A DNA stretch of 57,298 bases, counting the filler, from Sphacelaria rigidula (taxonomy: Eukaryota), in NCBI GenBank assembly GCA_964200075.2. It is 5 parts of 5 records of this genome, joined end to end, with 100 filler letters (N's around TTAATTAATTAA, not from the genome) between each part and the next. Parts side by side here need not be neighbours in the genome. Positions count along the whole stretch, not along the records: positions 34,443 to 45,821 come from CAXNAA020004998.1; 4 more parts are not named here. One strand, given 5' to 3'. Under the pieces are notes generated by a model. It did no database searches. It was not told where the DNA came from and saw only the letters and a program-made list of their open reading frames with translations. Every line of letters begins with the position of its first letter. Position 1 is the first letter of the stretch. A program made the position numbers and the translations under genes. Shown here in pieces: positions 1 through 57,298 of this stretch.

Positions 1-15
1 AAGACAGATATGCCA

Positions 16-64
16 CTTCAGCCCCATATTTTGTTTGAACCCCAAAATATAAAATCGGCTGTTA
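16..64. mobile_element. Terminal inverted repeat of a TA-targeting DNA transposon/MITE (right end)
   Basis: CTTCAGCCCC...GAACCCCAAAAT...AAAATCGGCTGT-TA is the near reverse complement of 11288-11336. Confidence 0.7.
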
Positions 65-1029
65 TTAGCACAACGATAAACTATATACTGGACTGTACAT
101 GCAATACCATGCAGGACAGTGCAATACCATGCCTATACGTCAGATGCTATATGCTGCAGAGTGAGCGCGCCATATGTGCTACGTATGGCTACGCAATGTG
201 GATATATCCTGCAGCTTATATTTCTATATATGGGGGTCTTATATACCGTCAGGAGTGACATGGCACACGCGCACGTACATACATCTGCGCACGCAACTGC
301 AGCACGCAGTGAGCAGGGCGTATAAAGGAAGCGGGGAAAGTACAGTACAGACAGCGCAGGACTATATCTATTCTCTACCTACACTGCGACGTGAAAAGGA
401 CTTGAACAACGTGCAGCTTTGTACTGATGCCTGCGCCCATGCATCAACTATGCGGTGAGTACATGCTATATATACCCCGCGTGCATATGGTTCGGTCCGC
501 GTCGCCGTGCGATGCCGCGCGACCATGAAAGAAGATGCTCAAGTTTTCATGCACCAACAAGAAATACATCATTCCCAACCACGGCAGTGTATATCTATAT
601 CCCTGTGCCCAACTCGTGCTCTTTGCGACAGACAGTACAGGGTTGTGCGGTAGCTGGGAACATGAGCGTTGTTATGGCTTATTGGCATGGATCTCGGGTC
701 ATGGTCTATACTATATAATATACAAGTACTTTGAAGTACAAAATTGCTGGGGTCCCAAAGGTCAAACTCCAGAGGTAAATTTACACCTGGGGAGTCCTTC
801 TCCCTCAAAGTTGCCAACAGGCGACCATTTTACAATTACGAAATAAGGGTGCTCATGTTTCCGTTGAAAGACAAAAATAAACCTCAAACCGACAACAAAT
901 CATAGGTGGCTCAGTGCTCAGTGCGTCATTCTCCCGACCACTAAAATGCGAGATCGATACCCACCCTTGTCACAATTGAATCGTTTTTTTCCGCCGGTAT
1001 TGTGCCCGCGCTGTAAGGTCGAGCATATT

Positions 1030-1384
1030 GTATGTTTATGTGTGTGTTGTCGTCCCATCTATTTTGGGCGCCAGTCTACACCTTTCGGTATATATGAGCG
1101 CACCAGCCGGGGTCACATAGGAGGTAGATCAACACAGGAGTTTTTTTCTTTTTTATTTATTTCAGTACCCCACCTTCCTTCTGCGGTGCTCGCCTCTATT
1201 TTTTATCACGAAAGGGGTTCAGCAGTCCCTTTCTCTCGTCGACCGTTGTCGAAATTTGTGTACCCACGACACAGTCACTCTCCACTGTTGGGCATGGTCT
1301 GAGAGGAAATCCCAGATCGCTCCGAGAATTGAACCCACGACCCAACCGTCAGGAGGTTTCGAGGTTACCAACTGAGCCACCGGG
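1030..1384 (-). mobile_element. tRNA-derived SINE-like element
   Basis: Minus strand head has Pol III A box TGGCTCAGTTGG (1379-1368) and B box GTTCAATTC (1334-1326), then a non-tRNA body and an AC-rich tail; 3' boundary approximate. Confidence 0.7.
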
Positions 1385-1450
1385 ACCACCGGCTTATATA
1401 TTTCATGTGCGTAAATATACTGTACAGCATATTAACAGCAATGGACACTA

Positions 1451-1621
1451 CACAGAGTGACGAAAGCCTATGAAGCGTACTGTGTGGCGCAAAATCATAC
1501 CCTACAGCCAAATCCCCGCAAGAAACATTGCACAGTGCCCGTGAAACCCTATGAAGTGTCCTGTGTGGCGGAAAAAAACACCCTACAGCCAAATCCCCAC
1601 GAGAAACACTACACAGTTTCC
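1451..1621. repeat. ~80-bp tandem repeat, about 2.1 copies
   Basis: CACAG...CCTATGAAG..CTGTGTGGCG...ACCCTACAGCCAAATCCCC repeated at 1451 and 1531, partial at 1612. Confidence 0.8.
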
Positions 1622-4600
1622 CTGAATATCATCCAGCTCATATTTCCCATTTCCCCCCTCCTCAAACGCAGTACATAACGTGAAGCTCAAGACAAACGAC
1701 CGACCGTGCGCATGCTTTGTCGAGGGGATTGGCGATATCCTCATGCCGCGCACGTCCGAATACTGATATTTTAACGAACGATACTGTGCCGACAAAGGGA
1801 GTGTGATCGTTGGTAGTCACAAAATATTTTCGTCATGCATTCGTATGTGTACCAAAAAACCTGATCCGATACTTGCGGTAAATGTGGAAGCGGAATTTCA
1901 GCTCGATAAGATCGTGAACAATTACACCCAACGTACGCCCCCCGTTGGCATATTGTCATGGAAAGGTAGCCTATCCAATTGGGAGCAGGCCTGTCTGGCG
2001 GCCCTACATTGTATTTTCTATGCCTGTCTTCGGAACATGCCACAACACGAAGGTGCTAGTGTTGACGCGGGATCGTTACAACCGTCGGATGGAATAGCAT
2101 TACCCATCTGCCGGTAACCCGCGCATGCATACAACATGCTCAAACTCGAAACGAAGGTTCAACGTCCATTTGTTGAGATATTGACGATTTGTTTTGGTTC
2201 CAAAAGGCTGAAAGCACATCATTTTTCGAACAAAAATGTGCATAATCGAGATGGACTACCCGCACGGTGGTCAAGGGTCAACGTAGTTCATGTCGACTAG
2301 GTAAAATCATGGCCTACGTGTCGGAAAGAAATCCTTGATTTCCACTACAACACTGATTCGAGCAAGAAATAAATGATGTTATGTCGTCCACATCATTCAT
2401 CTCCTTTGACGATTAAAAACATTATTGTTGTGGATACATCAGGTACCACGAGCGACATCGATTCCACGTCACGCCTCGACTCAATTCTTTCTAATGAGAC
2501 AGAGCCTCAACTAGGCTTCTACTTATCATGCTATTATAGTACAGGGTCTGTGTGCATTTGACCCACGACTATTTCCAAGATGGACGAATTTTTCAGACCC
2601 CGCACTAGCATAACAAAGTAAGTATATGGTTATTCGACAGGTAGCCCGCGATGTAATTTCGTCCGCGCAAAGTTCAGTACAGGCCTGGACTCCTCGAAAA
2701 CATGTCGTCGGAACTCAACGGACGACGGATCAAACGTTCAGAGCCATTTTACAAAATCCAACGGGCGCTTCGGATAACGGATCATAATGAAGGGATGTAG
2801 ATAACCCAACCGCGCGTACTATTCCAACTGACGAGGAGAACAATGTCGTGAAAAAATAACGGACATAAATGATTTTTGTCAGATACCCTGTAACCCCCAG
2901 GCCCCCACCCCTTCTCACTTCCCTCATATCCAAGCTCCGCCCATGATCGTGCGATGAAGGTACGGGCACATGAGGGTTGATTTCGGGGATACGCAGATAT
3001 TATTGGTACAATGTGTAGCTGTAGCTGCCCCTTTGTGTCCCGCCGAGTGTGTGTTTCTTCAGGTCGAGTCCAGCTCATGTGATGTCGAATCTTTCGCTCA
3101 GGGTGGATTTCGCAGATCCTTTTCTCAGCTCTTTGTCGACCCTTACCATGTCTAATTCGCGTTATATTGCCTGGCATGTCATGAACAGATGACCTGCAAT
3201 CGATTCCCACAGCTTGAAGTTGTCGCCTGGGTGCGTGTGGTGTTGTGCGAGATGTCCTCAGCCTGCAGCCAGGATGCACGAGGTCTCCGCATCGATTGTA
3301 TAATAGTGTTTTGGACATAACTTGTATACGAGAAGGCATCAGTCCACGACCAGCCGACGACTTTGTTGGTCCTTGACACAGTCACCGTGCGTTCGTCCAT
3401 TGCAACGTTTTTTCGATAACGTCAATGTCCCGTCTCTCGTTTCTGTCTGTTGTCGGTAGTTCTATCCAGCACAGATACAACAGACAAACGAGGCGACTTC
3501 GGCAATCATGAAGCATATTCTCGTCGACTAGCGGTACATATCGCTGGTGCAGGGCGAACATGAAGACAACGCTGGGACATCATTTGACAAGCTGAGGATG
3601 GTGTTTCATGCGGTAAGAGATCCTTGATACTTCAAATAAACTTGTACGGAGGATATTTCGTGTGGCCCTTATCTGAGCCATAATATTTCTATCGATGAGT
3701 GGTGGAAGACAAGATTTGCGACCGCATGCGTCGTGGTGTCAGCTGCTTGGACAGTACATGTAGTTGACCGAAAAATTGCACTCCCCTGTTTGCACGTCAA
3801 GATTAGTACCACTGTACCCTGTGTGGCCGCTCCGGTTTTGTTCGGTAGTGTCTAATGCATTGGTGAGTGTTGAATGTTCTCGAGCTGTCACATCTGCATT
3901 GTCGCCAGCTGCGCCGTGCTGTCATGAAGCTAGGAGGTGTCTATGATCAAATCTGGGACTATATAGTTGCGGGTCTGATCATGCTTGACCAGGCCGGATG
4001 TGAGACTGATAAAAGGTACAGGAATGGGTCCTTGAGCCCTCCCGCGGTACTCGCGAAGGTGGAGCTGACTGCTGAGCAACCGCTATAGCCAGAGAGTAGC
4101 CGAGAGACCATCGAAAGGAGTGATGAGGAATACGAGTGAACAAGAGTATTTTGTATCAAGTGTGTATAGCTTACTGCGTGAAGCTGTAGTAGTGTGACTT
4201 GATTTCGGACATAACCTGACCCTTGTCAGTGCCAGGAGATCAGCAGGAATCTGACGTGACCGGCTTGCACAAGAGAATGCATCCCGCCTAACACTGTAAC
4301 ATTCGGCGTTCGACGTGGAGTATCTGCTTGCTTGATAGCTTGTTTTCCCTTTCTAGGGTAGAGCAGTTGTTTGCTTATCTACTGCCTGTACTACCCTCTA
4401 CTTGCTGTTTTCCCATTTGCTGTAGCTTGTTTCGCAATTTCACTTACGTGAGTCGTTTGCTTTTCATTCGTTTGGTTGATTTTTGTAGTAGCCTACGGTA
4501 CCGTACACGTGCACCCCTAGTTGCCCCAACGAAGCATTCTCTGCTGTTCGTTCCGTGCAGCGATTCTCTGCAGCACTCTTTCACTTGAATCGCGTTTTAC

Positions 4601-5395
4601 ACGCGCTTCTCGACGCGCTGCTTCTACTACGTTCGCACTGTCTCCTCTGCGACCTTTTCTTTGACCGCGCAATTTTGCTGTATCGGCCACCCGACTGTAA
4701 ACCTGTACTGTGTTGCTTTTTCTTGGTACCAGAAATCTATTTGTCCCATTCTGTTTACCAGATACCCATTGTTTTCGGCAGATATCCCCGAATCTGCTCC
4801 ACTTTTCCCATCCCATCTGCCGACTTCAGTGCAGGACACCATAAGACCGCAGGTGACATCTGCACGAAGTTGTCGTGAATTCATTCCCCTGCACTTCCCC
4901 CCACACACACGCATTTCCTCTTTTTTGGGGCGGCGCACAGCTGCACTTACTAGCTGACGAATTGTTATTGTTTCTTGCCGCTGTTTCAGTAGCGTGCGGT
5001 GTTGACACTCGGCGATCGTGGTCGATCACGTACAATTTTGACCCTGGTAGTTCAGCTTTGTCTACTGCCTCCGCCGCCCTTGGCGGGGTGTTCCGCCGGA
5101 CCAGTTGTAATTGTCCCGCACCCACCTTGGCTGCACTATTGCAGGCTGCCTTTCCGATTTTAATACCCCTTTTCGGTTTCGAGTTGCGTTTCAATCAGGC
5201 CTAGTGATTGCCTCTTCTTGGTACTCTGCCCCTGTATTGTGACTATTACATACCCTCTCGCACATTCGTGATTTATAAAATGAAAAATAAAACAATAATA
5301 AATAAATAATGAACAATAAAATAAATCACGCATTGGCTTTCTTGCTCTGGGTTCTCTAAACGTATCGCTTTGTAGACGCTGTATACGCTTCACCC

Positions 5396-8300
5396 ATGTC
5401 GCAACGTATCACCACCGCTTCTTCCCCCAACACGGGAGCTAAGCCTCCCCGCCGTACGCGAAACAAAACTGAGGGACCTTCTACTTTTTCCGGACCCGAT
5501 GCTGATTCTTCTTCAGCATTACGGAAACCAGCCTCGAGCGCTGCTCGATCCATCGGTTTTGAGGACCAACCCGTGCAGTGCTCATCGCCCCCTCCCAGCT
5601 CCGATTCCGACCATAACTCGAATTCTCGTACCCTTCCGACCCTCCCTCATCATCTCACCCGTGACCACTCCTCACAGACACGCTCTGTGCCCCAACCCTC
5701 TACGACGCCGGTGGCACCCGTCGTAGCACACACCCCATCGGATGCAGCCGTCGACACTGGACCCACCTTGACACACCCTGTGTCCCACCCCCCAACCACG
5801 CTGGTGTTACCCGTGGTCTCTACCCCACCCTCTGACTCTACTGCCAGCGCGGGTCTCGTCGTACAAGCTTCAGTCCAAGACCGTTCCGTCGTGCAGGTGG
5901 CACCCACGTCCGAACCCCCGACTGCTGGCAATACTGCCCGCGCTGCCCTGCCGGCACACACTTTTTCAACATCCGCGGCTACTTTTCGTGTCCCGGCTGA
6001 TCATGATTTATTGACAAATTTTTTGACTTCTGCTTTGCCCAACTCAGGACACCCGTCTTCGGCCCCAGCGGCTGCTTCTGGCATAAATCTGGAACCAGCC
6101 CCTGTGCCAGACGTTAGTATAGCCACAGCCCTGCAAGTTCTATGCAATACCTTGCTCCGCTCTCCTTCGGCTTTCGCCTACATGTAAGCAACCCACAGTG
6201 CCCAGCCCCACCAAACCACGCCCACCCCCACCGGACCTCGGCTTTCACCCCCACCGCCACGCCCGCCTTCCCCCCGACACAACATAACCACCTCCGCTCG
6301 ACGGATGACCGCGCGTGACGACAATTCGAGACATATCTCTCGTTCCTCCCGTATTTCTATTGCCTCAAGGGTTTCTTCACGTCGGCGCTCTCCACGTAAT
6401 GATGTTACAGTGCACGCCGACGCCATGAGGGACATTTTTTCAGATCTTCCTTGTGCAGAGGAATCGTCGGTCGTGCACCCCAGCGACCAACCGCCATATG
6501 ACTCACGCCATCGCAGTCGCCATGCTCGACCCATACGCGATAGCTCTTCCCGCTCTGACGCGGCAGTCATCCCTTCCTTGCGGCGACAACTTGCCGACTT
6601 ACAGCGCACAGTACAAACACTTGGGAACAACCCCGCATCTCCGCCCCCTACTGCGCCCCCCAAACCCACAGCTTTTGCTGCCCCGGCCCCAGCTGCCGCT
6701 GCCGCCACCGTCGCCGACACTGACGCCGATAGTGGTACCCATACTGGCTCCGGAGACCCTCGTGCACTCGCATCCGCCTCAACCCCCCCTGCATCTACTG
6801 TCGCGCCGTCCAACCCTGCGCCTTCGTCGCAGCAGGACCGCCCACAGTTGGGTCCGGAGCACTGTCCACTCGGGCTGCTCCCGCATATTTCCATGGACCA
6901 TGGCCGCACTGCCCAAGAACAACTCATCCGTGAGTATGCTGACTACGCGCCAGCCATGATGAATGATTTCGTCAATCGGCAACGCAACACGGATGCAGCG
7001 GCGTCCACATTTTCCACCAAGGAGTATCATGCTCCTCTCCGCGAACTAGAGGAGGAGCGCTCACCCGCCTCTCACGCCGTAGCCGCTCCTCGCTTCCACC
7101 GCATGCCATCCCCACCCCCCCCTACTTCGACCGCCCGCCCCGACACCAGTGCCGAACCGCGCCGCTTCTCCATCCACTGCGATGACATCCCTTGGTTCAC
7201 GCTTCCTGTGCAGACTCTTGCAGGCAAGTGCACCCGCTCGAATCCTTTGCAAAGCTGTCGCGACCCTTGGCTAGCGCTCGCTCGACTGCTTCAAAGCGCC
7301 GTGGTTTCCTACCATGACGGGGTCTGTCCTTCCGATGGTCCCCTTTCGATCACCATTGGCCAGTTAGTCCGCCACATCAAACAAACTACCAACACCTACG
7401 AACTGTCCATTGTGGACCTCTTCGACGCGTTGCGCGCCGCCTCCAAATCCGCCACAGCCCACGTTGATGACGGCTGGACCCCGGAGACTTCTCGTCGCCG
7501 ACGCCACAGACATGATGTTGCCGACCCTGAGCGCAATCGCCGCGGTGATTCTCACAACCACCACGGAGGATCAAGCTCCTCCTCTGGGAGGACCCCACTA
7601 CACCGTGTGAACCGTCCCACCACCGGTTTGACCATGACACACCAGAGTTGTGGCTCGTCGAGCTCTTCTTCCACCAAGCCCAGGATTCGGTCTGCCACAA
7701 ACTCGCCTGCGTCGGCTTCTGCCAACCTAAGTCGCGCTACACCGCGTTTAGCAGATGTTTCCCGCCAGATTTTAGGCCTTTCGGATGACAACTCGGATAA
7801 ACCGGTATTTTCCGCTTTGACTCGCACTCTGGCTTCCGCTGCCGCTGAGCGAGAGCAAGCCGCTGCTAGTGCAGCAGCAGCCGCCGCTCGAGCGGAACCC
7901 GCCCGCACCGCCGACATCCAGAGAGAATACATGCAAATGGACGTGAAAAAATCTTTGACATGTGAAATCCATGCCTGCAGCAGACAACGAAGAGTCGGGA
8001 CAATTCACTTCTCCTCCCATCACCTCTGTACGCCGCACTCTTCGAAACATCCTTCAGCTGGCAGAATCTAGGGGTGCTGAACGTTTCGAAAATTCCAGCT
8101 GGGTTGATGATTGGCAGACTCCTCTCCACAAAGCTCTGCACCGCGCCATCAACCGCCGCTCGCTGGACACTGCCGCTGCTTTGACACAAGTGATTGATGG
8201 TTTCATGGCCGCTATGGATGCGGACCGCGTCTCGGGGAAGTCAGGCCCCGATTTACTCCGCGATCTGGAGCGCCGCTTGACCGGCTACTTTGATCGCAGC

Positions 8301-9260
8301 ACTCAAGGGAGTGCTATCCAACGACTTAGTTCCTTCGGTGTCGCAACAGGTGTTCCCTTCGCGGACTAACTCCGAGAATTCAACCTTCTCGTTTCCGGTA
8401 CTATGGGAGTAGGTCGCCAGACTGGCCCATCAGAGGCAATGTGTCAATCATATGTGAGGAATAGTGTTTCCGAGCAGTTCCTGACACTAATGCCGTCGCC
8501 ATTTCCAGGTGCTTTAGCCCACGGCGAAGTGCCTTATCCCTCTATGGATGCGATGTGGAGTGCGCTTGTTCATCAAGAAAATAATTCGACGCCAGCCATT
8601 CGCGCCGTCAAGTATGCTTCAGCTCGTTCCCAGTCTGCTGCTTCGCCTTCTTCGATCCCTTCAGGGTCCCATCACCGGTCTCACACTTCGCTTCGTTCCT
8701 CGTGGGTGCCCGCCTCCGTAGCCGGCTCCGTCATGAGCGTTGCAAACAAAGAGAGATCCGTTCAGCGCCAGTTTTGACGGATGGCCGTACTCCGCCGAGA
8801 CTTGGGATGATGTTTACACTGTATCTACCTCTGCGTCTACTACAGATGACCCACATCTGCGGAACCCTCTCCTCTCGTCTGCTGCCAGACACGAGGCCTT
8901 CAGCCGCCACGCGAATAGTTGCATCGATTGAAACAGCCAAGTGCACAGTATGCGCGATTGTACTCGCCCTTGTATCAGAACAATAAGCCAGCATGGCGCC
9001 GATGGCAGAAACGCATGCGTGAATATCGCACACCCAACCGTCATTCTCGCCGCCCTTTCAACAACCGCGACAACACTCGCTCGAATCGCGACAGTCGCCC
9101 CGACAACTACGACAGTTCTGGATCCCGGCGGAGAGAGAGTTCTCCTCACCGTCACCGAAATTCCGCCGATAGACACCAGCGCACGGGGCCGAGTCACAAG
9201 CACTCGAACCCCAACGCCAGAAACCCTGGTTCCTTTATGACTGATCGTACCGATCCATGA
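5396..9260 (+). pseudogene. gag-like ORF1 of the retroelement, with in-frame stops and frameshifts
   Basis: ORFs 5396-6187 and 6305-8071 share a frame across one TAA; 7962-8369 and 8403-8777 share a frame across one TAA; 8740-8931 and 8919-9260 are frameshifted continuations; Pro/Ser-rich N-terminus then a helical region. Confidence 0.65.
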
Positions 9261-10380
9261 CATGCCGACGACGGCGTTTTTACGTCTTCGGCGCCGCCGA
9301 CAGCACACACGATGACTACCTCAACACCAACCGCGGAACGAGTGACCAAACTTTCTCGCTCAACCTCCCCGGCACTATGCAAAAGTTCTAATGACGGTCG
9401 CTCGTATCGACGCCCGTCTTCACCTCTTCGCACACAGCGTAACAGTTCGTTGACTCACAACTTAGCCCTACCCTCGGCTCTGGACTTGGTTCACCGGAAC
9501 TGAGCGTAAGTCTGAGGTGTGGGAACACCAACCGCCCGTCTCTGAGGCAAAGGCTTTCCTCAGCGGCCGCACGCACAGGCAGTAGTGCAATTCACTCGAC
9601 TGGTTCAAGTGTCGCTGGTCAGAACCTGACCGGTTCGGACCAGGTAACACCCACCCAGATCGAACGAGTTCACTCTTCGCATTCATTGCACCATGCAAAG
9701 CTACCCCTGAATTGTTACCACATAAACCATCCTACTATACCTTCGGCTATGACTCCTAAACCAAGCTTGCCAGCGGACAGTCCACAAGCTTCGCCCGAGT
9801 ATGCCCTGATGCTGACCCCATCCACTCAACTGAACGCAGTTGGGTTTTCCCCAAATAGTTTGGAAGTTCCCTGCTCGTTGTCACGGCGAGAGAGGAAGCC
9901 CCGTGAACACGCCCCCACTGACGCGCGCGCATCAACACGTACACCTCCCTCGAGTGGAAAATCTCGACCTCACTCTCTTCAAAATGCGACGACTTTGAGC
10001 TCGATGAATTTATCAAGTGTCCCAGAAGAATCCAAATCAGATATTCCGAATATTTCTACCTCTTCTGCGGACTACCCTGAACAAGACGGATCTACTCTAG
10101 ACGTTGATCCCTGCCTTCCCAACACGGTTATATATGAAATTGCTAATGACCAATCGAGCTGTGCTCACTCTGGGGATACACATCATCCACAAAACTTTCT
10201 GGTGACAAAGTTGACCCCCCGGCGGACCCGCCCTCCGTTTTCGCCGTCGGCACTATTGATTCAGGTCAATTTACCTTGGCTGAACATGGTCCGCATCTTG
10301 TCGGCGGTAAATTGTCTGTTGATCCTGCCACTTTTACTACTCACGTAGCGCTCCATTGTGGACCATACGCAACCACGACT

Positions 10381-11287
10381 ACCGAATGCGTCTTCTTGTT
10401 AGACAGCGGCAGCCCACAAACGTTTATTCGTTAATCAATGTGGGAACATATGAAACAAATTGGTGCTGCTTCAACAGCTTGCGAAATCACCACCAAACCT
10501 CGAGTATGGGGCAGTTGTTGTGACTCCACCGCACCTTTGACCGCGCGAATATCAGTTCGTCTCAGTGTGCAATTCTTTCACAACACAACTCGTTCTGCCA
10601 GTCTTGCAGTCTGGGCATATGTTGTCCCAGACAGCACCATGGCTCACGCCTTACTCATGGGCCGAGATAGTTACATGCGGTTTGATCAACGCACCTACCG
10701 CACGCTACCACCATTATCGCCACAGTCTGCGCCTTGTGGAGAACTCAACCTTGAACATTTCGGTACTCTTCACGGCGCCTTGGCCTGTCAAAGAAATGAA
10801 CAAGCTACCGGAGCTGCTTATCCCCTCCGATACGATGGTACTGCTGGTGTTACCCTCTCCAATGATCCCCAACTGCTCGAAGTTGCACTCGTTCGCCGAA
10901 ATGGCATGCCTGCCCTTACGGGACATTCCCTCGCTGAGATGCTTCCTCGGGTTGGTGCGCCTGCAGGCACAGAACACTTTGTCTCCGCCGGAAAACAGTT
11001 TTTGCCCCTCACGGGTCATGTTAATTTGGAACACGGAGATGATTTAGGTATTGCTTCTCCTCCCCTCATGCACATTCCACTTGAAACATGTACCACTGAA
11101 CCTTCGACGCTCAACTCGGCGCCTCCGATGGACGGTTCTATAAACTGCGTCGATGAACCTTACTTCGACGTAACCTCTTCGTCTCCAACACGTATCCAAA
11201 CCGTGGACTCTACACCGTCTACGTCCGACCCTCCTGCTGAAGTGCTGCAACGCCTATCGCCAGAATCTCGGACAAGTTTCTTGCATG
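10381..11287 (+). pseudogene. Retrotransposon aspartic protease region (pol 5' part)
   Basis: TECVFLLDSGSPQTFIR* (DSG at 10402-10410, TAA at 10432) is in frame with ORF 10438, which contains the LLMGRD retropepsin C-terminal motif. Confidence 0.8.
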
Positions 11288-11381
11288 TAACAGCCAATTT
11301 TAAATTTTGGGGTTCAACACTAAAATGGGGCTGAAGTCGCATTTCTCTATTGTAGGGAAGATACGAAATAGTAACACAGAG
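11288..11381. mobile_element. Left end of a TA-targeting DNA transposon/MITE inserted in the retroelement
   Basis: TA-ACAGCCAATTTTAAATTTTGGGGTTCAA...GGGGCTGAAG, inverted homologue of 16-64. Confidence 0.7.
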
Positions 11382-11481
11382 NNNNNNNNNNNNNNNNNNN
11401 NNNNNNNNNNNNNNNNNNNNNNNNNTTAATTAATTAANNNNNNNNNNNNNNNNNNNNNNNNNNNNNNNNNNNNNNNNNNNN
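11382..11481. other. Artificial contig linker (N44-TTAATTAATTAA-N44)
   Basis: 100-bp spacer with stops in all six frames; the same linker occurs four times at ~11.48-kb spacing. Confidence 0.99.

Positions 11482-11531
<50 letters not shown>
11482..11531. repeat. (CTA)n microsatellite
   Basis: Perfect trinucleotide run at the contig start. Confidence 0.95.
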
Positions 11532-12590
11532 GTTAGTACTAGTATTGGTACTATACTATCAGTAGTGATGACGTGTTTTTCATGGAGGTAACGCTCCTCG
11601 AGTTTCTGGTCTTCCGCAACCCCGCCCCCCTGTGCAATATCCACGAGGGGTTCATCAACATGATTCCGTAGTTTTCTGGGTTGTTCGGTTTCCTCTTGAA
11701 CCCTCTCCGGACCGGACTCCCCACTATGGTATGTTTATGGCACTTCCCCCCCACATTCGTGTGTTGACAGCAGGTGTCCATTTGTGTTGTTTTGAAGTCA
11801 AAATGATGCCGATCGACAAAAAAGCCCCTGCTGCATCATTTTGGCTTAAAAACATGATGAGACACCTGCAGCTAACACACGATTGTGGGGTAGAGGGTCC
11901 CGAAAGGGTCAAGCGTTGACTATGGTAAGAAGCCATACCCTGGATAAGGGGTGACCTGTGCAAAAAGTGGAGCAATATCACGGTTAGGACGAGTCAGAGT
12001 TCACACGAGTTGACTCCTCGTGAAATGGCATGATTCTACCTGTAAAAATTGTTGTTCCTGCGGAGTCGAGGATGGATAACACATACGCAGTGCAGGCATC
12101 TTGCGCGCATTACAAACGGGAGAAAAGTACGCGCAATTCAGGGCCCATCGGAAGTGAGGATTCAAGCTGTATAAATTGTTCGTCCCCCATTAAGCCGAAG
12201 GTGGGAAAAATATACGGGCGCTCACCTCGAACGACTCGGTCAAGCAAGTTGTACATGACGTTCCCGCCTCATGATGGTAAGAAGTGCGTAGCATGTACAA
12301 TCGATTTATTCAAATTGCAGTGCAGGGGATGAATATGTGCCCATTATTTACCCCGGTTTTCACGGAAGGTAGGAAACAGGTACCTTTGTCATGTACTGCA
12401 CGACTCACGAGCTAAAAAGCTGTATAAACTACAAATGATATACGAATAGTATGATTTATTCGTTGGAATGATTCTATGAGTTGAATCGCGATTTTAGTCG
12501 TCCTGACCGTGGATAATATCGAATCTGTTGTTTATCTTGTCTGTGGAAAATGGACAGTAGATTAGATACTGTACGCAGTACATTTTTCCA

Positions 12591-12779
12591 CACCCTGGAC
12601 AACGGATTACATGGGCAAAAATTGTGCTGCCTACAGTATCGGATCTATTGTTTGTTGGAATTGGCGAAAAAATGTGCTGCCTACAGTATCAAATATATCG
12701 TCTATTGACCAATAGACAACAGATTCGGTACTCTACGCAGCGCAATTTCACCAATATAATCTTCGTGTTGTCCATGGTG
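12591..12779. mobile_element. Short MITE-like element (CACCCTGGACAA ends)
   Basis: CACCCTGGACAA...TTGTCCATGGTG; related starts near 13014 and 26977. Confidence 0.5.
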
Positions 12780-14359
12780 TCCCGAGCAGTCTCTCGTGTA
12801 TGCGTGTGCGTGTGTGTTCCACAAAGACATGCCACAAAGTTAAACTCAGTAAGGAGAGTCCCGACGCAGTCTCCGCGCGGGAGCCGCTCTTGCTTGGATG
12901 CATACTGTTTTTTTTGTGTTTATATGCGTACGTACCCGTGTGTTGACAGATGGATGCAGATGTGGGTTCTAGCCGCAGAAGATTTGCGTCGAGAATAGTT
13001 GTGTCGCTTTTCACACCCTGGACAAGAGATTATATTGTCAAAAAATGTACTGCGTACTGTATGAAGTTTATTGTCTTTTGCAACGGGCGTAATAGTCGAA
13101 ACTGTACGCAGTACACTTTTCGACTGTGTATTCTATCGTCATTATCCAGGCTCTGGTGCTTGTTCACCAGGTCACGTGAGACTGTGGAGGGCTTCGTACA
13201 ACCCGCTATAGTTGCGGAACTAACATTTTTTCCTTCTTTTTTTTTCGCAGAGCATTAGATGTAGCTTCATGCGTACACACACACATTGTTTTTTTGTGCA
13301 CTACCTGTCCCTCACGATGAAAACAACCACTTCGCGACGAAGCACCTGCTCTGCTTCCTGTATAGTCACAGTGGCGAGTCACAGTCACGCGCGCCGCACG
13401 CGGGAGTCACGAGAGACCAGGGTGAATCGCGAAATTTCGATGGACTCGACTTCAAGGTAGACAAAGCGGGAACGCTCGCTAAAGAAGAAGTGCAGCGGAG
13501 GACATAAAACAAAAATATAGAAGAAGCAAAAGGAGTAAACAGAGAAACCAAAATGAACACACACACACGCACACACACGCACACGAAGCAAAGACGAAAA
13601 TAAGAACAAAATGAGCTGACCAGAGCGTTGACTCTCACAGGCTATATTTCGAGGAATCCTCTGGACGAGCCAGACGTTGACGTGTTTGTCGCAACTTTAT
13701 ATATGTATTTTGATAATAGTGTGGTGCACCCCCTATGAGTCCCGTGCCTTGCAACGGTGTGCCAGCCACCAGGCGGTCTGATGTAGGGCGTAAGAGGGTT
13801 CTATGAAGGAGGTCCTATTCCGATGGTATGGGGGATGAGGAACCTGGAAATGAACTGTGCTGAACGCCAGTTTGTTCACTTTTGGTGGTACTGGGATCTA
13901 CCTATTAATCCATCCAGGCGTCCATCATGTAGCGGTAAGCAAGATCATGATGTGAGATGGAAATATCCAACAGCGATATCACGTTTTCGTATCCACATTT
14001 CCAAGTACAAGTGCTGATGCTATTGTCATTGCTGTTGTCGTTGTTGGTGTTCCCGTGGACTCCGACTACGCCACACACGTACTTGATACTGCGTAGTTTC
14101 AGGTCAGCAAGGTCTTGGCGCACTTGCCTCCGCTCATCTCCCACAAAACTCCATGTGTCTGTCCTACCTTTTTGCTTTCTTCATTTTTCTTCGGGGGATG
14201 TTACCGTTTTGTCCACCTTGGGAATGTCTATCTTGAGGATCACTTAGTATGCGACAATCGATCAACGGACCAAAGAAATCAACGTCAGTATCCCCCCCCC
14301 CCACCCCACTCTCCTCCCCTGCCTCTCCCCATCTCGAACGCGCGCCGACCTCTCGATAG

Positions 14360-14485
14360 ATGCTGCGACGTAAGGAAGAGCCCTGCGTGTCGCTCTCTAA
14401 CCCCAAGGACTCGGAGTACCAGGTGGTGCGAACAAGTCTTTTGCCCGGGGCGCTCAAAACGGCGCAGTTCAACCGAGCGATGCCG
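14360..14485 (+). CDS. FARSB: Phenylalanyl-tRNA synthetase beta subunit, internal exon (gene 5'-partial)
   Basis: [51 protein letters not shown]; the [19 protein letters not shown] motif of PheRS beta; phase 0/0. Confidence 0.92.
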
Positions 14486-15812
14486 GTATGTGTGCAGTAG
14501 ACCTGAAGCTTCGGTCGTATATCTATAGTTGACAACATGGCAACTTGATTTTAGACTTGAGAAAGTTGTAAAAAAAATCATGGTTCGGGGCAGGTGAGCA
14601 GTGGGCCCAGCTCGTACGGAACGTGTTTTTTTTCAAAATCGGCGCCTGCGGCGTCGAGTCAAGGTCTGCCAACACACACCTTGTCTAGGAGAACCTAAAC
14701 ACCCCCCCGTTGTCCGAGGGTCGCGTACGCCGTGGGTCGGGGTTAGAGTTAGGGTTAGCGTTATTGTTAGTTTGTTTGGAAAAATCAACCATATATAGGT
14801 ACGACCAAAACTTTAGGTCGCCTCTATGTGTGTGTGTGTTCACAAATGCGCTACATTTTGCCTGCCGCGCCCGGGTGGTCGAGGTGGTGCAACGAGGTGG
14901 TGCAAACTTCCGCGCTAGTTCACTGGGCAGATATTGGGGTCTCGTTCTCGTTTCCCCCCGGAACGTGAAAACAGCAGTTGGCAACAATGGAAAGACGGTG
15001 AAGAGAGTAGACGGATTGTGAGATATCCGAGTCAAACGCGGGTATTTCACAGCCCGGGCAGCGCCCACGTTTCCTTTTTCCCGTTTTTTTCTCCTTCATG
15101 GATGGTAATTGTTGATAAAATGCGACGAGGTGGAAATTGCCGTTCGTAGCAACCCCCACCCACCCCAATGGTGAGACACCCATGAGGCAGCGTAAAAGCC
15201 GTGGCTGTCTCTGGAACTGGTCATACCAGAAAATGAAGCAATTCATCGGAGGCTGTCATCCAAATGCAGGATAAGGCTTCGGGCCGAACAATCTCAGCAA
15301 GATGCAGCTCACCCTTCACGCGACTCGCCGAGCACACCACGGCGCTTCACGCTTGATGATTGAGTGCGAGCCTGGTCCGGCGAAAACCCGGCGTGCTCCC
15401 CCCCGGCTTTGTAAGGGTGCGAGGTCAATGGTTTCACGACTATGGCATGCAAGATCATGAGTACACCCACCCCAATTTCGTCGTTGTGGAGATTTTCGGG
15501 GCATGGGTCTCGAGAATGTGGCCACTTGGCCACTTGGTTGTTATACTGCCTTTGTGGTGGTGTATTAGGTTTCGTCCCGTCCCATTTCATCTCCTTCAAA
15601 ATGATATTTTTGTTTTTCGGGCGATCGCGGGCGATGCATGGTTCTGTTTGCACCCGTCGGGGATGCCGAAGTATATATAGCACACACACGCACCATTGCG
15701 CGTTAAGAGCAGTCGTGGGTGGGGTAATCAAGCTCCAAAAGTCATCGCGCATTGTTGGCTGTTGTTTTTTTTCTCTTGTTTTTATCGCTTGGACAATGAC
15801 GTGGCCCACCAG

Positions 15813-15980
15813 ATCAAGGATGGGGTGCGGCTGTTCGAGATCTCGGACGTGGTACTGCGTGACGAGACATCTGACACTGGCGCCAAGAACTGCCGGCGGC
15901 TCGTGGCAACCTACATGGGACCTACCGCCGGATTTGAAATCATCCATGGTCTGGTCGATCGGATAATGTCTCTGGTGCAG
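15813..15980 (+). CDS. FARSB: PheRS beta internal exon
   Basis: CAG|IKDGVRLFEISDVVLRDETSDTGAKNCRRLVATYMGPTAGFEIIHGLVDRIMSLVQ|GTGGGA; LFEISDVV and GFEIIHGLVDRIM motifs; phase 0/0. Confidence 0.95.
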
Positions 15981-16192
15981 GTGGGATGATTACTTCAATG
16001 ATCTCGCTTCATGTTTTACCACCTGTGACTACCTCTGTGGTCACGTCACCCATAGGTAGGGCCCCTTTCGTTTTGAGAGAGGGAAGACTCCTGCGCGTGC
16101 ATGTATATGTAAGTCAATGATTCCGCCAAGTTTCTCACAGCTGTGAGGGTCTCTCCGTTTGACGTTCTTGTTTTTTGGGGGTTGGGCTTTTG

Positions 16193-16193
<1 letters not shown>

Positions 16194-16241
<48 letters not shown>
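16194..16241. repeat. (TTG)n microsatellite in a FARSB intron
   Basis: Perfect run. Confidence 0.95.
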
Positions 16242-16242
<1 letters not shown>

Positions 16243-16533
16243 CTTCACATTAAAAACCGTTCCGATATCTGCGCGGTATATTCGCACCGGGCATCTGATG
16301 CGGACGCCTTCCGTGGCCACATGCTAGCTACCCATAATAAGGTATGAGAGAATAAAAAAAATAAAAAGATAAATGCGTATATTTCTCCCCATGTGGAAAT
16401 GACCGGGGTTGCGGTGCAAAATGTTACTAAAGACGCTCACTTTTTATTTGTCTCCTCGTTTTTATGGTGTTGACTTGCGGGACGTTGCCGGCGTGTGCGT
16501 GGCAAAATCATCTACGATTAACTAACTGCACAG

Positions 16534-16652
16534 ATCGCGCCGACGGAGGAGTACGCCGGCAGCGATCCTCGCGCCAAGCTGGGGGGACCATGGAGGCCGA
16601 ATCTTCGCTACAAGATTGAGCCCGTCGACCGTCCTACCTTCTTCCCGGGGAG
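16534..16652 (+). CDS. FARSB: PheRS beta internal exon
   Basis: ACTAAC branch point, then CAG|IAPTEEYAGSDPRAKLGGPWRPNLRYKIEPVDRPTFFPG(R)|GTAAGC; PTFFPGR motif; phase 0/2. Confidence 0.92.
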
Positions 16653-17236
16653 GTAAGCGACCTACTCCGATGTTTCGCGCCCGAACACAACCGTCGCGCT
16701 CTCGGTCTTCCAACTAACAGTCGTTTGAACTAGTGCAACGGTCGGATGAAATAATGATTCGTCTACAAATCACTTGATTCTGGTGTGAGTGATTCGTACC
16801 GTACGAATCAATCCTTGGGCTTTGTTTTCAGCGTTGCAACCCAGGCACGCGGAATGGCGGGGAAAATTGCGTGGAAACCTTTTTAACCAGCGGTCAACTT
16901 TTCCCCCTATTGTTGAGCAATCAGGCCTGAAAAATCGTGAACTTGGTGATTCGAACCGGCAATGATTCGTCCGAACTGTGAACTAGTGTAAGTCAAGCCC
17001 AACATGGGTAGTTTCCGCCGTGGATTCGGATGCCGGCGGGTGAGACATTTCCTCCAGACGGTATTCCGGGCAAGAACCGGGCACGCACGGCGACCGTCAA
17101 AAGCATAGCGACGTAGCTGGTCTTGGCGAGGTGATGACGCAAGACCGCAAAACCGAAATGAACGGCGTGTGCTTTTTTTTTCGCAATTCCCGACGCGGAA
17201 AAGGTACAACGGAAGAAGAAGCTTTGATGGCTACTT

Positions 17237-18393
17237 CGAGCTGGGCCGGCCTAGACGCGTATTTAAGCTCTCAAAGCAATATTCCATCGACATAGACGAG
17301 TTGGGCCGTGATCTACGTATCGTATTGATCGTCTGATCATGGGGAAGGTGTCCGTGTGCTCTGAAGTCTGGGCCAATATTTTCTCGTTAATTACGGAGAT
17401 AGTGTCCATACTAAATTCTATATGAAGCCCCGAACGATACATGCAGGGGATGGTGACGATTCTTGGTGTGGACATTCCCTGGAAAAGGGGGAAATGATCG
17501 ATACCCCCACTTTTGCCTTATTCGCTATCTGTTTCGAGATATGGCGCACAGAAGGTTCTACACTAAAATCGATATATTTCGAGCAGGGGCACTTAATGCA
17601 CTGAATCTGGGTATTGCGTCTGAATGTTTGAGAGTTGTGCTTTGAAATTTCGTATGGAGAGTCGCTAGTGAATAATAATGAAGAAAAACATCGTCTTTTT
17701 TTGTTTGTTGTTTTTTTACGGGAGTTTTGACGGAAAATGGACAATGCTCTCGGACCTCATGTCAGCTTTTCAGCTCAATTTTTAGAATTGAGATTTGAAA
17801 CTCATCATGGAGAATTGCAAAGGCATGCCGAAGAAAACACCTTCATTTTTTTTTCCTTCCTGAGAGGTACGGGCCTTGTCGTGAAAATATGGTCTTTACT
17901 ACGCTAAGGCGTCCTAAGCAAGTGATAAATATATATATATATATATATGTGTCCCACTTTTTTGGTTGGTTATGGCCTAGCGAGGTCCCACACAAAGATT
18001 CAAAACACAAGCACCAAACGTGGCCCGGTAAATGGCCTGGAAAACATTGTTCGGAATTTCGCCGGGCCCGGTTTCGAAATCGCCCCGTCTCACCTCAATT
18101 TCGCGAGTTCGACTTTGAAATTTGGTACGGAGGGAAAATAGAGCATGCTGAAACGCTGTCGATCGGGGCAAGCTGTTGTTTTTCTCCCGTGAGTTCACGG
18201 TATTTCCTGATATCTAGATACTGATCAGTACCATTAACTCACGAACATATATGTACATACATACTCGTCCCGATCAACAGCGTTTCAGCATGCCCTATTT
18301 TTTCTCGGTACCCAATTTCGAAGTCTAACTCGCAAACTTGAGGTGAGACGGGGTCTGCAAACCACAAATTCGCGTCTTGGCCGGCCCAGCCTG
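17237..18393. mobile_element. MITE/non-autonomous DNA transposon in the last FARSB intron (CGAGCTGGGCCGGCC TIR family)
   Basis: CGAGCTGGGCCGGCCTAGACGCG at 17237 and CGCGTCTTGGCCGGCCCAGCCTG-TA ending at 18393. Confidence 0.7.
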
Positions 18394-19371
18394 TAAGGTT
18401 AAGGTGCGGTCTGTCTCTATTTCAGTTTGGCGACCGATCGCACTGTCGTGACACCGCGCGCTGTTTTCCGAATACGGTGTTGTTGTCGTACAAGATACCG
18501 TGACGAGCAAGTGCCATTTAGTGTGGGACTTCTCATCGCATTGTGGTTGGAGCACGACGGTGTTTTGCGCGAGGTATTCATTTGGCGAATTTTTATAGCT
18601 TGTGGTGTTGAGTTCTTCGTGGAACGGGCCGTTTCATGGTCGATCGGGGTGTGTTGTACACAGTGTGTGGTGGCACCGTATTATACTCTCTCTCTGAATC
18701 CCGTACTTCGCCCCCCCCCCCCCCCAAGTATTCCTGCTCAGACTGTTGCTTACCGTCTCTGTTGGCTTGATATTGTAGTCGACCCGGCCTAGCGTTTGGT
18801 GTCTCTACAACTCCCTTCCCTTTCCACTGTGGGGTATTGCAAATGACCCAGCGATTCACCACGACGGATAGGAGGGAATGGCGCGGGGCTTGTCCTCGTT
18901 GGCTTAGGCACCTTCACCCAAATATTGGCGACGCTGTTTCGCCCGGCTCTTCATATGAATCTAGACAGTATCACCTCGACCTGACCCATATGGCATTCAC
19001 CCTGGATGTATTTCCCTACTGCAGCCACCTTCCTATTTGTTTAACCCTTTTAGAACCCACTAACGATTTCTTTTTTTGTGGATTCGGCATCATTTTGACC
19101 TGAAAATGACCGGAAATGATGTCCGATTCGCTTAAACAGAAATCGTCCATGCGTTCCAAAAGGATGAAGGAATTTTCCTGCTGATCCCGTCGAGCTCATG
19201 CTCAACTTGAGAATTCAATGCGTCTGCAGTATCTGCCACCTGAATACTTTGAAAAAAGTGGAAGGTGTTCTTTGACGTGCGTGGAACTGTTGGTGAAAAA
19301 ATTCCTTCCCCGCTCTCCCTCGCCCGTTTCCCCCCCGCCCACCGCCCTCATTATCTTCTCTTTTGTCGCAG

Positions 19372-19528
19372 GTGCTCGGATATAGTTCTCGAGGTTCGGG
19401 AAGAAGGTGGCGAGGGGAAGAACGTTCATCTTGGATCTTTTGGAATGTTGCACCCAGATGTGCTCAAGGCGTACGAACTTAGGGATCCCAGCTCCGCCGT
19501 AGAGATGGATCTTGAGCCTCTCATGTAA
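19372..19528 (+). CDS. FARSB: PheRS beta terminal exon
   Basis: Polypyrimidine tract, CAG|G completes Arg, then CSDIVLEV...GSFGMLHPDVLKAYELRDPSSAVEMDLEPLM-TAA; G.FG.LHP.VL motif typical of the cytosolic PheRS beta C-terminus. Confidence 0.95.
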
Positions 19529-20797
19529 AACGGCTGCCAGTGTTGTTTTTATCTTGATACCGTGCTTTAAGAGACAGAGTTATGTGTGGTGCCCTGTTGT
19601 CTGTTTGTCCTTGTCTTCCCGTGTGAGATCGTTCTAGACAGTTGACAGTTGACTCTTTTTTGTCCCTCCCGTTGGTGGTCCTGTACATGTCGATGAGGCA
19701 GTTCATTGCATTTTTGTATCGAACTCCTCGAGACTAGACCTGGGAGATCTTGAGAATGGGAGCCGTAAAAGTAGCCCTTGAAGGCTTTTTGATGGAGCCG
19801 CAACCCACCATGAAATGTCCCAACTATGATATCAAAACGCCGGTGTCCTCATCCAATTTCACTGTCGTGTGAGGTGTGTCCATCCGGTGACCGGCCGGAC
19901 ACTTACTTGGATGCCACTCGGAAGGGGAGCGTTTTGGAGCAGTTGCTCTTGGTCGAGAAGCGACGCCATACGGAAAGGCAGTTACCCCGCACATGCTGCA
20001 CGCATGACCTTTGGTGTATATGCCACAACCTACAGCATACTGCCGTCTCAGCACAGCAAAAATGTACTTCGAAAGTACCAGCAGTACCTTCGGCCATGCA
20101 TGTGCCAAGATGTCAGCATCCACACTTGGAGGATGCGTCAGCAAAGGGAACGTGCACGCTCGTTCCCAACAGTGGCGGGAGACTGCTGCACGCACATCAC
20201 CTCAAACGTTTCCATTTTTCGTCACTATTGCTAGTCGCTCATCACGTCTTTTTTGGTGTACGTCAATGTCGTCAACAACAATCGCCCTTCAAAAGTGTTT
20301 GACTAAGCCTGGAGCCGTCCTCATAGCCGCTCTTTGGGTTTGTCACATGGGTCATCCTCTTGTTGGCATGTAGGGATCAGAGTTTCACCTTTCTGCTGCT
20401 ACCCTTGTACGCAATTGACGATGTCGTGGAGTAGACCCCGTGGGAGCATCATCCCATCCTACGCTTGCCCGCAAAATACTGTCCTTCTGCTCCTCTTCAC
20501 GTAAAAGAGTAGCCGCTTGCGGTAGCCTTCGTGAGCGCACGCCTGCTCGACATGGTCATCTGAGTGGTGTGTGTGTTTGCACAGGAGGCTTTTGAGTTGA
20601 TGAGTAATATCCCACAGTATGACCACAAAGGGCAGCCTTCAACAGAGCGCTTTTTTTCGAGATCATGTCCAGGGCCCTCAGTAGTCGTAGGACCAGCTGT
20701 AGTAACAGCACCAGCAGCAAACATCTTCGCCAGGATGAGGGTCGAGATTTGAATTTAATACATATTATTGAGCCGTTAGTTAGTCGTCAGATACATA

Positions 20798-21871
20798 CGA
20801 GCTGGGCCGGCCATCAGCGATTTTCAAACGAAGAGTGAAGATGCGTTCGGCAAATCGAAGAGTTAGGCGCTGAAATTTTGACACAACATTTTCATCATCG
20901 ATCCGCGCAACACCCCGAGTGGTGCAGAAAAAGAAGGAAAAAAAAACGAGAAGTTAGAGCGAGTTGAAGCTTCAGCAAAAACAGGAAAAATTCTATAACT
21001 TGCTCAAAAAATGTTTAAAACGATGACAACGCTCGGGTACATACTAGCACTCGCATCACGCATATCCTTGTGAAGTTTCAGCCAAAAATACGTAAAATTG
21101 GGGTTAGCGGCGCACTTTTTGTGTGATCCCGGTGGTCAAACTGATACAACAGCCTCAAAACACATGGGTCATCAGTTCAATCCCAGTATGTCCACTTCTG
21201 TTTTTTTTTCACGGGCATGACCACATGCATGATGCCATGCCCGTATCATCAGTTGCGGTACCCGCGTTCTACGATACAGCCGTGTACGCACTGTAGGAGC
21301 TGCACGGCGCTTTTGCTTTGACCAACAACCTCTTATCGCAGAGTGTGGCCATGTCTTTTGTAGGAGCATAAAACGGGGCGGAGACACGGGCGATTTCTCT
21401 CGGCAAACATGTCTTCTGTGACTTCGGGAGAACACTGTACAATCGTTTCAACACGACTGCAGCTTCATCGCTCTGTTGAACCTGCCTTTCGGGAGTGCTC
21501 GCGCAGGTTTTCTACTGTTAGACAGCGACATCGAGTTGTGTAGTAGAGGTTGCAAAACTCCTCGCCTGCTTTCGCCTGCACATATCGGGTGTTCGCGTGC
21601 CTGTGCGGCGGAATTTACTATCGTAATTCCATCGCATTTTGTGAACCGCAAATCTCCAGACACGCTATCGCACGAAGAATTGGGACGTACTCGATACTCA
21701 ATGCAGTACAATAACATCATCGCCAAAAGTGCACTAACCGAGCAGCGGCGGTGCCTATGTTACCAGGTTAGTCTGCAGTTCACAGCGATATGCTCAGGTC
21801 AGGCTGATTTGGGAAACTTGAAGAGCTGTGGTGACGACAGAGGATGCTGGGTTTATGGCCGGCCCAGCTCG
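20798..21871. mobile_element. Non-autonomous Tc1/mariner-type element with TA target duplication
   Basis: TA|CGAGCTGGGCCGGCCAT...ATGGCCGGCCCAGCTCG|TA: perfect 17-bp TIR. Confidence 0.85.
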
Positions 21872-22152
21872 TAATCCGAGTTCGAACAAACGCCAGTATG
21901 CAATTCTTTACAGTCGCGTCGAGGTAATTCCCTACACTCGCGTTCAACGTATTAATCGGAAGAACATTTCAGGAATGGACGGCACTCTGTGCGACGTGTA
22001 ATGATAACATGCCCAATCTACAGCAGCAGCGCATACATGAGAGGGGTACTTACACGGTCAATGTCCCCATTCCTTCATACGTCGGACGAGCACGAGTACG
22101 ACTCGTGGCACTCGCACTCGTTCGGCTGCTCGTGGGCCGTTTTTTTAGGTCC

Positions 22153-22570
22153 TCGAGCACTCGAGTCATTGCTCGTGGTAGAAAAAATGAGTAGGGGCGA
22201 GCACTCAAGTCATTGCTTGTGGTGGGAAAAATCAATGGGGCGAGCACTCGAGTCATTGCTTGTGGTGGAAAAAATCAATAGGGCGAGCACTCGAGTCATT
22301 GCTCGTGGCGGCAAGAATTGATAGGGCGAGCACTCGAGTCATTGCTCGTGGTGGAAAAAAACAATAGGGCGAGCACTCGAGTCGTTGCTCGCGGTGAGAA
22401 AAAATCAATAGGGCGAATACTCGAGTCATTGCTTGTGTTAAAAAAAATTAATGGAGCGGGTACTCGAGTCATTGCCCGTGGTGGAAAAATAAGTGACTCA
22501 TGCACACGAGTCATCATGCTCGTGGTGAAAAAAGAAGTGACTCGAGCACACGAGTCATGCTCGTGGTGTT
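22153..22570. repeat. ~42-bp minisatellite, about 10 copies
   Basis: GGGCGAGCACTCGAGTCATTGCTCGTGGTGGAAAAAATCAATA units, degenerating at the 3' end. Confidence 0.9.
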
Positions 22571-22862
22571 GAAAAAAGCGTCAATGAATGCACTCGTTTC
22601 GACGAGTCATGACGCGTCCGGCGTGTGTCCCCCTCATTCCATTGTTAGTTCAACAAAACGGATCGTTTCGCGGTTGCATCTCGTGCCGCCATCGACTCTA
22701 GATCTACACGTGTACCGCAACAACATCGTTCGAATCGACACATTGGCCGCTAGGGTAGGTGATCTGTTGAATCGGCATCCGCACACCCGAAAATTCGACT
22801 TGACGGTCGACGAGGGAAAGAGACTGCTGAGCCCCTCTCGCGATAAAAAAATAAAAGGCAAG

Positions 22863-22962
22863 NNNNNNNNNNNNNNNNNNNNNNNNNNNNNNNNNNNNNN
22901 NNNNNNTTAATTAATTAANNNNNNNNNNNNNNNNNNNNNNNNNNNNNNNNNNNNNNNNNNNN
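22863..22962. other. Artificial contig linker
   Basis: N44-TTAATTAATTAA-N44. Confidence 0.99.
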
Positions 22963-24370
22963 AGCTGTCCGAAAACGCGTCGTTTGGTATTGGCACCCTC
23001 TTCGTCATGGAGTAATCGACCTTTGAAATTCGGTCCAGAGGGTGTACGATGACTCGCACAATTACGGTAGTCCCTTCGTAGCCAAGGGCGGGTCGCCCCG
23101 ATGATTCAGTCGCCAACCTCAAAATCCATTTGATTATGGTGAGGTCAGGGGTCTGTCAAAAATATATTTCTGGACACGTAGCCCCCAAGGTCGAAAGTTC
23201 CAGTTTTTGAGATGGGGGGGGACACTTAGCCTGTTGTCCCCTAGTTTATTTCCGAAGCGTTGGTGGGTGCGGTCAACTACCGTCTGCAGATATCCTTGGC
23301 ACGGTGATCTGCCTGTATGAGATGGCGGACACGCCCCCCCAAGCTCATCACTTATCATGATTACGTTCATGGGATCATGTTCCGTGTCGTGGGCCTCGAG
23401 TGCCGACCAGTAGTCCGCGCAAGTTCGGGGAGGCGTGAGATAGAGTTGCTACTTTGGCTGTAGGCTGTCGCTACCGTGCGCTCATGTGCATACATGTGTG
23501 TGAGGGCGGTTGGTATCCGAGATCATCGGGACAGTAGAGCGGGCAAGGAGCAGAAGCAAACATACGAACCTCGCAAAGCTAACCAAAATTTTCGGTTTTT
23601 GGCAGTGTTTCTTGATAAATTTCTTCAATACTATGAAAAACAAAACAATTCACTGCAATTTTTGAAAAATGGCTTTGCGGGAGGGGGGGCGGGGCTGCTT
23701 GTCCGAAAATCTTCTCCCAACAGACCCTTGGTTAGACCGTGAGTTGATCCTTGAAAAAATCACACGAAATTGGTTCTCTTTCTCACAGTACACCCAACAG
23801 TGAAAATCGTATAGTTCATGAATGAACAAATTTCGATTCAACTGTCGGCGAAGGAAAGCGGTGACCGAACGCTCATCACGATAACAAAAAGTAAAACCAG
23901 AACCCCAGAAACAAGGTGGGCAAAGAAGAATCTCCTCTGTGGCTGTCCTTCTTTGTGTAATCCCCGCTGGTTGGCCAACATGCACCGGAAGGTGTGCAGT
24001 ATGCGTTCAGAATGAAGGGGACCCCCCCCCTCCCCCTCGCCGCGCGCCAACACACAGCCAAGTGGGAAGGACTCAACGTACAACTATCAATGCCCAATAA
24101 ATGCGTTAGACGCATGTCACGGGCGAGAGCTTCCATCAAAGCAGGTCCTCGACTGGATCGCTGTTCGAAATATTACCTCAGAAACACCAGCCGATCAGGG
24201 GATGATGAGGATTTCGGATTGCTCGGGTTTTCGTTGAATCAAATAGTGCTGGACACTCAATCTGGTGAATCCTTTCTTCTATCGGGCGCTGAATTGAGCG
24301 CGGATTTTCCCATCTCATGACCATCGAGTCTAGAAAGGGACGTGTTCAATGTCTACCGTTGGTTGGTCAG

Positions 24371-24479
24371 GACCCTCATTAGAGGTATCTTAAACTCGAG
24401 ATTCCTGGCGTATTTAACAAAAATTTACGGACGAATATATAAGGAACCTCGAGTTTAAGATACCTCTATTAAGGGGTTC
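24371..24479. repeat. Short hairpin / mini-MITE
   Basis: TAGAGGTATCTTAAACTCGAG (24380-24400) is perfectly inverted at 24448-24468. Confidence 0.8.
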
Positions 24480-25692
24480 CATTTTGACCCATTTTCATTC
24501 CGATTTCATGACACAATGGATGAACATGGGTGGGTGCTGTTGAAAAATAAGCCGTAAATATCGGCTTTTTTTAACACGTCCACTATTGTAGTCATCCTGG
24601 AAGTCCCTCGGATTTCGAGAAGAGGCTACCTGTGAGTGCACACAACCATTTATCGTGCTACGAGTTCTCGCTGGGACGTATCCACATGAATAATATTTTA
24701 TACGGAGTACCACAACACAACAACTGTACTGCGCGTCCACCGGTGACCATACTGCACGTGCCTGCGGCTAATTCTGTGTTGCCACACTTTGAACCACTCC
24801 CCTGTTCGTTAACGGTATTGGATCGTGTCGGCTGTGAAAAACGTTTTCGTGAGATCGAAAGTAGAGTGCTGACTGAGAGTGGCTTTGATCATTCGCTTTA
24901 GCTTGGCCAATCCTTCATTCAAGGTGTGCTTTTCTTCGCCTCCATCACTGGCGTGTGCTGACACCTACACGTCGATATCCTACTCAGGGATATCAAGGGC
25001 CTCAGTGGCAAGCTACTACAGAAAACATATCGGGCCTCGTGGAGGGGCCTTTCGGAACTGAAGCGGGTCATTCACCGATTGACCGCTCGTCAATCTCAAT
25101 CGTATCCTCTACTCTCAATCTCACAAAAACACTGTTTGTGGCGTTGGCAAGGGGGCAACTTGGAGAAGCCGCCGAGGGGCTTTCGAGCTTGAATTATTTA
25201 TTCTTTTGCGCGGTAGAGGGATTTCATCACTAGATACGTCAGCGTTGACGACGTGGTCTGGCGGTGGAATCTTTTTAACGGACAAAAGGAAAGACGTTGA
25301 AGGCACTCGATCGTGCCAGCCGCCGCAGCGTCGACGAGGAGCACCCCGGACAAGGCGCCGAGGGGCTGTCGAGCTCAAAACACTCCCTTCGTTTGTTCGA
25401 GGAAATTTACTAGTAATAGATGGAGCAAGTAGTGAGCGCTGACAAGTTGGTTTAGTAGTGGTGAAATGAATCTCAAAAGGCATCATCTTTCTCGGGATGA
25501 GTCCGTAATCTCAAGGGATCAAAACGCATGCTTCCCCGGTACGCGCCTTGCATACTGGTCTCACGGATTGAGTAAGCACTCCCGCACCGCGTACGCTCCC
25601 GTCGACAACACTCAGCCAACCACCTCTTCTTACCTACTCGTGTACTCACGCTATCGGCGGCGGGAATAAATTAGATACTTTGACGAAAAGAC

Positions 25693-25903
25693 CAAGGGCA
25701 GGTCGAGTAGAGTACACTCAATTGCGGGTATTTTGAAAGACGTACTCTTGAGGTACTCAAATTAAGGTGGAGGGTTGAGAGTCGTGCGCAAAAAATAACT
25801 AGAAATCGATCCCTAAAACCCTACCCTCAATTCTTCACTTCAAGTACGACGTTCAAAATACCCCGCAATCGAGTACGCTCTACTCGTACTCGACCTGCCC
25901 TTC
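25693..25903. mobile_element. hAT-type MITE (CAAGGGCAGGTCGAGTA TIR family)
   Basis: CAAGGGCAGGTCGAGTAG...TACTCGACCTGCCCTTC. Confidence 0.8.
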
Positions 25904-26492
25904 GGAAAAAAAAACCCATAACGCATCAGGAATCAAACCCAAAATATGTCCACCCTAATGGTGACAGTCGGATCATTGAGCCGCTGGGATGCGCCACCAC
26001 ACAACAGTGATCATACCTCTACGCTTGGCTGCGTCGATCGAATGACTATTCCAACGTTATGCATGAGATATATCACTGCCAACAGCACTCGCAGCATTGG
26101 CACAGAAGGATTTACCCACGTCTGAACAAAAACGTCCCGACTTTGATTTTGATCCACGGGATTCTTCGCGGCAGAAGATAGCGAAGCGGACAGTGCGCGA
26201 CCTCGGATCATGGCTTGCTGTGATCAAAGAGGTGCTGAGGGACGATTTTTATTGCCCGCAACAGTTTCACTTTTGAACGAAAAAATACACGCGAACAGAC
26301 CCAACCTTCCAGATTCGCGAACGAAGCGACCCAAGAACTCTGGTCTCGGCTGGATCGTTTCTTCATAGTTCGTGTCCAATTTCCCAATTCTTGCGCCTCT
26401 TCGTTCACAAAAATCCGGCCCTTTCTTACCACGATGCGCCTCGGTAAACCAAAATCTAAGCGGGGCGCAATTGTCCTGAAAGTGCAAAACTC

Positions 26493-26921
26493 GAAGGGCA
26501 GGTCGAGTACAGTATACTCAATTGCCGGGTATTTTGAAAGTCGTACTTAAAGTACACAAGTTGGGGGTAGCGGTTTAGGGATCGCTTTCCAGTTATTTCT
26601 TGGGTATACGACTCCTGACACTCTACCCTCATTTGAGTACCTCAAGTACGTCTCGCAAAATACCGTAATTGTGCGAGTCATCGCACACCCCCTGCACCGA
26701 ATTGCTAAGCTCGATCCCTCCACAACAAATAAGAATATTAGTTCTGAAAAGGGTGATGCTGGAAAGATCCCGTCGATAGCTGTCCGAAAACGGGTCGTTT
26801 GGTATTGGCACCCTCTTCGTCATAGAGTAATCGAGCTTTGAAATTCGGTCCAGGGGGTGTGCGATGACCCACACAAGTACGGTACCCCGCAATTGACTAT
26901 ACTCTATTCGACCTGCCCTTG
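26493..26921. mobile_element. hAT-type MITE, opposite orientation, interrupted by a second MITE
   Basis: GAAGGGCAGGTCGAGTA...TTCGACCTGCCCTTG; flanks CAAAACTC and GAGAACTC look like a degenerate 8-bp TSD. Confidence 0.8.
26663..26882. mobile_element. Nested TA-targeting MITE
   Basis: TA|CCGTAATTGTGCGAGTCATCGCACACCCCCTG...CAGGGGGTGTGCGATGACCCACACAAGTACGG|TA; a partial copy lies at 22963-23070. Confidence 0.8.
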
Positions 26922-27123
26922 GAGAACTCGACACGTCAAAATCCGTAGTTGTACGCCGGGGTCTCGGTAGAGCGCACACCCTGGACAAACGATATTGTTT
27001 TCAAAAGTGTATTGCTGTGTGCAATATCGACTGCGATGTCTATCTCAGTAGACGATAGAGTAGTACGAAACGCAGTACATTTTTTTGACAGTCTTCTATC
27101 GTACAGGGTGCGGTCAAATGTTT

Positions 27124-27320
27124 CAAGGGCAGGTCGAGTAGAGGATACTCAATTGCGGGGTATTTTGCAAGACGTACCAGAGGCAGTCAAATTAGGGTAA
27201 AGTGTCAGGAGTTGTACCCCAAAAACAACCTGGAAATATATACCTGAAAGCCGACCCTCAATTTGTGTACTTTGAGTACGACTTTCAAAATGCCCCGCAC
27301 TTGAGTGTTGACGGTACTCG
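27124..27320. mobile_element. Third, degenerate copy of the hAT-type MITE
   Basis: Starts CAAGGGCAGGTCGAGTAG; internal sequence is homologous to the 25693 copy. Confidence 0.7.
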
Positions 27321-28538
27321 TGGAGATTACCCCAGTTGAAGAATCAACTCACGGTTGACATGCCTATACTATCGGTAACACCAACCCTAACCGTAAACCA
27401 CGGCATACGGAGAACACTCGGGCGAAGACCAAAGGGGGTGCTTAGAGGTGCCCTTGGTGAGGTGTGCGTTGGCAGACGTCAAATCGGCGCCGATTTGGAC
27501 GAAAATTTGCTCTGAGCACTCTTAGAGCAAGTACATGGGGCTGTCGGCCGAACCAAAGATCCGATCCTCGCTTCTCAGTCTCAAATGAAGGATCATCACC
27601 CCCCTGTAGCTTAGCTTGTACCCCACGTGGAATGAACTCCAACTCTACCGATGAAAACAAAGGGAAATCGTCTACATGTGTCCTCGTTCGACATTTTGAT
27701 TGATGCGTCTGTTTTCAAAATGCCAACACGATATATGCGAGATTCACATTTTCTGCTGCTGTATGTGACGTGTGACCTAACTGAACGGTGACCAGCGAGA
27801 CACGCTCTCTAGCTGCTTCATTTACTCCTGTTCCTACATACGACGTGGCCTGAAAAGTGAGGAGACAAGTTACCCGCCTAAATCCGAATATACCCGAAAG
27901 AAAATGCTTACGGATATGTAGCAAACAGGTGCTCTGAGAGATCTTGATGCAAACTTCTTCAAACAGCGTAACTGATGAATGACAACATCATACGTGTGCA
28001 ACTTCCAATCCGGGTAACCACCACCAGATCATCTACAATCTGTCATGTGTACATCATGTACAATTCTGTAAGCGGAATGTGATATCAGCGTCATGGTGGG
28101 GTGTGCCAGCCAAGCTTGGCGATATTTGCCGAAATGAACCACGTTGGATGACAACTTGGGTGGAGCCGGACCTGACTCTCCTCCACACAGAAAACGCTCC
28201 CGTGATCTGCAACACGTGAAATATATGTCTGGAGGAGAATGGTTGATGATAATAGAATGTCGTAATTTTGGATACGAATTTTGTCAAGCATGACCACACA
28301 GGCAGGAGACAGATACACTTTCAAGTTCGGTCAACCGATAGTCTTCTCTACTGCGCTCATGTGATGCGGGGCCTTCGCTGGATGCAATGCGGGGCCTTCG
28401 CTGTGTACGTGAGCATTCGTGCTCGAATGTATCTGTGGTAAGGACTCCCACATCATGGATGTGTTGAATGCCTTGTCCGCGAACGATAGAGGACTGGTTA
28501 CAGAACGAGCATCAGCCAGGAAACCTGGTCCCGTTCAA

Positions 28539-28636
28539 CCCTTAGACCGCGAGATTAGTCTTTCAGGATCATGCATACTTTTCTTCACTTGAAATTGATG
28601 CCGATTCAACAGACGACTAACCTCGCGGTCTAAGGG
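28539..28636. mobile_element. ~100-bp piggyBac-type MITE
   Basis: TCAA|CCCTTAGACCGCGAG...CTCGCGGTCTAAGGG|TTAA; CCCT/AGGG ends and a TTAA-like target. Confidence 0.8.
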
Positions 28637-28748
28637 TTAACAACGGGCGATATAAATACAAGAGCAGATGCCACATGGACCTCTTTGCTTACGTCGCAAC
28701 CCGCGAGATCTCCTGCAACGTGCACATATCACGATCTAGTATCTTGAA

Positions 28749-28849
28749 CCCTCGACCGTGATGCGGATGGTCCATCTGGATGACGTATACTTTTTCAAGT
28801 GGAATTGTGCACGATTCAGCAGGTAATATATACCCTCGCGGTCAAAGGG
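28749..28849. mobile_element. ~100-bp piggyBac-type MITE, second copy
   Basis: TGAA|CCCTCGACCG...CGCGGTCAAAGGG|TTAA; more decayed copies near 28870-28955, 31016-31133 and 34260-34342. Confidence 0.7.
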
Positions 28850-29800
28850 TTAACGCAAGCAGTAGATGGCGAGGGTAGGTCATCTGCTGAATCGCCATCT
28901 AACTCACTTGAAAAAGTATGGATGATCCAGGTGAACTACCCTCGCGGTCTAAAGATCAGGAGCGTCAAGAAGGACGTAGTGATCTTCAGGGGCACGGGCA
29001 GGTATTCCCAATCCGAACACACCATACGACCCTATTGAAGGACATGTGGGCCAAAACTCTGGAAAAGGTACGCCCACACCACGTTGATAAGTTTCAGCAA
29101 GTAGTGTGCCCCGATTGTTTGCTACCGCATCGTACCGTCTTCAGCAGTTGTCTGTAGTTCGACAGCGACCAGCACCTGACGACAGTCCCAAATAAATGCT
29201 GCTGTTACAGAATTCGTTGTTGAAAGTTGCACAATGGATCACCTCTTTACGAGCTTGCAACGAGCTATCCGTGACAGAATGATGCTGTGCACGAAAGCGA
29301 CACGTGAGCTTGCTTGTGCGGGAACATCGTACATGATAGATTGACATCGTGCTATGATCTCGACGCACGAAAATGTGCGTACAGTAGTGCTCACTTTCGT
29401 TCGATCATGGATGGTTGTGTCCAAACATTTGTCCGCTTGACGTGCAAAGTAAACATTTTGGCCCGTGTTTTCGATGCCTTCCTGCTCAATCAGTGGCACA
29501 CAAGTCTAGGGTCCGAAGCTCAGAGTGATACATCGTTGCGACCCCATTCAGAAACGAATATACCGAAACACGCGCGAAAGAAGTAGGGTATCTGTGAAAG
29601 AACCACGCACTGCATGCGTGGCGGCGCACTCTTGCACTTGAGAGAGAAGTCTCATCACCCAAACTGAAGTATACCGATTTACCACCTGAATTGCCGTATT
29701 ATTTCATTGGGCGATGTAGTTGTGGACGGATAGCGGCAATATCCGTTGTTGTTCATGTACTACACCGCGGACCTCGTATCCACCCCCTTGCCCTACCCAC

Positions 29801-29950
29801 CTGACTGTCACTGAAGCGTAGAGTACGGATGCATTCGCCGGTCGGCGGTTCCCAGAAATGGATGTTGTGGTCGTAACCTGCAGTGGCCAGTATCACAGCA
29901 TTGCGTCGATCTACCTGACGATCCACCTGCGCAGCATTGCCTTTGTCCAT
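29801..29950 (-). CDS. LST8: Target of rapamycin complex subunit LST8 (WD40), exon 1; rest of gene not found in this contig
   Basis: [69 protein letters not shown]...G.C.RT....DSQ is the characteristic LST8 N-terminus; 150 bp, phase 0 donor. Confidence 0.92.
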
Positions 29951-32900
29951 GTTGCCAATGCCTCAAACTATTGTGACGGTGTTGACAAGCAGAGAACACT
30001 GTTGATCCGCCAACCACGTCCTGCAACGAGTCAACAAAAGACGCACGTGTTCTTTCTGTAATGACCCGCGGATGTGCGGCGACCACGTGGTTTATTCTCC
30101 TAGGTGGAAAAGATCCGACACGAAGATCTCGTCGAAACGTCGGGACCTGTTCAACAACAGGGTCTCCGGGACGGTTTCAAGGTTGCTACAGGATATTTGT
30201 GTCTTCGTTTGTCCGGGAGTTTTTCAAAATTCTACCTACTTACGGTGGTACTGGACTGTTGTGTAATGGAACATCATACAGGAACAGTTATTCGTACAAA
30301 CCTCAGTCAGGTCCCAACTGTTGTAGTAGCGTCTGTTTCTGGCAAAAATGGAAATCGTAAATGTTACTGTTTATCTATCGAACCCATCGATTGACCATGG
30401 GAAAACTGCCGGCACTTCATGTCTCCTCTCGGTGTGACATGATCTGATCGATTTGATGTCGCATATCATGCCCTTTCCTCGGCGTCAATTGCTCTGATTA
30501 GCTCAATTTGTCGCACATCCATCCCTATTCGCTACTTTATTGTGGTCGGCGACAGAAAACAGCTGTGTGTGGTTGATGTCAACGACAGGCGATATTCCAT
30601 GAACAGGCGACTACGCCATACGTCCACGTCGAATGACTTCAGTTAATCTGTGCGACATGGATGAAATTTTCGGTACACTTTTCCCCTCTGGGTGATGAAG
30701 ATAGTAGCAGTTTCCAACCATGTACCACTGACGTGGTCGAGACGGACGAAGCATGTCCTACAGTTGTACTGTTGTACGAGGATTAGACAACAGTATCACC
30801 GTAACGGAACGTTAGTGCCGACGTTCGTGGTTGGTACCACTGATGGTGTTCATCTCACCGCATCTGAGGTCGTGTCTTGTCGGGCTGAAAAAGCAGCAAG
30901 GACGAAAGGAAGCGGTATTCAACAGCAGCGTGTTGCCGCGTCATCGCTGCGTGATGTTGCGGCGACCAGTTAGCGTGAGACGTGTCGACGCTTGCTTCAC
31001 TCTTCGCTGTTTGAACCCTTGGACCGCGGTGCGGGTAGCTCATATAGATCACAGCTTTAATCACACATATTGTTTTCAAGTGAATACTGATGCCGATTCA
31101 GCACCTGAGCTGATCTCCTCGTGGTCAAAAAGTCAAGTGTACGACCATCGTTGTTTCGCCATTATTGGAACAATGAGAATGAGCGGTGGAATCGTAAAAA
31201 TTTAGTCTGATGTGTCGATGCAATCCGTGTTCCTATAATTGCTTTCCTCGTTTCTGCACAAAAAGTCCAACGATTATGATTTGCCACCGACGGAAACGTG
31301 TGCTCGGTACTTCAACGCATACCCCGAAACCTGCAGATACAGATCAGGAGATACTCAGACTCGACGCCTGACACCTTCAGATCGAGTCACAGTCCAGCGT
31401 AGTATACGACGCATTTTTAAAGGTGACTTTGGTGAGATATTGGCCGAGCAGCAGGCAGCTGTGTTAACGATAGTCACAAATATTCTTGGTAAAAAGCGTC
31501 GGTTTGCAGTGACGCGTTTGTACTAGAACAGACAACGCTGGTTCAGCTGTAACCTATTGACACAAAAAGATCAGGAATTCGATGGGCTAATTGAGAACAA
31601 CTAACTGCGGTCTGAGCTATCGGGCGCTGCATCAAGCGCAGTATATCTCGTGATGACCTTGTGAACAACTTTGTTGGGATAGGGATTCCTGTTGCCCTTG
31701 GTTGATAATGTTACCCGTATATTCTCGCTGGATACTTGCAAATTCGCTCGGACCAAAACCGCGAAAACAAAATAATTGGCGCCGAATCAGTTCCGCCGCA
31801 TATTCATCCGGGTTGGCCCAAATTTTTTTTGATCAAGATACTCCCTCTCAGATCATCGTATCTTGCTCTTAACGATTATACACTTCTAATTTAAAGTTTT
31901 CTTCAAGCGACCATCCATCATCCGTGCATCGGCAAATTTGACCGAAGTAGCAATCGAATTTCGCGAAACTCACCCAAAGTAAAAATTGTTTTATAGTAGC
32001 TGACACCCCATGTTGTCGGCTATTGTGCGTGTACGCCGTTAGTACAACTTGTGAGCAGAACGATCGATACAATGCCGGCCGACAGCATCATGTGATAGAC
32101 AGCCACCGCAGATACGCAACACTTTCGCTGGCATATTCAAATTTGCGCGCATCCCTCCTGTACCAGAGTAAATGATCCGGATTTTTCGGCTGTTTCGCCA
32201 ACAGTAACGAACGTTATCGAACCGCAGTAACGAAGGCGGCTCGGGAAGGCGGGACTAGAGGGAGGGCACACCAACAACAGGTTTTTGAAACGCGCACACA
32301 GATGCATACCCACGCACACAAATATACAAGATAGGAATGCACAACCAAGCATGCAATGTACAGCAGAGCAGCAGCAATAGCAGCAGCACGTAATCTTGGT
32401 GCAGTAGGTGTGCCTGCAAAGATCTACCGAGTATCTGATGCCTCGATAGCATTACAGTATCATACTTGCTGCACATTTCCAAACTGGAGTAGTAGTGCCT
32501 CCAACGCGACTATCTCGAAAACAACCGTGCTTCTGGGGGGGGAAATGCGCAAGATTCGCCACAACAATAGTACATAACACTAGTATAGTGCCGCACACAC
32601 CGTATGTTTGCTTTCTCGGGAGGGGGTGGTTTCACCGCAAAATCAAGCGCAACGAGCCACAGACATTGCTGTTGCACTGTTTTATCCTGACTGCTGCAAT
32701 TCATTCCATTATTGTCGTATTCAAAAGGATACCACGATACTACATACTGCTATTGCCCAAGATCACGATCACCTGAAGTGGATAAAGTCTGTTCGAAAAC
32801 TTGGGGGAAACACGGAGCATCGTTACAGATGAAAGAGGTAAGAAACGCAAAAATACGAAACACAAGAGCACGAAACACACGGCGCGCAGCATTACCGATG

Positions 32901-34342
32901 GCCTCTGCGCAAAAAACAAGCACCGTGTATGTCTCCAACCTGATGACGTACTCTACAGATTGCCGTGCTGCATGACTACGATAGACGCTTGTACATTCAG
33001 TTGGAACAAATCCTTCCGAATGACGATTCGGACTACAGGGAGAAAATTCACTGACCACAATTTCCCGCCCTTGCTTTCACGTAACGACAAGCGCGTATAA
33101 ATGTCCGCTGCGCAGCTGTCTTGGCTCTCCTTTCTAGGGAAGTGGTTCGTTCGCGCGCGAAGGTAGCTAGGAAGTGATGATACCGCGCTATTTCGCTCAG
33201 GACGGGACTGCAGGTAACCCTTCTATCGCCTGGCGGGGAATTGACGTGCAGATTAATTATATACCCGAAAATATAGGAAGACTGTTGCATCGAAGTTTTG
33301 TGGGGGGAAATTGTGTTCGAAGAGATACTGGATACTGGATTAGAGTACGAACTCTAAACGGACAGGTGTGAGATTTGAGATCTGAGATTTGAGATCGAAA
33401 AGTAGGCCCTTTTACGAGCTGCCGCTGTTCTACGTACTGTTGTCGCGTTCTGACTCGCGCGCTGTTGCGTTGTTCCACTCTAGTGTGGTACTGTTGCACC
33501 ACCATGGACATGCATTGTGTTATCTGACTGCACTCATATTATTCACTGTATACATGTATAGCACGTGCTGCCGGCAACAATTATGCCTGCTTGCCTGCAG
33601 ATTCTATGGAATATGGTGAACGTGTTCACCAATAGTCGCGGTAGAATCTAGATGACGACTGAATCAAAAACATATGCGACTATGGTCGCCTGTACGTATG
33701 ACTAGCGAGTGAAAAAATCCGACGACCGTACGCAGTCGCCTGCGGAAACGACTAGTGGGGGCGGGTGTATTAACGGGTGCTATAGTGACGGGTCTATTTT
33801 CTCATGAATCTCCGAGTTGAAAATAAACCCGTTTTCTCCGAAAATTTTAAAGAGAGCGGATTTCGTGAACAGGTCAGAGAACAGATCAATCCAAGACGGA
33901 AAAAAATAGACTTCTTCGAAAAACCCAGCATCCGATTTCCCCCCCGACGTCTCCCATCTTTTTCTTTGAACATGTCGGGAGCGAAATTCAATTGTCGAAA
34001 AAAAAAAGAATCGTCTCGTTAATGAAACCCCCGACTAGCCCATCCCGCCCCCATCCCCTCCCCGATTTCTCCGATATTGTCGGACAGTTCCTTCTTTCTC
34101 CGAACAGTACGAGAGCAGGCTTCATTGGCAGTTCAGGCGATAGATCGATTCAACACTTGGACGGCGAGTGTGTGCAGGTCATGTTTTGAACCAGCATCAA
34201 TTCCCCTTGGAAAATGTACGCATGCTCCAGGTGGGCTACCCTCGCAGTGTATAATGGTTGACCTCAGACCGCGAGGGCAGTCCAGCTTGAAACAGCCGAT
34301 CATCTATGTTGAGGATGGTCCTTTTCATTGAGGATGAGAACC

Positions 34343-34442
34343 NNNNNNNNNNNNNNNNNNNNNNNNNNNNNNNNNNNNNNNNNNNNTTAATTAATTAANN
34401 NNNNNNNNNNNNNNNNNNNNNNNNNNNNNNNNNNNNNNNNNN
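34343..34442. other. Artificial contig linker
   Basis: N44-TTAATTAATTAA-N44. Confidence 0.99.
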
Positions 34443-34996
34443 TCGAAAGGGAAGCGTGGTCAATGGTCAAATGACTAAGGCAAGCAACAAATGAGTACGC
34501 CCCCCCCCCCCCACGCGCGCCTATAGTAATGCGTGGTCAATGGTCAAAAGACTAAGGTAAGCAACAAATGAGTACCCCCCCGATGACTCCTGACAGCGTT
34601 CAACATTGAAGCAGAACAGCAAAAAGACGTATCTACGCGTACAGCATACTGTGCGCTTTCGGGAAGGGCTAAATTCATTGGGGGGGATTTGTCGACGGCA
34701 TATTTGTCATGGAAGTTCATATATCAGAATATCTCCATACAACCAAGAGCGGTTTGACTCCTTAACCTTCTACTGATCGGTGCCCTGTGCAATAAGCCGA
34801 GTTTCAGGTCTAGCCTCCAGTATTGCTCTTGCTTACTGCGCTGCAGTTCTGTAGTCCAGGCATTTGTGTGTGAATCACAACTGACGCCCATGTCTTCGAC
34901 TCGAAAGCGAGCTCATGCGGTAGGAAAATTCAGACGGAATTGCTCGGCACCCCGATCCTTTATACGAGGGGACGGCGCCGGGTCTGTGATACGTAC

Positions 34997-35085
34997 TTGC
35001 GGTGATTGGCGAGGTGCGCGCTTTGGTTGGCCGCTTGTTGATCGAGAAGCAGCAGAGTAAGCTCGGTTGATCGTCGCGTAGCTTC
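34997..35085 (-). CDS. Gene A exon 8 (coiled coil); no later exon or stop found before the contig end
   Basis: CTAAT branch point, CAG|EATRRSTELTLLLLDQQAANQSAHLANHR(K)|GTACGT; phase 0/2. Confidence 0.6.
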
Positions 35086-36169
35086 CTGTCATATTAGCCG
35101 GAGTTATGACGCGATACATGGAGAAATTCATCAGATGTTGTATTTTTTGTCAATATGACAAGTGCCGATGAACGTTCGCGCGGGAGGCGCCCATACCGAA
35201 GACACATTCAACGTAAAATCATGTATCTGCATGTCACTGGAGTCTGGGTGAGGAGTGTTTGTGACTCAGGATCCCACTGTTGGGCACTCTTCGCGAAGTG
35301 TGATTGGAGTGTGAGATAGTAATCATTGTCCCCGATAAAGAGAGAGAGACAGGGGGTAAAGCAAAATTTTATAATGTCAAGTGCACTTTACGCACAAATA
35401 GTGCAGCAATTGCCAGGTAGACGAATGTTAATCGGAAAAAATATCAGTGGTGTATATCGAAAACCATGGTGTACACAACGGTCAAAGCATAGGTGGAAGA
35501 ACGTTCGAACAGAAGAACGAGTAATATACCCCAGGCAAGATGTAGGCAAAGACTGACTGTAGGAAGAACACCCCATGACGTTCGATCAAAATCAAGGCCG
35601 TGAGTTCAACCATCGACGGTGGTCACCATACGAGAACCGCGTGACTCCGTTCGGTTTTGAAAAGCAAAGTACACAGCGAAGGTGTGTCCCGACAATGAAG
35701 GCCGCCTGATTTTTCATTCGACTGGGTATCGCGAATCGGACTAAGACAGGCCGAGATCCCGTAGAAATGCCTCAGGGCTTGAAGAAAAACGTTCCAGACG
35801 CGCCTTTGTAGTGTATCCACTACACTCCGTTCCGAAGGTAACGTGCGCCATGTTCGTGGAGACACTTTCAAGCCTCGGACGATATGATCTCTTGTCTTTC
35901 CGGAGTTCCGCAAGTGACCATACAAAGTGATCCTACCATGTAATCCAACTGGGGAAGCGGGGAAGGGGCGCCCAATCGTACGACACGACGTGCTTCGTTC
36001 ATGTGCTACACGACTTCAAACGGTCGTTTTGCGCGTGTATGTGGATACTTGAATTGTCAAGCGTCGTGATTGCTCGTCTTCTACTGACACCAAAAGTGAA
36101 TATTTCTGCTTGAAGCGGCACTTTGAAGTGGCTGACTTCACCGACTTCTTCGTGCAAGAAGTGACTGAA

Positions 36170-36234
36170 CCCCCCCCCCCCCCCCCCACCCCCCCCCGGC
36201 CCCCCCCCTCCCCCGCCCCCCCCCCCCCCCCCCC
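36170..36234. repeat. Poly-C tract
   Basis: Near-homopolymer in a gene A intron. Confidence 0.95.
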
Positions 36235-37022
36235 GCTTCCATTTTGAAGTCACGGCTGCTTTATCGCAGTGCATGATGAGTCCCAAAGTTTGTTGAAAAT
36301 CGGTGGTGTCAACAAAGCCGGCGGAAAATTGGCCGTTTTGGCCGTTTTCCAAATTATCCGGCGGAAGAGTGAAAACTTCTCAACATGACCAAGATGGGCC
36401 AACTTTAAACTCACGTTTGCCATGCGGCACATGTTAAAAACAGATATCTCAACAGTTTATACTAACGCACAAGAACTGAGCGTTTGTGAGATTCTTTGTT
36501 AGCCAGTACCTCAGTCTCCACCGCGGTCACGCGACAGTGCACCCAACTCCATGTATTGAGCAAAATTCTGCACATACGGCGCTAACTAGTATCAAACATG
36601 TGCCACAGGCCGTGCGAGTCTCGTTCGTGGTTTTGATAGAATAGGTGAGACACTGGCTTGGAGGCAAGCAAACGCTGGGATCATCCTAATATTTTTTGGC
36701 TCAACTAGCAATCTCAGATTCACCCCGGGAGCATAGCAGATATCCCGCCTAAAAATGCCATTGTTCCCAAATGCGTCTACTTCAAGGCTACGGTATTCCT
36801 GCAGAAGGCTATCGAAATAATGAGTTTCCAGATTAAACAAAATTCCCACAAAAATCGCTTTCGAATGATCCCATTGAAATTTTCACGAATCGCCCTAAGA
36901 ATCACAGATATGAGCAAGCGATCGTATCGCACTTTACTCGTCGGACCGAGAAATATTCATATATTTACACAGGTATGTAAGTATTTACGAATCGCACAAC
37001 GACCAAAACTGAAAATGGTCAC

Positions 37023-37145
37023 CTCTTCTTTGTCCCGCTCGAATACTTCCCGATATTCAATCTCCAGAGCATGCACAGTCAGGTTGAGATGCTCCTCACT
37101 ACGTGCCCTTGCCAGTTCCAGCTCCCTCTCGCTTGTGGCCAACGT
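37023..37145 (-). CDS. Gene A exon 7 (coiled coil)
   Basis: TAG|TLATSERELELARARSEEHLNLTVHALEIEYREVFERDKEE|GTGACC; phase 0/0. Confidence 0.7.
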
Positions 37146-37893
37146 CTAACGGGGGTAGTTCCGCAAAGGAGTCTATCTAAGACGTCACGTGCAGAGGTTT
37201 CTTTATTCGGGTCAACACCTGGTCAACGTCTGCTTAGAATCAGAAACTGCAGCTCACATTCTAACTGCTCGTTTGTCCGATTTGAGAGGGTTTGCATTCC
37301 GTCGCTTCACCCTATGAAAATCAATCTCGAAGATACGGCAGATGTACGGAGAGGAAGGTTGACAAGCAGTTTACTCTCGCTCCTGTCACACAGTCATGAC
37401 ATTATACACCGGTTCTCCGGGGAAATCCGGGAAACGCGACCGATGGTATCGTAGTGTTCAGTGTTATGAACGATCGTCTAAACGATACACCGGAATGGTA
37501 TTTCAACCACCTCGGGGTATATTCCATTTTTTGTGATATTGTGACACTTTCTACGATAGCCCCCCCCCAAAACCAGCCAAAAGTGTCACAAAACAAATGA
37601 GCATACAGCGCCTGATGTTTGGGTTCAGGCTGCATGGAGCACCTCATATTGGCTCAACACTGGCTAGAACGAACCCAACCGTGAAAATCCCCAGCTGCTC
37701 GTTGTGTTCGGCTTTTCCCATTTCGATTTGCGTGAAGATTTTGCCTCCCGCACCATGCACTTTCTTGGGGGAGCTATCGTAGAAAGTGTCTTGTACTCAC
37801 ACTTTTGCCCATGAAATATACACAACCATCGTTGGAAATATACAGAACCATCGTTGGAACGGCACAGCTAATCACGGTCAAAATGTTCATCAC

Positions 37894-37962
37894 CTGGTTG
37901 TGCCTGAACTGCAGCGACCTCCGGCGCTCTTGCCCTACTGTTTTCTCGAATGCAATCATTGT
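37894..37962 (-). CDS. Gene A exon 6
   Basis: CAG|TMIAFEKTVGQERRRSLQFRHNQ|GTGATG; phase 0/0. Confidence 0.6.
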
Positions 37963-38393
37963 CTGGTCGTGTGTTTGTTCAACAGACACAAACCACGCGG
38001 AAAGTGGGGTAGTTCGTTGACAGCCAGTTGCACCGGGCGGATGCACACTACAAGGAACTCCATACACCTGGTGCACGGTACTCGCAGTTGAAGTATGATT
38101 GGTGAGAATGAACGCTTTGATCAAGACATCAAGACAGAAAAATATTGTCGATTGATCGTGACGCACACACCACCTATTGGCCGCCATTATAGCGATGCGG
38201 TTTTCGACATGAATCGCGTGGGTGAACAGATGTCCACGTCCACCGGTTCATTTACATAAGGCTCTGTACAAAACATGAAATACCATTCGGTTGATGATTA
38301 TCAACCTTCGTCAGGATGGCCTACCTGCCGAATGTTCCATATTCGTTGGAAAGTACAAGAACATACGTTACAGGGTACAGCACCCCTACCCAC

Positions 38394-38503
38394 CGCCATA
38401 ATGTCACGTTCGAGTTCTGAAACTGCTGCTAAATCCCGCAGGCGAGCGGCAGGTTGCCACTCCATTCCTTGTCTTTCCATCAGTCTCGTCATTTTAGATA
38501 AGG
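38394..38503 (-). CDS. Gene A exon 5 (helical)
   Basis: Long pyrimidine tract, CAG|(A)LSKMTRLMERQGMEWQPAARLRDLAAVSELERDIMA|GTGGGT; phase 1/0. Confidence 0.72.
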
Positions 38504-39375
38504 CTGCCGGACAGCGTCAAAAAGAGCAAAGACGACGACGATGAAAAAGAGAAAACCATTACTGCCTGAGGCGGACCTTGATTGTGTCGAGTACGCTGTC
38601 TTGGTGAACCCTGACGCGTGCCACACTGCGTGTATCTGTGCTCCAGCTATGAAATCAACCAAGTACCCATATTTCGCGTATTTGGAGCTCTTACAATGAA
38701 TCAATGAAAAACTTTCATCCCCAAAAGTTGTATATAGCAATAGGAACATGCGAATTTGTAAACGAGGAGGTAGGGAGTTTTTTACCCCAACAGAAACGCG
38801 AGATTTTCTGCGGACTGAACGGACGTGTGTGGCGAAAAATTCGTGCTAACACTCTATCGTAAAATCGTGTCCTTATTAATCGGCTTGCGAGTCGTTTGGC
38901 ACCCCGTGTTTCTCTCGATGGCTGTGGTGCTTACTAGCGACAGAGTTGTGCGTGTCGTTGGGAATAGTTTGGCGGAGACGTGCCGGCTAGTGTGGTGAGT
39001 TTGAGCCGTGCTCACCCAGATGCATTGCGTTCTCAATACGTCTACACCGCTGGTACAACATCAATTGGGGGTTGAGAGATTGTGCTCGTTATGCCAGGGC
39101 ATCAAGTGCGTTCTCGATGCCGCGAACGGACGCATAGCGACCTTTACAGCGGCACACGGCAGAGTCTCATGTGAAGAGGCTATTGCCCCAGCTACAAGAG
39201 TCAAACTGCATGAGATAGAGGTGATCGCCCGGCCATAACATGACAGTTACTGTACAAAAGTGAAGGAAGCACTGGGTTCGGCATCAAAACTGTGACGACC
39301 ATGACAGACATTTAAACTGATTCCGAGGCTTTCCCTTTCAATAGATTCAGGTCAGTCCTTCCGCGATGTGCTCAC

Positions 39376-39442
39376 CGTCTCCAGATTTCGCTCCCAGGTT
39401 GAAGACACTGTTCTCTAGTCCGTTGAGTCTCCTAGCCAGCTC
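39376..39442 (-). CDS. Gene A exon 4: ICA terminal helix / coiled coil
   Basis: CAG|ELARRLNGLENSVFNLGAKSGD|GTGAGC; phase 0/1; TQ-ELARRLNGLE matches the end of ICA domains. Confidence 0.75.
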
Positions 39443-39926
39443 CTGGCGATTATGACGTGGTATATTCCATGGTGAGTAACAATGATGGTCTAAGTTCAAA
39501 CGGATTGCACCTCCAGCAGAGTATAGTACCTGAAATATAGGCATGCGAAACACATGGAGTTCGCTGATGCTTGATAAAATCTAAATTGAGAGTCAACCTG
39601 TTGATACTGCTGCTTCTGAGGTACGTTTGGAGGGCTTATCAAGATGCTGGATTGCTCTTTTGGCACCTGTCATCAAAGTGATTCCCCCGTTCAGAGATGC
39701 CGACAGCAAACATTTCTGCTCGGAAGCCCTCCAGTAGCAGTCCCTGACATCCTGCCCAGTCGACTTTCGAACAGTCAGCGTTGCTCGCACGAAAACATTG
39801 CTAGCTACAGTACAGGTATGGAAACAAACAGAACACCCAGCTGACACCACCCGCAACAGAATGAGGTTGAGGCTCAGACATTACAACCGTTTGCTAGCAT
39901 ATTCGCGTCGTTGAATGCGCACCTAC

Positions 39927-40139
39927 CTGCGTCACAGTAACTGTGTGACTGAACAGATACGTCCAATCTACATTCGGAACACCATCCACTTTGGTGCGAG
40001 AACCATTCGGCAGTGTCACCGGAAGGGTAAACGTCGAGAACGCTTCGGGTATGAGGGTTGCCACGTCCGGAGGTAAGACGCCCAGCCGGCGCCGACCTTC
40101 TCGCTTGTCGTACATGAATGTGTAGTAGCTTAATCGGGC
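39927..40139 (-). CDS. Gene A exon 3: core of Peptidase S74/ICA-like (MYRF-type) domain
   Basis: CAG|ARLSYYTFMYDKREGRRRLGVLPPDVATLIPEAFSTFTLPVTLPNGSRTKVDGVPNVDWTYLFSHTVTVTQ|GTAGGT; resembles the MYRF GVIAQEV..ILPEAV...NG......V....IF...V..V.EL pattern; phase 0/0. Confidence 0.8.
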
Positions 40140-40656
40140 CTGTTGTTCGCGTTTTATCGAGAAAAGAGGAAGAGAAACCGATAAGAATCAAGTGGCGCGT
40201 GTGATTCTCACACGCGCTAATTGAATGACCATTTGGCTGGCGATCTTGGTGACATCCGAGTAGGTTTCCATCGTCGGTTGTTGGCACAGCAGTACTTTGC
40301 TTTCGAGTCCAGCGCGATGAATACACCGGTACAGAATAGTGCTCGACTCTTAGTTGCACATGATGTGTCGCTCCGTGTCTAATTTGAGAGAGTGCAGAGA
40401 TTCACGACCGAGCGTATATCCTCACCATCATGGAATGTATTCCAGCCACGGTATTGTCCTTCGAAAAGGATCGACATACGAGCAAGTTAATGGTCTCACG
40501 CTCGATCGGCATTCCGAATCCGTATAATCTACGGTCATTCTCAGTCGGGTTCTTTCCATACAGACACGACGAAGTAACGTGTATGCAATACCTAACACAG
40601 GCCGGCAGGTTGTGCACATGCACATTGAAGCCTTGGATAAGACCCGCAGTACGCAC

Positions 40657-40736
40657 CTGGCGCAGCACATCCCAACTAGTAACCGGGTCTGCTTCAGTGA
40701 GCACCTCGTATGCTCCCCACGGATCCACTGAATGGC
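40657..40736 (-). CDS. Gene A exon 2: start of Peptidase S74/ICA-like domain
   Basis: CAG|(S)HSVDPWGAYEVLTEADPVTSWDVLRQ|GTGCGT; phase 1/0. Confidence 0.7.
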
Positions 40737-41139
40737 CTGTGAAGGAGCCGTACGTTTTCGTAGGTCACGGAGTACAGTACCGCCAAGGGTTGCTTGTTTC
40801 GGTAAGGATTCGCTGGATGCTACGGTGGTCACGCCACTAAATATAGCGTCGTCGAGCAGATTCCATGGAGATCTTGTAATGAACGACGCATAACGAGAGT
40901 GCCTGGACTACTTCCTCGGTCACCTACCGCGCTCGTTAGAATAACCTTCGTCGCTCTCTCATGGAGATCGAGCGAGTGAGACATGACGATCTCTTCTACC
41001 GGTCGGATACAGTGAAAGATCAAGATACATCGGCGTTAATGTTTGGGTTTCGAACAGAATTTGGCTCTGCATAATTACTTTTGAACATGAAGGCTTAGCA
41101 TAGCTGTGGGCATGTATACTCTAGTCATCATCATCTCAC

Positions 41140-41761
41140 TTTCTGTTTTTTCGCTGCCGGTGTGTTCCATGTCAGACCTGAGACCTGTAGCATGACGCCC
41201 ACTCTCGTGGTCATCGCCATCAATCTCCGCGCTATCCCCGTCACCCCCGCCTCCGTCACGCTGATCCTGGTGAAATCCACCATCATCACCCGTGGTTTGG
41301 CAGTCCGACGAGGATGTTGCGGTTGCTGAAGAGGGTTCGCCTTTCACTCCACTGCCGTGTGTAGCAGCGCATGTATTGCCAAGTGATGGTCGGTGTTGAG
41401 CGGGCACAGGTGTTGTTGGGTCCTGTCTTCTGCCCACGGTCTTGATGGTGCTGGTGCTGGAACTGTTCAGCAACCTGTGTCCTCTTTCTTCCCCAGCATC
41501 TACGACATTTGTTCCGTGGCCCTCAACTGCAGCTTGGGGTGGTTCTGGTATAATCTCAGATGTGCGCTCGCGGTATCCTTTTGAAGAAGCGTTGGCTGCA
41601 GCTCGGGGGAGGATATTTCTTGTGTTTGCGGTACTATTGTCCGAGGTTGCCGAAAAACTAATGTTATACTCGTCGACAGCTTGGGTCGCGCAGAGTATGA
41701 TAAACGCCGGTAGCGCGGTGAACAAGCTCCGAAATATTGGCGATGAGGCTAAGATTGACAT
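41140..41761 (-). CDS. Gene A exon 1: predicted signal peptide plus low-complexity region
   Basis: MSILASSPIFRSLFTALPAFIILCATQA|VDEY hydrophobic leader; several N-X-S/T sequons; donor A|GTGAGA (phase 1) matches the next exon. Confidence 0.65.
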
Positions 41762-42119
41762 TATTTCGTTCACCACCTTATCTCTGGCACGGCCGAGCCT
41801 GGCTCGTATGGAAGAGGATGTACGTGATGAACTTTGAGCAAGACGCAAAACCAAACAAACGCGGAGCAATTCCTGTCCGATGACTTCTGATGAAGGATTG
41901 GGCTATGTCACGTTCCCCAACACCCCCTTCCAAACAACGGCAACGATAGCACACCAACAGCGACACTACAACGAGGGATGGTAACTTCAGTAAGTTCATC
42001 GAATAAACTCACGCTATGTAATTTCCGCATGAATCTGAGATCAGATTTCACAAGCGAGAGATATGTATTACTCTCGCTCGAACGGTTCACAATTTGAAAC
42101 GGTCAATGCATCGCAAAAT

Positions 42120-42170
42120 AACGCGGCACAAATGATTTTCTCAGGGGAAACGCGGCACAAATGATTTTCT
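42120..42170. promoter_or_regulatory. 22-bp direct repeat in the divergent intergenic spacer
   Basis: AACGCGGCACAAATGATTTTCT at 42120-42141 and 42149-42170, between the head-to-head ATGs at 41761 and 42275; regulatory role is inferred. Confidence 0.4.
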
Positions 42171-42274
42171 AGCTCACGTCCACGATCTCCAATACGTGCA
42201 TACCGTCTGTGGTAGTGAGCACAGGAGAGAAGATCGGTAGCTAGAATAGGCCTAATGTTACCACGGATTCACAT

Positions 42275-43408
42275 ATGACTTTAACCTTCACATTCACATC
42301 GCGGCGGTGGGTTTGGGTCGCCGTACTACGTGTTTCCGTCGCTTCGATTGCGACCTTCCCTGGCGGCTTCGGCGTGGAAGCCATCACCAGTGGCACCGGT
42401 GGTTCATCGGGCACATGCATCACCACCCCCGCCACACCCACACCCACCACCTGTTCCGACTCCTCGACATCCAGCACTAAACCGTCGATTGTCTCGTCAT
42501 CCGATTCAAAAGGAGTGACGATCACCGAGACGTCGCCACAGCAATGCCAGCAAGTAGTGGCAGAACATGCAGGACAACCTTACCACTCCAAGTCCGTTGT
42601 CGACGACGATAGTAATCAGCCAGAGGGCTGTTCGTTATTGCCATCCAAAATCGACACCCCGCCTCACAGGAGTAGGTCTTTCACAGGTCTTGCAGATGAC
42701 ATTGGTGATGATCTGACGGCGCTTGGTGACCGCGTAGGCGATGCGCTGCGGCAGGCAGATAATGATGACAACGCGCAAGTCGCTCCTTGTGAAGGTGGGA
42801 CCTGCTCAGGAGCTGAACGGGTCAGGGTTGAGGAAGAGTGTATCAGGTCGACAGACGAAGCTGAAGAAAAGTGTAATGATGAGAGTGATGAAGAAAGTAA
42901 TGGAAAGAGTGATGATGATGGTGGTGATGGTGATGATGGTGATGAAAGTGATGATAGTGACGATGATGATGATGGTGATCGCGAGGATAGCGGTGAGAAC
43001 ACCTCTTCAACAGGGGAGAGTACAACTGACCACCAACTTGCAACTATCGAGTGCACGGGCAAAGACGATGACAGCACCGAAAATGATTATTTCAGCCAAG
43101 GAGAAAATACCGTCTTGTCGAGAGGGAAACAACATCATCTCCCATTGTCTATGCCCGACGAATTCAGTCTCAACACGCAAGATCGTGTCGTCGATGGCAG
43201 TAGTGACCGTATCATCACTGCCATAAAAGAGTCAGAGGAGCAAGAAACGGGAGGCATCATTGTGTGCGGCGAAGGTGGGGAACACCAGAAGGTGTGCAGC
43301 AAGGGACAAGTGTGCTGCAACCACAGCTGTGGAATATGTGTCCCGCGAGGCCAAACATGCCTAGAGATCGCTTGTGGAGGAGTCACACAAAGAAGCGGTC
43401 CGACAAGG
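42275..43408 (+). CDS. Gene B exon 1: probable secreted protein with Ser/Thr-rich and Asp/Glu-rich regions and a Cys-rich module
   Basis: 378 codons; hydrophobic leader RRWVWVAVLRVSVASIATF; acidic DDG tract; CGEGGEHQKVCSKGQVCCNHSCGICVPRGQTCLEIAC; donor AGG|GTGCGT, phase 0. Confidence 0.75.
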
Positions 43409-43612
43409 GTGCGTGTGATATGGTGTACGCGCAAATACAAATAGCCCAGTCCCAGAACCTACGTAGCGCAACGCGAGTAGGTGGAACAGATGCTAAGTAA
43501 ATCATAGCTAATGCCACCGAATAGCAATCATTTTTCTCAATTGCTGCATGACGTTTATCGTCGTGGATAACGCTGTTCGCAACCTTCCTCCCTTCTCTAA
43601 TGCACTTCTTAG

Positions 43613-43783
43613 GCGAACGACTCTCCTACGGGTATTCGCGCTTTGCGAAATAATGTGGTGGTCCTCTCGCTGAGCACAAATCCTTCATTGCCGCCGAAGG
43701 ACAGACTGAACCAACTCAGGGTTCAGCAGCCAGAACTCTTTACCCATGTCAGCACCAAAGGTTTCAAGCGGTTGCTTTCTCAG
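43613..43783 (+). CDS. Gene B exon 2
   Basis: CTAAT branch point, TAG|ANDSPTGIRALRNNVVVLSL...KGFKRLLSQ|GTAACA; phase 0/0. Confidence 0.7.
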
Positions 43784-44333
43784 GTAACAGCACACGGACA
43801 GGGTACGGGTTTTGTTGTGCGCATAAGACAGCCGGATGAGGTGTCTTCCCGTCTATCTATATGCAACGTAAAACTGTTCGCAGCAGTGGGATTAGGATGA
43901 TGTGCAGGTGTTGGAGAAAGCGGTGTTGAGAACGCAATGATGTCTTTCGCTGTTGACTTCTTACTAACATTCATTCGTCTGTGCGGTTTCCACCGTGGCC
44001 CATGCCACCGATGTGTAGCGCTATTTGTAACTCGTTCTCTCTAGACGGCAACTGTTTGAATTTGCATGCCTAAAGCTTTATGTCGGCACATCGTATGATC
44101 ACTGGATTCTTGCCATCTGCCGAGCTCTCCTGTGTTCCCCACACACACCGCGAACCCATGCATATTCGCTATGTTTTATATACATTATCGTAGCCCCCAT
44201 TTGCACTTGTAGAAGCGCTCTGACACCACACTGGTGCCGGTAGACATTGTGTCATTCTCCGAGCTACCCAGTATCTGATACCCTGCATCACTTCACTGCC
44301 CCCCTTGACGGCCGCTATAACAATGTATCGCAG

Positions 44334-44663
44334 GTGCTAGCAGTTCCCGACACAGCAAGCGCAGCAGCACCATTATCTCGGAAGCGTGCTACCGCCATCA
44401 CACCGAAAATCTCGTATAATCGAGCAAAGCTCCGACCGAAAGCCGGTTCACCTGCAGTAAGCACTCCCAGTAGAGGCAAGGTAAATGCGGGTGTCGTCGC
44501 TGCAGCAGAATGGGGGACAAATTCACGTCCACCGGTGGGGTCTAGTGAAGAAGGGGGGAGGCGGCGTGGGGGGGGAAGCAATGAGCGACACATGGGGCAG
44601 TCCATCACGGGACTGGCGGATGTCGATGTTGAGTCCACGATGCAAGGTCTACTCGATAGAGAG
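44334..44663 (+). CDS. Gene B exon 3; later exons not identified
   Basis: CAG|VLAVPDTASAAAP...DVESTMQGLLDRE|GTACGT; 330 bp, phase 0/0. Confidence 0.65.
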
Positions 44664-45821
44664 GTACGTGATGAGGTGTTGAAGGCCGAAGGGATATGGG
44701 TGATGAGATCAGACATACACCATTGTCATTTCGAGTTGTTATCGGCAAGGTGTAAAAGCGTAGCTCCACTTCCTCACATTTTTGGCTTGATTCATGTGGG
44801 AAGTAAATTTTTGTGAGGTATGGAAACTGTCAGCTCCATATCGTAGCATCACGTACACCTGTTAGGGTGGGCTGGAGATGACGGGTTTAATGTCGGAGTT
44901 CAATTCGGTTGGGAGCGTACACCGTGTATGCGTACCCCATACATCAAATCATTGTTGACGCCATCAGGTGTCGGCGGAAATGCAAGAGGAAAGTGATCGG
45001 CTGGGACGAAAGCGAGCAGACGCCGTGCGGTCTGCGATGGGACACCTGTGGGTTGGTTACACGGAGCACGCGTGGGGGAATGACGAGGCGAGATAGAGCA
45101 ACAACCATTCATCTGTCTCATGGCAGACGGATTCGTTTCCCTTGTCCAGATGAAACGGCGTCCATTCGCTTGCGCGTTTTTGGATGTAGAAAGAGCGCTT
45201 AACGCAAGTATACCCGCTCTTTACCGGTCAGAACATTTTAGTCACGCACGGGTAGGGCGTGTGCGAGTTACCGCGAACGCTCTTGTGTTGTGTGCTGGTC
45301 CTCCTCCCAAGGCGGCGATCTGCGGAGTAAAAAGATATATTGCCAGGAAGACCACCGCAGTAGAAGCGATATTACACATGTGTATGGGGCGAGTATTTGA
45401 TCAAAGCGCGAGAGATGCTCCGAAAACATACAGCAGTATGTGTTGTTGCTATCGGGCTCGTGTGCTCGTTCGACGATGAAAGCCACGAAAAGAAACGAAA
45501 TTCGACGTCGCACACACCGCCGCGGTCTATCTGGTACAGTGTATGGAACCAATTTGATCGGCAGAACCCCGTCCAAATCGCCCCAGATGCATTTGGGCTT
45601 ATTACTTAGAAGTGTCTGACTCCCTCCGTTCAAAATGTGAAGGCGGGAGTAGCACAAGGATTCAGTTACTTTGACGAGTGCCGATGTCGTGCGGGAGCGC
45701 CGATCCAATCCGCGATACCAAATGTGAAGCGTGTACCGGGGGAGGCACGGACTTATCCCTTCAGGTCGCGGGCTCACGCTAAGAGGGGGGGGGGGGGGTA
45801 ATCATGATCATGCATGCCGTA

Positions 45822-45921
45822 NNNNNNNNNNNNNNNNNNNNNNNNNNNNNNNNNNNNNNNNNNNNTTAATTAATTAANNNNNNNNNNNNNNNNNNNNNNN
45901 NNNNNNNNNNNNNNNNNNNNN
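45822..45921. other. Artificial contig linker
   Basis: N44-TTAATTAATTAA-N44. Confidence 0.99.
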
Positions 45922-46131
45922 ATTGATCCACAACCAGCTTGTTCGAACAACCGTTGCTGCTTTCAACGACGATCTGACTCGAAATTTCGAGCAACAAGTA
46001 GCCCAAAATACCCCCCCCCCTATCGTAGGATGACTCGTTTGCGTTTTGTTTTGCCCAGGATGTTTCACGCTGGCAACGACGACTGCCAAAAAGCAGACCA
46101 CGTACACCATAAAGATCTTCTCCACATTAGA

Positions 46132-47310
46132 CTTCAAATGTTGTGATAATAAGCGACCATGAAAAACAACAACACGACGAGTGACATGTGCGGCGAGCCG
46201 ACAACTCCAATCGCCTGTGGCCACAATCACTCCGTGATCCAGTCCCGCCCGACTCAGTGAAAAAAATCAAAATGAGATCTAAAACACGTAATGGCGTGCG
46301 GCCGTGCAGCCCCGGTGCACTCAAGGGCACTTGCGACATCGAACACAATATAATCATCCTCAAGAAATGATAAAAAAAATTAGGAACACAATCGCCCGCC
46401 GACAGCGCGCGGCGGCGATCACACCTTTCCATACCCGCCCCGCCCCGCCACCGCCACCGCCACCGCCACCGCCACCGCCACCGCCACCGCCACCGCTACC
46501 GCTACCGGACCCTCCAAAAATAATATACACAAAATCGGCGACAGTCGCGCCGTGTAACGGAATCCACGCCGCGATAGTCACAAAAGCAGCCAACACCTAC
46601 GACGGCCCTCACCGCATGAAGGTGGAGCGATAATGTCAATTCACCAGTGTGCCGCTCCCGCCTTTCTTGCCGACAGCATGATAATACGACCTGGGTGTGG
46701 TTCCACCAGGTCATACACAATCGGCCGCCGCACGACGACGGCGGCGACCGCACCCGTCGGCGTACCAGCACTGTTTCTAGCGCCGACGGGGAAAGAAACA
46801 CACTGCATCAGCGGCGGTCACGTTCTCTACTGGTCGCCCGCAAACACTGCTCGCCTGCGTGCAGGACGCATCCTTCACGCTGAAAATCAGCACATAAGCC
46901 TTCAAATGTTGCGGTAATGAGCGGCCATGAAAAATAACACGACGAGTGGCATGTGCGGCAAGCCGACCATTCTAGTCACCGGTAGCCACAATCACTGCGC
47001 AACCCAGTCCCGCCCGACCCACTAGAAAAATCAAAATGGGATCTAAAACACATAACAGCGTGCGGCCGTACCGCCCCGGCGCACTCAAGGGCACTTGCGA
47101 CAGCAAGCACAACGTAATCACCCTCAAAAACGAAAAACAAAATGTGACAATCACACTCGGCCGCCGACAGCACGCGGCGGCGATCACACTTTTCCATACC
47201 TCACCCGCCACCGCCACCGAACCCTCCAAAACCAATACGCACAAAATCGGCGACAGTCACGCCGTGTAATGGAAATCCACGCCGCGATAATCACAAAAGC
47301 AGCCGACGCC
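46132..47310. repeat. Diverged ~430-bp direct duplication (46132-46598 and 46900-47310); (CCGCCA)n expanded in copy 1
   Basis: CTTCAAATGTTG...GCACTCAAGGGCACTTGCGACA...CACAAAAGCAGCC present twice. Confidence 0.85.
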
Positions 47311-47395
47311 GCCATCCGCCTGTGCTGAACCCCAGGATCCGACTGGCGGCTACGGCGCCCCCCCCACAACTGCCGCAGCGCCCCCGCCTCCAGGT

Positions 47396-50300
47396 TCATA
47401 CCTCCGCACCCTTTTCCGTGACCTCGGCTGCCCGTTCTTCCTTTTGGAGGAAATGTGTTGTCTTGCCACCTTGTGCAGGTCGTAGTCGATGCGCAAGTCT
47501 TGCACATGAGAATTTCGGCCCCGGCGCACTCGCGGCACGCGCATACCCTCTTTGTTCTCTAGTACAATCCCTTGCGCTGCAGACGCGGGCGTTCTTGCTG
47601 TAAGCCGAGTGCCACATTGGCCGGAAATTGTCACGAGCCGGGTCGAGGGGTGTGCTCTTCCGCTTCCTGCTGGGGCCCGGGAGGTGCGTGTTCTCGCCCA
47701 CACTGCACTTGCTTTCAAGGGCGTCGGACAAGTGAATGTCGAACGTGCACGTCTCCATCGAGATCAGCTTTCTCAATGCCTCTTCCATCGCGATCAAATC
47801 CCACGGCTCGAGGTCGGTCTCCTTTATGTGCTCCTCCTCGGTTGCCACATCGGCGATCTCTTTGGTTTTCTCTGCCTGCCGGATCCCCAATCGCCTCCGA
47901 TGGGCCCGCACTTGGCGCAGCAACCGCTTCGCCCACTTGACCATGGCGACCCGGGAATTAGTACCCGCCTGCCGCAACTTGTTCTCAAATGACCTCTTCC
48001 AGTAGTAGTTCTGCGGCTTGTGATCAGTGGCGTGGGCGGAGTTCCGTTGGTCGGCCACATCGACCCCGCGCATGTACTTCACGTAGTCCACGCGATGGGG
48101 TGGCTACTGGCCCGGTACCTTCTGCCCGTTGTTCCCGGGCACATGCTTCCTGTGCAAATGGGGGATGGGAGGGAGCCATGAAAGCACGGAGTCGCGAAGG
48201 AAATCGCGGAGGCGGTTGGCACCGGGTGAACAGTGGTGCATCCTGGTGTAGCTGTCACCATTGCTGTTATGTCACATTTTTGGTCCCTGCAGAACGATTT
48301 TTGCAAGGGTGGGTCGAGTAGAGTATACTCAACACTCAGTATTTTTGAATTATTCTTTTAGTACTCAAAGTTTGAGTACAGTATTTGAGGTCGTACTCAA
48401 CTTACTCAATTATTCGTGTAGAGTATTTCAGATCATACTCAATCTACTCGAAATTCGAGTACAGTATTGAGGTCATACTCAAGTGATACTCTGTACTCCA
48501 GTATTACGGAGAGTGCTTACTCAATCCTTGAGTAGAGTATTTGAGGTCGTACTCCATCTACTCAAAATTCGAGTAAAGTATTGAGGCCGTACTCGATCTA
48601 GTCGAAACTCGACTAGAGTATGGAGGTCATACTCAAGTGATACCCTACACCCAAGAAGTACTCGGAGTGCTTACTCAATATTTGAGTAAAGTGTTTGAGA
48701 TTGTACTCGATCTACGAAAATTTGAGTAGAGTATTGGAGGCCGTACTCGACCTACTTGAAATTTGAGTAGGTCATTACTTAAACGTCGAGTAAAGGAAAT
48801 ACCTGAGTATTTTACTCGCGTACTTGAAAGTACGTACTGTACTCGACATACCCTTGGATTTTTGCTTGGATTTTTGCTACGTGGGCCCGCCAACAGCGGT
48901 AGTGGACGACTGCAATGATGGGTACAGTGATCCTACGGCGAAGGAGTACCATAATCACAAGTCCAAAACAAAAACGTAAACAGTAGCCACAAGACCCCTG
49001 CCATCAAATCAACGACCACTGATGTCACACCAGACACGCTACGCATACCGTTTTTGACATATTTGTAATGAACCATGCACAACGAACAGCACGGACTTGG
49101 GTAACGGTAGTCACTGCTCCGAACTACCTTTCACCATGAAACTGCAGTGGCTGTTGGTATGAAAGGAAGAGACAGGGAACCAGTTAAAAACCATATTCCT
49201 AGGGTTAGTCCGATGCTCTGGAGTGTGATATATTGAATCGTTTCACTATTTCACGGAACAAAAAAGGTGCTCTTAGGTGCGGGGGAATTCTGCAACGCTC
49301 ATCGTGTAAATTTTGTGCCACAAGACCCACTAGCATTGCCGGGGGAGAAATGGTCATCGCCCATGTTTCTTCACCCTCCGACCAAAACCTGCAACTAACG
49401 ATTTGTCGCAGCCCATCCATTACTACGACAGCCACTTCATATATACACATGTATGTCGGGAATTCCCGTATCCACGCATCTTGCACATATCAAAATTGTA
49501 AGGTATTCTCCCGATTGAGGATTTTGCAGACACCATCCGCGACGTTCACTCGAGTACATCGCTCGAAAGGAAAGAATCGTAGTGAGGAATTTTCCTCGTC
49601 ACGAGATATCTTACGATTCACCACAGAGACTGGAGCGATACGGAACGGCCGAGCTCCAGGACCTGAAGTACGTCATCCTCGGGAAAGCGGTGTACTGGGA
49701 GCCAGCGAATTTTCGACAGATACATGTAGTATTTTTTGGAGATAGGTGACCACTTTGGGACAAACAGAACCGTTGTGCATGGACAACGCACTCTACCAAT
49801 GCACGTGACACAATAGAAGACACGTAATCGCCGACAACTTCCTCCTGCTCCCGCACCACATCCGTCATCACTCACGAGTACTCCATGGCTTGGTGGTGTT
49901 CCTCGTACACGTGGGCAGTCGACGATAAGAGCAAGGGAACGGAATCGACCCAGGACACGAACGACAGCTGTCCACAGCGCGTGAAAATCATATCCCCTCG
50001 CTTCTTCGCTTCCAAACTGCGGCTCTGCCAAAAATTTAACGCGCCAGCCACTCCCGCCCTGTTCTTCCGAACAGTCCCCACGCTGAAAATGCCGTGCGTG
50101 AGGAGGCATAGCTGGAGCATGGGGGAGGTGAGGAAGTTGTCCATGGCAACATGCACCCCGGTGTGCTCGAGCTGCGGCCCGAACTTATCACAGGCTTTTA
50201 GAAGGATGTACAGAACCATTCGGGTTGTGCGACCGAGAGGGCAGTTGGCCCATTCGCTGAGGTGAAAGATGAGAAAATCTACTCAGGAGTTGCCGTATAC

Positions 50301-50663
50301 ATGATGCTAAGAAAACCTTCTTCGGGCGACTGCACATGAACGTGGGCTTTTCGGGCTGCTCTATGCGCAATAAAGGCCACCCGATGTCATATTTATCTCG
50401 CTCTCGCGAACGGAGACCAACATACGTCACGTTTCCTCGATCACCTCCCCGTTGTGCGAGCTTATCGCACGAAACGAGACTATAATTGTTATTGCAAACA
50501 AAACATGCAGCACTTGCCGTGTTTGATGGGCTTGTTCTTGTTGAACCTGATGAGGAAGTGAGCAACCCTTGCAGTGCACTTCACCATCTGCTCGTCGAAG
50601 GCTATCCACAACCCGACCTCGGCAGCCTCACTCCACGCCCCATTCAGTATTTCCTCCAGTCTC
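47396..50663 (-). pseudogene. Intron-containing piggyBac (DDE_Tnp_1_7-type) transposase pseudogene; exons ~50663-50518, ~50479-50381, 50256-49876, 48149-47396
   Basis: IAFDEQMVKCTAR...NKPIKHG, YVG, VAMDNFLTSP...GTVRKNR, and DYVKYMRGVDVADQ...YWKR motifs in the correct order; compatible splice phases; in-frame TAG near 48105 and a frameshift near 50430. Confidence 0.88.
48304..48856. mobile_element. hAT-type MITE with perfect 8-bp TSD inside a piggyBac intron
   Basis: GATTTTTG|CAAGGGTGGGTCGAGTA...TACTCGACATACCCTTG|GATTTTTG; interior made of TACTCAA/TTGAGTA repeats. Confidence 0.88.
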
Positions 50664-51123
50664 CTGTGGAGCGAAAGAGGGTTAGGAGGGCGTGTTCTGT
50701 GTTACGGCGGGGGATGCCAGCGTCATGCGGGTTCTGCGTACAGACATCCTTGCATCCAAAACGAGGAGAGGCCGGCGGTGGTAGCCCCGACACAGATGTA
50801 ATACCAAGTCTGCGTCTCGGTCACGGTCGGGCTGTCTCACCACGAAGCCGAGGGGGGAGGGGGACGCGTATTCGCTTGTTGCTTGCCTTAGTCGTTTCAC
50901 CATTGACCACAAATCCCTTTCGAGACGGAGCACCGGTCCTACTCCTAATGAAGCCACCTTCGACACCCAGGTGCTCATTACGTTTCTTTGATACAATGCG
51001 AAACCCTTCACATATCTAATCCCCGTCCTGTTTGGCCATCTGGGCCAAACACGGGAACACGCTGTCGCGCCCCCCTCACCCCCATACATGTACCCATCCA
51101 CGCTCTCTGGAAGTATGTATACC

Positions 51124-51207
51124 TGTTACAGATTTATTGGTCATATTACAGTCGACTGGGTTCCATTTGTCATACTTTGTCACGCTCGATACCTGATGGG
51201 TCATACT
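51124..51207. repeat. ~83-bp dispersed repeat, second copy at 57148-57229
   Basis: TGTTACA.ATTTATTGGTCAT...ACTGGGTTCCATTTGTCATACTTTGTCA...TACCTGATGGGTCATAC. Confidence 0.8.
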
Positions 51208-53044
51208 ATATTGTTTGATTTGATTGACTTGGCCGCCCCCTTGGGACACAGCGTTTTGGACCATGCATCTCCACTAGCAAAGCACAAGTTAGCCTGTACG
51301 CCAATAATACAAGAGTATCTACGCCATCATGGACTGCTATCTCAGAGGATTCTCTGGTCTTCACAAATATTGTGTTTGGGCCTACTAGCCCCGGTGCCCA
51401 CTGAACTGGCATCTTCCTACCCAGGTCGTAAGTACCGTACCATGACATGGTGTCCAACCCTTGCTTGTGTAGAGTCAGCACTGGCACGCTCCAACCACAA
51501 ACCTTCGGAGGAGAGGGTTTTGCTGGTGTGTGGGTCGAATCAGGTAAAATATTACTTATTTTATATAGAGTAAATAGTGTGTCTGTTCACAAATTGTAGT
51601 GTCCACAGCGTATCTTACCTGCAACATAATTCAGCATGTAGTAGACAGTGCTTTTGAAGTTCACGGCTTTGTGTCACTGGGATGTTTGGAGAGCACGTAC
51701 AGTGTACTATGAGAGCATGCACAGTGTACTATGATGGAATGCTGCTTCGGCTCTTCGCACTCTTTTGTTCTGTCTACCTACCATACGCACGTTGAGCATA
51801 AATAGTTGAGCGTGGGCTATGTAGTTTGTTTTGCCCCGTGGGTGCCCTGTGCTCCGTACCCGCCGCAATGCCCTTCGTTACATGCAACCCACGCAGCGCG
51901 CCACCAACGGCTTCATGCACGACCTCATTCGGGATGGTACATCGGCACGCCACTGCAGACGTTCAAAGCAAAAGTGAAACAACCTAATCAAAACAATCGA
52001 CAAAGGCATAAAGGTCGAACGAGATCGCACGAGTCAACGAACCAGAGGGCCTACAACTACGTCGGACATCAAGTTCTAGACAGCTCCGGAAGCTGTGCAG
52101 CCGCGTTGTTGTTATCCGTTGTCGTGGCTGTTCGTTGTTTGTTTGCTGCGGTTCGTTGTTGTCCTTTGTTTCTGTTACTGTGCTGCTGCTACCGTCTGTG
52201 GCTGTTCGTTGTTTGTTTTCTGGTGGTGGCGTTGCTTCTGCCTGTTATCGTCTGCTGTTGTTACGGCCGCTACGGTCGCTGCTGCTTTGCTGTCTTGCTG
52301 TCGCTTTTGGCGATACTATAAACTTTCATGTTGCTGCGGCTGTTACCCTGCTGTGTGGTTACTATTCCGCCTAAAGAACAACGCAATTTTGTTCTGCTGC
52401 TCGGCGGCTACTGTCCCGATTTTGTTTTGCTGCTCTGCGGGTACTGTCCCGCCTGAGGCGTTGCGATTTTTGACTTCACCGCCCATGGGTAGTTGTACCC
52501 TGCTGGCTATCGCACTGCCTGTTTAGCCCTCATGTGCGCGTAATGCCTCTTACACCAGCATGTAAAGTCACGGGTAGTTTCCCCACTCGCGTAGTTTCCC
52601 ACTCTGCTGCTTGTACGGTGCCCCACTTTGACCACATGAGCTTTTACCGATAAACGATTGTCATCACCATATGTGCCTAAATTGTTACACCGAGGTCCCC
52701 ACGCATCTGTTCCCCTGCAATGCACCTCTTCGTGGTGATGAGACGTTGTTCGCTGTTGTGGCCTACCCGCACAGTATAGTGGCTTTCCCTGCATCGCGTC
52801 ACCATCATCCCGCTTGGTCGGGATCACACATGTTACTAATTGTGTGTACGGGTTGGTCGGTAATTTAAAATTTCGTTTTAAAGCCGCTCTGCCCGTACTG
52901 TTCATTACTACGGTTGCTTGGATTGACGACAACCCTTCGATAACCAATCTTGAAGGACCGATCCTTCTCGACAACAATCACGTCGGGGCGTTTCGGGACA
53001 TCAGGCTCCAGACAGCTGTGGAAGCTGTGCAGCCGTGCTGTTGT

Positions 53045-53089
53045 CTGCTGCTGCTGTTGCTGTTTGCTGCTGCTGCTGCTATGTTGTTG

Positions 53090-53133
<44 letters not shown>

Positions 53134-53137
53134 ATGT

Positions 53138-53169
<32 letters not shown>

Positions 53170-53181
53170 TGCTACTGCTAC

Positions 53182-53238
<57 letters not shown>

Positions 53239-53365
53239 ATGTTCCTGCTGCCGCTGTTGTATGTTGTTGATTGTTGTTGTTGTCGTTGTTGTTGTATGTT
53301 GTTGCTGCTGCCTATTACGACTGTTGCTGTTGCTGTTGTTGTTGTATGTTGTTCCTGCTGCTGCT
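53045..53365. repeat. Compound (CTG)n/(TTG)n microsatellite
   Basis: Alternating trinucleotide runs; the source of the spurious poly-L/C/V/A ORFs. Confidence 0.95.
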
Positions 53366-54929
53366 GTCTCCACCGTGCTTCCTGCTACCCTGGTTGGTTG
53401 TTTTTGTCCCGCTTGTGTTGTTTTTGCCTCTACCGCCTACTGTCGGCTGTACTTTTCTTGCTCACTATCACATCGTATGTTGTCATATGCACGTGCATTT
53501 TCCGCCCTCATGTTCTTCATAACCTTGCTTCGATCTCTGATCGCACAGTTTTTATTTTGTCATTGTTGCGTGCATTGTATGACGTTCGCCTGATCTACAC
53601 CTGGTCAGCCATAATATCATCGCTGTACCCAACCAGCAATGATCGTGTTCTAGATATTCCCTATGTTATCCCGGTAGTTTTATTGCAAAACAACCCACCA
53701 TGATCAGTATGCACTTTGTTTCCGGGGTTGCATTTTTATTGTGGCTATGCGGATTTGTGGAATGCACATGCAGTACATTTTCCATTTTATGTCGATCTTG
53801 TTTGCTTTTCTTTCATCTTACATACTAATAGTGTTTGCATCTCCGGTTGTCGCGTCTACCACAATTGCCTTTTGAGCCCCTCGATTGTATTTTGAATGCT
53901 GGATAATTTTGCGCTGCCTGTACTCATCATGCTTGAGCAGGATTCCGCGGGTAATCGTTTCATCCATCTGGTTCGCAAGGCCGAAACGCCGAATTTACCA
54001 CCCGGCACACGACATTTCGATCTGCGTCACGTGGTATAAAACCGAATCATATTTTCATGTACCCCAAGACTTCCAACGTAAACTAACCACGCCCTCTATT
54101 ACTTCCGCCCCTGTTTCACCCACACTCTTGTCCTGGGTGTTCGCATCCCGCTGAGGGAACCGGCGCTAAACGTCATTGCGTTGGGGAGGACACGCAGGAA
54201 ACACTGAACGGTTTGCCAATGACGGTATGTTCCCGCGTGGAGTGTCTGCAATTTGGTTTGGTTTAGCTGATACCGGGTACCTTTTTATGGAGTGTCCGCA
54301 ATTTAGTTTGGTTTAGCTAATCCCGGGTACCTTTTCATTGCATTCTGGTAGCAGGGTCATTACCTTGGTGCCACCAAGTAGGATCCCCATTTTATCCCAC
54401 ACTGGTGATCGATTGTATGGTTTGCTATTCACCAGGTTGACTTCTTGACGCATCCTGTACCGTAGTTGGATACTACCTTGTTCCTTCGCGGTACCGTAGT
54501 TGAATAATACATTGTTCAGTTGCTTCAAACGTGGTTTTCGATATCATGCTGCCACTCATCTTCACGTGGATTGCCTTGTCATTACGTATTCAGTACGCAG
54601 ACGTACGTAGTTTCCCTATTTTGCCTTTTTGCTCTTCATGCCCAGCCTACCATGCAAGTTGACTGCGCGACTATATATTTTTCTGACGGTCCTTACAGGC
54701 CCTACGTATAGTTTTTAGACACTTGTGCCGCTGACGTGGTCGCTGGACCCCCTTGGGGGGGGCGAAGCACGACTTCAATATTTTTTGCGGGTTGTTGTCT
54801 CGCGTGCACACCCTTTGCCACAAAACAACGCGGTTTCCCACCATGAGAACGCTGTATGATTGGAAAAGAAATGCACAAGCTTCTCGACCGAGGTGTTGCT
54901 CACCCAACGCTCCCCGGCAAAGTTTGTCG

Positions 54930-55189
54930 ACTACACGATTTTGCGTTCAGTAAAATTCGCCAAGTTCGCCCAATATATCTTTACTGCAGGGTCTCACAGG
55001 TTCCTTAGCCTGTTGATCGATAATACCGGCATACAACCAACCCCCTCCAAATGCAACGCAATTACTCAGACGCCACGTCCATACAATCGAAAAACTCCGT
55101 TCGTTTCTGAAACCACCAGGTACCTTGGACAGTTTGTCCAGGAGCGTAGCATTCTAGTCGCCCTGCTGACCGATATTCTAAATAAGTAG
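54930..55189 (+). pseudogene. Decayed Ty3/Gypsy reverse transcriptase thumb/connection fragment
   Basis: FLSLLIDNTGIQPTPSKCNAITQTPRP...RYLGQFVQERSILVALLTDIL resembles FLG..I...GI.P.P.K..AI...P.P....Y...F....S..A.PLT.LL. Confidence 0.7.
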
Positions 55190-55719
55190 GAAAGCCAACA
55201 GTATTGATGCACGATGTAGGTAAACGCGCGCTCTCCTCATGCTGTCAAACTCTTGTGCCGTATAACTGCAGCAAGACTTCACCACCACAATCCGGTCGTC
55301 TCATGGTGGCTCAGCTAGGATATGACATACGAGCTAGACTCTTGCACAATGAGCATCAATGCGTGTGAGGGCATGTTTGTTGTCATTTCTGTGCTTTGTT
55401 TCGGTATATTTAGTACAACGTACCTCATTCTTATAATTTTACTCAGCATGCCTTGCCTATTATATTTTCGCCATTATTATGTCTACGGTTTCACAGGATT
55501 CGAGAACCGAGGGGGACGGCTGCTGAAGAGGTTACATAATTGTACAGATCTTGGGCTAGAGATGGTACGTTTCACGCACACTCTTACTACATTGCCTGTA
55601 TCTGTCACCATGTTGGATTGTCGAGAACCCTACGTTGTTTCAGGCACCCACGGGTGGGGAAAAGGGAAAGACTTCAAGGGGGGGGGGGGTGTACCCATCT
55701 GTTTCGAGCATTCAAGTAA

Positions 55720-56200
55720 TTCCCCTCGCTGCTGTAATCTGCACTGTTCCCCAACTCCTTCACCAACTTCACTTCATCCAAGTAGTGTTTGAGCTGTTGC
55801 ACTCTGTACTGTTTTCATCTTCACTATTTTTATTGCATCCAAGTATTCTTTTTTTTGCTGCCATTTGCACAGTTTCCGCATCAAAGTATTCTCTTAGCTG
55901 CGGCCAGCTGCACTGTTTCCAGTTGTTTCATTATTTTCATCCCTCGCTTTGCCATGCCTCATGCTTGTATCAGGTCATCGAAGTTTTCCTCGGTTAGAGA
56001 GGGTGATAACGTACATCCTGGTGCGACTCCTTCAAAAATATCAAAATATTTCGATATTTTCCTGTCTAGCACCGTCGCAATTTTGACAGATTTCTTTCGT
56101 CTTAATCGTCCACACCTTTCCCTTGATCACAGTTCCTCATATATTTTCCCACAACCCATTGCTCCATACTGCGTCATGAGCCTTTTGCACCTGTATCACC
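55720..56200 (-). pseudogene. Decayed non-LTR (LINE) reverse transcriptase fragments
   Basis: Minus strand SKYFDIFEGVAPGCTLSP (the GV.QG..LSP motif) followed by repeated LETVQ.AA.K.IL segments. Confidence 0.65.
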
Positions 56201-57298
56201 CCACAGTTTCTTCGACCCCGCCATCGCACTCGAAGCACCCCGCTTCCCCACGTAGTGATGCCTTGAAGCTTTTGCCACAGGTGTACCTCCTGGAAAGGCT
56301 ACATCAGTGCCGAGTTGAAGCACCACGTGTATGATTATGGGAATTTCTTTCGGCGAGTACGATACGAAGATGGAGATTGGAAACAGCCATCTCGCTTGGA
56401 AGTTTAGCGCCCCGAGCTGAAACGGAGGAGCCAAAGAATAGACTGCAGCCATGGACGTGTACGAATGGCTGTTGTGTGATGGGATACACGATATCATTGC
56501 GAGAGGAATACGGTGCTAAAATAAGTGAATGTGTAACTATATATTGCTATTACCGTACGCTTCAGTCATGAATTTCGAGTTTTCCTTGTCTTTTTCTTGT
56601 GCCGCTTTGTTATCGATTGCTTCCCATTTGGTGATATGCGGGCACATGTGTAAGCCAAGGCGCGTAGGCTCTATTTCCAGTAGAAAAGGTATCGGTAGTT
56701 ACAGAAGAGCACCCCTCAAAAGCTGCACTCCTGTAACTATTGATCAGTTCGCGGAAAGGTTGTTTTTAGCGAGGTCTAAGCCCCGCACTACCCTAGAATC
56801 CAGTCTAACTGATCCAGGGTGTCGACGCGCGATCACGCTAACTAGCCGATCGTTCTCCAGTCTAACTGAGATCCCAGGAAAACGACAGCGACCGTTTTTG
56901 TCTGCTGTTTCTGTCGTTGAAAAGGGCGTTATAGATTTTTTTTCCTTTCCTGACGGATGGAGTTTTCCCCTGCTTATCAGGGTTTACCCATTCATTAGAT
57001 CTGCAACGAGTTTTCCCCTGTACTATAATTCAGCAGGTTTTTCTCGTTTTACTTTCAGGCGTATAATGCACAGGCTTTGTTTTTGTTCTGGCCCTTCCAG
57101 CCCTCCAAAAAAATTGTGTGTAGCCATATAAATATGGCTAGAGGAATGTTACAAATTTATTGGTCATGTTCCAGTCAACTGGGTTCCATTTGTCATACTT
57201 TGTCATGCTTGGTACCTGATGGGTCATACAAGGGGCCCTACAGACTGGAAAACGGTGTTCACCCCCCCAATTTCCCGAAAACCTCATTCTGGGCGACC

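What the first reader, a model, noticed from the sequence alone, without database searches (positions are those of the whole stretch)
34997..41761. Unannotated multi-exon gene: signal peptide, MYRF/phage-tail-like intramolecular chaperone (S74/ICA) domain, long coiled coil
Seen: eight minus-strand exons with canonical AG/GT sites and matching phases splice into one open frame that the ORF track shows only as scraps. The frame has a hydrophobic leader, a disordered linker, then EADPVTSWDVLRQARLSYYTFMYD...RLGVLPPDVATLIPEAF...LPNG..VDGVPNVDWTYLFSHTVTVTQELARRLNGLE, then over 130 aa of E/R/L-rich helix, with many N-glycosylation sequons. Known: this motif order matches the ICA (Peptidase S74) domain, which trimerises and self-cleaves phage tailspikes and the ER-bound transcription factor MYRF. 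Inference: this is a secretory-pathway trimeric protein using a phage-type chaperone without MYRF's Ndt80 DNA-binding domain. The missing C-terminus could carry a further domain, for example an ATAD3-like AAA ATPase.
Basis: partly seen in the sequence, partly recalled or inferred. Interest (0 to 1): 0.8.

Follow-up and report, generated by a model that had tools for sequence, protein, structure and literature searches.

The report
Phage-type cap on algal ATAD3-like ATPase
This is the front half of a brown-alga gene for a membrane ATPase related to ATAD3, and its outer tip is a trimer-forming domain of the kind otherwise known from phage tail spikes and the animal factor MYRF, here without the residues needed for self-cutting.

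Summary
Eight minus-strand exons (41761..34997), all with GT..AG introns and matching phases, give 457 codons with no stop.

A profile built only from 100 distant relatives aligns to residues 211-449, across six exon junctions, with E 1.4e-28.

The ICA reading is supported at family level:
- A profile of the domain hits the solved MyRF ICA domain (E 3.8e-12) and the phage T5 tail-fibre chaperone.
- A model of the closest orthologue finds only ICA structures at the top.
- A homotrimer is predicted (0.75 against 0.01 for controls).

The catalytic Ser-Lys pair is missing throughout the family, so self-cleavage is unlikely.

The helix that follows is an ATAD3_N-like coiled coil. Full-length orthologues continue into a membrane helix and an AAA ATPase.

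That half is absent from the window. The window appears to be five size-sorted contigs joined by N44-TTAATTAATTAA-N44 spacers, and the gene runs off a contig end at 34443.

105 of 106 stramenopile ATAD3-like proteins tested carry this domain. My library searches found no paper describing the fusion.

The parts
41140..41761 (-). Exon 1. It holds the first in-frame ATG (41761), a hydrophobic signal-peptide-like leader (about aa 1-27), and then about 180 aa of acidic, Ser/Thr/Gly-rich linker with 4 N-x-S/T sequons. Donor GTGAGA, phase 1.
   Evidence: There is no ATG upstream in the open frame 41075..41902. The leader's layout resembles that of P0003 and P0005. No Pfam family was found.
40657..40736 (-). 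Exon 2. It encodes the N-terminal strand and helix of the ICA-like domain, including the position that aligns with the MyRF catalytic Lys (a Tyr here).
   Evidence: tblastn to P0003, P0004 and P0005 gives E 5e-6 to 9e-7.
39927..40139 (-). Exon 3. It encodes the core of the ICA-like domain: two beta-hairpins and a short helix, including the aromatic pair that aligns with MyRF Y615/Y617.
   Evidence: Four proteins match at E 6.7e-30 to 7.2e-26. tblastn gives 7e-30. An X5 contig lies on 39983..40133.
39376..39442 (-). Exon 4. It starts the long helix that leaves the ICA-like domain. The junction TVTQ|EL restores the family consensus Q-E-L.
   Evidence: The X5 contig of 151 nt lies on 39376..39441 with its middle 66 letters. 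The HMM alignment runs through this exon.
38394..38503 (-). Exon 5, coiled coil.
   Evidence: tblastn E 5e-8. Model.
37894..37962 (-). Exon 6, coiled coil.
   Evidence: Weak tblastn match to P0005 (E 0.14), but in register. Sites read.
37023..37145 (-). Exon 7, coiled coil.
   Evidence: tblastn E 0.05 to 0.18. Sites read.
34997..35085 (-). Exon 8, ATAD3_N-like coiled coil. It ends in phase 2 at the donor GTACGT, so the gene continues.
   Evidence: tblastn E 1e-4 to 3e-4. Model.
34443..34996 (-). Start of intron 8, running into the end of the sequence piece. The last 140 nt (34454-34581) are copies of a high-copy 77-nt repeat.
   Evidence: No further exon was found here or anywhere else in the window.
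34343..34442 (.). Artificial spacer N44-TTAATTAATTAA-N44. It is one of four that cut the window into pieces of 11381, 11381, 11380, 11379 and 11377 nt.
   Evidence: N coordinates. Spacer sequence.

Best explanation
The locus holds exons 1-8, the 5' half, of a brown-alga gene for a single-pass membrane AAA+ ATPase of the ATAD3 kind. I call this divergent lineage 'type B'.

Layout of the full protein, as seen in the orthologue P0115:
1. a signal-peptide-like leader;
2. a disordered acidic linker carrying sequons;
3. an ICA-like domain (Peptidase_S74 + MYRF_ICA fold);
4. about 250 aa of ATAD3_N-like coiled coil;
5. one membrane helix;
6. a K-P-x-L-V-R-E motif;
7. an AAA ATPase with Walker A and Walker B motifs.

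Shown: the exon structure, the homology, the ICA fold and the absence of the Ser-Lys dyad.

Inferred mechanism. The ICA-like domain no longer cuts. It serves as a permanent trimeric cap. Three N-terminal strands thread the beta-hairpin ring, and the three exit helices start a three-stranded coiled coil. That coil forms the stalk on the non-cytosolic side of the membrane. The AAA rings sit on the other side, presumably as a hexamer carrying two such trimeric stalks. The machine would then act like ATAD3, as an ATP-driven membrane tether or organiser.

Location (my commitment, about 0.55). The leader and the excess of partly conserved sequons place the stalk in the ER or secretory lumen, as a type I membrane protein.

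Why the 3' half is missing. The membrane helix and the AAA part are absent from the window because the window is a chain of separate, size-sorted contigs, and this gene runs off the end of its contig inside intron 8.
For: Exon model.

Independent homology: the type-A HMM aligns to aa 211-449, E 1.4e-28.

ICA-like domain:
- The profile of alignment A1 hits 7dc3_A (MyRF ICA) at E 3.8e-12 over profile positions 13-118, and 8hqz_d (T5 L-shaped tail fibre) at 1.7e-6.
- In the AF2 model of P0004 the mean pLDDT is 80.9, and the 10-residue blocks from 21 to 90 average 90-93.
- Its best Foldseek matches are 7dc3 chains (E 5e-6 to 1.1e-5, prob 1.00), then 3gw6, 4uw8 and 3gud.
- The Atlas structure search of P0006 residues 1-140 gives S74 clusters and a diatom ATAD3_N+AAA cluster, with TM 0.64-0.71 by query.
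- Of 29 relatives scanned against Pfam, 11 show Peptidase_S74 or MYRF_ICA at E<=0.01, and 3 of these are above the curated cut-off. 24 show ATAD3_N and 20 show AAA.

Trimer: ipSAE 0.75 against a best of 0.01 in 3 controls. The runs agree in at least 78% of contacts and the partner's pLDDT is at least 76. The mark was reached by 21 of 30 solved one-chain pairs and by 0 of 23 solved single chains. Solved ICA trimers exist, so this pass may come from the model's memory.

Dyad: MyRF S587 and K592 are indispensable for cleavage (passages of PMC8326128; PMC3742443). The alignment places MyRF E593 at profile position 13. At the K592 position, 167 of the 190 sequences have a residue: Y 118, L 28, F 13, I 5, W 1, H 1, K 1. 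The commonest residues at the S587 position are D, Q, N and E, and Ser is not among the seven commonest. The aromatic positions that align with Y615 and Y617 are kept (Y 142/F 38, and F 129/Y 18/L 18).

Orthologue architecture: P0115 (Pylaiella littoralis, 929 aa) has the ICA-like domain at 193-307 and AAA at 620-768. P0088 joins the end of P0004 to an AAA domain.

Window lacks the 3' half: tblastn and a six-frame HMM search find nothing beyond family-HMM position about 300.

Composite window: spacers and non-increasing piece lengths. Independent contigs of DNA run X1 also stop near both ends of the piece. One starts at 34552. Another reaches 45812 by my arithmetic from its record positions, and the piece ends at 45821.

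Sequons: 8 against 3.0 +/- 1.6.
Against: - The window's own exons and its two nearest orthologues give no Pfam S74 or ICA hit on their own. In those orthologues ATAD3_N stays under the cut-off (13.0 and 20.9 bits against 25). The assignment therefore rests on family profiles and a model.
- The fold model is of orthologue P0004, not of the window's protein. P0004 is 70% identical over exon 3. Pylaiella P0115, the most identical row in the tree, is 53% identical to the window model over 252 columns.
- The positions upstream of profile position 13 were mapped by counting back from the aligned block, where many sequences have gaps. 79 of 190 are gapped at the S587 position.
- No run on record as RNA holds the locus, and the E1/E2 junction is unsupported.
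- ATAD3 proper is mitochondrial (my recollection, not from a call), which argues against a secretory location.
- A trimeric cap on a hexameric AAA ring is my inference only.
- That the spacers mark contig joins is inferred from their form and from the piece lengths. It is not documented.
Confidence: 0.78

Rival explanations
1. The domain is a working S74-type autoprotease. As in MYRF or phage tailspikes, trimerisation would trigger self-cleavage and release the N-terminal acidic region.
For: Fold and profile similarity to self-cleaving ICA domains. The aromatic residues around the MyRF cleavage channel are conserved. 9 of 162 family members have some S-x4-K string in the 30 residues upstream.
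Against: At the position aligned with the essential Lys, only 1 of 167 residues is K. Ser is not among the seven commonest residues at the nucleophile position. The window protein has no Lys within the 20 residues before the domain. The 9 S-x4-K strings sit at inconsistent places. In most relatives only a leader and 20-40 residues lie upstream, so there is nothing to release.
Confidence: 0.08
2. The gene is really truncated after exon 8 in this genome, as a pseudogene or a shortened secreted coiled-coil protein, and is not cut by a contig end.
For: No downstream exon exists anywhere in 57 kb. Reading through the exon 8 donor reaches a stop after 12 codons (my reading).
Against: Exon 8 ends at a good GTACGT donor in phase 2. 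The piece ends 554 nt further on, in a high-copy repeat, next to an artificial six-frame-stop spacer. The four spacers cut the window into pieces of non-increasing, near-equal length, as neighbours in a size-sorted contig file would be. Orthologues are full length.
Confidence: 0.1
3. The molecule is the same, but it is mitochondrial like animal ATAD3. The N-terminal hydrophobic stretch would be an outer-membrane anchor or an uncleaved import signal. The ICA cap and coiled coil would span the intermembrane space, with the AAA ring in the matrix.
For: The type-A relatives carry strong ATAD3_N and AAA matches, for example 134.9-139 bits in the oomycete proteins P0118 and P0117, and sources name several of them ATAD3A/B. 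The window's lineage is a paralogue of these.
Against: The leader looks like a classical signal peptide, with a short polar start, a hydrophobic core and a small-residue site, in the window and in relatives (my reading, since no predictor was available). There is a sequon excess, and two coil sequons are shared with P0003. Type B is fast-evolving and may have changed compartment.
Confidence: 0.3
4. The similarity to ICA is a chance or compositional match, or the locus is an integrated viral tail-fibre-like gene.
For: Single-sequence searches with exon 3 or P0003 against solved structures find nothing meaningful.
Against: The profile E-value is 3.8e-12. The best Foldseek matches are all ICA structures. 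The gene has seven spliceosomal-type introns. It is conserved with the same architecture in oomycetes, chrysophytes, bolidophytes and brown algae.
Confidence: 0.02

Closest known systems
MYRF / MyRF ICA domain (PDB 7DC3; Pfam PF13884 + PF13887)
   Same: Same fold and same order of elements: helix, hairpin, helix, hairpin, long exit helix. A homotrimer is predicted. The aromatic residues of the central channel are conserved. It is part of a single-pass membrane protein.
   Different: There is no Ndt80 DNA-binding domain and no beta-helical stalk upstream. The Ser587/Lys592 equivalents are absent. The domain sits at the mature N-terminus, not between cargo and membrane anchor. It is followed by an ATAD3-type coil and an AAA ATPase in orthologues.
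Phage intramolecular chaperone domains (endosialidase 3GW6, T5 L-shaped tail fibre 4UW8/8HQZ, 3GUD)
   Same: Profile match to 8hqz_d at E 1.7e-6. Foldseek matches at E 0.013-0.087.
   Different: The phage domains are C-terminal. They fold a fibre and are then cut off by the Ser-Lys dyad. Here the domain is N-terminal, there is no fibre, and the dyad is missing.
ATAD3A/B (Pfam ATAD3_N PF12037 + AAA PF00004)
   Same: Orthologues have the coil, the membrane helix, the K-P-x-L-V-R-E motif and the AAA domain in the ATAD3 order. The window's coil aligns with the coil of type-A relatives.
   Different: ATAD3_N is under the Pfam cut-off in the window's lineage. There is a leader plus an ICA-like cap where the first ~50 positions of the Pfam ATAD3_N model would lie; relatives match that model only from about position 54 on. 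There is also a long disordered insert. I read a Ser at the place of the sensor-1 Asn in type B proteins; that motif name is recalled.
Stramenopile 'type A' ATAD3-like proteins (e.g. P0125 Ectocarpus sp. 6, P0181 Phytophthora infestans PITG_19005)
   Same: Same whole architecture, including the leader and the dyad-less ICA-like domain. 105 of 106 relatives tested have it.
   Different: It is a separate paralogue clade: SH-aLRT 100 for the brown-alga type B clade with the window, and 92 for its grouping with Chrysoparadoxa_1 and Phaeothamnion. Type B has longer branches, weaker ATAD3_N scores and, in brown algae, the N-terminal disordered insert.

Membership tests
ICA / Peptidase_S74 (+MYRF_ICA) | Sequence match to the Pfam models at the curated cut-off | tested here: inconclusive
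   Window exons: 0 families. P0003 and P0004: none. Among 29 relatives, 3 are above the cut-off (P0025 25.3 and P0072 28.1 against 22; P0059 MYRF_ICA 29.1 against 24.1) and 8 more are below it. Each model matches 6 of the 15 members of alignment A1 at E<=1.
ICA / Peptidase_S74 (+MYRF_ICA) | ICA fold | tested here: met
   Family profile against solved chains: 7dc3_A at 3.8e-12 and 8hqz_d at 1.7e-6. The best Foldseek matches of the orthologue's model are all ICA structures.
ICA / Peptidase_S74 (+MYRF_ICA) | Catalytic Ser-Lys dyad (MyRF S587/K592, endoNF S911/K916) | tested here: not met
   Lys position: Y 118, L 28, F 13, I 5, W 1, H 1, K 1 among the 167 residues there. Ser position: D, Q, N and E are commonest.
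ICA / Peptidase_S74 (+MYRF_ICA) | Homotrimer | tested here: inconclusive
   Predicted only: 0.75 against a best control of 0.01. The pass may come from memory of solved ICA trimers.
ICA / Peptidase_S74 (+MYRF_ICA) | Lies C-terminal to a fibre or beta-helix that it folds and is cut from | tested here: not met
   Only a leader, with or without a disordered linker, lies upstream. No family was found in exon 1.
MYRF | Ndt80/PhoG DNA-binding domain N-terminal of the ICA domain | tested here: not met
   No such hit in the window pieces or in any relative scanned.
ATAD3 | ATAD3_N coiled coil | tested here: inconclusive
   P0004 scores 20.9 bits and P0003 13.0 bits against a cut-off of 25. 24 of 29 relatives have it. 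The window's coil aligns to the type-A HMM.
ATAD3 | Membrane helix followed by an AAA ATPase domain | tested here: not met
   Absent from the whole window. Present in orthologues P0115 and P0088. The absence is explained by the end of the piece, so it bears on the window and not on the gene.
ATAD3 | Mitochondrial inner-membrane location | not testable with these tools
   No targeting predictor or localisation data were available.

The most novel reading that the evidence does not exclude
All stramenopile ATAD3-type ATPases, not just this gene, carry a catalytically dead phage-type ICA domain as a permanent trimeric cap on their coiled-coil stalk. That would be a second capture of the phage intramolecular chaperone by eukaryotes, independent of MYRF, reused as a structural trimeriser and not as a cleavage switch. 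It would imply that ATAD3 stalks are three-stranded. In the brown-alga type B paralogue the machine would have moved from mitochondria to the secretory pathway and gained a glycosylated disordered head.
Probability: 0.35. Interest if true: 0.75.

Novelty: new variant of a known kind. Interest (0 to 1): 0.62.

Why it matters
As far as I recall, the ICA domain is known in eukaryotic cellular proteins essentially from MYRF, where it acts as a trimerisation-triggered self-cleavage switch borrowed from phages. Here the same fold is fused to a quite different machine, an ATAD3-like membrane AAA+ ATPase, across oomycetes, chrysophytes, bolidophytes and brown algae. It has lost the cutting residues.

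This opens three lines of work:
- It provides a natural non-cleaving ICA for studying what the fold does besides cutting.
- It makes a testable statement about the oligomeric state of the poorly understood ATAD3 stalk.
- It gives a dated gene duplication (types A and B) with a possible change of compartment in the lineage leading to brown algae.

For annotation, it shows that several brown-alga gene models split this gene in two (P0003 or P0004 against P0088).

Tried and rejected
- Pfam on single exons gave nothing.
- phmmer of exon 3 and of P0003 against solved chains gave only chance-level hits: L,D-transpeptidase at E 0.077 and CNNM3 at 0.65.
- No whole genome is held for the window, so the contig with the 3' half could not be sought.
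- The look-up of sequencing runs listed no RNA holder.
- In the laid runs X5-X7 (kind guessed), the bins with E1, E2 and E7 had no cover. The bins spanning E6 showed only the intron-6 repeat or no cover. X6 and X7 covered only repeats. None of this says anything about expression.
- The splice joints of the gene were not among the joints the tool printed; it showed 15 and left 45 unshown.
- A search for the membrane helix and AAA part in the window by eye, by tblastn and by six-frame HMM was negative.
- Rfam on 29000-42500 gave no family.
- Cluster look-ups gave no organism for most environmental relatives.
- Literature searches:
  - 'ATAD3' with 'intramolecular chaperone' gave 0 papers.
  - 'ATAD3' with 'Peptidase_S74' gave 0 papers.
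  - 'ATAD3' with 'oomycete' gave 0 papers.
  - 'ATAD3' with 'MYRF' gave 6 papers that look like unrelated co-mentions, judged from titles and abstract starts.
  - Three looser searches listed nothing relevant, because their minimum-term setting let papers through without the key term.
  - In PMC13294678 I saw only the passages with 'ICA'. They concern MYRF-like factors and not AAA proteins.
- Rejected ideas: a MYRF-like transcription factor (no DNA-binding domain) and a viral insert (introns and wide conservation).

Full report
**What is in the sequence.**
The ORF track between 34997 and 41761 shows only scraps. Read on the minus strand, those scraps join into eight exons: E1 41761..41140, E2 40736..40657, E3 40139..39927, E4 39442..39376, E5 38503..38394, E6 37962..37894, E7 37145..37023 and E8 35085..34997.

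All seven acceptors end in AG and all eight donors start with GT. The phases fit, and the joined frame has 457 codons plus two bases with no stop.

The product starts with a hydrophobic leader. About 180 residues of acidic, Ser/Thr/Gly-rich sequence follow, then a conserved domain of about 100 residues (E2-E4), then 152 residues of helix-type sequence. It carries eight N-x-S/T sequons. Shuffles of the same composition give 3.0 +/- 1.6, and 0.55% of 2000 shuffles reach eight.

**Is the model more than chance?**
- Exon 3 alone finds four proteins at E 6.7e-30 to 7.2e-26, among them products of Ectocarpus fasciculatus (P0003, 629 aa) and Hapterophycus canaliculatus (P0004, 392 aa).
- tblastn of these proteins and of P0005 onto the window hits E2, E3, E5 and E8 clearly. 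It hits E6 and E7 weakly, but in order and in frame.
- A profile built only from 100 'type A' relatives (see below) aligns to residues 211-449 of the spliced product in one stretch that crosses six junctions (85.6 bits, E 1.4e-28).
- One 151-nt contig of run X5 lies with its middle 66 letters on exactly 39376..39441. That is exon 4 to within a base at both ends, and its flanks do not continue into the introns. Another X5 contig lies inside exon 3. The tool only guesses that X5 is RNA.
- E1 and the E1/E2 junction rest on the first ATG, the site quality and the phase alone.

**The ICA-like domain.**
Pfam finds nothing in the single exons, and nothing of the ICA kind in P0003 or P0004. A scan of 1.84 billion representatives with P0004 gave 96 proteins at E<=0.001.

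Pfam results for 29 of those proteins:
- 24 carry ATAD3_N and 20 carry AAA.
- 11 carry Peptidase_S74 or MYRF_ICA at E<=0.01.
- 3 of the 11 are above the curated cut-off.

I aligned the domain alone from 15 sequences, including the window's exon 3 (A1). Its profile hits the solved MyRF ICA domain 7dc3_A at E 3.8e-12 over nearly its whole length, and the phage T5 L-shaped tail-fibre chain 8hqz_d at 1.7e-6.

An AlphaFold2 model of P0004 with a 44-sequence alignment has mean pLDDT 80.9. The 10-residue blocks from 21 to 90 average 90-93, and the model shows helix, hairpin, helix, hairpin and a long exit helix. Its best Foldseek matches in the PDB are the three 7dc3 chains (E 5e-6 to 1.1e-5, probability 1.00), followed by chains of the endosialidase chaperone 3gw6, the T5 fibre chaperone 4uw8 and 3gud. 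Unrelated folds appear only from rank 14, at E 0.25 and above. The protein Atlas agrees for P0006 residues 1-140.

Three copies of P0004 residues 1-140 are predicted to form a trimer. The score is 0.75 and the best of three controls is 0.01. The runs agree in at least 78% of contacts, and the partner's pLDDT is at least 76. The mark was reached by 21 of 30 solved one-chain pairs and by 0 of 23 single chains. Because ICA trimers have been solved, this pass may reflect likeness to them and not independent support. The predicted interface uses the N-terminal strand (residues 9-16), both hairpins, and heptad-spaced positions along the exit helix.

**It is not a peptidase.**
In MyRF, S587 and K592 form the catalytic dyad, and neither can be replaced (passages of PMC8326128). 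The dyad is described as absolutely conserved in eukaryote, bacterial and phage ICA domains (passage of PMC3742443).

The landmarks R611-L612, Y615, Y617 and E620-F621 named in that paper fix the numbering of the 7dc3 chain in the alignment. Profile position 13 is E593, so position 12 is K592 and position 7 is S587.

I aligned 190 sequences to the profile: the 189 stored family members that match the ICA profile, plus the window's product.
- At the Lys position there are Y 118, L 28, F 13, I 5, W 1, H 1 and K 1, with 23 gaps. The window has Tyr.
- At the Ser position D, Q, N and E lead, Ser is not among the seven commonest residues, and 79 sequences are gapped.
- An S-x4-K string occurs somewhere in the 30 residues upstream in 9 of 162 sequences, at varying places.
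- The aromatic residues that line the MyRF cleavage channel are kept (Y 142/F 38, and F 129/Y 18/L 18).

In most relatives only a leader and 20-40 residues precede the domain, so there is no fibre to fold and nothing to release. My reading is that the fold survives as a permanent trimeric cap.

**What follows the domain.**
P0004 and P0003 match ATAD3_N below the cut-off, up to the last position of that model (20.9 and 13.0 bits against 25). They then show a hydrophobic helix and a K-P-R-L-[VI]-R-E motif.

P0088 (Ectocarpus sp. 12) overlaps the end of P0004 and continues into an AAA domain. P0115 (Pylaiella littoralis, 929 aa, from a 255-kb contig) has everything in one chain: the ICA-like domain at 193-307, the coil, the membrane helix and AAA at 620-768. 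By my reading it also has Walker A and Walker B motifs.

**Why the window lacks that half.**
Neither tblastn with P0088, P0005, P0006 and P0023 nor a six-frame search with the family HMM finds anything beyond HMM position about 300 anywhere in the 57 kb.

The N runs in the window are not ordinary gaps. Each is N44-TTAATTAATTAA-N44, a stop in all six frames. They lie at 11382, 22863, 34343 and 45822. The pieces between them measure 11381, 11381, 11380, 11379 and 11377 nt. That non-increasing series is what neighbours in a size-sorted contig file would give.

The gene's piece is 34443-45821. Exon 8 ends at a good phase-2 donor, and 554 nt further on the piece ends in copies of a 77-nt repeat of very high depth. 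Independent contigs of DNA run X1 also break at 34552 and, by my arithmetic from the record positions, at about 45812.

I conclude that the gene runs off its contig inside intron 8. This is an inference, not a documented fact. Sequence below 34343 (for instance a WD40-like exon at 29753-29962) is then not its genomic neighbour.

**The family.**
With P0032 (Chrysoparadoxa australica) as query, 2135 proteins pass E 1e-20, and the best 120 are listed. Named ones come from several groups:
- brown algae: Scytosiphon, Ectocarpus, Hapterophycus, Ascophyllum, Nemacystus;
- oomycetes: many Phytophthora, Pythium, Plasmopara, Aphanomyces, Thraustotheca;
- Tribonema, Triparma, Bolidomonas, Spumella, Mallomonas and Epipyxis.

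11 of the 120 listed proteins already carry a precomputed PF13884 or PF13887 beside PF12037 and PF00004. With my ICA profile, 105 of the 106 newly fetched proteins have the domain. The exception is a 474-aa Tribonema protein that covers only 71% of the query.

I built a tree of 29 rows with the quick IQ-TREE search (SH-aLRT support only, midpoint root for drawing only); the rows were hand-picked from about 230 stored proteins, and the window row fills 37% of the columns.
- The window's product is sister to the four Ectocarpales proteins of its kind (support 100), with at most 53% identity to them.
- This clade groups with one Chrysoparadoxa protein and the Phaeothamnion protein (support 92; that fork is drawn open).
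- A second set of brown-alga proteins, with strong ATAD3_N, groups with the other Chrysoparadoxa protein inside the remaining ochrophytes (support 98).

Brown algae therefore have two paralogues. Type A is conservative. Type B, the window's kind, evolves fast and has the disordered head. Hapterophycus has both (P0126 and P0004). Long branches and skewed composition affect several rows.

**How it most likely works.**
Shown: the exon structure, the fold, the loss of the dyad and the domain order in orthologues.

Inferred:
- Three chains are clamped at their N-termini by the ICA-like ring.
- The exit helices begin a three-stranded coil of about 250 residues on the non-cytosolic side of one membrane helix.
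- The AAA domains sit on the other side. If they form the usual hexamer, two trimeric stalks serve one ring.
- The function would resemble ATAD3, an ATP-driven membrane tether or organiser.

I place the stalk in the ER or secretory lumen (about 0.55). The leaders look like signal peptides, there is a sequon excess, and two coil sequons are shared with P0003. A mitochondrial location like that of animal ATAD3 remains a serious rival (0.3).

**Novelty.**
In a full-text library of about 8.4 million papers and preprints, no paper combines ATAD3 with 'intramolecular chaperone', 'Peptidase_S74' or 'oomycete'. The six papers that hold both ATAD3 and MYRF look unrelated, judged from titles and abstract starts. 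Subscription journals are not covered, and database pages (InterPro architectures) could not be checked.

The architecture is visible in precomputed Pfam hits for a minority of members. It is thus latent in databases, but I found no description of it. I rate it a new variant of a known kind.

Noticed in passing
window 11382-11481, 22863-22962, 34343-34442, 45822-45921: Four identical artificial spacers (N44-TTAATTAATTAA-N44) cut the window into pieces of 11381, 11381, 11380, 11379 and 11377 nt. The window looks like five neighbouring contigs of a size-sorted assembly, so features on different pieces are not genomic neighbours.
   Followed up: partly
window 34454-34581: Two copies, 94% alike, of a repeat with 77-nt spacing that ends in a C run, at the very end of the piece. 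Summed depth in DNA run X1 is about 2.2 million there, against about 70 for the flanking unique sequence. Many contigs join it to 37543.
   Followed up: partly
window about 37543-37810 (intron 6): A high-copy repeat lies inside intron 6. It is related to the element at 34454-34581, because contigs join the two places. The single-copy X1 contigs stop at 37566 and resume at 37810.
   Followed up: no
window 36150-36250 (intron 7): A long C/G homopolymer-rich stretch that reads as poly-Gly or poly-Pro in several frames. The read tool skipped 36160-36245 as a repeat.
   Followed up: no
window 29753-29962 (-), on a different piece: An open frame that starts with Met and reads like the first WD40 blades of an LST8-type protein. 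This is my recollection of that family and was not tested.
   Followed up: no
window 42245-43444 (+): A 399-codon open frame lies divergent from the gene's start. It is very acidic, with Asp/Ser/Gly runs and a Cys-rich end. It was not searched.
   Followed up: no
P0003, P0004, P0007, P0046, P0088 (brown-alga gene models): Public gene models of the orthologues look imperfect. The gene is split into an N-terminal and an AAA model. Some models read into the intron after exon 2 or exon 3. Extra residues at the exon 3/4 junction interrupt the family's Q-E-L consensus.
   Followed up: partly
P0115, P0006, P0088 against P0023, P0118 (AAA part, not in the window): Type B proteins read T-S-R-P where type A reads T-N-R-P, at what I recall as the sensor-1 position. 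Walker A is G-A-P-G-S-G-K-S in the brown-alga type B proteins P0115 and P0088. It is G-P-P-G-T-G-K-S in P0006 and G-P-P-G-T-G-K-T in type A.
   Followed up: no
P0114 (Aphanomyces astaci, 596 aa): A gene model joins the ICA-like and ATAD3_N parts to PI3/PI4-kinase and FATC domains. This is probably a fused gene model.
   Followed up: no
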